From assembly GCA_041671565.1 (NCBI GenBank), contig JBAZBH010000005.1, forward strand, positions 3,083-67,082: DNA of 64,000 nucleotides, written 5' to 3'. The notes under the pieces were generated by a model. It made no database searches. It had not been told where the DNA came from and saw only the letters and a program-made list of their open reading frames with translations. Source of the DNA: Patescibacteria group bacterium (GTDB lineage Bacteria > Patescibacteriota > Patescibacteriia > JACRDY01). Below are positions 1 to 64,000 of the stretch, in pieces. Both the position numbers and the translations under genes were made by a program. The stretch's first letter is position 1, and every line of letters begins with the position of its first letter.

Positions 1-1413
1 ATTTTTCCCGAAGCCGATATTATATCGTATTCAGACAATCTTGTCGGCTCGGCGCCCCTTTACTCTATTTTTAGAATTATTGGCGGCGACCGAGAAACTT
101 CTTTTCAATGGTGGTTTGTTTTAATGGCAATTTTATCCTACTCAACTTGCTATTTATTTTTAAAAAATGTTTTCAAAAATAAATATGCCGCCGTACTGGG
201 AGCAATAGTTTTTGCCTTTTCCATGGCCTTGCAGTCTAAAATGGTACATGCCCAAAATTTCCCCCGATTTCCCATTCCGCTCGCTTTTTGGGCCGCTTAT
301 TTATTCATTGACGATTTTAAACCAAAATATTTTTTTGTCGCGCTCTTGATGGTTGTTTATCAGTTATACTGCGGCATTTATCTTGGCTTAATGTTAATGG
401 CTTCAATCGGCATAATGCTAATATTGATTATTTTATTTAACCGGCAGGTTTTGATGGAAAAATTAAAAGATACAAAATGGCTAATGTTTATTGGGGCGTC
501 AGTTTTGGTTAATATCCTGGCCATTCTCCCTTTAATGTTGCCTTATCTTAAAAGAGCGAAAGAAGTCGGGGAATATAGCTATGAAGGCATATTATCAACC
601 GTGCCAACACTGAAATCATTTTTCTTTAGTTCCGATGGAAGTATTTTTTGGAATTTTTTAAACCAAACCGGCATTAATTTGCCCGCTTGGTGGGATCATC
701 AAATTTTTGCCGGTGGCATTGCCACTCTAAGTATTTTACTTTTATTTTTTGTTACCATTAGTAAAATAATCAACCAAAATACTTTTAGTAAAATCAAACT
801 TGATAAAAAATTATTAATTTTAGCGCTTAGCGGATTAGTTACTTTTATTTTTTTTATCCGCTTTGGCGATTTTTCTTTTTACGGCGTCGTTTTTGCTTTT
901 CCGGGATTTAACGCCTTGCGTTCATTAACCAGAATTATAAATATAGAATTAATTTTTTATTCAATCGCTGTCGCTTATTTATTTAGCCTTATATTTAAAA
1001 AACAGAATTTAATCGCCGCGGTCGGTTTTATTTTATTAGCCGGCGCGCTGATCGCGGATAACTATTTCTGGACATCACCATACCAAAACGAAGTCTGGAT
1101 ACCGTATCGCATGGAAAAACAAATTTCTCAAACTCGGGTTAATAATTTGATTGCGAAGATGCAAGATATTCCGCCTAATTCAGTGGTCTCCTATGAACCA
1201 AATATCACAGCCTATGATCCCAATAAGCAAATAGAATATCAAGTTGACGCGATGCTCGCTTGCCAAACGCTTAATCTGAAATGTGTGAATGGCTATACTC
1301 TAACTGCGCCTCAGGGCTACGCGGATTATTGGGTTGAGATGAGCGCCGAATCGAGAAAGTCGTGGCTGAAATATAAAAATTTTAATTCAGATAATGTGTA
1401 TATTGTGCATTAA
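1..1413 (+). CDS. polytopic membrane protein, 5'-truncated at window edge (GT-C/YfhO-like membrane glycosyltransferase-type topology, family uncertain)
   Basis: Reading frame of ORF 124..1413 remains open back to nt 1 (IFPEADIISYSDNLVGSAPLY... no stop), so the gene starts upstream of the window; many hydrophobic segments; no family-specific motif recognised. Confidence 0.4.
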   Translation: MFPEADIISYSDNLVGSAPLYSIFRIIGGDRETSFQWWFVLMAILSYSTCYLFLKNVFKNKYAAVLGAIVFAFSMALQSKMVHAQNFPRFPIPLAFWAAYLFIDDFKPKYFFVALLMVVYQLYCGIYLGLMLMASIGIMLILIILFNRQVLMEKLKDTKWLMFIGASVLVNILAILPLMLPYLKRAKEVGEYSYEGILSTVPTLKSFFFSSDGSIFWNFLNQTGINLPAWWDHQIFAGGIATLSILLLFFVTISKIINQNTFSKIKLDKKLLILALSGLVTFIFFIRFGDFSFYGVVFAFPGFNALRSLTRIINIELIFYSIAVAYLFSLIFKKQNLIAAVGFILLAGALIADNYFWTSPYQNEVWIPYRMEKQISQTRVNNLIAKMQDIPPNSVVSYEPNITAYDPNKQIEYQVDAMLACQTLNLKCVNGYTLTAPQGYADYWVEMSAESRKSWLKYKNFNSDNVYIVH

Positions 1414-1462
1414 CAAAGTAAAATAACCTTTTTTATTTACCGTCCCAACTAATCTAACCTTT

Positions 1463-2986
1463 ATGAAAATCGTGGTGATTATCGGCGCTGGCCCGGCCGG
1501 CTTGGGTGCGGCTTATGAGCTAGTCCAAAAATCTGATATTCGGCCGATTATTATTGAGAGTGATAGTCAAGTGGGCGGCATATCAAAAACCGTAGCCTAT
1601 AACGGCAACCGGATTGATATTGGCGGTCATCGTTTTTTTTCAAAATCAAAAAGAATCACGGATTTTTGGCAAGAAATTTTACCGCTGGAGCGGCGGGCCG
1701 ATAATGCCGGGCCTGATCCGGAAAAGGTTGATAAAGTTATGTTATTAAGGCGGCGATTGTCTCGCATTTTTTTCTTGCGAAAATTTTTTAGCTATCCCGT
1801 TGATTTAAGTTTTAATACTTTAAAGAATCTAGGAATAGTCAGAACTGCCAGAATTATTTTTAGTTATTTGCAAATTAGACTATGGCCGATAAAGAATGAA
1901 AAATCTTTGGCCGATTTTTTTAGCAATCGTTTTGGCCGAGAATTATACTTAACTTTTTTTAAAGATTATACGGAAAAACTTTGGGGCGTGTCTTGCTCGG
2001 AAATAAAACCGGAGTGGGGCGCGCAGCGGATCAAAGGGCTTTCAATCACCGAGGCGATGCGGCATATTTTTAAGAACGGATTAATTTTTAAGTTTTTGTT
2101 TAAACAAAATAAAACCGAGACCAGCTTAATTGATAGTTTTTGGTACCCAAAACTTGGGCCGGGACAAATGTATGAAACCGTGGCGGAAATTATTAAGAAT
2201 AAAGGCGGAGAAATTAATTTGAATCAGCAAGTAGTGGGCCTAGAAAGAAGCGGGCAGGCGATTACCGGAGTGAAAATAAAAAATTTATTAACCGGCGAGG
2301 TGTTTTTTAGACCGGTGGATTATGTTATTTCCAGTATGCCGATTCAAGACTTGATTGTAAATTTAACTCCGGCGGCCCCAGACAATATATTAGCCGTTGC
2401 TCGAGGGTTGTGTTACCGCGATTTTATTACTGTTGGCTTACTGTTGAACAAACTAAAAATTAAAAATGAAACCAAAATTAAAACATTTAATAACCTTATT
2501 CCTGATAATTGGATTTATATTCAAGAAAAAGAGGTTAAAGTCGGGCGATTGCAAATCTTTAATAATTGGAGCCCCTATTTAGTAAAAAACAAAAATAATG
2601 TGTGGCTTGGCATGGAGTATTTCGGAAATTTTAATGATGATTTATTCAGTAAAAATGATGAAGAGTTTAAAAAATTTGCTATTGACGAGTTAGCCAAGAT
2701 TGATATTATTAATCAGGAAGATGTTTTGGATAGTTGTATTATTAGGACGGCCAAAGCCTATCCAGCTTACTTTGGCGCCTACGATCGGTTTAATGAAATC
2801 AAAGATTTTGTTAACAATTTTAAAAATTTATTTCTAATCGGCCGGAACGGCATGCATCGTTATAATAATATGGATCACTCAATTTTGTCCGGCTTTACCG
2901 CGGCGGATAATATTATTAATGATATTAGCGATAAAAACAATTTGTGGAATATAAATACTGAAGAGGAATACCATGAAAGCGAATAG
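1463..2986 (+). CDS. FAD/NAD(P)-binding oxidoreductase (amine-oxidase/phytoene-desaturase-like fold)
   Basis: N-terminal Rossmann dinucleotide motif [20 protein letters not shown] followed by GGISKT...DIGGHRFF, typical of FAD-dependent oxidoreductases. Confidence 0.6.
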
Positions 2987-3060
2987 TTTGCGCTAGCTGA
3001 TACCCGACCGGCCGGAGAAGGTTTATTGTGAAGACTGCTACCGTAAAGAAATCTATTAAA

Positions 3061-3128
3061 ATCACATAACACATAACATGGAACAAGCCCTGGATAGCAG
3101 TTTTGTTATGTGTTCCATGTTATGTGAT
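3061..3128. repeat. imperfect hairpin repeat element copy 1 (25-nt arm ATCACATAACACATAACATGGAACA), MITE-like
   Basis: Left arm identical over 25 nt to the copy at 35900..35968; right arm TGTTATGTGTTCCATGTTATGTGAT is largely its reverse complement; intergenic. Confidence 0.55.
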
Positions 3129-3192
3129 TTTCATGTCATGTTATTTCCGTGTTATACTGAATTTACTTGTTAATAATTAATATATTGTCTTT

Positions 3193-3423
3193 ATGAAAGA
3201 CCTCTACCACGGCCTTAATGGCGCCGTCCGCGAGTTGGTTTGGTTTCTGCTCCTGCAGAGTTTATTTCTCTTTGTCTTCGCGGTTTTGGTTTTGTTTTAC
3301 CCTTATTTTTTGGTAATTCTGGTGGCTTTTCTTTTGATCTGTCTTTCGGTGCTTAGCTGCTACTTTGGCATTCGAGTCTATCTGGGTAAACGAAAGATAG
3401 AAAAAATTATTAAGAATTTCTAG
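3193..3423 (+). CDS. small hypothetical membrane protein (2 predicted TM helices)
   Basis: 76-aa ORF with two long hydrophobic stretches; no recognised motif. Confidence 0.3.
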   Translation: MKDLYHGLNGAVRELVWFLLLQSLFLFVFAVLVLFYPYFLVILVAFLLICLSVLSCYFGIRVYLGKRKIEKIIKNF

Positions 3424-3426
3424 CGC

Positions 3427-3455
3427 TTGACAACGGCTAAGGCATTTGGTAAACT
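3427..3455 (+). promoter_or_regulatory. sigma70-like promoter of the isc operon (TTGACA-17-TAAACT)
   Basis: TTGACA at 3427..3432, 17-nt spacer, TAAACT at 3450..3455, about 35 nt upstream of the Rrf2 start. Confidence 0.4.
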
Positions 3456-3458
3456 TTA

Positions 3459-3483
3459 AACACCTACTAGATTAGTAGGTGTT
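3459..3483. promoter_or_regulatory. perfect 11-bp-arm palindrome AACACCTACTA-GAT-TAGTAGGTGTT overlapping the RBS; candidate Rrf2/IscR operator or leader hairpin
   Basis: Exact inverted repeat between the promoter and the Rrf2 ATG at 3490; AGGTG RBS lies inside the right arm. Confidence 0.4.
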
Positions 3484-3489
3484 TACTTT

Positions 3490-3885
3490 ATGAAATTTTC
3501 CACCAAAAGCAGTTACGGCCTGCGGGCGATGATTCAGCTGGCGCGGCACTACCGCGGCGGCAGTTTGTCGCTGGGTGAGATTTCCCGCCGGGAAAAGATT
3601 TCTCTTGGTTATCTGGAGAAAATTATGGCGAGCCTGAAAAGCGCCAAACTGGTTGACAGCGCGGCGGGGATTAAAGGCGGTTATATGCTGACCGAATCAC
3701 CCGCAAAAATTTCCATTAAAGAAATCTTTGAAGCGTTGGAAGGTAGCGTCACGCCTTTTGCCTGCGCCGAAGCGGAAAGCTTTTGTACGGCCAAAGATTG
3801 TGGCGCGCGGCTGGTCTGGCAAAAGCTTAACCAAGCGATCAAAAAAACTTTAAAGCAAATAACTTTAGCTGAAATTATTAAATAA
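3490..3885 (+). CDS. iscR: Rrf2-family transcriptional regulator (IscR-like, Fe-S cluster-binding)
   Basis: N-terminal Rrf2 HTH (MKFSTKSSYGLRAMIQLA), C-terminal cysteine cluster CAEAESFCTAKDC, immediately upstream of iscU and the cysteine desulfurase. Confidence 0.75.
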   Translation: MKFSTKSSYGLRAMIQLARHYRGGSLSLGEISRREKISLGYLEKIMASLKSAKLVDSAAGIKGGYMLTESPAKISIKEIFEALEGSVTPFACAEAESFCTAKDCGARLVWQKLNQAIKKTLKQITLAEIIK

Positions 3886-3893
3886 TATTATAT

Positions 3894-4292
3894 ATGTTAT
3901 ACAACAAAACCATCATGGACCACTTTTTGCACCCGCGGAATATGGGCGTGATCAAAAAGCCCGACGGGTTGGGCGAAGCCGGCAATCCGGTTTGCGGCGA
4001 TATCATGAAGCTGTATTTGAAAATCAAAAAACAGGGGAAAAAAGAAATTATTGCGGAGGTGAAGTTTGAAACTCTCGGTTGCGCGACAGCGATTGCCAAC
4101 TCTTCGGTCTTAACCGAGATGATTAAGGGTCGGGAAATTAAAGACGCGCTAGCAATCAGCTGTCAGGATATTATCAAAAAACTCGGCGGCGATGTGCCGA
4201 AGATCAAGATTCACTGTTCGTTTCTGGCGCAAGAGGCGTTGAAGAAGGCGGTGGAGAACTATCATAAAAACACAAGAACATTAAAACATTAA
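3894..4292 (+). CDS. iscU: Fe-S cluster assembly scaffold IscU/NifU-like
   Basis: HPRNMG...AGNPVCGD...LGCATAIANSS...IKIHCSFLA, the three conserved Cys of IscU/SufU scaffolds. Confidence 0.85.
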   Translation: MLYNKTIMDHFLHPRNMGVIKKPDGLGEAGNPVCGDIMKLYLKIKKQGKKEIIAEVKFETLGCATAIANSSVLTEMIKGREIKDALAISCQDIIKKLGGDVPKIKIHCSFLAQEALKKAVENYHKNTRTLKH

Positions 4293-4308
4293 AACAAAAG
4301 AACAAGCT

Positions 4309-5247
4309 ATGATAAAAAGAAGCATACCAAAAACTAAATTGTCAAAAGGTGATTTTATTAAAATACTCTCATGCTATAATTTGGGAGAATTTAAGAGCGC
4401 CAAATATTTTACTCATGGATGGGTCAATACCACGGTTTTATTAGAAACAACTAAAGGCAAGTTTGTTTTAAGATATTATGAGAATCGGTCGGCCAGGCAT
4501 GTTTTATATGAAGTAAATATTTTGAATTATTTAAAAAAGAAAAATTTCCCCGTGGCGGTTCCATTACAAAATTCAGCTGGCAAATTTATCGGCCAGTACA
4601 AATCAAAACCATATATTATTATTGAGTATATTGATGCCAAGTCAATCAAAAATCCAAATAATATTTCTAGCCGCGAAGAATTATCCGAGGTGATTAAAGT
4701 TGTGGCGAAACTGCATAATATTACAAAAAAGTATAAACCAAATTATGCCAGTTATCATCAGAAGCAAGATATTAAGCATTGTTTGGAAGAATATAAAAAA
4801 CATCCTAGAAAGTTACAAAAGAAAGTAAGAGAAGGTTGGTTTAAAAATGAATTGGCTAAATTAGAGTTGCCAGCTGCTTTACCTAAAGGTGTCTGTCATG
4901 CTGACTTAAACAACACAAATTTTCTTTTTAAAAATAGACAAGTAGTCGTTTTATTGGATTTTGATGTTAGTTTTTATACTTACTTAATTTTTGATGTCGC
5001 TAATCTGATATACTGGTGGGCTTGGTCTCCCAAGAAAGGATTTGATATGGATCTAGTTAATTATATCGTGAAGCAGTATTCAAAACATAGAAAATTAAAT
5101 AACCTTGAGCAGAATCATATTTACGATGCCTTAAAGTTGATAATTCTTTTGGGCATTAGCTGGTCCGAAGACGGTGATTTTGAGCCGGAAAAGAAAAAAA
5201 TTGAGCAACTTAATTCATTAGGCAGAGAAGTATTTTCAAAAATATGA
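4309..5247 (+). CDS. phosphotransferase (APH/choline-kinase-like) family protein
   Basis: Brenner motif CHADLNNTNFLF and DFD motif (VVLLDFDVS) of aminoglycoside-phosphotransferase-fold kinases. Confidence 0.55.
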   Translation: MIKRSIPKTKLSKGDFIKILSCYNLGEFKSAKYFTHGWVNTTVLLETTKGKFVLRYYENRSARHVLYEVNILNYLKKKNFPVAVPLQNSAGKFIGQYKSKPYIIIEYIDAKSIKNPNNISSREELSEVIKVVAKLHNITKKYKPNYASYHQKQDIKHCLEEYKKHPRKLQKKVREGWFKNELAKLELPAALPKGVCHADLNNTNFLFKNRQVVVLLDFDVSFYTYLIFDVANLIYWWAWSPKKGFDMDLVNYIVKQYSKHRKLNNLEQNHIYDALKLIILLGISWSEDGDFEPEKKKIEQLNSLGREVFSKI

Positions 5248-5519
5248 AGATAAAAAATAAAAAAATCATTAAAACTAATCGAGCCAAAATGATTGATAAA
5301 AAGTTGGTGCAAAAGGCGCTGGCTTTGATTCGGCCGAGCCTGCAAGCGCATGGCGGGAATGTTAAGTTGGTGGCAATTAACCAGAAGCAGGGATTAGTGA
5401 AAGTTAAACTGCAGGGTATGTGTGTCGGTTGCGCCATGGCGGAAATTACTTTACAACAGGGAATTGCCGAATTTTTGAAAAAAGAAGTGAAAGGAGTTAA
5501 GAAAGTGGAAGGCATTTAG
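5244..5519 (+). CDS. NifU C-terminal domain / Nfu-type Fe-S cluster carrier
   Basis: GGNVKLVAI...VKVKLQGMCVGCAMAEITLQQGIAEFLKKEV, matching the Nfu/NifU_C CxxC pattern; ATGA overlap with the upstream gene. Confidence 0.6.
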   Translation: MKIKNKKIIKTNRAKMIDKKLVQKALALIRPSLQAHGGNVKLVAINQKQGLVKVKLQGMCVGCAMAEITLQQGIAEFLKKEVKGVKKVEGI

Positions 5520-5631
5520 AAATAATTAAAAATTAAAAATTAATAATTAAGAATTGAAAGACCGTGTTGTAGGGGCGGACCCATGTGTCCGCCTGGAAAT
5601 AGTTAAAAGGCTAAAATAGAAAGTTAATAAT

Positions 5632-6810
5632 ATGGTTAGTAAAATATATTTTGATCATGCCGCGACCACGCCGGTCGATGGGGCGGTGTTAAAGGTGATG
5701 TTGCCGTACTTTGGCGACAAATTTGGCAATCCGTCTTCGCTCCATGGCTTTGGCCAAGAAGCGGCCGGCGGAACGGAAACGGCGCGAGAACAAGTGGCTC
5801 AGTTTCTCGGTTGCCAGCCGGCAGAAGTGATTTTTACTGCCGGCGCCAGCGAGGCGGACAATTTGGCGATTCAGGGAATAGTTCGGGGTAGTAAAGTTGA
5901 TTGCCCGCAGATTATTACTTCCACTATTGAACATCCGGCGATTTTGGAAGTCTGCCGAGCGCTCGCGAAAGAGGGGAAAGCGACGGTTGATTTCGTTAAA
6001 GTTAATCGTCTCGGTTTAGTTGAAGTAAAAGAAGTGGAAAAATTAATCACCGACAAAACGGTTTTAGTTTCTATTATGTACGCCAATAACGAGATTGGCA
6101 CGATTCAGCCGATCGCTGAAATTGGCAAATTAATTAAGCAATTAAATTTAAAACGGCAGAATAAGATTTATTTTCATACTGACGCGGTACAAGCGGTTAA
6201 TTATCTAAATTGCCGAGTTGATGAGCTTGGTGTAGATATGTTGTCCTTGTCTGGTCACAAGATTTATGGCCCCAAAGGTGTCGGGGTTTTATTTGTCCGG
6301 GCGAAAACGCTGATTAAACCGATCCAATTTGGCGGGCATCAAGAATATGGTTTGCGGCCGGGGACTGAGAATTCGGCGGCAATTGTCGGTTTGGGCAAGG
6401 CGATTGAACTGGTTAATAGCGCCAAGCGGTCAGCGGAGAATAAAAAAATTAAAAAAATGAGGGACGAACTACTCGCCGGCATTTTAAAAAATATTCCAGA
6501 CGCTAAACTGAACGGCGACCCGGTTAAACGGTTGCCGAATAACTTAAATATTAGTTTTAAAAATATTGAAGGTGAAAGCGCGATGCTGATGCTTGATCTA
6601 GCAGGTATCGCGGTTAGCACCGGCTCGGCCTGCGCTTCCGGCTCCTTAGAGCCGTCGCATGTTTTGCTCGCTTTGGGGCTGAAACATTTGGACGCGCATG
6701 GCAGTTTGCGGATTTCATTAGGTAAAGGCAATACGGCGACAGAAGTTAAAAAGCTAGTCGCCGTGTTGCCGGGGATTATAAAAAAACTTCGGCAGATAGC
6801 GCCTAAATGA
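5632..6810 (+). CDS. iscS: cysteine desulfurase (IscS/NifS family, PLP-dependent)
   Basis: IYFDHAATTP N-terminus, SLSGHKIYGPKG PLP-lysine region, GSACASGSLEPSHVLLALG active-site Cys loop. Confidence 0.9.
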   Translation: MVSKIYFDHAATTPVDGAVLKVMLPYFGDKFGNPSSLHGFGQEAAGGTETAREQVAQFLGCQPAEVIFTAGASEADNLAIQGIVRGSKVDCPQIITSTIEHPAILEVCRALAKEGKATVDFVKVNRLGLVEVKEVEKLITDKTVLVSIMYANNEIGTIQPIAEIGKLIKQLNLKRQNKIYFHTDAVQAVNYLNCRVDELGVDMLSLSGHKIYGPKGVGVLFVRAKTLIKPIQFGGHQEYGLRPGTENSAAIVGLGKAIELVNSAKRSAENKKIKKMRDELLAGILKNIPDAKLNGDPVKRLPNNLNISFKNIEGESAMLMLDLAGIAVSTGSACASGSLEPSHVLLALGLKHLDAHGSLRISLGKGNTATEVKKLVAVLPGIIKKLRQIAPK

Positions 6811-6898
6811 GTCCGAAGTCCACAGTCCGGAGTCCCGAGGAAGCTCAGAGTTAATTAGCTCAAAGCTCGCTCCGGACTCTGGACTTCGGACTCAGGAC
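6811..6898. repeat. intergenic word-palindrome (GTCCGGAGTC / GACTCCGGAC words); likely terminator after iscS
   Basis: gtccgaagtccacagtccggagtcc ... gctccggactctggacttcggactcaggact forms a long inverted repeat; the same word family recurs at 47900..48005. Confidence 0.6.
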
Positions 6899-6939
6899 TA
6901 CTTCCAAAAAGGCAATGATTATGTTAGAATAATCTTCGT

Positions 6940-7332
6940 ATGGTATTAGCGAAATTAAATATTTGGGAGAGCGGCCTGCGCCGGCAATTGAAGTTGGTTT
7001 GGCTGCAAGATAAGATTATATTAGTCTTATTTTTTGTTAGTTTATTTTTAAACCTCGGGTTTTATTTGGCGATTTATTTTAGCATCCGGCCGACTGAGGC
7101 GTCGTTGGTGCTGCACTACTCGGTTTATTTCGGCATTGACTTGATCGGGCCGTGGTTCCAACTTTATTTAACGCCTTTGGTGGGCAGTTTTTTGGGGCTG
7201 ATAAACTTGGCGTTGGCTTTAATTTTTTATCAAAAAGAAAAAATCGCGGCTTATTTGCTGGCGGTGACGACTTTACTCCTGGAGATTTTTTTGTTGATTG
7301 GCGGCGGACTCTTAATTTTAGTTAATAGTTGA
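6940..7332 (+). CDS. hypothetical membrane protein (4 TM)
   Basis: 130-aa ORF, hydrophobic, no motif. Confidence 0.35.
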   Translation: MVLAKLNIWESGLRRQLKLVWLQDKIILVLFFVSLFLNLGFYLAIYFSIRPTEASLVLHYSVYFGIDLIGPWFQLYLTPLVGSFLGLINLALALIFYQKEKIAAYLLAVTTLLLEIFLLIGGGLLILVNS

Positions 7333-7336
7333 GAAG

Positions 7337-7505
7337 GCTGCCAAACTACTTTTGCTGAAATTTGTCCTTTTCGGCTAAGGCTTCGTCAAGGTAGCGGTAA
7401 AATGATTTTCATCGTAGCGCGGCTATGACTCAAATCATTTTACCATCCTTTCCTCGCCTTAACCAAAAAGTCCTAAATTTCAGCTAAAAGCAGTTTGGTA
7501 GCCAT
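7337..7505. repeat. structured repeat element family A, copy 1 (conserved core GGCTAAGGCTTCGTCA..AAAATG..CGTAGC..CATTTT, flanked by a long inverted repeat)
   Basis: Core is shared with 32280..32450; outer arms gctgccaaactacttttgctgaaatttg / caaatttcagctaaaagcagtttggtagcc pair with each other but differ from the arms of copy 2 (compensatory change). Confidence 0.55.
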
Positions 7506-7516
7506 CTCTTAAATTT

Positions 7517-8587
7517 ATGATTGGTTTTTTTGCCATCAAAATTGCCGTTTTGACGACACTGGGGTTCGCGGTGGCGCTCCTTTGGACGCCGCTCTTGACC
7601 CATTTTTTGTATAAATATAAATGTTGGAAAAAAACCGTCCGCACCACAGCGCCGGACGGCGCCGGCACGCCGATATTTAACCAACTGCACCAGCACAAGG
7701 AAACCAATGTGCCGCGGATGGGCGGGCTATTAATTTGGGTGACGACTTTATTTTTGGCTTTTATTTTTTTGATCTTTTGCCCGATTTTCAGCACTTGTTC
7801 TTGGCTCCAGAGCTTAAGCTTTCTCAACCGCGCCGAGACTTGGCTGCCGCTGTTCACTCTGGTCAGCGCTTCACTGATTGGCCTCCTTGATGACATTTTG
7901 GTGGTGCGGGGTTTTGGCGAGAAGGGCAAAGGCGGGGGAATCCGCTTTCGCCATCGTTTGCTGCTCGTTTCGTTGATCGGTTTAATCGGCGGTTGGTGGT
8001 TTTACTTCAAATTGGATTGGGACTCAATCCATATCTTGTTTGATGGCTCGCTGGCGCTCGGTTGGCTGTTTATCCCATTTTTTATTTTGGTGATGATCGC
8101 GATGTTCAGTACCAGCGTGACTGACGGACTGGACGGCCTGGCCGGCGGGTTGTTTATGATTATGTTCGTCGCTTATGGCGCGATTGCTTTTGCCGGCGGC
8201 AAGGTTGACTTGGCGGCTTTTTGCGGCGTGATTGCGGGCACCCTGGCGGCTTTTCTCTGGTTTAATATTCCGCCGGCCAGATTTTATATGACCGAAACAG
8301 GAATTTTGGGTCTCACCACCACTCTCGCGGTTGTGGCTTTTCTGACCAACGCGGTTTTACTTTTGCCAATTATCGCCTTCGTGCCGCTGGCCGAATCCGG
8401 CTCGGTGATTATTCAGCTCTTGTCCAAAAAATTTCGAGGCAAAAAAGTCTTCCTCTCTTCACCCTTGCACCATCACTTGGAGGCCAAGGGCTGGCCCGAA
8501 GCCAAAGTGGTGATGCGGTTTTGGCTGATTGGCGGGGTGACCGCTATTATTGGCGTGGCGCTGTTTCTTCTAGACAAGACTTTTTAG
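7517..8587 (+). CDS. mraY: phospho-N-acetylmuramoyl-pentapeptide transferase MraY
   Basis: Polytopic membrane protein with MraY motifs LIGLLDDILVV and STSVTDGLDGLAGG. Confidence 0.8.
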   Translation: MIGFFAIKIAVLTTLGFAVALLWTPLLTHFLYKYKCWKKTVRTTAPDGAGTPIFNQLHQHKETNVPRMGGLLIWVTTLFLAFIFLIFCPIFSTCSWLQSLSFLNRAETWLPLFTLVSASLIGLLDDILVVRGFGEKGKGGGIRFRHRLLLVSLIGLIGGWWFYFKLDWDSIHILFDGSLALGWLFIPFFILVMIAMFSTSVTDGLDGLAGGLFMIMFVAYGAIAFAGGKVDLAAFCGVIAGTLAAFLWFNIPPARFYMTETGILGLTTTLAVVAFLTNAVLLLPIIAFVPLAESGSVIIQLLSKKFRGKKVFLSSPLHHHLEAKGWPEAKVVMRFWLIGGVTAIIGVALFLLDKTF

Positions 8588-8595
8588 AATTATAT

Positions 8596-11500
8596 ATGAA
8601 TGAAGAATTTACTAAAAATTATTTAAATCGGATAATAGAAACCCATAAAAGCGGTCAGGCGACCGAGCATTCTTATCGTCCGGCACTTCAGGAATTGTTT
8701 GAAAAAGTTACGGCTTTAAGAGTTCATAACGAACCAAAACGGAGCGAATACGGCGCGCCGGATTTTGTTTTTGTCAACAAAAAGATTATAGTCGCTTACG
8801 CTGAAGCTAAGGATATTAATGTTTCTCTTAATGAAATAGAAAAGAGCGAGCAAATGATCCGTTATTATGGTTATACTAATATCATTTTAACCAATTCTTT
8901 GGAATTCAGATTTTATAAAAGCGGCCAAAAGTTTTATGAGCCGATAAAAATTGCCGAATTAAAATCAGGAGAAATTATTGCAGTTGAAGAAAATTTTAAG
9001 TTATTAGATGATTCCATAAAAGATTTTATCAGCGAGGCTAATGAGCCGATAAAATCCGGCGCGGTTTTGGCTAAAGTGATGGCGGGTAAGGCCCGCCGTA
9101 TTCGGGATAACATCAAGAAATTTTTAAAAGAAGGCAATACGCCGGCAAATGAAAGCTTGCTGTCCGTGTATAATGTTATTAAAAGATTACTCTTGGCTGA
9201 TTTGGATCATGATAAATTCGCTGATATGTACGCCCAGACGGTGGTTTATGGTTTATTTGTGGCGCGTTATAACGACGATACCCCTGATACTTTTTCCCGC
9301 CAAGAGGCGCGCGATTTGGTGCCGAGGTCAAATCCATTTTTACGCAAATTTTTTGATCATATTGCCGGGGAGGATTTTGACAAACGGATAGAGTTTATTG
9401 TTAGCGAACTTTGCGAGGAATTTATTCATGCCGATGTAAAGGCGATCGTCCACGATTATTATAAAGTGGAAAAGGATGACAGTCGCGACCCGATTATTCA
9501 TTTTTATGAAGATTTCTTGCAGGAGTATGACGCGGCCGAACGCAAAAAAATGGGAGTTTTTTATACTCCGTTGCCGGTGGTGCGGTTTATTGTGCGGGCG
9601 ATTGATGATGTGCTTAAAAAAGAGTTTGGTTTAAAGGGCTTAGCTGATACTTCTAAAGTGGAAATTCAGGGTGTCAGCCAGGGCAAGAAATATAAACAAA
9701 GCGTCCATAAAGTTCAGATACTTGATCCGGCCACTGGCACCGGTACATTCCTTAACGAAGTAATTGAGTATATTGAAAAATCATTCACCGGTCAGAAAGG
9801 CCGTTGGGTCAGTTATGCCCAGGAGGATCTGTTGCCCCGCCTTCACGGGTTTGAAATTATGATGGCCTCATACACCATCGCCCATCTTAAACTTTCCACC
9901 ACGCTTAAGGAGGGCGGAGTGGATATGGGCAAGGGGCGATTAGGCGTGTATTTGACCAATAGCTTAGAAAAAGCTGAAAGCTATGACAATACTCTTTTTG
10001 CCGGTTTGGGATTGGGTCAGGCAATCACCGATGAATCAGTTGCGGCCAATAAAGTCAAAAACGATCTGCCGATAATGGTGATATTAGGAAATCCGCCCTA
10101 TAATGTCAGTTCGCAGAATAAAGGCGAATGGATTGGCGAGTTGATAAAAGATTATAAGAAGGATTTAGGTGAAAGAAAGATTAACTTGGATGACGATTAT
10201 ATTAAATTTATTCGTTTTTCGCAGTATTTAATAGATAAAAACGGTGAAGGAATTATTGGCATGATTACCAATAATTCATACATAGACGGCATTACCCATC
10301 GGCAGATGCGCAAAACCCTTTTAGAGTCATTTGACTGTATTTATGTTTTAGATTTACACGGCAATGCCAAGAAAAAAGAAACCGCGCCCGACGGTGGTGT
10401 CGATCAGAATGTATTTAGTATTATGCAAGGCGTATCTATTACGATTTTTGTCAAAAAAGCCGGCAAGAAAAAAGCCCTCGGCGCGGTTTATCATGCTGAA
10501 TTATTTGGCAAACAAAAGGATAAATATGAGGCGTTGAACAACGCGACTATAGAAAAAATAAAATGGAAGAAGCTTGACTATAAAGAGCCTTATTATTTTT
10601 TTGTACCTAAAGATTTTAGTTCGCAAGAAGATTATGATAATGGTTTCTTAATAACAGATCTTTTTGATATTTATTCAGCTGGGATAAAAACAAAAGTTGA
10701 TGATATAGCAACTGATTTTAGCAGAAATATTTTATTTGACAGAATAAATAAAATTTTAACAAATAAGCCGTCGTTAAAAGAGCTTATTACTCAATATAAT
10801 CTAGGGACAAATACCACATGGGAATACGAAAAGGCGAGCAGGGCAATTTTTGATGAGTCAAAAATAAGAAATTTTTCATATAGGCCATTTGATTATAGAT
10901 TTGTATATTTTGATCACGATTTTTTATCTAGAAGTAGAAAGAAGGTTATGGAACACATCGTGAAGGATAATTTAGCACTATCTTTTATTCACCAAGGAAG
11001 AAATAAGGGAGTAGAAGCTCTAATTACAAAAGAAGTAACTTGTGAAGATTTTATTACAAACCATACTTTTACGGCTCCACTTTATCTTTACGATGGAAAA
11101 ATAAAAATGGGTGCCTCGGGAACTATTGAGGCCGAAAGAGTGCCAAATCTAAATTTGTTGATTGCAAGAAAGATCGCAGAATGCGTTGAGATGGTTTACT
11201 ACCCGGTTGCGGAATATGAAACTATTAAACCAGACAAGCGTCTTACTCCAGAGAACATCTTAGATTATATTTACGCGGTTTTATATTCTCCAAGTTATCG
11301 CGAGAAATATAAGGAGTTTTTGAAGATTGATTTTCCGCGCGTGCCATATCCCAAAGATGAAAAACAGTTTTTTGCGTTGGCTAGATTGGGCGAGGAATTG
11401 CGTCATCTGCATTTATTGGAAAGTCCGAAAGTTGATAATCCTATTACCACTTATCTAATAGCGGGCGATAATTTAGTTGAAAAAGTTAATTATCAAGATG

Positions 11501-11727
11501 GCAAGGTTTATATCAATAAAACCCAGTATTTTGTCGGAGTACCAGAAGAAGTTTGGAATTTTTATATTGGCGGCTATCAGCCGGCGCAAAAATGGCTTAA
11601 AGACCGCAAAGGCAGAAATCTTGCCAGTGAAGATATTGAACATTATCAAAAAATGATTGTTTCTATTTTTGAAACAATAAGAATTATGAAGGAGATTGAT
11701 CAAATTGTTGAAAAAAATAGTAAATAA
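8596..11727 (+). CDS. Type IIL/IIG restriction-modification enzyme, MmeI family (fused PD-ExK endonuclease, N6-adenine methyltransferase and TRD)
   Basis: N-terminal nuclease motif GAPDFVFVNKKIIVAYAEAK (D..E.K), MTase motif I ILDPATGTGTFL, motif IV ILGNPPYNVSS, total 1043 aa. Start taken at the ATG at 8596 because the track start 8521 overlaps mraY. Confidence 0.8.
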   Translation: MNEEFTKNYLNRIIETHKSGQATEHSYRPALQELFEKVTALRVHNEPKRSEYGAPDFVFVNKKIIVAYAEAKDINVSLNEIEKSEQMIRYYGYTNIILTNSLEFRFYKSGQKFYEPIKIAELKSGEIIAVEENFKLLDDSIKDFISEANEPIKSGAVLAKVMAGKARRIRDNIKKFLKEGNTPANESLLSVYNVIKRLLLADLDHDKFADMYAQTVVYGLFVARYNDDTPDTFSRQEARDLVPRSNPFLRKFFDHIAGEDFDKRIEFIVSELCEEFIHADVKAIVHDYYKVEKDDSRDPIIHFYEDFLQEYDAAERKKMGVFYTPLPVVRFIVRAIDDVLKKEFGLKGLADTSKVEIQGVSQGKKYKQSVHKVQILDPATGTGTFLNEVIEYIEKSFTGQKGRWVSYAQEDLLPRLHGFEIMMASYTIAHLKLSTTLKEGGVDMGKGRLGVYLTNSLEKAESYDNTLFAGLGLGQAITDESVAANKVKNDLPIMVILGNPPYNVSSQNKGEWIGELIKDYKKDLGERKINLDDDYIKFIRFSQYLIDKNGEGIIGMITNNSYIDGITHRQMRKTLLESFDCIYVLDLHGNAKKKETAPDGGVDQNVFSIMQGVSITIFVKKAGKKKALGAVYHAELFGKQKDKYEALNNATIEKIKWKKLDYKEPYYFFVPKDFSSQEDYDNGFLITDLFDIYSAGIKTKVDDIATDFSRNILFDRINKILTNKPSLKELITQYNLGTNTTWEYEKASRAIFDESKIRNFSYRPFDYRFVYFDHDFLSRSRKKVMEHIVKDNLALSFIHQGRNKGVEALITKEVTCEDFITNHTFTAPLYLYDGKIKMGASGTIEAERVPNLNLLIARKIAECVEMVYYPVAEYETIKPDKRLTPENILDYIYAVLYSPSYREKYKEFLKIDFPRVPYPKDEKQFFALARLGEELRHLHLLESPKVDNPITTYLIAGDNLVEKVNYQDGKVYINKTQYFVGVPEEVWNFYIGGYQPAQKWLKDRKGRNLASEDIEHYQKMIVSIFETIRIMKEIDQIVEKNSK

Positions 11728-11754
11728 AACCCGTTGACTAAAAAAATTATCTAT

Positions 11755-12147
11755 ATGATAAATAAAAATAGAATGGGCGAAATAAGTTTGATAATAGTTC
11801 TTATAGTTTTTGCTGGGCTATTTTTTTGGGCTAAACAATATTGGATCACCTTTCTAGCCTTGGTCATAACTTTAGTTGGTTGGCGCGTAGAAGATGTTTT
11901 ATATTTTTCTGTTACTAAGGAAGGAATTAAGGTTAAACTATCAGCATTACGGAAAGAATTTGAAACAACATTACGTTCAGATAAATCAATAGACGAAAAA
12001 GTAAAGGCATCGCAAGAATTAATTGATGAGGCCTTTCGCGCGGGCTATCAAATTGCCGGCGGTAAAAAAGTTGTTGGAACAATTAATAATGTAAAAATAT
12101 GGGGAAGCAAGGATGGTAATAAAAATATTCAGTATGATGAAACTTAA
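11755..12147 (+). CDS. hypothetical 2-TM membrane protein in the defence island
   Basis: Track ORF 11734..12147 begins at a TTG inside a TTGACT -35-like box; the first ATG is at 11755 (alternative 11773); 2 TM plus a soluble C-terminal domain; no motif. Confidence 0.35.
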   Translation: MINKNRMGEISLIIVLIVFAGLFFWAKQYWITFLALVITLVGWRVEDVLYFSVTKEGIKVKLSALRKEFETTLRSDKSIDEKVKASQELIDEAFRAGYQIAGGKKVVGTINNVKIWGSKDGNKNIQYDET

Positions 12148-12164
12148 TAAAAATTAATTAATAG

Positions 12165-12248
12165 TTGGTCAGCAAAAAAATAGACGAGGAAGTCTATCAG
12201 CTTTATGGTTTGACCGAGGAGGAGATAAAGGTGGTGGAGGGAAATTAA
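12165..12248 (+). pseudogene. orphan C-terminal fragment of an N6-adenine RM methyltransferase/type IIG enzyme (TaqI_C-like tail ...KKIDEEVYQLYGLTEEEIKVVEGN*)
   Basis: A 27-codon open frame ending in the characteristic ..VYxLYGLTEEEIxxVEG C-terminus of type IIG/gamma-class MTases; a stop sits immediately upstream in frame; the upstream MmeI-like ORF ends ...EIDQIVEKNSK, i.e. at a homologous IDxxV position. Confidence 0.5.
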
Positions 12249-12255
12249 TTGGATA

Positions 12256-12290
12256 AGAAAAGAACGAGTCGCGGTCTCGTTCTTTTATAT
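12256..12290. terminator. bidirectional rho-independent terminator hairpin between convergent genes
   Basis: AAGAACGAG-tcgcggt-CTCGTTCTT followed by TTTT on the plus strand and A-run on the other. Confidence 0.6.
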
Positions 12291-12668
12291 ATCTTGTTTT
12301 TTTAAATATTCTTTTAAACTTCGCGTGTAATCGTTATATTTGTCTTTTTTGCGGTGTCCTTCGTCGCGGAAACCTAACTCTTTTCGTTTTTCTATAAAAT
12401 CAAGATTAATTGCGCATTCAGCCAAATCAAGAAAATAAACTATTCTGTATCCGCCGCTTTTGCCTTTATTGCTATCTGGGTTGGGGATTCCGGCCGACCA
12501 GGCTTCGTAGCGATTTTTTGGCGATCGATAGACGAGTTTTTGACGCGGCAACTCGCAACGGCTCACTGTTGGCGCCCATAGTTTAATAGCATCTCGCACG
12601 GTAATTGAAATCCCATTTTTTTCGCACAGGCGCACAAATTGTTCTCGCTCAATATAAATCCAGGCCAT
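12285..12668 (-). CDS. HigB-2 / RelE-like toxin (PF06296-type) of a type II toxin-antitoxin pair
   Basis: Motif NKGKSGGYRIVYFLD matches the HigB-2 signature KGKGKRGGSRIIYYFLD; 12-nt spacing after the upstream antitoxin stop. Confidence 0.6.
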   Translation of the reverse strand: MAWIYIEREQFVRLCEKNGISITVRDAIKLWAPTVSRCELPRQKLVYRSPKNRYEAWSAGIPNPDSNKGKSGGYRIVYFLDLAECAINLDFIEKRKELGFRDEGHRKKDKYNDYTRSLKEYLKKQDI

Positions 12669-12680
12669 AGATGTGACAAC

Positions 12681-13181
12681 TTACCGAAAAAAATCAATGT
12701 CGCGCGCATAAGCGTAATCAACGACTTCATACGGTTTTGAATAGAACCAAGGCGCTTCAAGGTGCGTTTGGGCAACGATTTTTTCGGTCGGCCAATTTCC
12801 GAATTCGTCACAAATTTGTTTGAGTAATTTTTTTTGATTGACGGAGAAAACAGATTCATCAAAATTTTTTACATCTTTAATCTCAAAACTAATCATTTCG
12901 CCGTCCATATAATTGACTGATTTAGTATCAATTGCTCCTTCAGTTTTAAGTTTAGAAAGAATTTCATCAATTCGTGATGGTACGGGACCATAGCCCTGAT
13001 GTATATACACATCGCCAGTAACTGTTTTTTTATGATCACGAAAATATATAAAATCAAGATAATACAAAAGTTTATTTAGCTTTGTAGCATGTAAATACTG
13101 ATTATTACAGTATTTAATAAAATATAGGACGGCGTTATTGTAAACTCGCTCGTCAATTGCAGGGCAGATAGCTTTGACCAT
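12681..13181 (-). CDS. Panacea-domain (DUF4065, SocA-like) antitoxin
   Basis: KLNKLLYYLDFIYF...IHQGYGPVPSRI matches the Panacea signature (KLxKLLYY ... YGPV). The track gives a TTG start at 13223 that lies inside a TTGACA promoter box; the ATG at 13181 is preferred. Confidence 0.55.
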   Translation of the reverse strand: MVKAICPAIDERVYNNAVLYFIKYCNNQYLHATKLNKLLYYLDFIYFRDHKKTVTGDVYIHQGYGPVPSRIDEILSKLKTEGAIDTKSVNYMDGEMISFEIKDVKNFDESVFSVNQKKLLKQICDEFGNWPTEKIVAQTHLEAPWFYSKPYEVVDYAYARDIDFFR

Positions 13182-13258
13182 ATTGTTATCTGCATAATAA
13201 CATAAATAAGTATTTTTACGCAATTAAATCTTGTCAAGAATTAAGCTGTGTAAAACTT

Positions 13259-13288
13259 ATTGACAAAGCTTTGTTATCGGCGCTATAA
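13259..13288 (+). promoter_or_regulatory. promoter of the lexA-like/mazF operon (TTGACA-18-TATAAT) with an overlapping TTGTCAA...TTGACAA inverted repeat (candidate operator)
   Basis: TTGACA 13259..13264, TATAAT 13283..13288; cTTGTCAAg at about 13230 and TTGACAAa at 13259 form an inverted repeat. Confidence 0.45.
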
Positions 13289-13322
13289 TTGGGTAATAAG
13301 GCAGTACAATAAATAATGATAT

Positions 13323-14069
13323 ATGCATTTAATCCAAGAAAAATTGTTAAATTTAGCTAAAAATAATAATTTAACTGATTTAACATTAAGGAAAATAGGG
13401 GAATTAATCGGCGAACCGAATAGTCCCCAAAAAATAAAGCATCATTTGGATAAATTGATTGCCAAGGGTCTTCTGTTGGTCGGCGCTGACGGCAAGGCGT
13501 TAAAAGTCGCTGCTAGCGGCCTAGATGAAAAATCAAAGTTAGTTTCTTTGCCAATCGTTGGTTCGGCCAATTGCGGCGAGGCGCTGATTTGCGCCGATCA
13601 AATAGTTGAGGGTTACCTAAAAATATCTTTAAAAATTTTGGGTGATCAATTTAAAAATAGGCTAAAGGATCTATTTATTTTGCGCGCGGTGGGGAGCTCA
13701 ATGAATCGGGCAAATGTGAAAGATAAAAGCATCGAAGACGGAGACTTTGTGGTAGTCGAAAAGAATCAAGGAATTCCAGTTAGCGGCGAGTATGTGGTAT
13801 CGATAATTGATAATATGGCGAATATAAAAAAGTTTTTAGTTGATAAAAAAAACAGACAAATTGTTTTAATATCTGAATCAAATTTTAATATCCCTCCGAT
13901 CTATATACATGAGGATGATCTTTCTAATTATTTAGTTTGCGGCAAAGTGGTTGATGTTATCAAAAAACCGGATGAGCTTCTGTTCGCCAGAGACGAATCA
14001 GCCAAAGACATTTTGAAAACTATTGGTCCTATTTCCAGGGAAGACTATAATTATTATGAAAAATTATGA
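13323..14069 (+). CDS. LexA-like repressor (winged-HTH plus S24 self-cleaving peptidase) with a ~45-aa acidic C-terminal extension
   Basis: Aligns over the whole length to LexA: DNA-binding N-terminus, hinge LPIVGSANCGEA (LexA VAAGEP cleavage region), Ser in LRAVGSSMNRANVKD...DGDFVVV, Lys in ANIKKFLV; extra C-terminal tail DELLFARDESAKDILKTIGPISREDYNYYEKL. Confidence 0.8.
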   Translation: MHLIQEKLLNLAKNNNLTDLTLRKIGELIGEPNSPQKIKHHLDKLIAKGLLLVGADGKALKVAASGLDEKSKLVSLPIVGSANCGEALICADQIVEGYLKISLKILGDQFKNRLKDLFILRAVGSSMNRANVKDKSIEDGDFVVVEKNQGIPVSGEYVVSIIDNMANIKKFLVDKKNRQIVLISESNFNIPPIYIHEDDLSNYLVCGKVVDVIKKPDELLFARDESAKDILKTIGPISREDYNYYEKL

Positions 14070-14419
14070 TTAAAAAAGGCGATCTCGAGTTTGGCGATAT
14101 AGTCTGGACGGAGTTTGATCCTAGTGTTGGGCATGAGTATCAAAATAAAAGACCGGCTATAGTTATCCAATCCAATGAACAATTAAATAAATCTAATCTG
14201 GTAACAGTGATGCCGCTTACAACTCAAGCAGGCAATGTTACGGGAGATGATATTATAATTCCAACCGACCAAGATAATAGGTTGAGGGCGGATTCCGTCG
14301 CTAAGGTCTATTGTATAACTTCATTTGATTATAGTCGTTTTTCTAAAAAAATAGGTAAGGTTAATGCCAAATTGATTATTGCCCTGAAGGAGTATTTAAA
14401 AAAGCATTTTGATCTTTGA
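14066..14419 (+). CDS. mazF: MazF/PemK-family endoribonuclease toxin
   Basis: KKGDLEFGDIVWTEFDPSVGHEYQNKRPAIVIQSN matches the MazF/PemK core (GDIv..dFdP..GhEq...RPalVl); ATGA start/stop overlap with the lexA-like gene. Confidence 0.8.
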   Translation: MIKKGDLEFGDIVWTEFDPSVGHEYQNKRPAIVIQSNEQLNKSNLVTVMPLTTQAGNVTGDDIIIPTDQDNRLRADSVAKVYCITSFDYSRFSKKIGKVNAKLIIALKEYLKKHFDL

Positions 14420-14584
14420 GTTAATATTTTGAGTTATTTTGAAATTAGAAAGTTGCTTGTTAATAAAGTGACTTTTTTTGTTATTTCTGCTAAAATTATT
14501 TAGAAGATATCGCTAGAGTTAAGAAAAATTCCTTTTTAAGTAGTTTTTCAATTTTAGCCATTTTCTATTATAGGCAACCTATTT

Positions 14585-15979
14585 ATGAATGCTTTGGGCT
14601 TAAAAAATAAAAAAGTTCTAGTGATGGGGCTCGGCCTCCACGGCGGGGGGCTGGGCGTGACCAAGTGGCTAATCAAACAAGGCGCGCGGGTGACGGTGAC
14701 TGACTTGAAAACTAAAGAACAGCTGAAAGCTACCCTCCGAGAACTTAAAAGTCTGCCCATCAAATATGTTTTAGGCCGCCATCAGCCGGCCGATTTTAAA
14801 AATGCCGATTTGGTGATCCAAAATCCCGGTGTGCCGAGCGAATCGCCGTTTTTAAAAATTGCCAATAAAGCCGGCGTGCCAGTGGTAACCGACATGAGTT
14901 TGTTTTTTGAGCGTTGTCCGGCGCCGATTATTGGTATTACCGGCACTAAGGGTAAAACCACCACCACGACTTTAATCGGCAAGATTTTTCAGTCTGCCGG
15001 TAAAAAGCCGATTGTCGCCGGCAATATCCGAGTTTCGCCTTTGGATTTTTTGAATAAAATCAAGAAAAATTCCAGTGTGATTCTGGAGCTGTCGTCTTGG
15101 CAACTGGAAGGCCTCGCGCCGCTTAAAATCAGCCCGCAGATTGCTTTGATTACTAATCTTTCGCCCGATCACCTGAACCGCTATCGGTCACTTGGGGATT
15201 ACATTAAAGCCAAAACCCTCATTTTCAAATTTCAGCAGCCGGAAGACATTTGTATTTTAAACCGCGATAATCAAGCCAGTCGTCAGCTCGCGAAGTTGGT
15301 GCCCAGCCGGCTATTCTGGTTTTCCAAAAAGTATTTTACTAGCGGGAACGGCGGGTTTATTAAAGATGGTTGGCTGCGATTCCGTTCGGGAAATAAAACA
15401 GTTAAAGTGATTAAAACTTCGGCGGTCAAAATTCCCGGGGAACATAATTTAGAAAATATTTTAGCGGCGCTATCGTTGGCGCTAGTGGCCGGTGTTTCAT
15501 TGGCGGCGGTTCGGCAAGCGATAAAGCAGTTTACCGGCGTCAGCGACCGGCTGGAGTTAATTAAAACCGTTAAAGGTGTCAGCTATTATAATGACACGAC
15601 AGCGACCGCGCCGACAGCCGCGATCCAGGCTTTAAAAACTTTGGGCGGGCAAAAGAAAAATATAGTTCTCCTTGCCGGCGGGGCGGACAAGAAATTAGAA
15701 TTTGGCGAATTTGCCCAAGCGATAAAAAAATACGCCAAAGCCGTGGTGCTCTTTCGCGGGTCGGCGAGCGTTAAACTTAAAAAAGAATTGTTAAAATTAA
15801 ACTACTGGGTCATGACGGAAGTCGGGAGTATGCCGGCCGCGGTCAGCGCCGCGCAAAAATTGGCGCGAGCGGGCGAAATTATTTTACTCTCGCCGGGCGC
15901 GGCCAGTTTCGGGCTGTTTATTAATGAGTTTGATCGGGGAGAACAATTCAAAAATATCATTAAAGTATTAAAACATTAA
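14585..15979 (+). CDS. murD: UDP-N-acetylmuramoylalanine--D-glutamate ligase MurD
   Basis: N-terminal VLVMGLGLHGGGLGVTKWL Rossmann, Mur ligase GITGTKGKTTTT P-loop, 464 aa. Confidence 0.9.
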   Translation: MNALGLKNKKVLVMGLGLHGGGLGVTKWLIKQGARVTVTDLKTKEQLKATLRELKSLPIKYVLGRHQPADFKNADLVIQNPGVPSESPFLKIANKAGVPVVTDMSLFFERCPAPIIGITGTKGKTTTTTLIGKIFQSAGKKPIVAGNIRVSPLDFLNKIKKNSSVILELSSWQLEGLAPLKISPQIALITNLSPDHLNRYRSLGDYIKAKTLIFKFQQPEDICILNRDNQASRQLAKLVPSRLFWFSKKYFTSGNGGFIKDGWLRFRSGNKTVKVIKTSAVKIPGEHNLENILAALSLALVAGVSLAAVRQAIKQFTGVSDRLELIKTVKGVSYYNDTTATAPTAAIQALKTLGGQKKNIVLLAGGADKKLEFGEFAQAIKKYAKAVVLFRGSASVKLKKELLKLNYWVMTEVGSMPAAVSAAQKLARAGEIILLSPGAASFGLFINEFDRGEQFKNIIKVLKH

Positions 15980-16036
15980 AACTTGAAAACCAGGTGTGGC
16001 AAATTTGTTTTAATGTTTTAATGTTTTAATGTTTTT

Positions 16037-17143
16037 ATGACTCAACGGGGCCATCAGCCAGACTATTTTCTTATCGGCCTTTTCGCCGGGCTCCTGCTTT
16101 TCGGCTTGGTAATTTTGTCGTCGGCTAGCGCGCCGCTTGGCTATCAGAAATTTCAAGATCCTTATTATTTTATAAAGCACCAGCTCCTGACCGGCCTGTT
16201 GCCCGGTTTGATCCTGTTTGTTTTTTTTAGCCGTTTTCATTACCAAAAATTAAATAAACTCGCCATTTCGTTTTTGATTTTTTCCATTGTTTTACTGATT
16301 TTGGTGTTTATTCCGGGTTTGCAGGCAGAATATGGTTCGGCGCGCAGTTGGTTGAATATTTTTGGCTTTTCCGTCCAGCCGTCGGAAATCGTCAAGCTGA
16401 CATTTTTGATTTATTTGGCCGCCTGGCTGAATAACCGCGGCGAGCAGAAGGTTCAAGATCTCCACTCCAGCTTTGTGCCATTTATTGCGGCATTATCAAT
16501 TATTTCGCTCCTAATAATTTTACAGCCGGATTTGGGCACACTTTCAATTATTATCGTGGCGGCGGTGACGGTTTATTTTGTCGGCGGCGGCAATTTACGC
16601 CATTTGGCGGCGATGGGCGCGGCCGGGTTGGCGGCATTTTTACTGCTGATTAAAATCGCGCCTTACCGCATGAACCGGTTTATTGCTTTTTGGTCTCCGG
16701 GTAAAGACACACAAGATGTGACTTATCATCTGTGGCAGTCGTTGATTGCCATTGGTTCGGGCGGGTTCCTTGGTCTCGGTCTCGGCCACTCGCGGCAAAA
16801 GTTTTCCTATCTGCCGGAAGTGTCCGGCGATTCAATTTTCGCCATCATGGGTGAAGAGCTGGGATTTATTTTTACTTGTTTGTTTATCATTTTAATCATC
16901 ATGCTCGCTTACCGCGGTATCCAGCTCGCCAAGAACGCGCCGGACCGCTTCTCTCGCTTGCTGGTCGTCGGGATTATTGCTACTATCTCGTTTCAGGCGT
17001 TTATCAATATGGCCGGACTGTTGGCGCTGATGCCGATGACCGGCATTCCTTTACCGCTGGTTTCGGCCGGCGGCACGGCAATGATGACGACACTGGCGTC
17101 GGCGGGGATATTGGTGAATATTAGCAGGTTTAGCAAAGTTTAA
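16037..17143 (+). CDS. ftsW: FtsW/RodA/SpoVE family peptidoglycan polymerase
   Basis: 10-TM SEDS protein located between murD and murG (dcw order). Confidence 0.8.
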   Translation: MTQRGHQPDYFLIGLFAGLLLFGLVILSSASAPLGYQKFQDPYYFIKHQLLTGLLPGLILFVFFSRFHYQKLNKLAISFLIFSIVLLILVFIPGLQAEYGSARSWLNIFGFSVQPSEIVKLTFLIYLAAWLNNRGEQKVQDLHSSFVPFIAALSIISLLIILQPDLGTLSIIIVAAVTVYFVGGGNLRHLAAMGAAGLAAFLLLIKIAPYRMNRFIAFWSPGKDTQDVTYHLWQSLIAIGSGGFLGLGLGHSRQKFSYLPEVSGDSIFAIMGEELGFIFTCLFIILIIMLAYRGIQLAKNAPDRFSRLLVVGIIATISFQAFINMAGLLALMPMTGIPLPLVSAGGTAMMTTLASAGILVNISRFSKV

Positions 17144-17149
17144 GGGAGA

Positions 17150-17400
17150 ATCATGAATCAAGAATTAAGAATCAAGAAGGTCGGTAAACGGTGTTTAATC
17201 TTTAAGTCTAGTTAGAATGTCCAATATCCAAATCCCAATGTCCAATCAATGTCCAATGACCAAAGGTGGCTATCCCGAAGCGACCCCGTTGTGGCTTGGA
17301 CATTAGTCATTGGGTCCGCCGAATCGGCGGATGGTCATTGGAGCTTGGACATTGATCATTTATTCTTGATTCATGATTCTTAATTCTTGATTCTATTTTA
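17150..17400. repeat. about 240-nt intergenic imperfect palindrome built from GAATCAAGAAT and CCAATG words
   Basis: atcatgaatcaagaattaagaatcaagaa...tccaatatccaaatcccaatgtccaatcaatgtccaatgacc...ccgccgaatcggcgg...ttcttgattcatgattcttaattcttgattc; the arms are reverse complements. Confidence 0.65.
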
Positions 17401-18497
17401 TGAGAATATTACTGACCGGCGGCGGAACCATGGGCTCAGTCACGCCGCTCCTCGCCACGGCCGAACAATTAAAAACCGATGGCTTAACTGCTGAGTTCCT
17501 TTGGCTGGGGACCAAGGCCGGTCCGGAGCGGGCGGTGGTGGAACTGGCGGGCATCAAATTTCAGCCGATAATCGGTGGCAAATGGCGGCGGTATTTTTCC
17601 CTGCAAAATTTGGCGGCGCCGTTTTTGGTGCTGGCAGGATTTTTCCAAAGTTTAATAATAATTATAAAGTTTAAACCGCAGGTGATTTTAACGGCCGGGG
17701 CGTTTATCTCGGTGCCCGCAGTTTGGGCCGGCCGGTTTTGCCGTGTGCCGGTTTTGGTGCATCAGCAAGATTTAACGCCGGGACTCGCTAACCGGCTAAT
17801 GGCCCCCTTCGCGAGGAAAATCACCGTGGCGCTAGAAGATTCACTGAAAAATTATCCGACGGGCAAGACCAGTTGGATTGGCAATCCGGTGCGAGCGAGT
17901 TTGTTTCAGGGCGATCGGACGGCGGGCTTAAAGAAGTTTAATCTGCAGTCCGGCCGGCCGGTGGTATTAATCGTTGGCGGGGGAACAGGTTCGGTGGTTT
18001 TGAATGAAACAGTTGATCAAGCGTTGCCGGAGTTAGTTGGTTTTTGCCAGGTGATTCATCTAACCGGAATCAAGAATCACCCCAGCAGACGCGGGGCAAG
18101 CGAATTAAGAATCAAGAATCAGGCAGTAAAAGGATATTGTGCCTTTGAATTTTTAACTACGGAAATGAGGGATGCTTTGGCGGCAGCGGATATAGTTGTT
18201 TCTCGGGCAGGTATGGGTTTTTTGAGTGAACTGGCGGCGCTTGGCAAAGCGGTGATTATTGTGCCGATGGCAGACAGCCACCAAGAGGCCAACGCCAGTT
18301 ATTTTGCCCGGCGGAACGCGGCTGTGGTTTTGCCCCAGGCGGATTTGACGCCGGAAAACTTAACTCTAGCCGTTAAAAATCTTTTAGACGGCAAGTCGGA
18401 TAAAGCCAATTTAGAGCGGAATATTAAGTCGTTATTAAAGCCCGGCGCGGCTGAGGCGATGGTTAAGGCGGTGGTGGAGTTGACAAAAGGCCAGTGA
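17400..18497 (+). CDS. murG: UDP-GlcNAc:undecaprenyl-PP-MurNAc-pentapeptide GlcNAc transferase MurG
   Basis: RILLTGGGTMGSVTPLLA N-terminus, GT28 C-terminal domain; contains the in-frame repeat insertion at 18067..18123. Confidence 0.85.
   Translation: MRILLTGGGTMGSVTPLLATAEQLKTDGLTAEFLWLGTKAGPERAVVELAGIKFQPIIGGKWRRYFSLQNLAAPFLVLAGFFQSLIIIIKFKPQVILTAGAFISVPAVWAGRFCRVPVLVHQQDLTPGLANRLMAPFARKITVALEDSLKNYPTGKTSWIGNPVRASLFQGDRTAGLKKFNLQSGRPVVLIVGGGTGSVVLNETVDQALPELVGFCQVIHLTGIKNHPSRRGASELRIKNQAVKGYCAFEFLTTEMRDALAAADIVVSRAGMGFLSELAALGKAVIIVPMADSHQEANASYFARRNAAVVLPQADLTPENLTLAVKNLLDGKSDKANLERNIKSLLKPGAAEAMVKAVVELTKGQ
18067..18123. repeat. about 55-nt repeat element inserted in-frame in murG (core CACCCCAGCAGACGCGGGGCAAGCGAAT flanked by GAATCAAGAATC words)
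   Basis: Near-identical to 55942..55998 inside dnaX and related to 63130..63170 (intergenic); translates in the same frame in both genes (..HPSRRGASE.. / ..HPSIRGASE..). Confidence 0.7.
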
Positions 18498-18598
18498 AAA
18501 TATAGAATAAAGCCGATATTATAACGATTGATATTTGATATTTGTTATTTGGCATTGATTGGTCATTGGGATTTGGACATTTGTCATTTTATTATTTC

Positions 18599-18673
18599 GG
18601 GTGCTTAGCTCAGTGGTAGAGCGCCAGCCTTTTAAGCTGGGCGTCGCGGGTTCGATCCCCGCAGCACCCACCA
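18599..18673 (+). tRNA. tRNA-Lys (anticodon TTT)
   Basis: GGGTGCT acceptor, GCTCAGTGGTAGAGC D-arm, anticodon loop CTTTTAA, GGTTCGATCC T-arm, AGCACCC-A-CCA 3' end. Confidence 0.85.
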
Positions 18674-18714
18674 AAAAGCAATCTCTGGATTAGGAGGTTG
18701 TTTTTTGTTATAAT

Positions 18715-19362
18715 TTGACTATGGATAATCGCCGGTTAATCAAAAATCTCAACCTAGCCGCCGAAGAGCGAATTTTGTTTCTGCTCCGGCGATACAGCCT
18801 GACTTATTTTTGGCAGGCGGCGGCCGCTTTAGTTTTGCTCCTTTTGCCATGGTTTTTGCTTTATTTGTTATTTTCCATTGCCACTTGGGGACCAATATTA
18901 TTTATTTTACTTCTGTTAATCGGTGTATTGGCGGCGGCGCGGCTTTATATCGCTTATTATTTTAATTGTTTAGTCGTGACCGACCGGCGGCTGATTGATT
19001 TTGACCAGCGGGGGATTTGGGACCGGACGATCTCGGAAGTGCCGCTGGAACATGTCCATGATTTAAGTTATCGTCGCAAAGGAGTAGTTGAATCAATTTT
19101 CAACTACGGTTTGATTCAATATGCCATTCCGCCGGGTCGAGCCAAAATTGTGGTTAAAGGCATAAAAGATCCACAGTTTATCTGTCAACAGATTATTGGC
19201 TGGGTGGAGGCGGCGCGGTCAGCCAAAAGCTTGGCAACCGTTAGACCAGTCGAAGGGTCGATTGATACCGCCGCGAGCCTTAAAAAATTGCTCAATGAAA
19301 TGAAGGCCGAACTGGGTCCGGTTGGTTTTGATAAAATTATCCGAGAAGTAAAGGGCGGATAA
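18715..19362 (+). CDS. membrane protein with bacterial PH (YdbT/DUF304-like) domain
   Basis: Two N-terminal TM helices followed by a soluble domain (VVTDRRLIDFDQRG...) of the bPH_2 type; weak. Confidence 0.35.
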   Translation: MTMDNRRLIKNLNLAAEERILFLLRRYSLTYFWQAAAALVLLLLPWFLLYLLFSIATWGPILFILLLLIGVLAAARLYIAYYFNCLVVTDRRLIDFDQRGIWDRTISEVPLEHVHDLSYRRKGVVESIFNYGLIQYAIPPGRAKIVVKGIKDPQFICQQIIGWVEAARSAKSLATVRPVEGSIDTAASLKKLLNEMKAELGPVGFDKIIREVKGG

Positions 19363-19506
19363 GGCAGTCGGGGGGGGTAAAGATTTTCTAGAATCAGAGG
19401 TAAAAGAGCGGTAAAATTCCGTTAATTATATGGGGAATGGCAGATTAGCGGTTTTTTTGTTATAATGGGCTGGTTGCTGAATGTCTCGGTAACCGCCAAG
19501 GTTTTT

Positions 19507-19890
19507 ATGAAATTTTCCTCCGGACAAATCTTAAAATCAAGGTGGCTGATTGCGGTTTGTTTGGTGATTCTGGTTTTTTTGCTGGTTACCTTTGGCCGCG
19601 AGTTTTACCGCCGTTATTATTTGGAAGAGCAAATCAAGGCTTTGGCCGGGCAAGTGTCGGAACTGGAGAATAAAAATCAGGAATTTAATCAGTTGATTAA
19701 TTATTTGCAAACAACTAATTTTACCGAGGAAGAGGCGAGAGTTAAACTGGGCCTAAAAAAGCCGGGTGAAGAAGTGGTGGTGATTAATCAGGCGGATGGC
19801 GGTTTCGCCACTAAACTGACAGCGGAGTCAGGCGGCCGGTGGGGCAACCCGGGTCGTTGGTGGAACTATTTTTTTGGACTAAAATCTTAA
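19507..19890 (+). CDS. FtsB/DivIC-like septum formation initiator (TM plus coiled coil)
   Basis: Single TM followed by coiled-coil EEQIKALAGQVSELENKNQEFNQLINYLQ; start moved to the internal ATG 19507 after a TATAAT at about 19415. Confidence 0.4.
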   Translation: MKFSSGQILKSRWLIAVCLVILVFLLVTFGREFYRRYYLEEQIKALAGQVSELENKNQEFNQLINYLQTTNFTEEEARVKLGLKKPGEEVVVINQADGGFATKLTAESGGRWGNPGRWWNYFFGLKS

Positions 19891-19932
19891 GGTTAATTAA
19901 ATAAAAAATAATTAATTATAAAAAAGAAAATT

Positions 19933-20952
19933 ATGCTTAATCAAAAAGAAAAAAAGTCAGTCAGTGAGCTACTCGACGAAGAAATGACTAGCCCGGCCGT
20001 CAGCGAAGACGCGCCTGCCAGCCAAAAATACAAAAAGTTTGCCCTGGGCGCGGGCATCGGCGTCATTGGTGTTGCCTTGGTTTTAATGATTGTTTCGGTG
20101 GTCGTATTTTATCGTGATCCGTTCCGGTTTCCGGCCTTGACCGGCATGGCTAAGTTTTTGTCTTTGCCGATTGCTTCGGTGGAGGGTAAGTTGATCAGTT
20201 ACCGCGATTTTGACCGCGATTACCGGATTTTGACTTATTACTACCAACAACAAGTGAAAACCGGCAATATTCAAGCGAGCGAATTGCCGACGGAAAAACA
20301 AAACCGGCAGGATATTTATAATCAGCTGATTAGCAAGACTTTGGTGGAAAAATTGGCCAAAAAGTATGAATTAACCGTCAGCGATATTGAGATTGAGGCT
20401 TTTTGGCAGAAAGAAGTGGTTAGCACCTTTACCGATGAGACCGAAGCGATTGCCAAGATTAAGGAATTTTACAATTTAACGGCGCCGGAATTTAAAGAGG
20501 AAGTATTGAAAGGCAATATGCTTTATGACAAGGTCGCCTCGGCGATGGAATTTGACAAAGATTTGCAACAGCCGGCTAAGGAGCGGGCGGATAAGGTGCT
20601 CGCCGAAGTGAAAAAAGGCGAAAAAAGTTTTGAGGATTTGGCCAAGGAATACAGTGAAGACCCGGGTACCAAAGACAAAGGCGGAGACTTGGGATTTTTT
20701 GGCCGCGGCGTGATGGTGCCGGAATTTGAGACTGCGGTTTTTGGCATGAAGGTCGGGGAAACCAGCGATTTGGTCCAAACCAGCTATGGTTATCACATTA
20801 TTAAACTGGTGGAGAAACACGAAGCGAGCGCTGACGGCAAGCAGGTGGAAGAAGTTAAAGCCAGCCATATCCTGATTAAAGGCGTGACGCTGGGAACTTA
20901 TTTGCCGGAGACCAGAGACTCTAAAGCGGTCAAAAAATATCTCAGCTTATAA
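19933..20952 (+). CDS. PpiC-type peptidyl-prolyl cis-trans isomerase (parvulin; PrsA/SurA-like), membrane-anchored
   Basis: Parvulin core GGDLGFFGRGVMVPEFETAVFGMKVGETSDLVQTSYGYHIIKL; N-terminal TM. Confidence 0.75.
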   Translation: MLNQKEKKSVSELLDEEMTSPAVSEDAPASQKYKKFALGAGIGVIGVALVLMIVSVVVFYRDPFRFPALTGMAKFLSLPIASVEGKLISYRDFDRDYRILTYYYQQQVKTGNIQASELPTEKQNRQDIYNQLISKTLVEKLAKKYELTVSDIEIEAFWQKEVVSTFTDETEAIAKIKEFYNLTAPEFKEEVLKGNMLYDKVASAMEFDKDLQQPAKERADKVLAEVKKGEKSFEDLAKEYSEDPGTKDKGGDLGFFGRGVMVPEFETAVFGMKVGETSDLVQTSYGYHIIKLVEKHEASADGKQVEEVKASHILIKGVTLGTYLPETRDSKAVKKYLSL

Positions 20953-20962
20953 AGCTAAAATT

Positions 20963-20993
20963 AAAACCGCGAAAGGATATCTTTCGCGGTTTT
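20963..20993 (+). terminator. rho-independent terminator
   Basis: AAAACCGCGAAAGG-atat-CTTTCGCGGTTTT hairpin directly after the PPIase stop. Confidence 0.65.
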
Positions 20994-21143
20994 AAGATAA
21001 TTGGTTATTTTCATCTGCCATCGCCTTAGTCGATAGTCGGAAACCACGCAGTTTATAATTTTAGCCGGACATCGTTTTAGTTGATGGTTCTATCTTGGCG
21101 AAGTAACTTCTATTTTATTACTATTTTGTTAATCCGTTTGATT

Positions 21144-21219
21144 TGGAGCCATCTGTGGGGATCGAACCCACGACCTACGGTTTACGATACCGTCGCTCTA
21201 CCAACTGAGCTAAGATGGC
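21144..21219 (-). tRNA. tRNA-Thr (anticodon CGT)
   Basis: Reverse complement reads GCCATCT-TA-GCTCAGTTGGTAGAGC-G-ACGGT-ATCGTAA-ACCGT-AGGTC-GTGGGTTCGATCCCCAC-AGATGGC-T-CCA. Confidence 0.8.
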
Positions 21220-21256
21220 CGGCAAATTAAAGGGATCGGTTGCTTGCCATGGTCTA

Positions 21257-21327
21257 AGCGGATGACGGGAATTGAACCCGCTTCACTAGCTTGGGAAGCT
21301 AGTATAATACCGTTATACGACATCCGC
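21257..21327 (-). tRNA. tRNA-Gly (anticodon CCC), probable
   Basis: Reverse complement: GCGGATG acceptor, anticodon stem-loop CTAGC-TTCCCAA-GCTAG, T-arm CGGGTTCAATTCCCG, 3' CATCCGC; D-arm assignment ambiguous by eye. Confidence 0.55.
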
Positions 21328-21386
21328 TCGGATAAAGGCAGGCTGAGGCGAGCGCCTTCCGCAAGTGTCTGAAATTATATACGGCT

Positions 21387-22184
21387 ATGGAAAAAAAATC
21401 AAGGGAAAGGGTGGTTTGGCATTCAGCGATATTCAGTTTAATTCTGTTAATATCGCCGTTTTTGGTTATGGCTGAAGAAGCAGAAACCGCGCCAACGCCG
21501 GCGGCGGAAGTGGAAATTTTCCCGGTTAGCTTAAGCTCTAAAGCGGCGGCGTTAAAGCAGTCAATCGGCCCGGCCAGCGGTTTTCAATTAAGTCTGGGTG
21601 CTAAGACTCTTGGCGCTGAAACAGATATTATCTTCAAAAAGAGGAATATTTTTCCTGAAGAACTAACTTTACCGGACAATAAAGTGGCTCTGAGTCCGCT
21701 CTGGGAATTTGATTTAACCAATAAAAAAGCCTATAACCGCCGCCAGCCTTTGCGCTTGCAGCTAACTTATGAGGCGAGTTTAGCGGCGAAGGGGATTTTT
21801 TTCTGGAACGGCAAAACTTGGCAGGCGCTGCCCAGCCAGATAGTTGACTCAACCAAACGGCTGATCGAAGCGCCGATTTATCTGCCTTACGCTAAAGTAA
21901 TAGTGCTCGGCGACGCGAAGATTATGGGCGAAGGGCAAGCCTCGTGGTATAATTATAAAAAGTGCGACTGCGCCGCTTCACCCGATTATCCCAAAGGCAC
22001 GAAATTAAAAGTGACTAACATCGCGAATGGCAAGTCAGTGGTGGTAAAAGTCAACGACTTCGGTCCGGAGCGGGATATTTTTCCAGCTCGGGCGATTGAT
22101 CTGGATGTGGTGGCTTTTAAGAAAATTGCCAATAAGCGCGCCGGGGTGATCGAGGTGCTGGTGGAGCCGGTGGCGAAGCATTAA
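21387..22184 (+). CDS. RlpA-like double-psi beta-barrel (DPBB) domain protein with signal peptide
   Basis: C-terminal GQASWYNY...GTKLKVTNIANGKSVVVKVNDFGPERDIFPARAIDLDVVAFKKIA resembles the RlpA/expansin DPBB domain; N-terminal signal sequence. Confidence 0.55.
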   Translation: MEKKSRERVVWHSAIFSLILLISPFLVMAEEAETAPTPAAEVEIFPVSLSSKAAALKQSIGPASGFQLSLGAKTLGAETDIIFKKRNIFPEELTLPDNKVALSPLWEFDLTNKKAYNRRQPLRLQLTYEASLAAKGIFFWNGKTWQALPSQIVDSTKRLIEAPIYLPYAKVIVLGDAKIMGEGQASWYNYKKCDCAASPDYPKGTKLKVTNIANGKSVVVKVNDFGPERDIFPARAIDLDVVAFKKIANKRAGVIEVLVEPVAKH

Positions 22185-22270
22185 AACACGAGAACATTAA
22201 AACATTAAAACAAAAAGACACTTTATAGTTAATTGTTTCAATGTTTTAGTATTTTAGTGGCCGAACGAGT

Positions 22271-22951
22271 ATGATCAAATTCAAAAATGTCAGCAAAATT
22301 TATCCCGGCGACACTAAAGCGGTGAACGGCGTGACGCTCCATATCAAGCCGAAAGAGTTTGTTTCCATCGTGGGCCAAAGCGGCACGGGCAAGACCACTT
22401 TGGTGCGGCTGATGATCGCCGAAGAGCGGCCGGACAAAGGGCAAATTATTGTCGGCGGTTGGGATATCACCGAAATTAAAAACCGCGAAATACCATTTTT
22501 GCGGCGGCAGATCGGCGTGGTTTTTCAAGACTTTAAACTTTTGCGCCAAAAAACCGCTTACGAAAATATCGCTTTTGCCCTGGAAGTCTGCGGCGCGCCC
22601 AAGAAACGAATTGAGGCCGTGGTGCCGCAAGTGTTGCGGATCGTCGGTCTGGAGGGCAAGGACCGCCGCTACCCGCGCCAGCTTTCCGGCGGGGAACAAC
22701 AGCGAGTGGCGATTGCCCGGGCGTTAGTCCATCGCCCCAAAATTTTAGTAGCAGATGAGCCGACCGGCAACCTGGATTCAATCACGACCAGAGAAATTGC
22801 CGATTTGCTTCTAAAAATCAATGAATTTGGCACCACGATTGTTTTGGTGACTCATGACCGGGAGGTAGTTGATTATGTTAAAAAACGGGTGGTAACGATG
22901 GATAATGGGCAAATTATCGGCAGCCAGCGGAGTGGGAAGTACATCTTATAA
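22271..22951 (+). CDS. ftsE: cell division ATP-binding protein FtsE
   Basis: Walker A GQSGTGKTT, ABC signature LSGGEQQRVAIARAL, Walker B ILVADEPTGNLD; about 226 aa; followed by ftsX. Confidence 0.85.
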   Translation: MIKFKNVSKIYPGDTKAVNGVTLHIKPKEFVSIVGQSGTGKTTLVRLMIAEERPDKGQIIVGGWDITEIKNREIPFLRRQIGVVFQDFKLLRQKTAYENIAFALEVCGAPKKRIEAVVPQVLRIVGLEGKDRRYPRQLSGGEQQRVAIARALVHRPKILVADEPTGNLDSITTREIADLLLKINEFGTTIVLVTHDREVVDYVKKRVVTMDNGQIIGSQRSGKYIL

Positions 22952-23053
22952 ATCAGCGGTTAAGTCGATAGGTTGTTAGGTAGTTATGACGCCGCCTGCG
23001 GCGGCGTTAAGACCTAACGACCTAACTACTTAACCACCTATCAACCTAACCCT

Positions 23054-23965
23054 ATGGCTTACATCTGGCGTTTAATCAAACTGGCGCTGCAAGACTTTTC
23101 TCGCAATATCTGGTTGTCCCTCGTGACTATCAGTATTTTGATTTTAACCCTGATTTCTATTAATGTTCTGGTGGTTTTCAACGCCATGACCGGCACAGCG
23201 GTCAAGGTCATCTCTGATAAGGTTAATATCAGTGTTTATTTTAAGCCCGGCGTCAGTGAAGAGGCGATTAGTAAAATGAAGGCCGATCTGGTGGCCCTAC
23301 CCGAAACGGCGGAAGTTGATTATACTTCGGCCGACGAAGCGGCCCAGGCCTTTAAAAACCGCCACGAAGGCGACACGGCGATTATTGCCGCTTTGGATGA
23401 ACTGGGTACTAGCCCGCTCGGCGCGACCCTGCGAATTAAGGCGCGCCAGCTTTCCGGCTACCCGGCTCTTTTGGCGGCCGTTAATCAACCGCAGTATAAC
23501 GAATTGATCGCCAACCAAGATTATAATGACCGGCAAGAAATGATTGCCAAAATTTCCGAGTGGACCGCCGCCGGCAAGAAGATTGCCTTAGTTTTTATCG
23601 TGTTTTTTATCCTGATTTCGGCTTTGATTGTCTTCAACACGGTGCGGGTGGCAATTTACACCCATCGCGACGAAATCGGCATTGAAAAGCTGGTGGGCGC
23701 CACTAACTGGTTTGTCAGCTTGCCGTTCGTGATTGAAAGCGCGCTTTACGGTTTGATTGCCATTGTCGTGATTATGGCGATCACTTATCCCGGTTTGACT
23801 GTGATCCAGCCGTATTTGGCGAGATTCTTCGGCGCCGGGCAAATAAATGTCCTGACTTATTTCAACCAGCACTTTTTGGCGATTTTTGGCTCGGAATTCT
23901 TGGTGATCACGCTTTTGAACATCTTGGCGAGTGTGGTGGCGGCGAGGAAGTATTTGAAGGTGTAA
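23054..23965 (+). CDS. ftsX: cell division permease-like protein FtsX
   Basis: 4-TM FtsX topology with a periplasmic loop after TM1; adjacent to ftsE. Confidence 0.75.
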   Translation: MAYIWRLIKLALQDFSRNIWLSLVTISILILTLISINVLVVFNAMTGTAVKVISDKVNISVYFKPGVSEEAISKMKADLVALPETAEVDYTSADEAAQAFKNRHEGDTAIIAALDELGTSPLGATLRIKARQLSGYPALLAAVNQPQYNELIANQDYNDRQEMIAKISEWTAAGKKIALVFIVFFILISALIVFNTVRVAIYTHRDEIGIEKLVGATNWFVSLPFVIESALYGLIAIVVIMAITYPGLTVIQPYLARFFGAGQINVLTYFNQHFLAIFGSEFLVITLLNILASVVAARKYLKV

Positions 23966-24004
23966 TTAGTTGACTTTTGGCGATAAAAGCGTAGAATGTA
24001 ATGA

Positions 24005-24175
24005 AGTTAAGTTCAAAGTTCAAAACCCTAAGTTCAAATGCCAGCTTTGCTGGCACCCCGCCATGGCGGGGTGATTGCTAAAGCAATCAAGTTCAAAGAT
24101 CAAAAGGTGCCAGAGTTTTGGCCTTTGAACTTGATTTGAACTTTGAACCTTGGATTTTGAACTTTTTGGTTTTTA
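24005..24175. repeat. intergenic word-palindrome (AAGTTCAAA family)
   Basis: aagttcaaagttcaaaaccctaagttcaaatgcc...ggcctttgaacttgatttgaactttgaaccttggattttgaactt; the central hairpin is gcaccccgccatggcggggtg. Confidence 0.6.
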
Positions 24176-24191
24176 ACCTCCCGCTGATAAC

Positions 24192-24262
24192 TGGGGGATC
24201 GTCTAATGGCAGGACATCGCCCTTTGAAGGCGACCGTCCAGGTTCGAATCCTGGTCCCCCAG
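24192..24262 (+). tRNA. tRNA-Gln (anticodon TTG)
   Basis: TGGGGGA acceptor, TCTAATGGCAGGA D-arm, anticodon stem-loop TCGCC-CTTTGAA-GGCGA, GGTTCGAATCC T-arm; no encoded CCA. Confidence 0.8.
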
Positions 24263-24286
24263 TTATCGGCAGGAGCTAAGCCGTTT

Positions 24287-24315
24287 TTATAAAATCGCCC
24301 TTTGGGCGGTTTTTT
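24287..24315 (+). terminator. rho-independent terminator after tRNA-Gln
   Basis: AAAATCGCCC-tttg-GGCGGTTTTTT. Confidence 0.6.
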
Positions 24316-24383
24316 GGTATAATCAAGCTATAACAAACTATAATAAAACCCGAAGGGTTCCCTTTGGGATAAAAACTAAAATT

Positions 24384-24641
24384 ATGGCTCTAATTTTTCA
24401 ACTTTTTGGCGTGATTGGTCTCGCCGGCATCATCTTAGGCGTTATGGGCCACAACGAAAAGCGGCAAGACGCACTGTTTATCTTTGGTGGGCTGTTTCTT
24501 CTTCTCTACAGCGTTTACCTCGGCAACTGGATTTTTATTATTCTTCAAGTGGTATTTATTAGTATTACCTTGTTTGAACTAATTCATTTGGTCCGGCGGC
24601 GGAATTGGTGGGGAAGGCTGATGAAGAAGTTCGGGCGGTAA
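24384..24641 (+). CDS. small hypothetical membrane protein
   Basis: 85-aa ORF, 2-3 hydrophobic helices, no motif. Confidence 0.3.
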   Translation: MALIFQLFGVIGLAGIILGVMGHNEKRQDALFIFGGLFLLLYSVYLGNWIFIILQVVFISITLFELIHLVRRRNWWGRLMKKFGR

Positions 24642-24651
24642 AATTTTAATT

Positions 24652-26016
24652 ATGAAAATTTCTTTTCATGGCGCGTGCCGGGAGGTAACCGGCTTTTGTT
24701 GTTTGGTGGAGACGGACGCCGCCAAGTTTTTGGTGGACTGCGGCATGTTTCAGGGCGGCAAATTTGCCGAAGAACATAATCTTGATCCTTTTGGTTTTGA
24801 CCCGAAAACGATTGATTTTGTTCTGCTGACCCACGCCCACGCCGACCATTGCGGCCGTTTGCCGCGGCTGTATAAAGAGGGTTTCCACGGCCAGGTTTAC
24901 GCCACCGAGCCGACCAAAGACTTTGCCCGGATTATGCTGCTCGACTCGGCGCGAGTGATATTTTCTGAGGCGCTCGCGGAAAACCGTTTGCCGCTTTACC
25001 TCGCCGAGGATGTGGAGGGCGTGATGGCGCTATTTAAAGAGCAGAATTATCGGGAGCCATTTCAGCCAACAGCCGATATCCGTGTTCAGGCGCGCGATGC
25101 CGGACATATCTTGGGTTCGGCGTTCTTTGAAGTTTGGGTGAAAGAAGGCGGGGTAGAGAAGAAGTTGGTTTTCTCAGGCGACCTCGGTAACCCGCCCCAG
25201 CCGATTGTCCGCGATACCGAATTCGCGGATAGCGCCGACTTGGTTGTCCTGGAGTCAACTTACGGCGGGCGGATCCATGAACCGGCCGAAATGCGCCTCA
25301 AAATGCTCCAAGAAGCGATTACCGAGTCGGTGGGCCGCGGTGGCGTCCTGATGATCCCGGCTTTTGCCCTGGAGCGGACGCAAGAAGTGCTGTATGAACT
25401 GAACCACTTGGTGGAGAATAAACTGGTGCCGCCGGTGCCGATTTTTATTGACAGCCCGCTGGCAATTAAGGCGACGGAAGTTTATAAAAAATATATTAAT
25501 CTTTATGACGCCGAATCGCGCGCTTTGATCTCGGCCGGCGACGACCTTTTTAACTTTCCCGGCATTCACTACACGCCGACGCCGTCCGAGTCCAAGAAAA
25601 TCAACCAGTGGCCGGCGCCCAAAGTCATCCTCGCCGGCAGCGGCATGTTGGTGGGCGGGCGAATCGGTTATCACCTTAAATATAATCTGGGTGATCCGAA
25701 GAACCATTTGCTGATTATCTCCTGGCAACCGCAAGGCGGCCTGGGCCGGCAACTTCTGGAAGGCGCCAAGTCAGTGGTGGTCGCGGGCGAGCGGCTGGCG
25801 GTCAAAGCTAGAGTGTCGGCGATTGGCGCTTATTCCTCGCACGCCGATCAACCCAAACTTCTACACTGGGTTAAAATGATGGCGCAGAAAACACCGCAAA
25901 AGGTGTTTGTCGTCCACGGTGAAGAGAAGCAAAGTTTGATGGTGGCGGATGGGTTGAAGGAGAAGCTGGGGTTGAACGGGGTGGTGCCGGTAGTGGGGGA
26001 GGTATTTGAAATATAG
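24652..26016 (+). CDS. MBL-fold metallo-hydrolase, beta-CASP ribonuclease family (RNase J/CPSF-like)
   Basis: Metallo-beta-lactamase motif HAHADHCG plus a C-terminal beta-CASP-like region with conserved D/H residues (...AYSSHAD...VVHGEE). Confidence 0.65.
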   Translation: MKISFHGACREVTGFCCLVETDAAKFLVDCGMFQGGKFAEEHNLDPFGFDPKTIDFVLLTHAHADHCGRLPRLYKEGFHGQVYATEPTKDFARIMLLDSARVIFSEALAENRLPLYLAEDVEGVMALFKEQNYREPFQPTADIRVQARDAGHILGSAFFEVWVKEGGVEKKLVFSGDLGNPPQPIVRDTEFADSADLVVLESTYGGRIHEPAEMRLKMLQEAITESVGRGGVLMIPAFALERTQEVLYELNHLVENKLVPPVPIFIDSPLAIKATEVYKKYINLYDAESRALISAGDDLFNFPGIHYTPTPSESKKINQWPAPKVILAGSGMLVGGRIGYHLKYNLGDPKNHLLIISWQPQGGLGRQLLEGAKSVVVAGERLAVKARVSAIGAYSSHADQPKLLHWVKMMAQKTPQKVFVVHGEEKQSLMVADGLKEKLGLNGVVPVVGEVFEI

Positions 26017-26069
26017 CTGTAAGCTGTAAGGTATAAGCTGTAAATATAACGCATTTAAACCTCTGATTA

Positions 26070-26190
26070 CAGTCCAAAGTTCAATCCGCCGAATCGGCGG
26101 ACAAATCAGGTTCAAATGTCAAAACTCCGATAGCCTTTGATCTTTGAACTTGATTTGAACTTTGCACTTTGAACTTTGGATTTTTAACCA
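26070..26190. repeat. intergenic word-palindrome (AAGTTCAAA family) with core hairpin CCGCCGAATCGGCGG
   Basis: cagtccaaagttcaatccgccgaatcggcggacaaatcaggttcaaatg...tctttgaacttgatttgaactttgcactttgaactttgg; the same 15-nt core hairpin is present at 17296..17312. Confidence 0.6.
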
Positions 26191-26253
26191 AGTTTTATAG
26201 AAATAAGTTAACTTACCGGTATACTTACGGCTTATACCTTAAAGCTTACAGCT

Positions 26254-26285
26254 AAAAAACAACGGAGGTTAAATTCGTTGTTTTT
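26254..26285 (-). terminator. rho-independent terminator for gyrB (minus strand)
   Basis: AAAACAACG-N11-CGTTGTTTT read on the minus strand, followed by a T-run. Confidence 0.5.
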
Positions 26286-26303
26286 AGTAAGGCTAAGTTT
26301 TTT

Positions 26304-28412
<2,109 letters not shown>

Positions 28413-28599
28413 TTATCTACCTTCGCTAAAGCTACGGCAGATGAATAAAGTTGAAAGTTATCAAGTTAAAATGGTTTAATGGCTTTATGGTTTTATGGTT
28501 AAAAAAAAGCCGGTGATTTAACCATTTGGCAAGGTAATAATGTACTCCCATTTTAACATATTTTTTATAATTTTTCCAGCCCCCAAAAGACGCATTTTG

Positions 28600-28740
28600 C
28601 CCTTATTTTTCAAGCTTAATCCGCCTTCGTTCCGCCGCAGAGCTCTACGGCGGAACTTCGGCGGATTCCGCTCTGCCGAAAAGGAATCTAAGATACGGCG
28701 TTGTTCTAGAGCGGCAGAGCTTCATTTTAATGTGGATAAG
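28600..28740. other. GC-rich multi-hairpin region upstream of the 28797 gene (candidate structured leader/ncRNA)
   Basis: aatccgccttcgttccgccgcagagctctacggcggaacttcggcggattccgctctgccg...ctagagcggcagagc contains nested complementary segments; the only ORF across it (73 aa) looks like an artefact. Confidence 0.3.
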
Positions 28741-28796
28741 GGGGGAAATTTAAAGTTTTAGGATTTTTGTGTTATAATTTAATAAATTGCGATTTT

Positions 28797-29693
28797 ATGG
28801 ATTCACCAAAGGCTAATATTGGCGGTTTTACCGGCCGGGAACTGGCTGGCGCTTACTGGTGGGTGACTCACCGCGAGCTGGTTCATAAAGTATTGGTTGG
28901 TTTTTTGATATTTTTGAATGTGATTTTTTGGGGTTACGCGCTTTATGGTTTGACGCGGTATTTTCTGGTTGATTGGAACCGCCGGCAAGCGCTCCTCCGC
29001 GACGCCGGGCGGGATTATGTTAATTATCAGTACTGGCGAGAGCAAAATCAGCCGGCGCCGCTCGCTTTCTCCGGGATTCAAATCTTGCCTTTGGGCGAGG
29101 GCCGTTATGATCTGGCCGTGTCAGTCGCCAACAACAATCCGCTCTGGGCGGTGACCAGCCTGCAGTATAGCTTTGATTTTGCCAACCGGGAAAAGCCGGC
29201 GATCCGGGAAGCCTGGTTTTTGCCGGGCGAGTCAAAGTATTTGGTTGATTTGGGCGTGGCGGCAAAATTTATTCCCAATGATATTAATTTTAAAATTAAC
29301 GCCATCAAGTGGCAGCGGGTCGGGGATATCGCGGCAAAACAAGCCGAAGCTCTTAATTTTGTCATTAGCGACATTAAATTTCAGTCAGCCGATGAGTTGA
29401 AAGCCGGCAAACTGCCAATTAGTAAAACCAGTTTTAAGGTGACCAACAACAGCCCATATAATTATTGGGCGTTTAATTATTATATTTTGCTCTACAGCGG
29501 TTCGCGGCTGGTGGGGATTAACTATCTAACCCATGATTATCTAGATTCCGGCGAGACGGTTGCCCTGGAAGCCAATTGGTTTGGCGCTTTGTCGCGGCCG
29601 GATAAGGTGGAGGTGGTGCCGAATATCAATATCCTCGACAGGTCGGTGTTTCGGCCATTGACGGGGGAGGGGGAGAGCAAGGGCGGGGAGTAA
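28797..29693 (+). CDS. hypothetical membrane-anchored protein
   Basis: Track ORF starts at 28767 across a TATAAT box; the internal ATG 28797 (MDSPKANIGG) is preferred; one TM pair then a soluble domain; no motif. Confidence 0.35.
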   Translation: MDSPKANIGGFTGRELAGAYWWVTHRELVHKVLVGFLIFLNVIFWGYALYGLTRYFLVDWNRRQALLRDAGRDYVNYQYWREQNQPAPLAFSGIQILPLGEGRYDLAVSVANNNPLWAVTSLQYSFDFANREKPAIREAWFLPGESKYLVDLGVAAKFIPNDINFKINAIKWQRVGDIAAKQAEALNFVISDIKFQSADELKAGKLPISKTSFKVTNNSPYNYWAFNYYILLYSGSRLVGINYLTHDYLDSGETVALEANWFGALSRPDKVEVVPNINILDRSVFRPLTGEGESKGGE

Positions 29694-29744
29694 AGATTTA
29701 GGATTTAAGAAGGTTGATAATCAGCATTTTGACCAGTAATCATG

Positions 29745-29875
29745 CTCAAAAGTTCAAAATCCAAAGATTCAAAGTTCAAATCAAATCCAAAGGCCAAAAG
29801 CGGCTTCATGGTTAATCTAGAATAACCATTTGATATTTGAACTTGATTTGAACTTTGGGTTTTGAACTTTGTACT
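29745..29875. repeat. intergenic word-palindrome (AAGTTCAAA family)
   Basis: caaaagttcaaaatccaaagattcaaagttcaaatcaaatcc...gatatttgaacttgatttgaactttgggttttgaactttg. Confidence 0.6.
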
Positions 29876-29942
29876 TCTAACTGAGTCTAATGGTTTAACT
29901 TCCGACTGCTAATTTTATTAGTTACCGAATTTTTCAATTGCT

Positions 29943-31034
29943 ATGAAGCGCTGGTTGTTCAAATTTAGAGGTTTTGATTGGGTGCTTGCTCTGAGCGCCT
30001 TTTTATTAGTTTGTTTTGGTTTAGTCGCTATTTACAGTGTGACGCTGTCCGGCGAGGGAGCGAACTGGGATCTTTTGACCAGGCAATTGGTGGCGGTGGC
30101 GCTCGGCCTGGGGCTGTTTTTTGGCCTGGCGTTTTTTGACTATCAACTGCTGCAGAGCTACGCGCGGTGGCTTTACGGCTTTGGCTTACTGATTTTAACC
30201 GCGGTGCTGATTTTTGGTTCCAGTTTGCGTGGAACCAAGGGCTGGTTTGTAATCGGTGGCTGGAGTTTTCAGCCGGTGGAGGTGGTTAAAATCGTGGTAA
30301 TTATATTTTTAGCGTATTACTTTTCCCGCCAAAGCCGGCCGCTTAATCAATTAAAATATTTTATTATCAGCGGCCTTGGGGTTTTGGCGGCGTTTGCTTT
30401 AACAATCTTACAACCGGATTTCGGCTCGGGTTTGATCCTCTTTTTTCTCTGGCTGGGTGTGGTTTTGGTTATCGGTCCGCGGTGGTGGCACTTAGCGTTA
30501 CTTTTGGTCGCGGGACTAGCGGTTTTTCTACTGGCCTGGAACTTCGCTTTTGCGCCTTACCAAAAAGACCGCATCCGGACATTTCTCGATCCGGCGGCTG
30601 ACCCGCTGGGCGCCGGTTACAATGTCAGCCAGTCAATGATCGCCATTGGCGCCGGCGGTTGGACCGGCCAAGGTTTATCGCTCGGCTCGCAGTCGCAACT
30701 GCGGTTTTTGCCCGAAGCCCAGACCGACTTTGTCTTTGCGGTCATTGCCGAGGAGCTCGGTTTACTCGGCGTGTTACTGCTTCTCGGGCTGTGGTCGCTG
30801 ATTTTTTGGCGGCTATTTGTGATTGCCCGGCGGTGTCATGACGATTTTTCACTTTTTTTAATTTTGGGAATAATCCTTTTGTTTCTCATTCATCTCTTGA
30901 TGAATATCGGCATGAACCTAGGTTTGGCGCCGGTGACTGGCATTACTTTGCCCCTCGTCAGCTACGGCGGCAGTTCGTTGATTTTTATGCTGGGGGCGAT
31001 CGGGATAGCGGAAAGCGTTCGATTAAGGAATTAA
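29943..31034 (+). CDS. rodA: FtsW/RodA/SpoVE family protein (second SEDS paralogue, probable RodA)
   Basis: 10-TM SEDS protein with conserved C-terminal GGSSLI...G motif region; not located in the dcw cluster. Confidence 0.75.
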   Translation: MKRWLFKFRGFDWVLALSAFLLVCFGLVAIYSVTLSGEGANWDLLTRQLVAVALGLGLFFGLAFFDYQLLQSYARWLYGFGLLILTAVLIFGSSLRGTKGWFVIGGWSFQPVEVVKIVVIIFLAYYFSRQSRPLNQLKYFIISGLGVLAAFALTILQPDFGSGLILFFLWLGVVLVIGPRWWHLALLLVAGLAVFLLAWNFAFAPYQKDRIRTFLDPAADPLGAGYNVSQSMIAIGAGGWTGQGLSLGSQSQLRFLPEAQTDFVFAVIAEELGLLGVLLLLGLWSLIFWRLFVIARRCHDDFSLFLILGIILLFLIHLLMNIGMNLGLAPVTGITLPLVSYGGSSLIFMLGAIGIAESVRLRN

Positions 31035-31171
31035 TAATTAAAAATTAATAATTAAGAATTGAAGTCAAAAGTCAAAATTCAAAAGGCAAAAGTACATGTC
31101 AAAAGTAAAAAGTTTGACTATAGACATTCAAAATACTATAATAGAGTTATAAATATTAGCCAGATCAATAT

Positions 31172-31522
31172 ATGTTACCAAATAATTCGCCGCGGAAGGG
31201 GGCATCGTTTTTTGACGAAAGCCTGAAACTGGTTTCTTATTGTCCGCTCTGCGAAAAAAATTATAATATCCTGGAAGCGCGCGTTTTGGAGGAAAAAGAC
31301 AGTACTAGCCTGATTTATCTCCGTTGCCGGCACTGCGGCAGTTCGATTTTGGCTTTGGTGATGCACCACCCCTTAGGCATCAGCTCGGTTGGGCTGGTGA
31401 CCGACCTTAGCCCGGAAGAAGTGCTGAAATATCGAATTGAGGCTGACTTTACCGAGGATAATGTCCTGGAAATGCACCAGCTCTTGCAAAAAACTGGGAG
31501 TGTGATAGAATTATTAAGCTAA
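31172..31522 (+). CDS. hypothetical zinc-ribbon protein
   Basis: CPLCEKN...CRHCGSS two CxxC pairs. Confidence 0.3.
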   Translation: MLPNNSPRKGASFFDESLKLVSYCPLCEKNYNILEARVLEEKDSTSLIYLRCRHCGSSILALVMHHPLGISSVGLVTDLSPEEVLKYRIEADFTEDNVLEMHQLLQKTGSVIELLS

Positions 31523-31582
31523 ATTAACAATACACAAGAAGATTGATAAAATCTTTTTTGTTTATCTAAAAATACAGGAAAT

Positions 31583-32272
31583 ATGGCTAATTTATTGCTC
31601 AAAGCCACGGTTCGCGAGGCAACCGGCCGCGGCGTAGAAAAACTCCGAGAAAACAACTTATTGCCGGCGGTGCTTTACGGTCGGGAGCTGACTAACCAGA
31701 ATTTGGCGGTTAATTACCGTGATTTTGCCAAAGTTTTTCAAACTGCCGGAGAAAGCGCGATTGTTGACCTGCAAATTGGCGAGGCGCCAGCCGTGCCGGT
31801 GCTGATTCAGGATGTGCAGTATCATCCGCTCCGCCAGCAAGCGATTCACGCTGATTTTTATCAGGTGAGAATGGACGAGAAATTGACTGCCAACATTCCC
31901 TTGACACTGGTCGGCGAAGCGCCGGCGGTCAAAGAACAAGGCGCGATTTTCTTCACCAGCTTGGAAACGATCGAAGTTAAATGTTTGCCGGCCGATTTGC
32001 CGAAAGAAGTAGTGGTTGATTTGTCCAGCCTCAAAAATTTTGGCGACCGGATTTTGGTTAAAGATTTACCGCTTGGCGATAAAGTGGAAGTTTTGTCCGG
32101 CGCGGAACTGACTGTGGTGTCAGTTGCCGAACCGCGAGCCGAAGAAGTGGAAGTGAAGGTAGAAGCTCCAGTGGTTGAGGGCGCAGCTCCGGTTGAAGGC
32201 GCTGAAGGTGGCGCGGCCCCAGTAGCGGGCGCGGAGGCGGCCGGTAAAGAAGGCAAAGCGGCCAAAAAATAA
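31583..32272 (+). CDS. rplY: 50S ribosomal protein L25 / general stress protein Ctc
   Basis: N-terminal L25 domain (LKATVREATGRGVEKLRENNLLPAVLYG) plus a Ctc-type C-terminal extension with an Ala/Glu/Gly-rich tail. Confidence 0.8.
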   Translation: MANLLLKATVREATGRGVEKLRENNLLPAVLYGRELTNQNLAVNYRDFAKVFQTAGESAIVDLQIGEAPAVPVLIQDVQYHPLRQQAIHADFYQVRMDEKLTANIPLTLVGEAPAVKEQGAIFFTSLETIEVKCLPADLPKEVVVDLSSLKNFGDRILVKDLPLGDKVEVLSGAELTVVSVAEPRAEEVEVKVEAPVVEGAAPVEGAEGGAAPVAGAEAAGKEGKAAKK

Positions 32273-32279
32273 ATGAGAT

Positions 32280-32450
32280 GGTTACAAAACTATTTCGACT
32301 GCAATTTTAGCTTTTTGGCTACGGCTTCGTCAGACTTCGCAAAATGCCTCTTACCGTAGCCCCGCTACGGTTTCGAGCCATTTTGCTCGTCTTCCTCGCC
32401 TCGCCTAAAAACCTAAAATTTCGTTACGAAATAGTTTTGTAACCATCTCA
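32280..32450. repeat. structured repeat element family A, copy 2
   Basis: Core GGCTACGGCTTCGTCA..AAAATG..TACCGTAGC..CATTTTGC..tcctcgcct..aaaaacctaaaattt is shared with 7337..7505; outer arms ggttacaaaactatttcgactgcaatttt / aaaatttcgttacgaaatagttttgtaacc are self-complementary but differ in sequence from those of copy 1. Confidence 0.55.
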
Positions 32451-32466
32451 ATTTCAACTGTTTATC

Positions 32467-33534
32467 ATGAGAATTGATAAAAAGTCTAAAACCAAAGCTG
32501 GTTATAAAAAAATCTTGTTTTTATTATTGCCGGTCGCGCTAGTCGCGGCCGGTTTTGGTTTGTTTTGGTTTAATGTCCAGCCGGCCGTGGCGCCGGTTGA
32601 TTTTAACCTCAATCAGGCGTCAGTAGTGGTTTGCCCGGCAATCAGGGTTTTGGACGGGCAGTGCGTAGAGGTGGGGCAAGAGAATCTGTTGCCGGTCGCG
32701 CTGATGATTGAAAACCAGGTGGAAGCCCGGCCACAGGCGGGCCTAAGCCAGGCGCAGTTGGTTTATGAAGCGGTGACTGAGGGCGGTATTCCGCGGTTTA
32801 TGGCCGTGTCTGCCAGTAATCAAGAGATCCCTAAAATCGGGCCGGTCCGTTCGGCGCGGCCGTATTTTGTGGAGTGGGCCGGGGAATTGGGCGGTCTTTA
32901 TCTTCATTGCGGCGGCAGTCCGGCGGCGCTTCAGAAACTGGACGGCAACACCGAGCTGACTGATATTAACGAGTTTTATCAGGGCGAATATTTTTGGCGC
33001 GACGGCGGCCGAGCGGCGCCGCATAATATCTATACCTCCAGCGAGTTGATTGTTGAACTAAAAACTACCAGCGATCTATCACTTAGCGGCGATTATGATA
33101 GCTGGCAGTTTGTTGATGAGGCGACTATAACGGACCGCGTGGTCACGACGACTTATCTGAGTTTTAACTATTCGTCTTATAACGCCTATTTTACCGAGTG
33201 GTTTTATAATCCAGCCGACAACCTCTATTACCGCGAACAAGCCGGCGAGCCGCACCGCGATGCCGACGGCACACAGATTACGGCTAAAAATGTAGTGGTC
33301 CAATTTATCCCGGCGAAAACTCTGGACGGCATCGGCCGGCAAGAAATTAAAACCGTGGGCGAGGGGAAGGCGATAATTTTAAAAAACGGGGAAAAGATTG
33401 AAGGGACTTGGGAAAAAGGCGGACTCCGGAGCCGGACCAAGTTTTATGACGGGGCGGGCGTGGAAATCCAGTTTAACCGGGGAACGACTTGGATTGAGGT
33501 GATACCGGCGGGACGGGAAATAGTGATAAAATAA
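32467..33534 (+). CDS. DUF3048 (YerB-like) domain lipoprotein/secreted protein
   Basis: N-terminal TM/signal; PVALMIENQVEARPQAGLSQAQLVYEAVTEGGIPRFMAV is typical of DUF3048. Confidence 0.5.
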   Translation: MRIDKKSKTKAGYKKILFLLLPVALVAAGFGLFWFNVQPAVAPVDFNLNQASVVVCPAIRVLDGQCVEVGQENLLPVALMIENQVEARPQAGLSQAQLVYEAVTEGGIPRFMAVSASNQEIPKIGPVRSARPYFVEWAGELGGLYLHCGGSPAALQKLDGNTELTDINEFYQGEYFWRDGGRAAPHNIYTSSELIVELKTTSDLSLSGDYDSWQFVDEATITDRVVTTTYLSFNYSSYNAYFTEWFYNPADNLYYREQAGEPHRDADGTQITAKNVVVQFIPAKTLDGIGRQEIKTVGEGKAIILKNGEKIEGTWEKGGLRSRTKFYDGAGVEIQFNRGTTWIEVIPAGREIVIK

Positions 33535-33535
33535 A

Positions 33536-33690
33536 ATTAAGATTTTAACAATTTTTAATTTAAAATTTCTAATTTTTAATCAATTTTTAAGGCTTAATTT
33601 TTAATTTTAAATCTAACGCCGGATTACCGGCGTTTTAAAATTAGAAATTAATAATTCATTAAAAATTTTAAATTAAAAATTAAAAATTGC
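33536..33690. repeat. AT-rich word-palindrome element (AAAATTAAAAATT words) with central GC hairpin; homologous copy at 56487..56632
   Basis: ...aatttttaatttaaaatttctaatttttaat...aacgccggattaccggcgtt...ttagaaattaataattcattaaaaattttaaattaaaaattg shares long segments with the 56.5-kb copy. Confidence 0.55.
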
Positions 33691-33751
33691 CCAAAGGCTT
33701 AGTTTTATCGTAATGGGTATCACTACCTTTGTCGATTATTAGATTTTTTAG

Positions 33752-34600
33752 TTAAGACCTTTTATTTTTTGTCAGAATTATCACCCGATCTCGGCCGGCG
33801 AGGTCGGTTTTTATTTTTAGCCGGTACGCGGGCAGGTGTTTTTGGGCGAGGAGTTTTAAGGCCGGGGCTTGGTCGCAGCCGATTTCCAGGAAAATCAGGC
33901 GGGGTTTTTGCCGGCGGGCGGCGAGTTGGCTGAAGAGTTGGCGAAAGAGTTTTAACCCGTCTGGCCCGCCGAGCAGGGCTTGCCGCGGCTCGGCTTGAAT
34001 GGACGGCTCGTTTTTGACTTCAGCGGCGGTTAGATAGGGCAGATTAGCAATTAAAATATCCAGTTTAATATTCTTTAACGGTTCCAGCAAGTTGCCCTGT
34101 TTAAACTTAATCTGGCCTTTGACGCCGTGGAGGCGGGCGTTTTTTTCGGCAACTTTTAGGGCAGGGCGGGAAATGTCAGTAGCATAGATTTTGGCTTGGG
34201 GCAGGTGTTTAGCAAGGGTGACGGCGATACAGCCGGAGCCGGTGGCAATATCGCCGATAGCCGATAGCCGATAGCTCTTAGCAATTCTTAAAACCTCATC
34301 AATTAATAATTCGGTGTCGGGGCGGGGGATAAGGGTGTTTTTATTGACTAGGAAATTTAGACCGTAAAACTCTTGCTGGCCGGTTAAATAAGCGACGGGC
34401 ACGCCTTTTAAACGGCGAGTAACTAGTAACTGGTAAGCGGTAACTAAGGATTGGTTAACTTTATATTCCGGATGGCTATACAAAAATTCCCGCGGTTTTT
34501 TTAAAACGAGGGAAAGGAGGATTTCGGCGTCCAAGGCTGGTGAAGATGAATAACGGTTTAGCCGTTTGGTGGTGATAGTTAAGAGTTGGCGAAGGTTCAT
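33752..34600 (-). CDS. prmC: release factor glutamine N5-methyltransferase PrmC (HemK)
   Basis: SAM motif I DIATGSGCIAV, motif IV ILIANLPYL (NPPY variant), located directly downstream of prfA; contains a 3x7-nt tandem repeat at 34253..34273. Confidence 0.75.
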   Translation of the reverse strand: MNLRQLLTITTKRLNRYSSSPALDAEILLSLVLKKPREFLYSHPEYKVNQSLVTAYQLLVTRRLKGVPVAYLTGQQEFYGLNFLVNKNTLIPRPDTELLIDEVLRIAKSYRLSAIGDIATGSGCIAVTLAKHLPQAKIYATDISRPALKVAEKNARLHGVKGQIKFKQGNLLEPLKNIKLDILIANLPYLTAAEVKNEPSIQAEPRQALLGGPDGLKLFRQLFSQLAARRQKPRLIFLEIGCDQAPALKLLAQKHLPAYRLKIKTDLAGRDRVIILTKNKRS

Positions 34601-34607
34601 AAAATAA

Positions 34608-34785
34608 GCTCAAAAGTCAAAAGTCAAAGCTCAAAACCACAACGCAAAAGGCAAAACTACAGTTCTTAACCCCTTATTCAAAAGATTTACTTATCCTCTT
34701 CTAATACCTTTGGTATCAAGTACGGAGAAGATTAAGTTTTGAGTTTTGAGCTGTGGTTTTGACTTTTGAGCTTTGAGTTTTAAGT
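34608..34785. repeat. intergenic word-palindrome (AAGTCAAAAG / CTCAAAAC words) between prmC and prfA
   Basis: ctcaaaagtcaaaagtcaaagctcaaaaccacaacgcaaaaggcaaaactacag...gttttgagttttgagctgtggttttgacttttgagctttgagttttaag. Confidence 0.6.
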
Positions 34786-35823
34786 TTGTTTCCGGCTGGC
34801 TTCTTTCAACGCCGCGACGACTTCTTCAATCTCGCCATTCATGATCCGGTCAATGCCAAACCAGCTTTGTTTGATGCGGTGATCGGTCAGGCGGTCCTGG
34901 GGGAAGTTATAAGTGCGGATTTTCTCGCTGCGGTCGCCGGAGCCGACTTGATTTTTGCGGAGATCCGCCTCTTCTTTTTGGCGTTTTTCTTCCTCGGCTT
35001 CAAGGAGGCGCGAGCGCAGGACTTTCATCGCTTTCTCGCGGTTCTGCAGTTGGCTCCGTTCGTCTTGGCAGGAAACCACCACGCCGGTGGGCAAGTGGGT
35101 GATGCGGACGGCCGAATAAGTGGTGTTGACCGATTGACCACCATGGCCGCCGGCGCAAAAAGTGTCGATCCGCAGGTCTTTGGGGTTGATGGCGATGTCG
35201 ATTTCTTCCGCCTGAGGCAAAACCGCGACCGTGGCCGCCGAAGTATGGATCCGGCCGGCTTTCTCGGTTTCCGGTACCCGTTGGACGCGGTGGGTACCGC
35301 TTTCAAACTTCAGCTCGCCATAAACCCCCGGGCCGTTGATTTCACAGATCATTTCTTTGTAGCCGCCAATCTCGGTGCGGTTAGCCTCAATCACCTTGAC
35401 CTGCCAGCCGCGCTTTTCGGCGTAGCGGGAATACATCCGGAAAAGGTCAGCGGCAAAAAGCGCTGATTCGTCGCCGCCGGTGCCGCCGCGAATTTCCAAA
35501 ATAATGCTTTTCTGGTCGCGCGGGTTGGCCGGGTGCAAGAGGTCGTCGATTTCTTTTTCCAGCTTTTCTTTTTGGCCGCGCAATTCAAAAAGATCCACCT
35601 CGGCCAGTTCTTTCAGGTCCGGGTCGTTGTCGCGGAGCGTCAGCTCGCTTTCGCCGATTTGCCGGTCCACGGTTTCCAGTTGGCGGACCCGGTCCATGAT
35701 TTCCTTGGCGGCGGCGTATTTTTGCGACAGGCTTTTCAATTTTTGCGGGTCAGAACCGAGGCTCGGGTCTTGGAGATCGCGCTCCATGGCGAGAAAGTCG
35801 GATTTGAGTTGGGGGATATTCAT
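34780..35823 (-). CDS. prfA: peptide chain release factor 1
   Basis: GGQ motif ([12 protein letters not shown]), RF1-type codon-recognition region; 347 aa. Confidence 0.9.
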
Positions 35824-35899
35824 AAAGGAGATTTAAGATTTAAGATTTAGGATTTAAGAAGGCCGGTAGATTAGCATCCTACAATATAACTTGGTTAAA

Positions 35900-35968
35900 A
35901 TCACATAACACATAACATGGAACAAGGGTGGTTATAGGTCTCTTGTTATATGTTCCATGTTATGTGAT
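35900..35968. mobile_element. MITE-like hairpin element copy 2 (same 25-nt arm as 3061..3128) flanked by 8-bp direct repeat CTTGGTTA
   Basis: aaCTTGGTTAaa|ATCACATAACACATAACATGGAACA-loop-TGTTATATGTTCCATGTTATGTGAT|atCTTGGTTAtt; sits at the centre of the prfA-rpmE intergenic ATTTAAGATTT word-palindrome (35826..36045). Confidence 0.55.
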
Positions 35969-36093
35969 ATCTTGGTTATTAGTCTTAACACCAATTACCG
36001 ACATTCTTAAGTCTTAAATCCTAAATCTTTCAACAAAAAACCCCATTCCACTATAGCAAAAATTTGCCAAAAAAGGAATGGGATTTGGAGTAG

Positions 36094-36423
36094 TTACTTA
36101 GATTTTTTGGCTGGTTTAGCCGGAGTTTCTTTCTGGACGGATTTTTCCGCGGCGGCGATTTTCGCGGCGGCGCGTTTGGCCTGTTTAACCTTTTTATCGG
36201 TGCGGCCAGAGGCGGCGGTAGCGGATTTCACCAACCGTTGTTTGAATTTATCAACTCGGCGGGCGGTGTCAACCAGTTTCTGATTGCCGGTGTAGAACGG
36301 GTGGCACGCCGAACAAAGCTCGGTGTGGATTTCCGGCACGGTGGAGCCAATAGTAAAGCTGTTGCCGCAAACACAGGTAACCTTGGCTTCGGGGTAGTAT
36401 TTAGGATGGAGGTCTTTTTTCAT
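36094..36423 (-). CDS. rpmE: 50S ribosomal protein L31 with Lys/Ala-rich C-terminal extension
   Basis: [10 protein letters not shown]...CVCGNSF...[13 protein letters not shown] (L31 Cys motif), then about 40 aa basic tail. Confidence 0.85.
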
Positions 36424-36524
36424 AAAAATAGGATGTTAGGAGGTTAAGTAGTTAGGAGGTTAGGTAGAGTTTAAAAGTGAAAGCAGTATAACATAGGAAA
36501 GGAGATAAAGCAAGAGATGGGTAT

Positions 36525-36560
36525 TTAGGGCTAGCCAAACGCGCGGTTTTAAGCTAGAAT
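36525..36560 (+). promoter_or_regulatory. conserved promoter module copy 1 (-35 TAGCCA, 17 nt, -10 TAGAAT) upstream of the 36583 gene
   Basis: ggCTAGCCAaacgcgcggttttaagcTAGAATagctcaagtaaatacc; the same module recurs at about 37520, 39835 and 42645. Confidence 0.45.
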
Positions 36561-36582
36561 AGCTCAAGTAAATACCAAAACT

Positions 36583-37530
36583 ATGGTTAGAGACGGTTAT
36601 CAATTACGGATTAAAGAATTACAAAATAAATTACCATTTTTGGCGGGCGAAAATTTTAGCGTGGCTCCGACTGGCACTCATTTTAAGGTATTTTTATCAA
36701 AAGATTATGTTGTTCGTTTTCGTGACGATCAGCCGGAATTGTTGGCTCGCGAAGCTAATTTTTTACAATCATGCCATCAGCCGTTGATCCCGTCGGTTAT
36801 ATGGGTTGGCTTAGTGGCCGGTCAAGCGGCCATGGTGGAACGCCGGTTAGCCGGGTCAACCATTAATAGCGTTTGGCAGACCTTGCTGGTAGAAAATAAG
36901 GAAATCATTATTGATGATGTTGTGAGATTTTTACAATTTTTGCGGCAACAGACGCATAAGGCGGTCTATTCGGTGGTTACCGGCCAGAATTATTCTAATT
37001 TTTTGGCCTATTTAAACGAGACACGGGTAAAGAATATAGAAAAAATCAACCCAGTAATCAAAACTTATCCCGCGCTTAAAGCATTAATCGTTGCGGCTGA
37101 TGCCGGTTTTTGGCCGATGTCTGATGTCAGCCAGGAAAAGATAACTTTAGTTCACGGTGATTTGATTATTCATAATTTGCTAACCGATGGGCAACATTTG
37201 ACCGGCGTTTTGGATTGGGAGTCGGCGTTTTGGGGCGATCCCGATTATGATCTTTGTCGGCTTTGGTATTATCAAGAGTGCGCTCGGGCATATCAAGAGC
37301 AGGGTTTAGACGACACTTTTGAAGCCGATTATTTAGATCGCTTAATCGCGGCAGTTACCACTTCCGGCTTAATAGCTGATCAAGAAATTTTTAGGCAAAA
37401 ATATCAATTTATTCGGACCATCTTTTATCTCTCCGCTGTGGCTTGGGCGGTTTCTTCAGCTGATCCGGATAAAAATATCCAGGAATTGCTGGAATTATGG
37501 TATAAAAAAAACGGAGCTACCTCGCGGTAG
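36583..37530 (+). CDS. phosphotransferase (APH/kinase-like) family protein
   Basis: Brenner motif VHGDLIIHNLL and DWESAFWGDPDYD (DxD) of APH-fold kinases; second paralogue in the window (compare 4309..5247). Confidence 0.55.
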   Translation: MVRDGYQLRIKELQNKLPFLAGENFSVAPTGTHFKVFLSKDYVVRFRDDQPELLAREANFLQSCHQPLIPSVIWVGLVAGQAAMVERRLAGSTINSVWQTLLVENKEIIIDDVVRFLQFLRQQTHKAVYSVVTGQNYSNFLAYLNETRVKNIEKINPVIKTYPALKALIVAADAGFWPMSDVSQEKITLVHGDLIIHNLLTDGQHLTGVLDWESAFWGDPDYDLCRLWYYQECARAYQEQGLDDTFEADYLDRLIAAVTTSGLIADQEIFRQKYQFIRTIFYLSAVAWAVSSADPDKNIQELLELWYKKNGATSR

Positions 37531-37585
37531 AATAGCTGGAGTAAATGCCTAAATTTACGAAATATTTTATTTAATATAAAATTTT

Positions 37586-37984
37586 ATGAAGAAAAGAAAA
37601 TTAGTAATTTGCGCCAGCGCTTCATTAGAAAATAGTATTATTGAATGGAGGGATAAATTGGAAGAGGCGGGTTTTGAGGTAATTAAATATCCGGTGAAAA
37701 TTAAAGATAATTTTCTGGTTAGTTACAAAAAGGAGTTTTCTGATCATTATGCTGCTATTTCTAAGGCAGATATACTTTTAGTGCTAAATTTAGAAAAAAA
37801 AGGTGTGCCAGGATATATAGGGTCGGGAGTATTTGCCGAGATGGCTTTTGCTATCGGCTTAAATAGAGCTTTAGGCAAAAAAATAAAAGTTTGTTATTTG
37901 AATCCGATTCCCAAAAATTTGCCTTATTCTGATGAATTAAAATTATGGCAGGAATCGGGATGGATAAAATTGTTTAGCCAGTAA
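37586..37984 (+). CDS. hypothetical protein, nucleoside 2-deoxyribosyltransferase-like fold (tentative)
   Basis: KLVICASASL...GSGVFAEMAFAIGLNRALGKKIKVCYL resembles NDT/YtoQ-type Rossmann-like proteins; weak. Confidence 0.3.
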   Translation: MKKRKLVICASASLENSIIEWRDKLEEAGFEVIKYPVKIKDNFLVSYKKEFSDHYAAISKADILLVLNLEKKGVPGYIGSGVFAEMAFAIGLNRALGKKIKVCYLNPIPKNLPYSDELKLWQESGWIKLFSQ

Positions 37985-38080
37985 AATATATAATTTTAAA
38001 AAAATAACTACCCCGTAGCTTACCGCGAGGTAGTTTGTCTAAAAGCCGTCTTTTTGTACGGCTTTTTGATTAAGTTAGGC

Positions 38081-39370
38081 TTAAGGCCAGCGATCGACTA
38101 TAAATTTGAGGAGTTCTTGATAGGCAAGCTCCATCTGTTGGAAGTCTTCTTTGTTGCCCCACCAATGATGATTGTTGTGATAGATATGGAACTTCCACCA
38201 GTCCGAAATGTGCTTAGGGATGTTTAGGTTGAAGAGGTCGGCGTTCCTAAACACATATGATCCCGGCAGGGGCACGAAACGGAAAAGAGAAACTCTATCA
38301 ACCATAGGCCCAATATCCTTTAATAAGGAAATCGTCTCTTGCGTACTGGCAAGATTTTCCCCTGGGAATCCGTGAATAAGGAAGATTTTAACCTGAATGC
38401 CGACCGAGGTCGCTAGCGTGATTGCTTGCCTGATTTGGTTACTGGAGATATTTTTACCCATAGCCTTGAGCATTCTCTCACTTCCGGATTCAACACCAAA
38501 TTTAAGTTCTACGCATCCAGCACCATGCATAGTCTCAAGTAGTTCGTAATCAACCGTGTCGACACGGGAGAGGGCGGACCAACGCAATCCAAGATTGCCA
38601 ATAGATTCGCAGACATTTCTGACCATGTTTTTGTTAACGACAAAATTGTCGTCGACGATTGCAAAACCGCCGATATTGTACTTATGCTTTAGATGCTCCA
38701 ATTCCACTCTAATATTATTGCCAGAACGGTACTGGATTCTTTTCTGCATGACCGCACAGAAATGGCAGGAAAATGGGCAACCTCGGCTCAACATGATATG
38801 CGTCATGCGGATGTCTGTTTTTGCCAGGCGATTACTCATAATAAAGTCTGATTTATTGAGTAAGTGTCTGGCGGGCATAGGGAGCCAGTCGATAGAATCC
38901 TCGACGATCCGCTTTGGGGTGATTATAATAGACTGTGCTTTTAGACAGCATACCCCGCTGATTTGGGAAAAGTCCTTAGTTATATGTGCCTGGACGATTT
39001 CCAAAAAAGTCCTTTCGCCACTTCCAATTGCGACTACATCTGCTCGGAAGTCAACAATGGTCTCTTCGGGATAAAAGCTTGGATGAATGCCGCCTACTGC
39101 GATTGTCGGATTGCCTGAATAAAGGCTCTTGAAACGAGCTTCTTTGACGATTCCGTATGTTGCCGAAGACGGTACGCTAAAGCCAACTACATCGTAGTCG
39201 CGGAAGTCGCATTGCGTGTTATCTTGGCTGACTTTAATAAGATCGACCTTGAAGTGGTTTTCCTCAAGAAAAGCAGCAAGATAGAGCACTCCGAATGGCG
39301 GAAACTCTTTTCGCTTTTCTTTAAAACGCGCAAGATCATAAACCTCAGGATACACCAGAGCAACTTTCAT
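38081..39370 (-). CDS. B12-binding domain radical SAM protein
   Basis: N-terminal cobalamin-binding domain (MKVALVYPEVY...PFGVLYLAAFL), CxxxCxxC radical SAM motif LSRGCPFSCHFC; 429 aa. Confidence 0.8.
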   Translation of the reverse strand: MKVALVYPEVYDLARFKEKRKEFPPFGVLYLAAFLEENHFKVDLIKVSQDNTQCDFRDYDVVGFSVPSSATYGIVKEARFKSLYSGNPTIAVGGIHPSFYPEETIVDFRADVVAIGSGERTFLEIVQAHITKDFSQISGVCCLKAQSIIITPKRIVEDSIDWLPMPARHLLNKSDFIMSNRLAKTDIRMTHIMLSRGCPFSCHFCAVMQKRIQYRSGNNIRVELEHLKHKYNIGGFAIVDDNFVVNKNMVRNVCESIGNLGLRWSALSRVDTVDYELLETMHGAGCVELKFGVESGSERMLKAMGKNISSNQIRQAITLATSVGIQVKIFLIHGFPGENLASTQETISLLKDIGPMVDRVSLFRFVPLPGSYVFRNADLFNLNIPKHISDWWKFHIYHNNHHWWGNKEDFQQMELAYQELLKFIVDRWP

Positions 39371-39825
39371 GGTATTTCCCTTTCTCTGTTAGGTGTGTGT
39401 GGGAGTAAAACCGCAAGCATTTAATCAAAAGCTAAATTTTCAGAAGCTTTAATAACTTTAACTACTGCCGTTAATAGCGATTTTTGCCGTAAAATGGTTT
39501 TAATCTCGATCTTAGTCTTTGTAATTATTTTTTTTGGTTACATCAAGTAAATCGAGATCTTCTAAAAAAGTTTCGCAAATTGTCAAAGTGCCAGCTCATC
39601 AAGAAATTTTTTTGGTTGGCGAGTTGGTTTTAGTTAATTATTCACCCATGTTTAAATTTAACCTATGGCCGAATAATCATCTGAATATACCTCCATGGTC
39701 AATAATTGTCAATAATTCAAACTTGGGTATTTTGGTCATCTGTATCCACCGTTCGTGGATATAGTCCCTGAATACTGCCCGCTTCGCCGAATCGAGGCGA
39801 GCATACTGCTCCCTGAATACTCCTC

Positions 39826-39900
39826 CGGGGCTAGCCAAAACCGCGGTTTTGCGCTAGAATAGTTGGAGTAAATACCTAAATTTACAGGAGCCTACCTCGC
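39826..39900 (+). promoter_or_regulatory. conserved promoter module copy 3 (TAGCCA-17-TAGAAT) upstream of the HlyD-family gene
   Basis: ggggCTAGCCAaaaccgcggttttgcgcTAGAATagttggagtaaatacctaaatttacaggagcctacctcgc, 45-nt match to copies 1 and 2. Confidence 0.45.
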
Positions 39901-40060
39901 AAATAGCTTCTACTGCGATTGGCGAATTTTGGCTACAAATTGTTCAAAACTCGTCAGCATAACCAGGTTATGCCTCCTCGTTTTTCACAATTTTCGCTCA
40001 AAATTCGCTCAATCTCGTGACGAAGCTATTTGTGAGATAGGCTCTAATTATTTTAATTTT

Positions 40061-41728
40061 ATGAAGAAAAGAAACAAGATTATTATTATCGTGGCGGTGG
40101 TGGCGGTTATTCTTGGCGGCTGGTTATACGCTCGGGCAAAAGGCAGCGCCGCGCCGGAATATGTCACGGCGAAAGTGGAGCGGGGCAAATTAACCCAAAC
40201 CGTTTCGGCGACCGGCTCGGTCAAGAGCACGGAAACTATTAACCTGAATTTTGCCGCCTCCGGCCGGATTACAGCGGTTAAAGTGAAAGTTGGCGACAAG
40301 GTTCGGGCGGGGCAGTATTTGGCAGCGCTCGACAGCGGCGATTTGGCGGTGCAATTGCGCCAATACCAGGCGGCGCTCGCTTCGGCGCAAGCAAACTTAG
40401 ATAAAATCCTTGCCGGCGCCAGCCAGGAAGAAATCGGCGTTTCTCAGGCGCAGGTGGACGGCGCGCTGGCGGCTTGGAACGCGGCCGTGTTGGATCTCGC
40501 CAACGCGGAAAACAACCGCGACGCCAACATGAAGATTTACCGTGAAACGGCTCTAACTGATTTGCAGAATTACCTTTTTAAGGCTCGGTCAAGCATGGAT
40601 GTGGTGGAACGGACTTATACTGATCCGGCCGGCAAAGATTATCTCGGCATTAAAAATCCGCAGAACCTCACTAGCGCCAAAGCGGAACGGCTGAATACAT
40701 TGGCTTTACTTAATAACAGCGAAGTCAAAATCAATCTGGCGGCCGGGAGCGGCAGTGACGCGGATTTAATCTCCGGAATTGACAGTTTGCTCCTTGGCAT
40801 AAACAGCGCCACTACCACCTTGGACTATATGTTTAGCGCTCTTCAAGACGCGCTGACAACCAATACTTTTCCGGAAGCGAGTCTGGACGCGTTAAAGGTT
40901 AATGTTAAGGCCGAGCAAACTATTATGAATACGGCGACCGGCGCTTTACAGACTGACCGCAGCAATTTACAGACCAAGAAAATTTATTATGATAACGCCG
41001 TGGATACTGCCGCCAGCGCCGCGGAAATTAAAAAGCAGGCTTGGACGCTGGCTCAGGCGCAATACAATGTCACGGTTGCCAGCCCCAAAACCAATGATGT
41101 GTCCTATTACCGCGCCTTAGTCAGCCAGGCGGCGGCGCAAGTGGCCGGCATTCAGCAAAAAATGTCTGACCGGGTGATCTCAGCGCCGACCGGCGGCACG
41201 ATCACCAAGGTTAATAATTTTGTTGGCGAAACTTCCAGCCTCGGGACGCCGGTTTTGGTGATGCTCCCGGATAACCCGTATTACATTGAAGTGGATATAT
41301 CTGAAGCCGACATTGCTAAAGTTAAAGTTGGCGATTTGGCGTCTTTTACTTTGGACGCTTATGGCAGCGACACCAAGTTTTCCGGCGCGGTCTTGTCAGT
41401 CGAGCCGGCGGAAACCGTGATTTCCGGCGTGGTTTATTACAAAGTCAAAATCAATCTGGAGTCGGCCGGGCAGGAAATCAAGCCGGGCATGACCGCCAAC
41501 ATCGATATTATCACCGCGGAAAAAGCTGATGTGCTGTATCTGCCGGCGCGGGCGGTTAAGACCGAAAATGGCAAGAAGGTGGTCAGCGTTCTTACCGACT
41601 CGGCAAAGAAAACTCTAGAAACCAAAGAAGTAACCGTGGGGTTAAAAGGGGATAATGGTTTGATTGAGCTGGTTTCCGGGTTAAATGAAGGAGACGAGGT
41701 GGTGGTTTACACCAAAAACGGAAAATAA
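40061..41728 (+). CDS. HlyD-family periplasmic adaptor (membrane fusion protein, MacA-like)
   Basis: N-terminal TM (MKKRNKIIIIVAVVAVILGG), long coiled-coil region, C-terminal beta-barrel domains; precedes the MacB-type ABC genes. Start moved to the ATG at 40061 (track starts at 39929). Confidence 0.7.
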   Translation: MKKRNKIIIIVAVVAVILGGWLYARAKGSAAPEYVTAKVERGKLTQTVSATGSVKSTETINLNFAASGRITAVKVKVGDKVRAGQYLAALDSGDLAVQLRQYQAALASAQANLDKILAGASQEEIGVSQAQVDGALAAWNAAVLDLANAENNRDANMKIYRETALTDLQNYLFKARSSMDVVERTYTDPAGKDYLGIKNPQNLTSAKAERLNTLALLNNSEVKINLAAGSGSDADLISGIDSLLLGINSATTTLDYMFSALQDALTTNTFPEASLDALKVNVKAEQTIMNTATGALQTDRSNLQTKKIYYDNAVDTAASAAEIKKQAWTLAQAQYNVTVASPKTNDVSYYRALVSQAAAQVAGIQQKMSDRVISAPTGGTITKVNNFVGETSSLGTPVLVMLPDNPYYIEVDISEADIAKVKVGDLASFTLDAYGSDTKFSGAVLSVEPAETVISGVVYYKVKINLESAGQEIKPGMTANIDIITAEKADVLYLPARAVKTENGKKVVSVLTDSAKKTLETKEVTVGLKGDNGLIELVSGLNEGDEVVVYTKNGK

Positions 41729-41852
41729 GTAGGAAATGACAAAATCCCAATGTCCAATCAATGCCAAATGCCAAAAGGTGGTAATTTGACATTAAGCATT
41801 TGGATTTGATTGGATATTTGAGCTTTGTCATTCTTGAAATTGAAATATTTAT

Positions 41853-42578
41853 ATGTCCAAACCAATCATTCAAGTCGTTGACTTAAAAAAAGATTATACC
41901 AACGAAGAAGTCATCACCTCAGTTCTCCGCGGGGTGAGTTTTGTGATTAACCCGGGCGAGTTTGTGGCGATTATGGGGCCGTCGGGCTCGGGCAAATCAA
42001 CCCTGATGCATATCTTGGGACTTTTAGACCGGGCAACGGTCGGCGATTATCTTTTGAAAGGCGGCAATGTCAAAGACCTGACCGACGAGGCGCTTGCCGA
42101 AACGCGCCTGCGAACGATTGGCTTTATTTTTCAAGCGTTTAATCTGCTACCGCGGCAGTCGGCTCTCGAGAATGTTAAACTGCCTTTGGTTTATAACCGC
42201 GAGGTGAATATTACCGCGCGCGCGGCTAAAGCCCAGGCGGCTTTGGAGGCGGTGGGCCTCGGGCACCGGTTAAATTTTCTCGCCAACCAGCTCTCCGGCG
42301 GCGAGAAACAGCGGGTGGCAATTGCCCGGGCACTGGTCAACGATCCGGATATTATTTTTGCTGATGAACCGACCGGCAACCTGGACAGCAAATCCGGCGA
42401 GGCGGTCATGGAAATTTTGGAAAAACTGAACGACAGCGGCAAAACCATTATCTTGGTGACCCACGAAAAAGACACGGCCGAACACGCCAAACGGGTGATC
42501 AAAATCCGCGACGGTATGCTCGCCGGCGACGAGATGGTGGAGAACCGGCGGTTGGCTAAGGACGGACTACAGAAGTAA
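41853..42578 (+). CDS. ABC transporter ATP-binding protein (MacB/LolD-type)
   Basis: Walker A GPSGSGKST, signature LSGGEKQRVAIARAL, Walker B IIFADEPTGNLD. Confidence 0.85.
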   Translation: MSKPIIQVVDLKKDYTNEEVITSVLRGVSFVINPGEFVAIMGPSGSGKSTLMHILGLLDRATVGDYLLKGGNVKDLTDEALAETRLRTIGFIFQAFNLLPRQSALENVKLPLVYNREVNITARAAKAQAALEAVGLGHRLNFLANQLSGGEKQRVAIARALVNDPDIIFADEPTGNLDSKSGEAVMEILEKLNDSGKTIILVTHEKDTAEHAKRVIKIRDGMLAGDEMVENRRLAKDGLQK

Positions 42579-42701
42579 TGTAAAATTTAAAAATCAAAAT
42601 GGAAAATGACAATTTAAAATTAAAAATGTCTGGTAGAATAGCTGATTCATTAAATCGCCGAGAAGCTGGCAATTTTACATTTTACACTGTCATTTTCCAT
42701 T

Positions 42702-43952
42702 TTGATTTTTGATTTTTCAATTATGTACTTCTTGGACGCGATAAAAATGGCCGAACGCAACTTGCTCGCCAACAAAAAGCGGGCGGTTTTGACTATCTTA
42801 GGGATTGTTATCGGCATTACGGCGGTGATTGTGATTATGGCAGTTGGCGCCGGCGCGCAAGGTTTGGTGGTGGGGCAGATCAATAGCCTCGGTTCAAACT
42901 TAGTCGGCATTTTGCCGGGCGGCGGCGACAGCAAAAGTCCGCCGGCTTTTGTTTTTGGCATTATTATTACCACTCTCAAAAATGACGATATCTACGCGAT
43001 TCGGCGTCAAGTGCCGGCCGTGGTGGCGGCTAGCGGTATTGTCACGGCGAACGAAACCGCGTCGCATGAAAATCAGAGCGGCGCTTTTAGTATCTATGGC
43101 TGTTCGGCCGAGTTTCCGGCGGTGAATGATCTGGAGGTGGACAGCGGCCGCTGGTTCACCGAGGAAGAAGAAAAGGGCCTGGGCCGAGTGGCAGTGCTTG
43201 GCAGCCAGGTGGCAATCGATTTGTTTGAAGGCGATGATCCGCTGGGGCAGAAAATTAAAATTAAAAAAGAGTCTTTTACCGTGATTGGCGTGACTAAGCC
43301 CAAAGGCGCGGTGATGACCGAGAATTTCGACAAGACAATCTATTTGCCGGTGAGCGCGGCGCAGAAATTGATCCTCGGGATTGATTACCTCAATTTTGCC
43401 CGGGTGAAAATCGACGAGGCGGCTAATATCGGGCCGGCGATTAGCGAGATCGAAAGTATTTTACGCGACCGGCATAATATTGATAACCCGAGCGACGATG
43501 ACTTTAGCGTCCGCGACCAGGCGCAGGCTTTGGATATTCTGACTCAAATCACCGACTATTTGCGGTTTTTTCTCGCGGCAGTGGCGGCGATTGCCCTCTT
43601 GGTCGGCGGCATCGGCATTATGAATATCATGCTGGTGTCGGTGACCGAACGGACTCGGGAAATCGGCCTCCGTAAAGCCGTCGGCGCGACCGAGGGCCAA
43701 ATTCTCCTGCAATTTCTTTTGGAAGCGGTTTTTCTCACCGTGATTGCCGGCGTGGTCGGAGTGATACTCGGCGGACTGATATCTTTTTTAATTTCTCTAG
43801 TCATGCAATCCTTGGGTTACAGCTGGCTGTTTAGTATTTCTTTTGGTTCAATCGTTTTGGCAGTTGGCGTCGCCGGCGGCATCGGCCTAGTTTTTGGCTA
43901 TTATCCGGCAAAACGGGCGGCGCGGCTGGATCCGGTGGAAGCGCTGCGATAA
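42702..43952 (+). CDS. ABC transporter permease, FtsX/MacB-like (4 TM plus large periplasmic domain)
   Basis: MacB_PCD-like periplasmic domain then FtsX domain (GGIGIMNIMLVSVTERTREIGLRKAVGA). Confidence 0.8.
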   Translation: MIFDFSIMYFLDAIKMAERNLLANKKRAVLTILGIVIGITAVIVIMAVGAGAQGLVVGQINSLGSNLVGILPGGGDSKSPPAFVFGIIITTLKNDDIYAIRRQVPAVVAASGIVTANETASHENQSGAFSIYGCSAEFPAVNDLEVDSGRWFTEEEEKGLGRVAVLGSQVAIDLFEGDDPLGQKIKIKKESFTVIGVTKPKGAVMTENFDKTIYLPVSAAQKLILGIDYLNFARVKIDEAANIGPAISEIESILRDRHNIDNPSDDDFSVRDQAQALDILTQITDYLRFFLAAVAAIALLVGGIGIMNIMLVSVTERTREIGLRKAVGATEGQILLQFLLEAVFLTVIAGVVGVILGGLISFLISLVMQSLGYSWLFSISFGSIVLAVGVAGGIGLVFGYYPAKRAARLDPVEALR

Positions 43953-44087
43953 CTTATTTCCTTTATTTTAGGCCTTGGTTAAGGTTTCTAACACTAGAGT
44001 TGAAAGTTATAAAGTTATAAAGTTGAAAGTTAGGGAACTTTAAAACTTTATAACTTTCAACTTTATAACTTTGGTCGGCAAAAGTTT

Positions 44088-45323
44088 ATGCGGTTATATT
44101 CCTTTATAGATCAATTAAAGACTACCGTCGCCACCCTCCGAGCCAATAAAGGCCGGTCGATTTTGACGCTCCTGGGGATTGTCATTGGCATCACTTCGGT
44201 GATTATTGTTTTCTCTGCCGGCCGGGCGCTCCAAGCCTTTATGGATGACCAAATGTCGTCTTTTGGCAGCAATTATATCCAGATCGAGCCGCGCACGCCG
44301 GGCCAGCAAAATCAAGGCACCGGGCCGAATGTCGTCACGACCTTGAAAGAGAGCGACCGCGAGGCAATCATGAAAATCCCGAATATCCGGACCGCCTACG
44401 GCGGCCTGATGGGCCAAGAAAAAATCACCTATCAGAGCGAGTCGGAAAAAGTCATGCTTTGGGGCGTGTCGCCGGAGTATTTGGATATTGACACCGGCGA
44501 GATCGCCGCTGGACGCTGGTTCACGCAGGAAGAAAATAATTCACAAGCCAAAGTGGCGGTTCTGGGGAGCGAGATTAAAGATACCTTGTTTGGGACCGGC
44601 GAATATATCGGCCGTGATGTCAAAATCGGCCGGCAGAATTTCAAAGTCATTGGCAGTTTCCAGTCGCGCGGGGGGCTCGGGTTTTTTAACATGGACAAAA
44701 TGGTTTGGCTGCCGGTCAAAACTCTCCAAAAAGAAATCTTGGGCGTGGATTACCTCAGCTGGATTACGGCGCAAATGGCGGATCCGACAGAGAGCGAATT
44801 CACCGCCGTCCAGGTCAATGATCTCCTTCGCGACCGGCATAATATCACCGACCCGGCGCGCGATGACTTTCAAGCGGTGACCCAAGAACAGGCGCAGGGG
44901 ATAGTGGATACGGTGGTCAACGGCATCACGGCGTTACTTTTGGTCTTGGTGGCGATTTCGCTCCTGGTCGGCGGCGTCGGCATTATGAATATCATGTATG
45001 TCACCGTGACCGAGCGGACTTATGAGATTGGCCTCCGCAAAGCGGTCGGCGCCACGGCCCGCGATATTCTCTGGCAGTTTCTCCTGGAAGCCGTCACCCT
45101 GACTTTCGCCGGCGGGGTCGTAGGAATCGTCTGCGGCGCGTTGGTGTCATTTGGCATTTCGCTTCTCGCTAACTTTTTTGGTTTTGCTTGGAAGTTTAGC
45201 CTGCCCCTCAACGGCATTTTGATCTCTTGTATTTTCTCGGTGCTGGTTGGGCTGATTTTCGGCCTATACCCGGCGCGTAAAGCGGCCAGGCTAGATCCGG
45301 TGGAGGCGCTGCGGAATGAGTAG
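44088..45323 (+). CDS. ABC transporter permease, FtsX/MacB-like (second copy)
   Basis: Paralogous to 42702..43952 (GGVGIMNIMYVTVTERTYEIGLRKAVGA). Confidence 0.8.
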   Translation: MRLYSFIDQLKTTVATLRANKGRSILTLLGIVIGITSVIIVFSAGRALQAFMDDQMSSFGSNYIQIEPRTPGQQNQGTGPNVVTTLKESDREAIMKIPNIRTAYGGLMGQEKITYQSESEKVMLWGVSPEYLDIDTGEIAAGRWFTQEENNSQAKVAVLGSEIKDTLFGTGEYIGRDVKIGRQNFKVIGSFQSRGGLGFFNMDKMVWLPVKTLQKEILGVDYLSWITAQMADPTESEFTAVQVNDLLRDRHNITDPARDDFQAVTQEQAQGIVDTVVNGITALLLVLVAISLLVGGVGIMNIMYVTVTERTYEIGLRKAVGATARDILWQFLLEAVTLTFAGGVVGIVCGALVSFGISLLANFFGFAWKFSLPLNGILISCIFSVLVGLIFGLYPARKAARLDPVEALRNE

Positions 45324-45498
45324 CGGTAAGCCCCGAAGGGGCCTCTTCGGGGCAATAAGCTGTAAGCTATAAGGGGTGGATGAGCCACGAATAGCGTAAA
45401 TTTAACCCTTATAGCTTACCGCTTAATCTGGACTATTTCCTAATTTGTGCTAAAGTCGGGGTATCAAAGTAACTGTTTTAACCCAGGAGGTGTTAGCC

Positions 45499-45987
45499 AT
45501 GGACAAACAGAACAGCCAAGTTGAAAATCAAAACGACAGCGCGGAACGGATGGGAAAACTGGTGGAGTCTCAAGGAACAATAATCAAATGCCTGTTCCTT
45601 GTTATCTTCTTTCTCATCGCCATAGCGATGGTTGCGGCCTTTTGGCCCCGGGCGAAAACCTTGCCTGAATTGCTGGCCGCGGCGGAATGCCTGGACCCGG
45701 CGCAGATCGCCGAGATCACTTACAGCCCGGAACATGAGAATATGGTCCAGCTCATCTGGCCTGACGGTTCAAGCGGCATGTTGCCGTGGGGCAGTGTCTT
45801 GGAGGCGGACTTTGATGATGGTGACGGTCATTACTTCACCAATGTCTGCAATGTCCAGCCGATCTTTGACCGGCTAATGTGCCGGTTGTACGGCATCGGC
45901 GGCATTGGCGGCTTTGATCTCCAAAACCGCGAGTTCTGGACCATCCGGGTCGTGGACCAGCGGCCATTTCCCCATCTAGGGGAATAA
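45499..45987 (+). CDS. hypothetical membrane-anchored protein, GC-rich island, paralogous motif with the next gene
   Basis: ATG at 45499 with AGGAGG 8 nt upstream (the track GTG start is at 45490); TM helix; motif NVCNVQPIFDRLMCRLYGI resembles GTCTMEPIMESFMCRFYEV in 46255..47841; local GC clearly above the window average. Confidence 0.4.
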   Translation: MDKQNSQVENQNDSAERMGKLVESQGTIIKCLFLVIFFLIAIAMVAAFWPRAKTLPELLAAAECLDPAQIAEITYSPEHENMVQLIWPDGSSGMLPWGSVLEADFDDGDGHYFTNVCNVQPIFDRLMCRLYGIGGIGGFDLQNREFWTIRVVDQRPFPHLGE

Positions 45988-46254
45988 TAGCAATAAAATC
46001 AAGGACAATCAGAGGCTGGGCAAGACGCCTGGCCTTTTTCTTTTGGGGTGCTCTGCGCTCCGTACTAATTGCCTCAAATCCTTGACAATAATTGGTATAT
46101 ATGATAGGCTACAGGCATTAGATAAAGACCTTTGAAAATATCAATAAATATGGGCTATATTCGTTTAGCCTTAAGGATTTAGACAGTGATTCCGGATGCC
46201 TCGCCGAAGGTCGGCGGGGTACGCAATTCACAACACGGTTAAGGAGATCGGATC

Positions 46255-47841
46255 ATGAAAAAGCTCAGTTTGGTTCTGGCGATGATGTTGGCGATGATGC
46301 TGACGGTGACCGCCTTTGCGGCCGGACCTCTCAGCCCGCCGGTCGATTCCGTCGGCCCCGGAGGTTGCGACTTCCAATGGCCGTGGGAAAGCGATGACGA
46401 CGCGGACGACGACACCGATGACGACGCCGGCGAGAACCTCAACAATGAGGAAGTTTGCAGCTGGGTGTATTCACCGGCAGAGAAACGGCTGCATCTGGAT
46501 TGGAGCAATGGTGGTCGTCCCGGCACCTGTATTATCCCGGAAGGGATTCAGGCCGGCGCTATTCTCGAGGCGACGGATCAATGTGGATCCGGATGGGTCG
46601 GGACATGCACCATGGAACCGATCATGGAGTCGTTCATGTGTCGGTTTTATGAGGTTCCACCTCCGGCCACGAAGGAGTGTATTGTGCTTCGGATTATGAA
46701 TGACGGCGACGACGACATCGAGTCCTGTGACGGATGTTTCGTTGACGGCGTTTGCTACGCCGCCGGCACCTTGAACTCAGCCAACTCTTGCTTGGAATGT
46801 AATCCCAGCAATAGCCCAACTGGCTGGTCGGCAGTGCAAAACGGCACGGCGTGCGACGACGGATTGTTCTGCAACGGCTTCGATAACTGCGACTACGGCG
46901 TTTGCACGACGCATACTGGCACGCCTTGCCTTGATAGTTGCGATGAAGACGCCGATCAGTGTGGATGGTGCCCTGAAGGTGGTTGCGTTCATTTTTTGAA
47001 CCGTCTGGCAGCAGGCGGACCGGATGTCGATAATGTTTACCTTGAAATGCGCGTTGCTTTCAACGCCAACGACGAGGTTCAAGGGTTCCCGGCTTTCACG
47101 GGGCAAAATGCGATAACTCGGCAAGACCTTATCAATGGGTATGCTGAATTGATCGTCGAGACCTCGGACGGGTGGACGGTGGAGGTTCAGAAGAACCTTG
47201 TCACTGGCAACGCCGACGGTGACCTGTATTATGCCACGGTGCCGTTCGAGCTCGAGAATTTTCGGCTGAATTTAGAAACGGCATATGGCCGCCGATCGTA
47301 TGCCAACCCTGGGCTCTTCAAGATTCAGGGAAACTTGTATCCCTGTGACATGGGTATCTTTTCGCGGACGGCGGATTGCTCGTTTCTGCGGGTGGCGTTG
47401 AATTCATCGACGCCATCAGGAGTTTTCAGCGCAGGTTACGACAAGGTGGTCTATAAGGGCAACTTGGTTGTGGCCGCGAATATCGACTACACATGGGTTC
47501 CTGCGATGAAATTCAGGTTGGTTACCTCCGATCAACCGATCATGCCGTCGCCGACGAACTTTTTCGGCTTCCGGCTGATGTCGGAAGATTTCCAAACAAC
47601 TTACGGCACAGGAGAGTTGATAGGGGATATGATTTACATCACCCGCTCCGATCTCAACCATGCTGCTTTGGGGGTTGGTTCCGGAACAACCAAAACGGTG
47701 GTTTTGGTCGCCAGTGTGGTGGGGTTACCCATCAACACCAGCTTCGGATTCATCTTGATGTCGGTCGAGGCGACCGACTACAACGGCGAACCCAGGGATG
47801 TTGCTGGCGTCCCACTTTCGGGCGGCTGGATGACGCTCTGA
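46255..47841 (+). CDS. secreted cysteine-rich repeat protein (acidic N-terminal region, myxo-type disulfide repeat-like Cys modules, C-terminal beta-rich domain)
   Basis: Signal peptide MKKLSLVLAMMLAMMLTVTAFA, poly-Asp DDDADDDTDDD, repeats like C..C..........GTACDDGLFCNGFDNCDYGVC; GC-rich codon usage unlike its neighbours. Confidence 0.5.
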   Translation: MKKLSLVLAMMLAMMLTVTAFAAGPLSPPVDSVGPGGCDFQWPWESDDDADDDTDDDAGENLNNEEVCSWVYSPAEKRLHLDWSNGGRPGTCIIPEGIQAGAILEATDQCGSGWVGTCTMEPIMESFMCRFYEVPPPATKECIVLRIMNDGDDDIESCDGCFVDGVCYAAGTLNSANSCLECNPSNSPTGWSAVQNGTACDDGLFCNGFDNCDYGVCTTHTGTPCLDSCDEDADQCGWCPEGGCVHFLNRLAAGGPDVDNVYLEMRVAFNANDEVQGFPAFTGQNAITRQDLINGYAELIVETSDGWTVEVQKNLVTGNADGDLYYATVPFELENFRLNLETAYGRRSYANPGLFKIQGNLYPCDMGIFSRTADCSFLRVALNSSTPSGVFSAGYDKVVYKGNLVVAANIDYTWVPAMKFRLVTSDQPIMPSPTNFFGFRLMSEDFQTTYGTGELIGDMIYITRSDLNHAALGVGSGTTKTVVLVASVVGLPINTSFGFILMSVEATDYNGEPRDVAGVPLSGGWMTL

Positions 47842-47851
47842 TCTTTTCACA

Positions 47852-47885
47852 ATTTTATGCAAAGGACTACCCTCGGGGTGGTCCT
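47852..47885 (+). terminator. rho-independent terminator (AGGACTACCC-tcgg-GGTGGTCCTTTTTCTTTT)
   Basis: Hairpin plus T-tract; the same tail CCTTTTTCTTTTGGGG occurs after the previous gene at about 46030. Confidence 0.6.
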
Positions 47886-47899
47886 TTTTCTTTTGGGGG

Positions 47900-48005
47900 A
47901 GTCCACAGTCCAGAGTCCGGAGTGAGCTGTTAGCTAATAAATCCCAAGGGGATCCCTTTGGGACTCTGAGCTTTCTCTGAACTCCGGACTCGGGACTCTG
48001 GACTC
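47900..48005. repeat. intergenic word-palindrome (GTCCGGAGTC family, as at 6811..6898)
   Basis: gagtccacagtccagagtccggagtgagc...gaactccggactcgggactctggactc. Confidence 0.6.
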
Positions 48006-48061
48006 GTTAGCACTCTTGATCCCGCCAGTCGCTCCGCTCCTGGCGGGACAAGCACCTTCTT

Positions 48062-48088
48062 TTAGCACTCTTGACATAGGAGTGCTAA
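48062..48088 (+). promoter_or_regulatory. CIRCE operator (HrcA binding site) TTAGCACTC-N9-GAGTGCTAA, with TTGACA in the spacer and TATAAT at 48095..48100
   Basis: Exact match to the CIRCE consensus directly upstream of hrcA; a half-site TTAGCACTCTTGA also occurs at 48008. Confidence 0.9.
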
Positions 48089-48119
48089 CCGCGGTATAAT
48101 GCCTTTATAAAGCAAAAAT

Positions 48120-48821
48120 ATGGAAGACCGCACACAAAAATTGCTAAATACCATCGTCAGAGAATACATAAAAACCGCCCAGCCGGTGGGGTCCAAGCTT
48201 TTGGTGGATAAGTATAATTTGGATATTAGCTCGGCGACGGTGCGCAATGAAATGGCCTATCTGGAACAAGAGGGCTATATCACTCAGCCGCATACTTCCG
48301 CCGGCCGGGTGCCGACCGAAAAGGGCTATAAATTTTATATCAAGAATTCTCTGGAGCCGAAAGATATCAACAAGACTCAAGACAAAGCTTTTGAAAAAAT
48401 AGTTAAAAGCTCCAAGCAAGACCCCCGTGATTTAGTCAAAAGTCTGGCTAGGCAAATAGCGGAAAACTCCGGTCAGCTGATTTTTGTCAGTTTTGGCGAC
48501 GGCAATTTCTATTATACCGGCATGTCTAATATCTTTTCTCAGCCGGAGTTTGTCGAGCAAGAGATGATCTGCGATCTCAGCAAAATGATGGATCACTTTG
48601 ATGAGTCGATAAAAAAGTCATTTGATTCGACTGATAATGAGGTCAGAGTGATGGTCGGCTCGGCCAATCCTTTTAATAATCGGTGTTCGACGGTGGTGGT
48701 TAATTATGACTCCGGAGAAAACCAAGGCGTTATCGGTTTACTCGGTCCGATGAGAATGGATTATGAAGTTAATATGGCTCTGGTGGAGTATATTAGAGAT
48801 TTAATAAATAATCTGGAATAG
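48120..48821 (+). CDS. hrcA: heat-inducible transcription repressor HrcA (short form)
   Basis: N-terminal winged HTH LLNTIVREYIKTAQPVGSKLL...SSATVRNEMAYLEQEGYITQPHTSAGRVPT; downstream of CIRCE and upstream of grpE-dnaK. Confidence 0.8.
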   Translation: MEDRTQKLLNTIVREYIKTAQPVGSKLLVDKYNLDISSATVRNEMAYLEQEGYITQPHTSAGRVPTEKGYKFYIKNSLEPKDINKTQDKAFEKIVKSSKQDPRDLVKSLARQIAENSGQLIFVSFGDGNFYYTGMSNIFSQPEFVEQEMICDLSKMMDHFDESIKKSFDSTDNEVRVMVGSANPFNNRCSTVVVNYDSGENQGVIGLLGPMRMDYEVNMALVEYIRDLINNLE

Positions 48822-48852
48822 CCGTTGGTAGCTAGCCTGCCAACCGCCAACA

Positions 48853-49374
48853 GTGTTTATGTCAAAGCAAAATATAGACGAGGATAAAAAGCCGGCTGAA
48901 GAAACTGAGGCAAACCAAGAACCGGAGTCAGCCGAAGAAATCGTAGAAAAATCGGTGGAGGATTATGAGGCCAAATGGCTGCGAGCGCTGGCGGACTATC
49001 AAAATCTTAAAAAACAAACGGTTAGCGATCGAGCCGAGTTTATAAAATACGCCAATGCCGGTTTGATTTTGGAGCTGCTACCCATACTCAATAACTTTAA
49101 AGTTGCCGCCGATCATGTCCCGCCGGAGCAACAAGAGGCGGATTGGGTTAAGGGCATATTTCATATTAAAACTCAATTGGCGGATTTATTGAAAAATATG
49201 GGGATAGAACAAATACCAACCGTGGGTGAGAAATTCGATCCGCAATTTCATGAAGCGGTTGGCCAAGAGGCGGTTGAAGGTAAAGCCGAAGGTGAAATCA
49301 TCAAAGAAGTCCGGGCCGGCTATACTCTCCATGGCAAGGTAATCGATCCGGCAAAAGTGATAGTTAATAAATAA
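48853..49374 (+). CDS. grpE: nucleotide exchange factor GrpE
   Basis: Coiled-coil then GrpE core (KYANAGLILELLPILNNF...KFDPQFHEAV...GYTLHGKVIDPAKV). Confidence 0.85.
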   Translation: MFMSKQNIDEDKKPAEETEANQEPESAEEIVEKSVEDYEAKWLRALADYQNLKKQTVSDRAEFIKYANAGLILELLPILNNFKVAADHVPPEQQEADWVKGIFHIKTQLADLLKNMGIEQIPTVGEKFDPQFHEAVGQEAVEGKAEGEIIKEVRAGYTLHGKVIDPAKVIVNK

Positions 49375-49395
49375 AATAATAAATTATAAAATTTT

Positions 49396-51330
<1,935 letters not shown>

Positions 51331-51339
51331 TTTGTTGGG

Positions 51340-51660
51340 GCGTCTCGATGCGGTATCGGGGCGCCCTTTAAGGGTTAAATTAACTCCCCACACCCCACCC
51401 CCGCCTGCAATGCTACGCATAGCGTTGCGGGCAGGCTGCCCCTCCCCTTGGCAGGGGAGGAGACGAGATAGTTTGTTCTCGGATTAAAGAGTATCTTTAG
51501 GTTAAAGTAAGTAGTTTAGTCAATTCTCAGGTAATAACTACTTTTAGAAATACAAGCTTATTTGAAGAAGAAAACTATAACGAGGAACTAGTTAACTAGT
51601 CTCTCCCCCTGCTAAGGGGGAGGTCAGGAGGGGGTGTGGGGAGTTTAATTTTGTAGGACG
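51340..51660. mobile_element. GC-rich element with about 27-bp terminal inverted repeats (AAATTAACTCCCCACACCCCACCCCC ... GGAGGGGGTGTGGGGAGTTTAATTT) enclosing internal hairpins; MITE-like or structured RNA
   Basis: Arms are near-perfect reverse complements about 220 nt apart; internal hairpins gcctgcaatgctacgcatagcgttgcgggc, ctgcccctccccttggcaggggaggag and ctctccccctgctaagggggag; GC-rich in an AT-rich context. Confidence 0.5.
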
Positions 51661-51692
51661 AAATTTAATTAATATTATTTGTTAATAAATTT

Positions 51693-51908
51693 ATGTCTAA
51701 TATAGAGGAGGTTAAAATTTTTTTAGAAAGTCACAAAAATAAATATTGCGATGATTGTTTGTCTGATATTCTAAAAATTAAACCACGCCAGCAAATAAAT
51801 CAAATTTGTAATAAGCTAAAAAAACAAGGAATTATTCAGCGAAAATTGGATAAATGTAGCGAGAGAGTGGTTTGCAAAAGAGAATATAAACTAATTAATT
51901 CCATATAA
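51693..51908 (+). CDS. hypothetical small Cys-containing protein
   Basis: 71 aa, CDDC...C...C pattern; AT-rich cassette between dnaK and dnaJ. Confidence 0.3.
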   Translation: MSNIEEVKIFLESHKNKYCDDCLSDILKIKPRQQINQICNKLKKQGIIQRKLDKCSERVVCKREYKLINSI

Positions 51909-51917
51909 AAATTTTCT

Positions 51918-52253
51918 ATGGACAGCCTAAAAAATGAGAAGTTTTCTGAGATAGATAATAAATACAAGGATGATCAACCAGCAGCTGATTTTTTTAAGGC
52001 AAATTGGATTTTTAGTAGGGGCTCTTATTATGCTAAACAAGGTCAGACCCGTGAAGCTATAAATGATTTTGAGGAGGCAATTAAAATAAAAAACGATTTT
52101 TTACCAGCATATTATAGTCTTTCTTTTGCATATATGGAAATAGGAGAAGAGAATAAGGCAGCTAAAATTTTTAGTAAATGTCCCGATGTAATGAAATCGG
52201 GAAGCAATAAAATAATAGCAAGAAGAGAAGATTTTTGGAAACATGTAAAATAA
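51918..52253 (+). CDS. hypothetical TPR-like repeat protein
   Basis: Helical repeats (AKQGQTREAINDFEEAIKIKNDFLPAYYSLSFAYMEIGEENKAAKIF) typical of TPR. Confidence 0.35.
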   Translation: MDSLKNEKFSEIDNKYKDDQPAADFFKANWIFSRGSYYAKQGQTREAINDFEEAIKIKNDFLPAYYSLSFAYMEIGEENKAAKIFSKCPDVMKSGSNKIIARREDFWKHVK

Positions 52254-52266
52254 TAAACTAATTTTT

Positions 52267-52560
52267 ATGACAAACCAACCAAATCAACCCACCGAAATTA
52301 AACTCGCCGACAATATTCCCGGCGCGGAGTACGCTAATTTTATGCAAGTCAGCCACACCAAAGAGGAGTTTCTCTTGATGTTTGCCAATATTGCTGGACT
52401 AAGTGGCCGGGTTATTGGTAAAATCATTACCAGCCCGGGGCACCTGAAGCGAATTATCAAAGCGCTGGAAGAAAATGTTAAGATGTATGAGTCCAAGTTC
52501 GGCGAGATTAAAGAAGCCGAAGCGCCGACGGGCAAAGAGATCGGCTTTTCTGACAAATAA
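52267..52560 (+). CDS. hypothetical protein (DUF3467-like)
   Basis: YANFMQVSHTKEEFLLMF resembles the DUF3467 core; weak. Confidence 0.3.
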   Translation: MTNQPNQPTEIKLADNIPGAEYANFMQVSHTKEEFLLMFANIAGLSGRVIGKIITSPGHLKRIIKALEENVKMYESKFGEIKEAEAPTGKEIGFSDK

Positions 52561-52617
52561 GAAGTCGTGCGAAATACCAGTTGCTTTGATATTTTTTTGT
52601 AAACCAATATTAAAATT

Positions 52618-53082
52618 ATGGATGAAATAATTGAAATAGCCATCAATGAGTTAAATAATTATTTAAAAGAATCAAATTGGTATGGCAGAGAAAATGAAGT
52701 GGTAAATCTATTTGCTCATTTATTTTTATCAAAATATGTAGGAAGAAATAATTTTACTTCTATATCACAAATTGGGATTGAGGTTGCCGTAAAGCAGCTA
52801 CCCTCATTAAGTGGGAAAAAACTTGTCAGAAAAGATTTGGTTATCTGGGGGCAAGAACGCCAAACAGTGTGGGATAATAATCACGAATCAGTCAACGATC
52901 CAATAGCGGTTTTAGAATGGAAAGTAAATTCTATATCTAAGTGTGATGGCGACATTGAATGGTTAAAAAAATTTACAAAAAGCTACCCAAAAGTAATAGG
53001 ATATAGTATTTGTGCCTTTATTAATAATAAAAGAGGCGTAAGTTTTAAAAAAATAAAAAATGGCGAAATAGTTACCGGCTAA
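52618..53082 (+). CDS. hypothetical protein with possible PD-(D/E)xK nuclease-like motif
   Basis: KDLVIWGQ...(about 20 aa)...PIAVLEWKVN gives a D...E.K spacing like restriction-endonuclease-fold proteins; tentative. Confidence 0.3.
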   Translation: MDEIIEIAINELNNYLKESNWYGRENEVVNLFAHLFLSKYVGRNNFTSISQIGIEVAVKQLPSLSGKKLVRKDLVIWGQERQTVWDNNHESVNDPIAVLEWKVNSISKCDGDIEWLKKFTKSYPKVIGYSICAFINNKRGVSFKKIKNGEIVTG

Positions 53083-53101
53083 TAAATGTTTAACCAATAA
53101 T

Positions 53102-53536
53102 ATGATAGTTGCTTGCGCTTATTGCGGCAGAGAAATTTATCAAACCGCCGACACTCAAACTGGGGTGTCACATGGCGCTTGTTCGGTTTGTGGCGAGATA
53201 GAAAAGGCTAAGGTTAGTAAGGAAGATATTAAGGGCAGTAATTTTATGTCTATAATTTTAGGTCGCGCCAGAGAATACATTTTTTCTAAAACCAATGAGT
53301 CGGAGAAAGACGGTCTTTTGAAGCTTTATCGAGAAGATATGTCGAGCTTAGTTGAACCTCAAGGCGAGGTGACTTATTTTAGAACGGAGAAAAAAAGATT
53401 GGCTGATGCTCAAGAGGCGCAAAAGACAGCTAACGATATCGTTGCCAGAACCAAGGCGGAAATAGCGAAAGAAAAAGCCGAAGAAACCGCTGAATCGGCG
53501 ACGCCGCCGGTTGATCCGGGCATTAAAATGAAATAA
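53102..53536 (+). CDS. hypothetical zinc-ribbon plus coiled-coil protein
   Basis: CAYCGREI...CSVCGEI N-terminal zinc ribbon; C-terminal charged helix. Confidence 0.3.
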   Translation: MIVACAYCGREIYQTADTQTGVSHGACSVCGEIEKAKVSKEDIKGSNFMSIILGRAREYIFSKTNESEKDGLLKLYREDMSSLVEPQGEVTYFRTEKKRLADAQEAQKTANDIVARTKAEIAKEKAEETAESATPPVDPGIKMK

Positions 53537-53538
53537 AC

Positions 53539-54633
53539 ATGGCAAAAGATTATTACGCTACCCTCGGCGTCGGGAAAGGCGCCAGCCAGGACGAGATTAA
53601 GAAGGCCTTCCGCGAGAAGGCCCATCTTTATCATCCGGATAAAAAAGGCGGCGATGAGGCGAAGTTTAAAGAAGCAAGCGAAGCCTACCAGACTCTCAGC
53701 AATCCGGAAAAACGGCAACAGTATGATCGTTTTGGTTCTGATGCCGGTTTTCAGGGTGGCGGCGCCGGTGGGTTCAATTGGCAAGATTTCGCGCGGCAAC
53801 AGGGCGGGTTTTCTTCTGGCGGCGCGGATTTCAACGGCGGTTTCGGCGATATTTTTGGTGATTTGGGCGAGATGTTTGGTTTTGGTGGCGGCCGGTCAGG
53901 CGGCCGGCGCGGGCCGCAGCGCGGCGAAGACATTCAGGCTGAGTTGGCAGTGGATTTTCTAGAAAGTGTTTTTGGCGCCGAGAAAACCGTGGAACTCCAA
54001 AAAACCATTGTCTGCGAGCATTGCCTTGGCAATGGCGCGGAGCCGGGCAGTAAAATCAATACCTGCTCAACTTGCGGCGGCTCGGGTCAGGTGGAGCAAG
54101 TCCAGCGGACGATACTTGGCAATATGCGGGTGGCGTCAGTTTGCCCGACGTGTAATGGCGAAGGCAAGAAAGCGGAAAAGCCCTGCAGTCGTTGCCGCGG
54201 CAAGGGCGTTTATTCCGACCGGCAAGCAATCAAGATTAAAATCCCGGCGGGTATTGCCAACGGCCAGAGCATTCGGCTCAGTGGCCAGGGCGAAGCTGGG
54301 GAGCGCGGCGCCGGCGCGGGCGACTTGTATATCAGTGTTAAAGTTAAAGCCGATCCGCGGTTCAAGCGGCAGGGCGATAATATCCTAACCACGGAGAAAA
54401 TCAGTTTTCGCCAGGCGGCCTTGGGCGACAAGATTGAAGTGGCGACGGTCCACGGTTCAGTGGTTTTGAAAATTCCCGATGGCACCCAGACCGGCAAAGT
54501 TTTCAAACTCAGCGGCAAAGGCGTGCCGCATTTGGGCGGCGGGGGAACGGGCGACCATTTGGTGGAGGTGGTGGTGGTGACACCGACGCGGCTAAGCCGG
54601 AGCCAGAAGAAGTTGATCGAAGGGCTGGAATAA
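53539..54633 (+). CDS. dnaJ: molecular chaperone DnaJ
   Basis: J-domain DYYATLGV...HPDK, Gly/Phe-rich region, four CxxCxGxG zinc-finger repeats, C-terminal domains. Confidence 0.9.
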   Translation: MAKDYYATLGVGKGASQDEIKKAFREKAHLYHPDKKGGDEAKFKEASEAYQTLSNPEKRQQYDRFGSDAGFQGGGAGGFNWQDFARQQGGFSSGGADFNGGFGDIFGDLGEMFGFGGGRSGGRRGPQRGEDIQAELAVDFLESVFGAEKTVELQKTIVCEHCLGNGAEPGSKINTCSTCGGSGQVEQVQRTILGNMRVASVCPTCNGEGKKAEKPCSRCRGKGVYSDRQAIKIKIPAGIANGQSIRLSGQGEAGERGAGAGDLYISVKVKADPRFKRQGDNILTTEKISFRQAALGDKIEVATVHGSVVLKIPDGTQTGKVFKLSGKGVPHLGGGGTGDHLVEVVVVTPTRLSRSQKKLIEGLE

Positions 54634-54635
54634 CA

Positions 54636-54786
54636 AAAGATTTAAGATTTAGGATTTAAGATTTAAGAATGGTCGGTAATCAGAGTTTAGACTAATAAAC
54701 CAAACTGAAAGTTCAAAATCTAAAGAATTAAGGTAATTCAAAACGGAGTTTATTCTTAAATCTTAAATCCTAAATCTTAAATCTCT
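54636..54786. repeat. intergenic word-palindrome (ATTTAAGATTT family)
   Basis: gatttaagatttaggatttaagatttaagaa ... ttcttaaatcttaaatcctaaatcttaaatc. Confidence 0.6.
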
Positions 54787-54839
54787 TCTAATTTTCACCT
54801 CTTTTATTCTTACCCAAATAATGCTAAGATTTCCTCATT

Positions 54840-56486
54840 ATGACCGTCAGCCTTTACCGCCAATATCGGCCGCAAACCTTTGCCGAAGTGGTGGGCCAAA
54901 ACCAAATCAAGGTGACACTGCAGAACGAAATTAAGCAGGGCAAAATCGCCCAGGCTTATTTGTTTTCTGGCCCGCGCGGCATTGGCAAAACCACCACCGC
55001 CCGATTGATGGCCAAAGCAGCCAACTGCGAAAAAAGAAAAGCGGGCGAGTCCGAGCCTTGCAACCATTGTGCCGCTTGCGAGGAGATCACCGGCGGTTCC
55101 AGCCTGGATGTTTTGGAGATTGATGCCGCCTCGCACACCGGCGTTGATAATGTCCGCGCCAATATCATTGAAAGCGCGCGCTTTGCGCCCAGCCGGCTGA
55201 AGAATAAAGTTTATATTATTGACGAAGTCCACATGCTTTCGACCGCGGCGTTTAACGCGCTCCTAAAAACTTTGGAAGAGCCACCGGCGAATGTGATTTT
55301 TATCCTTTGCACCACTGAGAGCCATAAACTTCCGCTGACGATTATTTCCCGTTGCCAGCGGTTTGATTTTCGCCGGGTGGCGTTTGGCGAAGTGGTGGAC
55401 CATTTGGCTTTCATCTGCCGCGAGGAAGGCGTCAGTTGCGACAAAGAAGTTTTGCAGAATATCGCCCGGCATTCTGAAGGTTATTTGCGCGACGCCGTGG
55501 GCCTTTGCGGCCAGTTGCTGTCGCTCGGTGAGAAGAAAATCACCTGGGAACAGGCGCAACTAGTGATGCCGCGGTCGAATTTTCTCTTAGTGGCGGAATT
55601 TTTGGAATATCTGGTTAACCGCGACACCGAGAAAGCTTTGCGCCTGGTTAACCGTTTGGTTGATGAAGGCGTTAACCTGAGCCAGTTTGTTCTGGACACG
55701 GTGGAGTTTTTACGGAAGCTTCTTTTAACCAAGGTTTCCGGCCGGCTGGACGAGTTCACTTTAGAATTAGATGAGGCGGGTGGCAAGAAATTAACCGCGA
55801 TTTTAGGGAGCCTGAGTTTAAGTGAGATCGCGTCTTGGGCTAATATCTTTATTAGCAAGAATCAGGCAATCAAACAGAGCGCCATTCCGCAGTTGCCGCT
55901 GGAATTGGCGGTGGTGGAGATTTGCGGAGAAACGGAAAATACAGAATCAAGAATCATGAAGCACCCCAGCATACGCGGGGCAAGCGAATCAAGAGTAGAA
56001 AGCCAGAAGGCAGAAATCAGAAAAGAGAAATTAGAAATAGGAAATACGAAACCTAGTACGCCGTCATCAGTAGTTAGTAATCAGCCAAAAATAGAAGTTC
56101 AGCCAACACCCAGTAAAAAAGGCGGCAAAGGCGCGGTCAAACTGGAAGAAGTGGAGGCTAAATGGGGTGAGTTTATCGCCAGCTTGAATGACAGCAACCA
56201 TTCTTTGTCGATGACGCTTCATGTTGGCCGGCCGCTAGCGGTGGACGGCGACACCGTGCGAGTGGGCTTTAAATACAAATTTCACAAGGAAATGATGGCT
56301 GAAAGCAAGAATCGGTTGACATTGTCCGAGGGTTTAAGTAAGATAATGGGCGTTAAACTCCTAGTTGAGCCGATAGTTGCTGAAAACTTAGTTTTCGATT
56401 CCAGTTCTAAGCCCAGCCCGGAAGCGCCGAGTGGCACGGGCGTCGCCGATGTGGCGAAAATGTTTGGGGGAAAAGTGATGGGGTAA
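54840..56486 (+). CDS. dnaX: DNA polymerase III subunit gamma/tau
   Basis: AAA+ clamp-loader motifs GPRGIGKTTTARLMAKAANC, Zn module CNHCAAC, DEVHML, SRC; contains the in-frame repeat at 55942..55998 and AGAAA-word repeats. Confidence 0.85.
   Translation: MTVSLYRQYRPQTFAEVVGQNQIKVTLQNEIKQGKIAQAYLFSGPRGIGKTTTARLMAKAANCEKRKAGESEPCNHCAACEEITGGSSLDVLEIDAASHTGVDNVRANIIESARFAPSRLKNKVYIIDEVHMLSTAAFNALLKTLEEPPANVIFILCTTESHKLPLTIISRCQRFDFRRVAFGEVVDHLAFICREEGVSCDKEVLQNIARHSEGYLRDAVGLCGQLLSLGEKKITWEQAQLVMPRSNFLLVAEFLEYLVNRDTEKALRLVNRLVDEGVNLSQFVLDTVEFLRKLLLTKVSGRLDEFTLELDEAGGKKLTAILGSLSLSEIASWANIFISKNQAIKQSAIPQLPLELAVVEICGETENTESRIMKHPSIRGASESRVESQKAEIRKEKLEIGNTKPSTPSSVVSNQPKIEVQPTPSKKGGKGAVKLEEVEAKWGEFIASLNDSNHSLSMTLHVGRPLAVDGDTVRVGFKYKFHKEMMAESKNRLTLSEGLSKIMGVKLLVEPIVAENLVFDSSSKPSPEAPSGTGVADVAKMFGGKVMG
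55942..55998. repeat. in-frame copy of the about 55-nt repeat element inside dnaX
   Basis: cagaatcaagaatcatgaagCACCCCAGCATACGCGGGGCAAGCGAATcaagagtag, near-identical to 18067..18123 in murG, same reading frame (..MKHPSIRGASESRVES..). Confidence 0.7.
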
Positions 56487-56632
56487 AAAATAATTTTTAA
56501 TTTTTAATTTAAAATTTCTAATCAATTTATAATTCTTAATTTTTAATTACCACGAACTTGGCTTTAGGTTTAAAAATTATAAATTAAACATTAGAAATTC
56601 ATTAAAAATTAAGAATTTTAAATTAAAAATTG
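56487..56632. repeat. AT-rich word-palindrome element, homologous to 33536..33690
   Basis: aatttttaatttttaatttaaaatttctaatcaa...aaattaaacattagaaattcattaaaaattaagaattttaaattaaaaattg. Confidence 0.55.
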
Positions 56633-56640
56633 TTGTTTAT

Positions 56641-56711
56641 TGGGAGATCGTCTAATGGTAGGACAACGGATTCTGGCTCCGTTTATCCAGGTTCGAATCC
56701 TGGTCTCCCAG
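56641..56711 (+). tRNA. tRNA-Gln (anticodon CTG)
   Basis: TGGGAGA acceptor, TCTAATGGTAGGA D-arm, anticodon stem-loop ACGGA-TTCTGGC-TCCGT, GGTTCGAATCC T-arm; body nearly identical to tRNA-Gln(TTG) at 24192. Confidence 0.8.
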
Positions 56712-56774
56712 TTTTAAAAATTGAGGTTCGCCCGCTCGTCGCGAAGCGCGAGCGGGTCCGCTCACGGCTTTGCC

Positions 56775-56791
56775 GATGAGCGGAAATCCTG
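56775..56791 (+). repeat. 17-nt direct duplicate of the tRNA-Gln 3' end (AATCCTGGTCTCCCAG) 64 nt downstream of the tRNA
   Basis: Exact repeat of 56695..56711; the intervening 63 nt form two perfect hairpins (cccgctcgtcgcgaagcgcgagcggg; tccgctcacggctttgccgatgagcgga). Confidence 0.6.
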
Positions 56792-56955
56792 GTCTCCCAG
56801 CCAAGAAATCAGTTTAAACAGCTGATTTTTTGTTAATAAAAAACAAGGCCGGGCGGCGACAGTTTGGTTAACGGCTGAGGCAAATGGTTGGCTGGTTCTA
56901 GGGCGGTTTTTATGATAGAATAAAAACGCTTGCCAAATAGTTAAATCTGGAATTT

Positions 56956-57873
56956 ATGGCTTATCAAGAAATCAAAGGTAAAAAAAACAGCTGGATCCAC
57001 TTTGACCGGGTGGATGAAGCGGCGGGCGAGTATTTGCGGACCAGCCAGAAGTTCCACCCTTTGGATATTGAAGATGTGACCAGCGACCGGCAACGGTCTA
57101 AAATTGACACTTATAAGCATTATTTTTTTCTGATCGTGGTTTTGCCTTATTATGACGAGGTGGAAAAGAAACTGCGCGGCCGCGAGGTGGATATTTTTGT
57201 CACCCAAAATTCACTGATTACTATTGCCAAAAAGCCCTTTCCTTTTCTAGACGAGATTTTTAGAAAAGTTGAGCGGAGTAATAAACTCCAAAAAATGTGG
57301 CTGGATAAAGGCGTGACTTTTTTGCTTTACAAAATTTTGGCTAGTTTATTTCGCGATTCCACCAAGGCCTTGGATTATATCGGCCGCGAAGTCAGCGCCG
57401 TGGAGGATGATGTTTATGATAATGAATTAAAAAGCGTGGCGCATGACTTGGCTTTCATCCGGCGGGGAGTGTTGGCTGCGCGGCGGATGTTGGACCCGCA
57501 ACGGTCCACCATTAATGTTTTGGTTAATCTCCGCCGTGAATTTATTCCCGAGGAAATGTCGATTTATTTTGATGATATTCACGATCATGTCGAGAAAATG
57601 TGGGTGGAAGTAGAAAATTATCGCGAAACCGTTGACGGCCTGCATCTGACCAATGAGTCGCTGATTTCTCAGCACACCAATCGGATTATTAAGATTCTGA
57701 CCGTAATTTCGGTGAGTTTAATGCCGTTGACCTTACTTTCTGGCATTTACGGCATGAATTTAGTTCGCTTGCCATACGCCGATCGGCCACCGGTGGTCTG
57801 GGGAATGTTTATTTCGGCGGCTTTGTTTATTTCCGGGGCAATAACTTTGGTTTATCGCAAAGGCAAATTTTAG
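56956..57873 (+). CDS. corA: magnesium/cobalt transporter CorA
   Basis: C-terminal two TM with the YGMNLVRLP (GMN) signature; 305 aa. Confidence 0.85.
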   Translation: MAYQEIKGKKNSWIHFDRVDEAAGEYLRTSQKFHPLDIEDVTSDRQRSKIDTYKHYFFLIVVLPYYDEVEKKLRGREVDIFVTQNSLITIAKKPFPFLDEIFRKVERSNKLQKMWLDKGVTFLLYKILASLFRDSTKALDYIGREVSAVEDDVYDNELKSVAHDLAFIRRGVLAARRMLDPQRSTINVLVNLRREFIPEEMSIYFDDIHDHVEKMWVEVENYRETVDGLHLTNESLISQHTNRIIKILTVISVSLMPLTLLSGIYGMNLVRLPYADRPPVVWGMFISAALFISGAITLVYRKGKF

Positions 57874-57874
57874 C

Positions 57875-58045
57875 CTACGGCTCCTACGAATAACGGGAGC
57901 CCCTACGAATTACCCGCCTACGCTGAAGCTTCGGCGAGGCAGGCGAATCAGCGCGAATGTACGAATCTGACTACCACGGCGATTCGTAATTCGTACATTC
58001 GCGCTAATTCGTAATTCGTAGGGATATCGTGATTCTTAGGCGATA
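57875..58045. repeat. intergenic word-palindrome (TACGAAT / ATTCGTA words)
   Basis: cctacgaataacgggagcccctacgaattacc...gcgaatgtacgaatctgac...cgattcgtaattcgtacattcgcgctaattcgtaattcgtaggg. Confidence 0.6.
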
Positions 58046-58075
58046 TAAGGTGATTAGTATAATTAGCAATATTAT

Positions 58076-59053
58076 ATGTTTAAGAAAAAATACGACTTTG
58101 TGGCAGTCGGCGGGGCGACCCGTGATTTTATGTTTTATGATTCGGTGGGCGCGTTTTGCCGGACGCCAGAGGATTTAACACGCCAAAAAAACTTGTGCTT
58201 TGAATACGGCGCTAAAATTGAAGTAGAGAAAACTTATCTGACATTTGGCGGCGGCGCGGCCAACGCGGCGGTGAACTTTGCTAATCTCGGTTTCAAGGCG
58301 GCGGTTTTGGTTGCCGCGGGCGATGACGAAAACGGCTTAGCTATTATTAACAATTTTAAAAAGCGCGGCGTGGATACCCGCTTGATTGAGACTAAATCCC
58401 GGCAATTGACCGGTTTTTCTTTTATTCTCACCGCCGGACAAGAGAAAGAGCATGTGGCTTTTCTCCACCGTGGAGCCAATAACCAGCTAGCGGCGGCGGA
58501 AAAAACTTTCAAACAGCTTAAAACCAAATGGTGGTATGTGGCTTCGCTTTCTGGCGCTAATTGGCCAGCGATTCTTGACCGAGTTTTTACCGCTGGCGGC
58601 TCAGTCGCTTGGAATCCGGGCGGCCGGCAACTCCACGCCGGTTACGGCAAACTGAAAAAGTATTTAGAAAAGACGGAGATTTTAGCATTAAATAAAGACG
58701 AGGCGATTGAATTAGTGCTAAGTTTGCCGGGCAAAGACGCCAGCCAGATTAATAATACTAAGTATTTACTGAAAACTTTGAAAGCTGTTGGTCCCAAAAC
58801 CGTCTTGATTACTTCCGGCCGCGCCGGGGCGGACGCGTTTGATGGGAAAAAATATTGCCATCAGCGGGCGACCAGCGACCCGAAAAAAGTGGTGGACACG
58901 ACCGGGGTGGGTGACTGTTTTGATTCAACTTTTGTTGCCGCTTTAATGAAATACCCGGGCGACATCAAGAAAGCCTTGGCGCTGGCGGTAAAAAACGCTT
59001 CATCACTTACAACTAAGGTGGGGGCGCAGAATGGGATGATAAAGGTGATTTAA
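58076..59053 (+). CDS. PfkB-family carbohydrate/nucleoside kinase (ribokinase/adenosine kinase-like)
   Basis: N-terminal GG motif region (VAVGGATRD...GGGAANAAV) and C-terminal DTTGVGDCFDSTFVAAL anion-hole motif. Confidence 0.8.
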   Translation: MFKKKYDFVAVGGATRDFMFYDSVGAFCRTPEDLTRQKNLCFEYGAKIEVEKTYLTFGGGAANAAVNFANLGFKAAVLVAAGDDENGLAIINNFKKRGVDTRLIETKSRQLTGFSFILTAGQEKEHVAFLHRGANNQLAAAEKTFKQLKTKWWYVASLSGANWPAILDRVFTAGGSVAWNPGGRQLHAGYGKLKKYLEKTEILALNKDEAIELVLSLPGKDASQINNTKYLLKTLKAVGPKTVLITSGRAGADAFDGKKYCHQRATSDPKKVVDTTGVGDCFDSTFVAALMKYPGDIKKALALAVKNASSLTTKVGAQNGMIKVI

Positions 59054-59094
59054 GAATTAGGATTTAAGATTTAAGAATGTCAATTACCGGCGTC

Positions 59095-59250
59095 TAAGCC
59101 TCTGAACCTAATTAAAATGTCCAATATCCAAATCCCAATGTCCAATCAATGTCCAATGACCAAAGGTGGTAATTGGGTATTGGTTATTGGGATTTGATTG
59201 GTCATTGGAGCTTGGGCATTGGGCATTTTATAGGTAATTATAAAATTGTA
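59095..59250. repeat. intergenic word-palindrome (CCAATG family, same words as 17210..17290 and 41740..41830)
   Basis: aatgtccaatatccaaatcccaatgtccaatcaatgtccaatgaccaaaggtggtaattgggtattggttattgggatttgattggtcattggagcttgggcattgggcatttt. Confidence 0.65.
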
Positions 59251-59259
59251 ATTAAGTTT

Positions 59260-61377
59260 ATGTTAGATAAGCTATTTTCTCCTCGGTCGGTGGCCGTCAT
59301 CGGCGCCTCGCGCGATAAACAGAAGCTGGGCCATCAGGTGCTCGCTAATATCCTGAAATATGGCTATCGGGGCAAAGTTTATCCGGTTAATCCGGCGGCT
59401 GGCAAAATTTTGGGTTTGAAATGTTATCGCTCAGCCTTAGAAATCAAGGGCGCGGTTGATTTGGCGGTAGTGGCGGTGCCAGCCGCGGTGGTGCCACAAG
59501 TACTTGCCGAGTGCGGCCAGAAGAAAATTCCGTCTGCCATTGTGATTTCGGCCGGATTCAAAGAAATCGGCGGCGCCGGCGCGATTTTGGAAGCGGAGAT
59601 TAAAGCGATTGCCAAACAATATAGCATTAATCTTTTGGGGCCGAATTGCCTGGGGATTATGGATGTTGTTAGCCGCCTAAACGCTTCGTTTGCCGACGGT
59701 ATGATTAGTCCCGGCGGCGCGGCTTTCTTTTCCCAGTCCGGCGCGGTAGGCACAGCAATGTTGGACTGGTCCAAACAGAATAATTTTGGCTTTTCGCGGT
59801 TTATTAGCCTCGGCAATAAAGCCGATATTTCCGAAAATGAGATTTTGGAGTTTCTTGCTGAGGACAAAAATACCAAAGTGATCTTGGGTTATCTGGAAGG
59901 CTTTACCGACGGGCGGAAGTTTTTGGCAGTTTGCCAGAAAGCAACCGCTCTGAAGCCGGTGATTATTCTCAAAGCCGGCCGGACGGCAGCCGGGAAAAGG
60001 GCGATCACTTCCCATACCGGCGCGCTCGCCGGGCAGAATGAAGTGACCGCCGCCGCTCTCAAACAAGCCGGCGCGATTCAAGTTGATTCATTAAACGAGC
60101 TGTTTGACTACGCGCGGCTGTTCGCCAGTCAGCCCTTGATCCGGGGCAACCGGTTGGCAATTGTCGCTAATGCCGGCGGACCGAGCGTGATGGCAACTGA
60201 CGCGGTGGTAGAAAGCGGTTTGCAACTGGCTAAACTTTCTGACTCGACTCTAAAAAAATTAAAAGCGGGTTTACCGGCCACGGCCGCGATTCATAATCCC
60301 GTGGATTTAGTCGGTGACGCGCGGGCTGATCGGTTCGAGCTCGGCTTAAACGCGGTGCTGTCTGACAAAGCGGTTGACGCTGCGCTCGCGATTTTGACCC
60401 CGCAGACCATGACCGAGGTAACTAAAACCGCCGAGGTAATAGTTAGTTTGAGCCGGAAATATGGCAAAACCGTGGCGACGAGTTTTATCGGTGGGGCAAA
60501 AGTGGAACCGGGGATTAAAATTTTAACCACGGGCGGAGTGCCGAATTTTCTTTATCCGGAGGCGGGGGTGAGGGCGATGGGGGCAATGGCGGGGTATCAG
60601 AGAGCTAGAAAGTTAGAAAGCCAGAAAGTTAGGATGCGGGTGGTTGATTTAAAAACATGGAAAGTGGTGGGAGGGTTATTAAACGGGGGTGGGGAACAGG
60701 TGGGGTGGCAGACAGCTGAAGAAATACTGAAGATTTATAAAATCCCGATGGTTAAGTCGGCGGTGGCGGCGGATGCCGGGGTGGCGGTTAAACTGGCTGG
60801 CAAGTTTAAGTATCCGGTGGTGCTGAAAGTCGCGGCCAAGAAGCTCCTCCATAAAACCGACGCCGGCGGGGTGCTGGTTGGATTGAAAACCGCGGGCGAA
60901 GTTGAAACGGGCTTTAAAAAACTGAATAAAATCGCCAAAAAATTTGGCGGGGAAGTGTTAATCCAGCCGCAAATTCTGGGCGGGCGAGAGATAATTATGG
61001 GCGTCCGCCGCGACCCGCAGTTTGGGCCGGTGGTGATGTTTGGCCTAGGCGGGATTTACACGGAAATTTTGAAAGATGTGGTGTTCCGCGTGGCGCCGCT
61101 GGATCAGGCCGAGTCTTTAAAAATGATTCAGGAAATTAAGGCGTTCAAGCTGCTTAGCGGCGCGAGAGGGGAAAAAGGCGTTAAACTCGCGGCGCTCGCC
61201 GACATGCTCTGTAAACTTTCCGAGTTGGCAACGGACTTTCCGCAGATTGAGGAGGTGACGCTGAACCCGGTACTCGCTACAACTAAAGGTTGTTTGGCGG
61301 TAGATGTGAGAATAATTACGAATTACGAATTAAGAATTAAAGTCAAAAGGCAAAATTTAAAAGTTAAGGAGAATTAA
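59260..61377 (+). CDS. acetate--CoA ligase (ADP-forming) family protein (CoA-binding, succinyl-CoA-synthetase-like and ATP-grasp domains, fused)
   Basis: CoA-binding N-terminus (SPRSVAVIGASRD...GYRGKVYPVNP), ligase-CoA domain, C-terminal ATP-grasp (YPVVLKVAAKKLLHKTDAGGV). The start is taken at the ATG 59260 because the track start 59173 runs through the CCAATG palindrome. The C-terminal 20 aa are encoded by TACGAAT/AAGAATT word repeats. Confidence 0.7.
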   Translation: MLDKLFSPRSVAVIGASRDKQKLGHQVLANILKYGYRGKVYPVNPAAGKILGLKCYRSALEIKGAVDLAVVAVPAAVVPQVLAECGQKKIPSAIVISAGFKEIGGAGAILEAEIKAIAKQYSINLLGPNCLGIMDVVSRLNASFADGMISPGGAAFFSQSGAVGTAMLDWSKQNNFGFSRFISLGNKADISENEILEFLAEDKNTKVILGYLEGFTDGRKFLAVCQKATALKPVIILKAGRTAAGKRAITSHTGALAGQNEVTAAALKQAGAIQVDSLNELFDYARLFASQPLIRGNRLAIVANAGGPSVMATDAVVESGLQLAKLSDSTLKKLKAGLPATAAIHNPVDLVGDARADRFELGLNAVLSDKAVDAALAILTPQTMTEVTKTAEVIVSLSRKYGKTVATSFIGGAKVEPGIKILTTGGVPNFLYPEAGVRAMGAMAGYQRARKLESQKVRMRVVDLKTWKVVGGLLNGGGEQVGWQTAEEILKIYKIPMVKSAVAADAGVAVKLAGKFKYPVVLKVAAKKLLHKTDAGGVLVGLKTAGEVETGFKKLNKIAKKFGGEVLIQPQILGGREIIMGVRRDPQFGPVVMFGLGGIYTEILKDVVFRVAPLDQAESLKMIQEIKAFKLLSGARGEKGVKLAALADMLCKLSELATDFPQIEEVTLNPVLATTKGCLAVDVRIITNYELRIKVKRQNLKVKEN

Positions 61378-61512
61378 AATAGCGGAGTAACGGGGCTTTC
61401 CTGTCCGCCGAAGCCCGGAGGGCGTAGGTGGATAGCCCCGTTGCGCTCGGATAAAAAAACACCCGCCGAGTGCGGCGGGGAGTTGGGGTGATGTGGATGA
61501 TGGAGATGGAGC

Positions 61513-62424
61513 TCAAAATGTCGGTTTTTTGGTGACGCGCTCGGTCAAGCTCCGACCAATGTAGCAGACGATAAAGAGCACGAAGGTCATCGCAAGGACT
61601 CCCAGAACGAGGTAAATTATCCTCTCGTCGGGAAAATCAGTGACATTTTGTTGTACGCCGTCTATTGCTATCAATGCCCAGCTCGGCGTGGCGGCGAGGA
61701 GGAGAAAGCCGATAAGGAGAAAAGCTTTCAAGGTTGATTTTTTGGGTCGAATAATCATCTGGCCAATGTAGCTGATTACAAAGACCACGAAGATTATCGC
61801 GATGATTGCCAGGACAAGGAAAGCAATCCCGTCGTCAAAGTCAGTGACGATACTGTCTCGGAGTGCCCAACCCGGTTTGGCGAGTAGGAGGAGAAAGCCG
61901 GCAAGAAGCAATTTCAAAGGCGAGTTGTTATTACGAGAATTGCGAATCGCCGAACGGACAATCCAGCCGGTGAATAGTATAATCATACTAATGCCGATAA
62001 CTCCGCAGACAATTCTTTCTCCTATAGTGGCAGACGAATCGATGTGTTGATCAAAGATAGAAGAGGGGTCATGCATCGCCCAGGCTGTCGTAGTGGCGAA
62101 GAGCCATAAGCCGACGGCGCAGATCAGGCTGGCGGCGATTAACGAGTGTTTAATTCCGCGCGCCAAGCATGCCAAGCAACACCTTGATAATTTAATCAAG
62201 AGGTCGATTGCCCATGGCGCCACTAACGCCAAGAGAAAGGTAGTCACAAATAACCCTCCAATCATTGCGTCTGACCCAGAACCTACTGATTTGGGCGCAA
62301 AGGTATCTGTCGCCCAACTTGGCGCCGCGGAAAGCGCGAGCAGGACGAGCATGAAGATTTTTAATGTGATTTTCATGATGGACTCCTGGCGGTTGGCGGT
62401 TTGAGTGATTTTTCGTGCTTCCAA
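61513..62424 (-). CDS. hypothetical membrane protein with three tandem about 65-aa two-TM repeat modules
   Basis: Modules LKLLLAGFLLLLAKPGWALRDSIVTDFDDGIAFLVLAIIAIIFVVFVISYIGQMIIRPKK / LKAFLLIGFLLLAATPSWALIAIDGVQQNVTDFPDERIIYLVLGVLAMTFVLFIVCYIGRSLTERVTKK and a more diverged first module. Confidence 0.4.
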   Translation of the reverse strand: MEARKITQTANRQESIMKITLKIFMLVLLALSAAPSWATDTFAPKSVGSGSDAMIGGLFVTTFLLALVAPWAIDLLIKLSRCCLACLARGIKHSLIAASLICAVGLWLFATTTAWAMHDPSSIFDQHIDSSATIGERIVCGVIGISMIILFTGWIVRSAIRNSRNNNSPLKLLLAGFLLLLAKPGWALRDSIVTDFDDGIAFLVLAIIAIIFVVFVISYIGQMIIRPKKSTLKAFLLIGFLLLAATPSWALIAIDGVQQNVTDFPDERIIYLVLGVLAMTFVLFIVCYIGRSLTERVTKKPTF

Positions 62425-62606
62425 AGTTCTTTAGCGACAACGATCACCACGAAAGACATGGTGATGCCGAGCATTGTATTGATCGCCCAAGACGGCAGAG
62501 GCGTGTTGACGCCCCAAGTTCCGGTTGTCCAGAAGACGGCGACCGCGGTGCCGGCAACGCCGACCAAAGCGATGGTCAGTAAAACGAAGAAGGTTTTAAT
62601 ACTCAT
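62373..62606 (-). CDS. small hypothetical membrane protein (uncertain)
   Basis: 77-aa hydrophobic ORF overlapping the start of the previous gene; could be spurious. Confidence 0.2.
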   Translation of the reverse strand: MSIKTFFVLLTIALVGVAGTAVAVFWTTGTWGVNTPLPSWAINTMLGITMSFVVIVVAKELWKHEKSLKPPTARSPS

Positions 62607-62782
62607 TTGCGTTTTTCTCCCTAAGTTTAGATTGTCAAAGTAGCTAATTTAAGCCTAATATAACTTTGGTTAAAAGTCAACCAAATCGGTAACCGGTAAC
62701 TGGTAATCAGTAATCGGGGCCCAAGATGCGTTCTGGTTGCTGATTATCAATTATTAATTTCCGAATTAAATCCGAATTAAAT

Positions 62783-63040
62783 ATGATAACTAAGTGCCAA
62801 TTTTGCCAAAAGGAGTTTAAAATTATTACTCAGGAAGAGGCGTTTTATAGTAAGGCCGGTTTGCCTTTGCCGACGGCTTGCCCGGACTGCCGGCGGGAGC
62901 GGCGGCTGAAATTCAAGAATCCCCGCCAGCTGAATAAGCGGGCTTGCGCCAAGTGCGGCGCGGAAGTGATTACCACTTATCCGGCGGATTTTTTGCCTCC
63001 GGTTTATTGTTCCAAGTGCTTTGAAGAAAATTTCAACTAA
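62783..63040 (+). CDS. hypothetical zinc-ribbon protein (4 CxxC pairs)
   Basis: CQFCQ...CPDCRRE...CAKCGAE...CSKCFEE. Confidence 0.35.
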   Translation: MITKCQFCQKEFKIITQEEAFYSKAGLPLPTACPDCRRERRLKFKNPRQLNKRACAKCGAEVITTYPADFLPPVYCSKCFEENFN

Positions 63041-63207
63041 TGCCAATTATGCTAATTATTTGCTAGTATTTACTGATAATTCACGGAATTAGATTTATTC
63101 ATCTAACTGGAAGCGATGCGAATGCTACGAATTACCCCAGCATACGCGGGGCAGGCATGCGAATCTACGAATAATAAGGGATTTAATTAGCACAATTGGT
63201 AACTAAT

Positions 63208-64000
63208 ATGTCCGACTATCTTAAAACCTTTCGGGATTTGTATTATTCCCAGCCGTTTAAAGATGTCCAGAGCTATAATACGGATAATTGCCCTTACGGC
63301 GACTTTATTTTTAATTCCAAAGATTGCTATTTGTCGTTTGAGCTGGGCGGCTCGCAGAATTGCCTAATGATGGACAACTGCATGAAATGCCAGGACTGCG
63401 CCGATTGCTCTTACACCAAGTATTGCCAGCTTTGTTCCAATTCTTTGCACCTGGAGCATTGTTATGACTGCCATTTTTGCCATTACGCCAATAATTGTTT
63501 AAACTGTCTGTATTCGGCCGAGTTGTTTAACTGCCATGATTGCTTGGGCTGTTACGGGCTGAAGCATCAGCAGTATCGGATTTTTAACCAGCCGTTTGCC
63601 AAAGACGATTATGAAGCTAAATATCGTGAGCTTTTAGTCGAGCCGGAAAAAATTCAGGCAGAACTGCAGGCTTTGAAAAACCGCCTCGGTTATCGCGCCA
63701 ATTATCTCCGCAACAGCGACAATTGCGCTGGCGATTATCTGGTTGACTGCCATAATTGCTACGAGTGCTATGATGTGAACAACGGCCAGGATTCGGCTTA
63801 TTTGCAGGATTGCTTTTACGCCTCGCACAAGGAGGACTGCTTTGACATCGAAAACGGCGGCGGCTTGGAGCTTTGTTCCAATAGTTACAGTTTGGGTTAC
63901 GGCTATAACTCGCATTTTTGCCTGTTTTCCACCACCATGAACAATTGTCAGTATTGCGCCCGTTGCCGCAATTGCACTGATTGCTTTGCCTCGGTGTATC
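63208..64000 (+). CDS. cysteine-rich repeat protein, 3'-truncated at window edge
   Basis: ATG at 63208; frame open to the end of the window; dense repeated (D/N)C..C..C..C spacing (DNCMKCQDCADCSYTKYCQLC...CYDCHFCHYANNCLNCLY...CHDCLGCYG...); not in the ORF track because it has no stop. Confidence 0.5.
   Translation, partial: MSDYLKTFRDLYYSQPFKDVQSYNTDNCPYGDFIFNSKDCYLSFELGGSQNCLMMDNCMKCQDCADCSYTKYCQLCSNSLHLEHCYDCHFCHYANNCLNCLYSAELFNCHDCLGCYGLKHQQYRIFNQPFAKDDYEAKYRELLVEPEKIQAELQALKNRLGYRANYLRNSDNCAGDYLVDCHNCYECYDVNNGQDSAYLQDCFYASHKEDCFDIENGGGLELCSNSYSLGYGYNSHFCLFSTTMNNCQYCARCRNCTDCFASVY

Follow-up and report, generated by a model that had tools for sequence, protein, structure and literature searches.

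Several bacterial repeat systems resemble, in part, the element described here. The closest match for a 21-nt core within heptamer arrays is provided by the small dispersed repeats (SDRs) of cyanobacteria. Elhai and colleagues reportedly described these in 2008 as hairpin elements of approximately 21–27 nt that are recognised by filled/empty comparisons. They are said to be often nested in tandem heptamer and other repeats, with no known transposase. In E. coli, −1 frameshifting on dnaX, involving an mRNA hairpin just past domain III, makes gamma.

Heptanucleotide repeats include the cyanobacterial STRRs, the TAACTGA repeat of Beggiatoaceae and the GGGNATC repeat of Xanthomonas/Nostoc. Bacterial heptamers are strongly over-represented, mostly intergenic and often near gene ends, with a minority overlapping ORFs, and polymerase slippage has been proposed for them (PMC4679880; PMC4692102). 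REPs that lie within genes have been found in truB and in genes of DNA replication and repair, at sites where the encoded proteins can accommodate them; one end of a REP carries the conserved tetranucleotide GTAG or CGTC (PMC3733652). RPEs, which like REPs are short, palindromic and mostly extragenic, also occur in frame within housekeeping genes (PMC10969869). Repeat DNA within the ORFs of Borgs gives rise to disordered hydrophilic protein segments (PMC9879509).

No description of such repeats in Patescibacteria/CPR was found in the literature searched. The locus analysed here belongs to an uncultured Patescibacteria bacterium, in which the genome’s short repeats encode part of the flexible linker of DnaX, an essential replication protein. 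The window referred to below is the whole stretch of DNA that was analysed (64,000 nt). The features of dnaX and its flanks are as follows:

54629..54793, unstranded: word hairpin of the GATTTAA family between dnaJ and dnaX, with arms of 93% complementarity
54840..56486, + strand: dnaX (DNA polymerase III gamma/tau), 548 aa, one continuous ORF across the repeats
55926..56051, + strand: composite segment of 126 nt, codons 363-404 (GETENTESRIMKHPSIRGASESRVESQKAEIRKEKLEIGNTK), with 15 heptamer words and a nested 21-nt hairpin
55926..55963, + strand: left part of the array (GGAGAAA CGGAAAA TACAGAA TCAAGAA TCATGAA GCA-), including the GAATCAAGAATCA word family
55964..55984, + strand: mini-hairpin core CCCCAGCATACGCGGGGCAAG, 21 nt, GC-rich, CCCC-A-GC[AUAC]GC-GGGG, encoding (H)PSIRGA(S)
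55985..56051, + strand: right part of the array (-CGAA TCAAGAG TAGAAAG CCAGAAG GCAGAAA TCAGAAA AGAGAAA TTAGAAA TAGGAAA TACGAAA)
56484..56639, unstranded: word hairpin of the AATTTTT/TTAAAAA family immediately 3′ of dnaX, with 65-nt arms, 80% complementary

The DNA and peptide quoted in the original prediction are present as it gave them, and the translation of dnaX includes TESRIMKHPSIRGASESRVESQKAEIRKEKLEIGN. The same DnaX protein, identical throughout, occurs on three contigs (NCBI, JGI and ENA). All 15 words are in phase and of the NNNNGAA type, interrupted only by the GC-rich mini-hairpin. Deletion of the core in silico leaves a single unbroken 15-unit array in one phase across 55926-56051, and phase analysis of this core-deleted composite gave a lag-7 identity of 0.64, and no lag outside the multiples of 7 exceeded 0.38. 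An inserted element followed by words had been proposed; element and words both exist, but the hairpin is nested in a continuous array with words on either side. The right part corresponds to the “AGAAA words” of that proposal, with a lag-7 identity of 0.68-0.77 (p <2e-4) and a TRF period of 7.

The placement of the segment in a linker also holds. Pfam assigns DNA_pol3_delta2, DNAX_ATPase_lid, DNA_pol3_gamma3 (251-363) and DnaX_C (433-532) to the protein, to which residues 6-298 of E. coli gamma can be aligned. The repeats lie between clamp-loader domain III, whose last helix spans 352-363, and DnaX_C, in a region that is hypervariable among 18 homologs. Residues 365-431 have a pLDDT below 50 and are predicted to be disordered.

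The word repeats are a period-7 signal of the DNA itself and no by-product of K/E-rich codons. Across 55995-56054 the lag-7 identity is 0.68 and that of every other lag is at most 0.38. This lag-7 value was reached in 0/5000 synonymous-codon resamplings, 0/5000 amino-acid shuffles and 0/5000 codon-order shuffles. The window as a whole holds 39 period-7 arrays (1720 nt), compared with approximately 0.7 in block shuffles. At a strict threshold, 22 arrays were found at lag 7 and none at lags 6 and 9 or in shuffles, the enrichment being confined to lags 7 and 8. These period-7/8 arrays fill the intergenic hairpins of the window; they comprise many word families, mostly paired into long inverted-repeat hairpins. 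When the words were sought in coding and intergenic DNA, as had been suggested, they were found inside genes, but at a far lower density: non-coding DNA makes up 14.6% of the window, yet contains 73% of the array bases, and is approximately 16-fold denser in arrays. One word can be read in three different frames.

The head-to-tail arrangement of 7-nt units, far above chance and biased towards non-coding DNA, is shared with the STRRs. In contrast to the heptamer repeats described elsewhere, there are many word families here instead of one, the arrays are paired as long inverted-repeat hairpins, and some of them are stable in-frame residents of essential genes, at sites that are orthologous between several genomes.

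The mini-hairpin is likewise dispersed. The in-frame repeat reported for dnaX is real, with three copies of its core CACCCCAGCAnACGCGGGGCAAGC in the window at no more than two mismatches (starts 18078, 55962 and 63133, all on the + strand) and none in any of 100 shuffles of the window. The other two copies and a related hairpin are:

17147..17395, unstranded: nested intergenic hairpin upstream of murG, with outer arms 17147-17179 and 17359-17395 of the GAATCAA word family
18067..18121, + strand: murG copy, a GAATCAA-family array of 5 units with the core nested at 18080-18100, in frame as IKNHPSRRGASELRIKNQ
63097..63175, + strand: intergenic copy whose canonical core (63135-63155) lies within GCGAATG/CTACGAAT words

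The copies in murG and dnaX share a unit of 44 nt at 91% identity (family D14), and in both genes the core has in-phase heptamers on either side. By eye, the alignment shows about 28/30 identities between the murG array and an arm of the intergenic hairpin that lies 900 nt upstream. In the structural model of MurG, the sole segment of low confidence (aa 226-239, corresponding to 18075-18116) is the repeat site, which is a variable loop among homologs; as modelled, it is a surface loop in the Rossmann-type C-domain and not an interdomain linker. A heptamer array in prmC lies at the edge of the folded methyltransferase domain. The proposed location of the words in protein linkers is borne out in dnaX and in the ACS-like gene described below, but not in murG or prmC.

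The hairpin CCCC-A-GC[AUAC]GC-GGGG is formed in each context that was folded, with a core of 21-23 nt. Its size of 21 nt follows from a clean 21-nt gap that is seen when the intergenic window copy (IG3) is aligned to a homologous hairpin of metagenome contig L017, whose opposite arm lacks exactly these 21 nt. Direct repeats of GAATCAAGA flank the core 42 nt apart in both dnaX and murG, and are words of the host array. A target-site duplication, considered for this 42-nt spacing of GAATCAAGA(ATCA), was dropped because a 21-nt insert in a periodic array yields such spacing automatically; being words of the host array, the repeats are not diagnostic of a MITE either. At one further locus (L005), a 10-nt direct repeat, AAAGATTCAC, encloses the core plus words at a distance of 81 nt. 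No TIRs were found for the core apart from the hairpin itself.

Exact copies of the core occur at 6 loci in genomes and at 12 in metagenomes, with flanks that are unrelated, and the exact 23-nt form is shared by other Patescibacteria and by one phylum outside the CPR. It lies in frame as HPSIRGAG in the truB tail of another genome and, antisense, in a giant ORF. One Moranbacteria MAG holds at least four exact loci, placed in intergenic spacers by rough ORF calls; there the core is one stem of a conserved multi-stem element of approximately 130 nt, for which five variants contain a single compensatory pair, too few for covariation to be informative. The core has conserved flanks (A-...-CAGGC) and is oriented in the sense direction of neighbouring genes in about 11/13 contexts. 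The 23-mer has no match among viral contigs, nor does the Moranbacteria element in plasmid or phage collections, and a phage or plasmid origin of either was rejected on these results. A known RNA family was also rejected: at gathering score, Rfam returned only tRNAs for the window and 6 loci, and at E-values up to 5 (4 loci) the matches near the core were weak, well under gathering score and similar to chance hairpins.

As a short imperfect hairpin-forming palindrome, the core is similar to REPs and falls within their range of 20-40 nt, and like intragenic REPs and RPEs it is a palindromic repeat in frame in housekeeping genes, here dnaX, murG and the truB of another genome. However, REPs are often dimers of 20-40 nt units and the core is 21-23 nt; the foot of its hairpin carries neither GTAG nor CGTC on either strand; it is nested in heptamer arrays; and its exact sequence crosses phyla, in place of being species-specific. 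REPs are characterised by a high copy number and a mainly extragenic location within one genome; the core has three copies in 64 kb of the present genome, two of them intragenic, and at least four exact loci in the Moranbacteria MAG, in intergenic spacers by rough ORF calls. To our knowledge, there is no RAYT or mobilising enzyme for the 21-nt core. With RPEs it shares an in-frame position at permissive sites of unrelated genes (the DnaX linker, the MurG loop, the TruB tail and the giant ORF), but RPEs are approximately 100-150 bp and the core is 21 nt, or 44 nt as the unit shared by murG and dnaX. The clean 21-nt gap, and the in-phase heptamers that flank the core on either side in dnaX and murG, would fit the SDR definition, although the core comes from another phylum and probably differs in sequence.

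The same word style had been noted in the linker of a gene resembling acetyl-CoA synthetase. This ACS-like gene is not an AMP-forming ACS but an ADP-forming acetate-CoA ligase with fused alpha and beta parts. Two of its features are of relevance:

60597..60634, + strand: period-8 word array TAGAAAGT TAGAAAGC CAGAAAGT TAGGATGC, encoding the alpha-beta linker YQRARKLESQKVRM
61310..61374, + strand: C-terminal tail of 18 aa, TNYELRIKVKRQNLKVKEN, an intergenic-type word repeat translated at the end of the ADP-forming acetate-CoA ligase

The linker array lies between Ligase_CoA_2 (300-449) and ATP-grasp_5 (482-686) and is a true interdomain linker, as predicted. It has one word family in common with dnaX, including the 15-mer TAGAAAGCCAGAARG (3 matches against 0.19 expected), but its period is 8, not 7 (identity 0.65 across 60595-60636, p=0.0006). 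Homologs have a K/R-rich linker of equal length, so the array is no insertion. The tail is missing in 15 homologs; its repeat has a lag-7 identity of 0.64-0.77, and the same family is also present at 31033-31085. The annotation of the gene includes a spurious N-terminal extension and a read-through tail.

Sister genomes carry arrays at the same three sites, in dnaX (L002, 0.60), murG (L024, 0.83; L026, 0.71) and ACS (L025, 0.74; L022, 0.88), using different words and in each case lacking the core. The sites are therefore long-term homes of arrays and not accidents of one genome, which speaks in favour of the original prediction, and the presence of arrays without the hairpin suggests that the arrays are old residents and the hairpin a later nested insertion. 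The N-terminus of grpE and the ACS gene of a sister genome share a word family. Farther homologs have ordinary linkers of similar length and no arrays. No empty site was found for dnaX or murG among the nearest homologs, which are 61-65% identical with linkers that cannot be aligned at the DNA level; the alignment of the window to the dnaX linker DNA of L002 is too diverged to be informative. Between L024 and L026, the murG loop array exceeds the rest of the gene at third positions (0.85 vs 0.46) and falls below it in amino acids (0.46 vs 0.65), over only 13 codons. Conservation of the loop DNA above that of the protein and of synonymous sites hints at a constraint on the nucleic acid. Borgs show a comparable outcome, in that repeat DNA in ORFs yields disordered, hydrophilic segments, but their intragenic units are perfect, recent and divisible by three, whereas those described here are 7 nt (dnaX, murG) or 8 nt (ACS), imperfect, and common to genomes that are approximately 60-65% identical in protein.

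The dnaX segment is probably repeat DNA of the genome itself, selfish or neutral, which is tolerated in frame where an essential protein is permissive. We infer an order of events in two layers. The older would be the 15-unit NNNNGAA array, from the class of word arrays that fills the intergenic hairpins of this organism. Arrays at the DnaX linker, the MurG surface loop and the ACS alpha-beta linker would predate the split from the closest known relatives; slipped-strand mispairing would alter them, as would gene conversion with other arrays. The 21-nt mini-hairpin, as a very small dispersed repeat, would have arrived later in the lineage of the window. Steps of three words and the hairpin both keep the reading frame because 3 × 7 = 21. 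In the purine-rich orientation, the words would offer few stop codons and encode a peptide rich in K/E/R/S/N/Q. The product would be a disordered hydrophilic tether from clamp-loader domain III to the C-terminal domain, at which flexibility and length may count and sequence may not. The repeat can be explained without assigning it a specific function in DnaX, and tolerance is supported by the ACS tail, an array that is merely read through.

An artefact of composition or assembly is exceedingly improbable. Linkers are K/E/R/Q-rich in all homologs, which raises the background A/G content, and the codons AAA, GAA and AGA could then mimic “AGAAA words”, or the contig could be a chimera. However, resampling refutes codon composition as the source, as the lag-7 identity of 0.68-0.77 was never matched when synonymous codons were resampled, whether for the same peptide or across the whole gene; the restriction to lags 7 and 8 with nothing at strict-threshold lags 6 and 9, the reading of one word in three frames, the three core copies against none expected and the identical protein on three contigs also speak against it. 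The original prediction had gone further and proposed that the words appear to be recruited. This would imply that arrays were selected as ready-made flexible hydrophilic linkers or tails in a reduced proteome and are functional in the DnaX, ACS and MurG proteins. Such adaptation is unlikely. It would account for the recurrence of arrays with differing words at the same three permissive sites, for the purine-rich, hydrophilic orientation that is always translated in dnaX, murG and ACS, and for the word families common to disordered segments of different proteins (dnaX and ACS; grpE N-terminus and ACS in the sister), and Borg tandem repeats have been argued to create new disordered regions (PMC9879509). 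Against this, the same arrays are approximately 16-fold denser in non-coding DNA, and the ordinary linkers of similar length in farther homologs mean that the array adds nothing detectable. The ACS linker is unchanged in length relative to homologs and the ACS tail is read-through, the murG peptide of L024 and L026 is less conserved than its DNA, the prmC array lies in a folded region, and units of 7 and 8 nt are no multiples of 3, unlike those of Borgs, for which selection on amino-acid repeats was inferred.

A function of the hairpin or words in dnaX mRNA or DNA, as a factor-binding site, a translational pause or a device for a gamma-like product, is quite improbable. The hairpin lies 11 codons past the last helix of domain III, the region where E. 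coli makes gamma, and a shift at the hairpin would reach a stop after 12 codons (+1) or 32 codons (−1). The likeness to E. coli ends there: no slippery heptamer or A-run adjoins the hairpin, codons 330-445 contain no X XXY YYZ site, and the sole A6 run is 130 nt downstream, at 56115, on which grounds a gamma/tau frameshift device was rejected. The same hairpin is dispersed in murG, the truB tail and intergenic DNA, to which gamma/tau logic is inapplicable, and is absent from the dnaX genes of sister genomes. Local folding is weak (z = -2.2 over 131 nt), and no Rfam family matches. More in favour of a nucleic-acid role are the sister murG arrays, conserved more in DNA than in protein, the mostly-sense orientation of the core, which would fit a role at the RNA level, and its part as a stem of the Moranbacteria element. 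The exact identity of 23 nt across phyla is difficult to explain for junk, and hints that the core has a conserved partner or has recently spread horizontally. It is possible, though doubtful, that the 21-nt hairpin is a trans-phylum nano-element, either an enzyme-less mobile unit or the recognition hairpin of a conserved factor, that preferentially resides in or seeds period-7 arrays, the arrays of this Patescibacteria clade being actively maintained as nucleic acid.

The repeat feature of dnaX is real and statistically solid, and other bacteria are already known to tolerate repeats where their proteins are permissive. On the reading as tolerated repeat DNA, its significance is that non-triplet arrays of 7 or 8 nt, together with a 21-nt hairpin, can persist in frame over the long term in essential genes of a minimal-genome bacterium. 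The genes affected are dnaX, murG and the ADP-forming acetate-CoA ligase, at disordered or loop sites that are the same across related genomes. For annotation, such repeats inflate or distort ORFs, as in the N-terminal extension and tail of the ACS-like gene. For protein evolution, they bear on the origin and turnover of low-complexity linkers, and for repeat biology, they place in the Patescibacteria a system of heptamer arrays and nano-hairpins that has so far been described mainly in cyanobacteria. Only the exact conservation of the 23-mer across phyla could conceal something new, for example a conserved partner that binds it or a means of mobility. If the nano-element does exist as such, maintenance by period-7-specific slippage or conversion, or by a binding factor, would extend even to essential genes, and reduced genomes would have in their repeat DNA a standing supply of disordered protein segments.

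The dnaX gene lies on a contig of an uncultured Patescibacteria (CPR) bacterium, and its product, annotated as [quoted passage not shown], is carried by three contigs (e.g., ENA ERZ27249449 k141_1120077). Pfam assigns an AAA+ module, a lid, domain III (DNA_pol3_gamma3, aa 251-363) and DnaX_C (aa 433-532), and residues 5-300 align with residues 6-298 of E. coli gamma/tau in the solved clamp-loader structures. The repeat-bearing segment is bounded by domain III and the C-terminal domain. Both length and sequence vary between ...QLPLELAVVEICG and the C-terminal domain among 18 homologs. AlphaFold2 modelling puts the final helix of domain III at residues 352-363 and gives pLDDT below 50 at residues 365-431. 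Together, this variability and low confidence support the linker assignment. The original prediction had placed the feature correctly, and the DNA and peptide it quoted are both present as described; the feature is real and well defined. The gene, its composite repeat and the copies of the GC-rich core are as follows:

54840..56486, plus strand: dnaX, 548 aa, a single uninterrupted ORF
55926-56051, plus strand: dnaX composite of heptamers and core, 126 nt, exactly codons 363-404
18078, plus strand: core copy in murG, in frame, giving ...HLTGIKNHPSRRGASELRIKNQ...
55962, plus strand: core copy in dnaX, the recurring GC-rich part
63133, plus strand: core copy in a spacer, intergenic

The proposed “AGAAA words” of dnaX are a genuine period-7 signal in the DNA. 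Across 55995-56054 the lag-7 identity is 0.68, with all other lags from 1 to 12 at ≤0.38. Synonymous recoding of the peptide (5000 resamplings) never reached this value, and amino-acid and codon-order shuffles did not either; the best window (lag 7 of 0.77) was never matched by whole-gene resampling. The in-frame repeat is likewise confirmed: the window has three core copies, all on the plus strand, and 100 shuffles produced no copy. The copies in murG and dnaX share 91% identity across 44 nt. An inserted element followed by words had been envisaged; both components exist, with words on both sides of the element. On removal of 21 nt (55964-55984), the dnaX flanks fuse into fifteen heptamers in one phase (GGAGAAA CGGAAAA TACAGAA TCAAGAA TCATGAA GCACGAA TCAAGAG TAGAAAG, then CCAGAAG GCAGAAA TCAGAAA AGAGAAA TTAGAAA TAGGAAA TACGAAA). 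Without its own 21-nt core, murG reads GAATCAA GAATCAC GAATTAA GAATCAA GAATCAG (lag-7 identity 0.76). Since core removal joins the flanks of both genes as in-phase heptamers, the feature is better described as a heptamer array that encloses a 21-nt hairpin.

Judged by sequence comparison, the core is a discrete 21-nt unit, CCCCAGCATACGCGGGGCA(G/A)G. The metagenome contig L017 contains a long hairpin of GCGATGC/GAATGCTAC words, as in the intergenic copy of the window, with the core in the 5′ arm and absent from the 3′ arm. The reverse complement of this 3′ arm aligns with window positions 63095-63178, interrupted only by a clean 21-nt gap that coincides exactly with the core, which argues for the discrete unit. 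In the predicted fold of the L017 hairpin the core branches off sideways from the long stem (z = -5.1), and the core itself is predicted to fold as CCCC-A-GC[AUAC]GC-GGGG. All six of its reading frames are open, as read directly from the sequence. A few nucleotides upstream of the core, ATTCATCTAACYGGAA is common to murG (18054-18069, where it falls in the conserved IHLTG coding sequence) and the intergenic copy (63097-63112; 15/16), and the related repeat of L017 has a weaker version, TCCATCTGGCTGGAA. This may be a mark of homology-guided exchange between murG and that repeat family.

The pattern ACCCCAGCANACGCGGGGCARGC has six exact matches in species-representative genomes (four in one Candidatus Moranbacteria MAG, one in a Saccharibacteria MAG and one in candidate division FCPU426) and 12 further matches in metagenome contigs of JGI/ENA. 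Viral contigs gave no match. The free N position is T in 18/18 matches and the R position is G in 17/18, giving the same 23-mer, with A in locus L011. The flanks of the 18 matches are unrelated. The core adjoins other word arrays in L017, L020 and L005, and lies upstream of terminator-like hairpins in L009 and L020. In Saccharibacteria truB it falls downstream of the TruB_C_2 match, within the C-terminal tail, and is translated in the dnaX frame as HPSIRGAG. In FCPU426 it is antisense within an ORF of >2666 codons (ACPAYAGV), with CCTTGGN words alongside and a 10-nt direct repeat, 81 nt apart. No Rfam family matches the core.

The TruB_N match of the Saccharibacteria gene (L008 1880-2692, minus strand) is split by a ~40-aa insert containing RHSGLDPESRQ, which looks like another translated hairpin repeat. 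In the Moranbacteria MAG and matching contigs, the 23-mer is one hairpin of a conserved multi-stem element of ~130 nt, with one variable loop, found at several intergenic sites, e.g., after rplL (MAG CAITOC01 and matching JGI contigs; loci L003, L004, L006, L007, L012-L016, L018 and L019). Rfam and the plasmid and phage collections contain no match to this element, which may be a small RNA or mobile element not described before.

Across the window, 22 period-7 and three period-8 arrays exceed a strict threshold, at which period-6 and period-9 arrays are absent and shuffles yield no arrays. Relaxing the threshold gives 39 period-7 arrays (1720 nt) versus 0.7 in block shuffles. Non-coding DNA makes up 14.6% of the window and holds 73% of array bases, a ~16-fold higher density. 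A typical pair of arrays forms the two arms of a long intergenic inverted repeat, and word inverted repeats flank dnaX on both sides (arms 93% and 80% complementary). Only eight arrays lie well inside coding sequence, the two in dnaX being the longest; further arrays touch gene ends. The minus-strand prmC gene has two internal heptamer arrays (34245-34287 and 34414-34446), one of which, a near-perfect (GCCGATA)x3.3, encodes SYRLSAIGDIA just before the SAM-binding glycine motif. As this is the edge of the methyltransferase fold, a folded region, restriction of arrays to linkers is too strong a claim; the murG loop described below also departs from it. A T-rich period-7 array at 45143-45172 (GGTGTCA TTTGGCA TTTCGCT TCTCGCT) in an FtsX-type permease gene (44088-45323) encodes LVSFGISLLAN inside the FtsX membrane domain; arrays in pyrimidine-rich orientation may survive in hydrophobic segments. 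At tRNA-Gln(CTG) (56640-56712; region to 56835), the last 16 nt, AATCCTGGTCTCCCAG, recur at 56785-56800, followed by CCA and a terminator-like hairpin. The intervening 73 nt form two GC-rich hairpins, and in the minimum-energy fold the 5′ acceptor strand pairs with the second copy (z = -7). This could be what remains of an integration event at the 3′ end of the tRNA, or it could stem from an insertion behind the T-arm.

The acetyl-CoA synthetase-like (ACS-like) gene encodes an ADP-forming acetate-CoA ligase in which the alpha and beta parts are fused. Its real start is ATG 59260; the TTG 59173 of the ORF list is a spurious extension (59173-59259) that runs through a hairpin arm (59172-59231). 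The same word style as in dnaX had been proposed here, and this holds in part: the 15-mer TAGAAAGCCAGAARG is common to both (three hits versus 0.19 expected), but the segment is periodic at 8 (0.65, p=0.0006) and dnaX at 7. Its interdomain position is borne out, as the array encodes YQRARKLESQKVRM between the Pfam domains Ligase_CoA_2 and ATP-grasp_5. Homologs have a K/R-rich segment of equal length at this position, so the array is linker rather than insertion. The 18-aa C-terminal tail (TNYELRIKVKRQNLKVKEN) arises from reading into a word repeat and is absent in 15/15 aligned homologs; this intergenic-type repeat (61310-61377) also occurs at 31033-31085.

The MurG copy follows the conserved HxTG motif, where P. 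aeruginosa MurG has a helix; in Patescibacteria homologs a short variable loop takes this position, and here the window protein exceeds its closest relatives by nine residues. The sole low-confidence stretch of the MurG model (mean pLDDT 89) is aa 226-239, the element itself. As modelled, the copy is a surface loop inside a folded domain and not an interdomain linker. The ftsW-murG spacer holds a nested hairpin ~900 nt upstream, one arm of which is ~28/30 identical to the murG array (own count from the alignment). So close a match to intergenic DNA nearby suggests that arrays exchange sequence, e.g., by gene conversion.

The nearest homologs are only 61-65% identical. The core is absent from them (dnaX, murG and ACS), and they have arrays of their own at all three sites.

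Arrays in sister loci outside the window (site, locus, words where given, lag identity)
murG loop, L024, GGAGATC GGAAATC AGAAATC GGAAATC AGAAATC, lag 7 = 0.83
murG loop, L026, lag 7 = 0.71
ACS linker, L025, lag 8 = 0.74
ACS linker, L022, AAAACAAG x5, lag 8 = 0.88
dnaX linker, L002, lag 7 = 0.60

The murG and ACS arrays are significant against a gene-wide synonymous null, and the dnaX array is weaker (p = 0.07). The period is constant per site: 7 in murG and dnaX, 8 in ACS. The more distant homologs L021, L023, L027 and L028 have no arrays at these sites. Because relatives have their own arrays at the same sites, the sequences indicate that in a small clade these three permissive sites have long housed arrays; on the simplest view, the hairpin was added later, in the window lineage. 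Over the 13 codons of the murG loop array, a small sample, L024 and L026 share 0.77 of nucleotides, 0.85 of third positions (0.46 for the whole gene) and 0.46 of amino acids (0.65 for the whole gene), the DNA being better kept than the protein or the gene’s synonymous sites. In the sister genome, the word family AAAACAAN occurs in both the ACS linker and the GrpE N-terminus; in L002, the closest relative, the latter is encoded by (AACAAAAC)x4.8, and a heptamer hairpin (2786-2912; TCGCTGT / GCGAACC words) adjoins the grpE start codon.

Repeat DNA is probably tolerated at places where any flexible hydrophilic spacer would serve the protein. In purine-rich orientation the words encode K/E/R/S/N/Q with stop codons rare, whereas GAATCAAGAATCA read in reverse orientation meets stops in two frames out of three. 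As 3 x 7 = 21, the frame survives both a change of three words and the 21-nt hairpin. Arrays would arise by slippage and exchange sequence with one another, and the hairpin would arrive later; we know of no enzyme for its mobility. Slippage has been proposed as the source of heptamer repeats in general (PMC4679880, PMC4692102).

Adaptive recruitment of repeat words as linkers, as originally proposed, exceeds the evidence. The recurrence of arrays at orthologous sites speaks for it, but arrays are biased to non-coding DNA, distant homologs manage without them, the units are not triplet multiples and the peptide is less conserved than the DNA, which makes it unlikely. A role of the hairpin or words at the nucleic-acid level would fit the identity of the core across phyla, its mostly sense orientation and the better-kept DNA of the murG loop array; it is nevertheless quite improbable. 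A gamma/tau-type frameshift signal in dnaX fails, as there is no slippery site and the same hairpin occurs in unrelated genes. Shuffles, resamplings, period specificity and the presence of the protein on three contigs exclude an artefact of composition or assembly.

Such a system has parallels elsewhere. The closest is that of the cyanobacterial “small dispersed repeats” (Elhai et al. 2008), reportedly hairpin elements of ~21-27 nt that lie within heptamer repeats. Two known kinds of palindromic repeat sit in frame in housekeeping genes: the Rickettsia RPEs, and the GTAG/CGTC REPs found inside replication/repair genes and truB. Borg tandem repeats also create disordered regions, but their units are triplet-multiple, perfect and young. 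The core lacks the GTAG/CGTC head of REPs and differs in size from RPEs, and the arrays differ in unit length from Borg aaTRs. The present system resembles these families in how it works but belongs to none. Heptamer tandem repeats are over-represented, mainly in intergenic DNA, in several bacterial groups (PMC4679880, PMC4692102), and the literature search found no description of such an array and hairpin system in Patescibacteria. The residual novelty lies in the exact 23-mer across phyla and in non-triplet arrays that have persisted within essential genes at orthologous sites.
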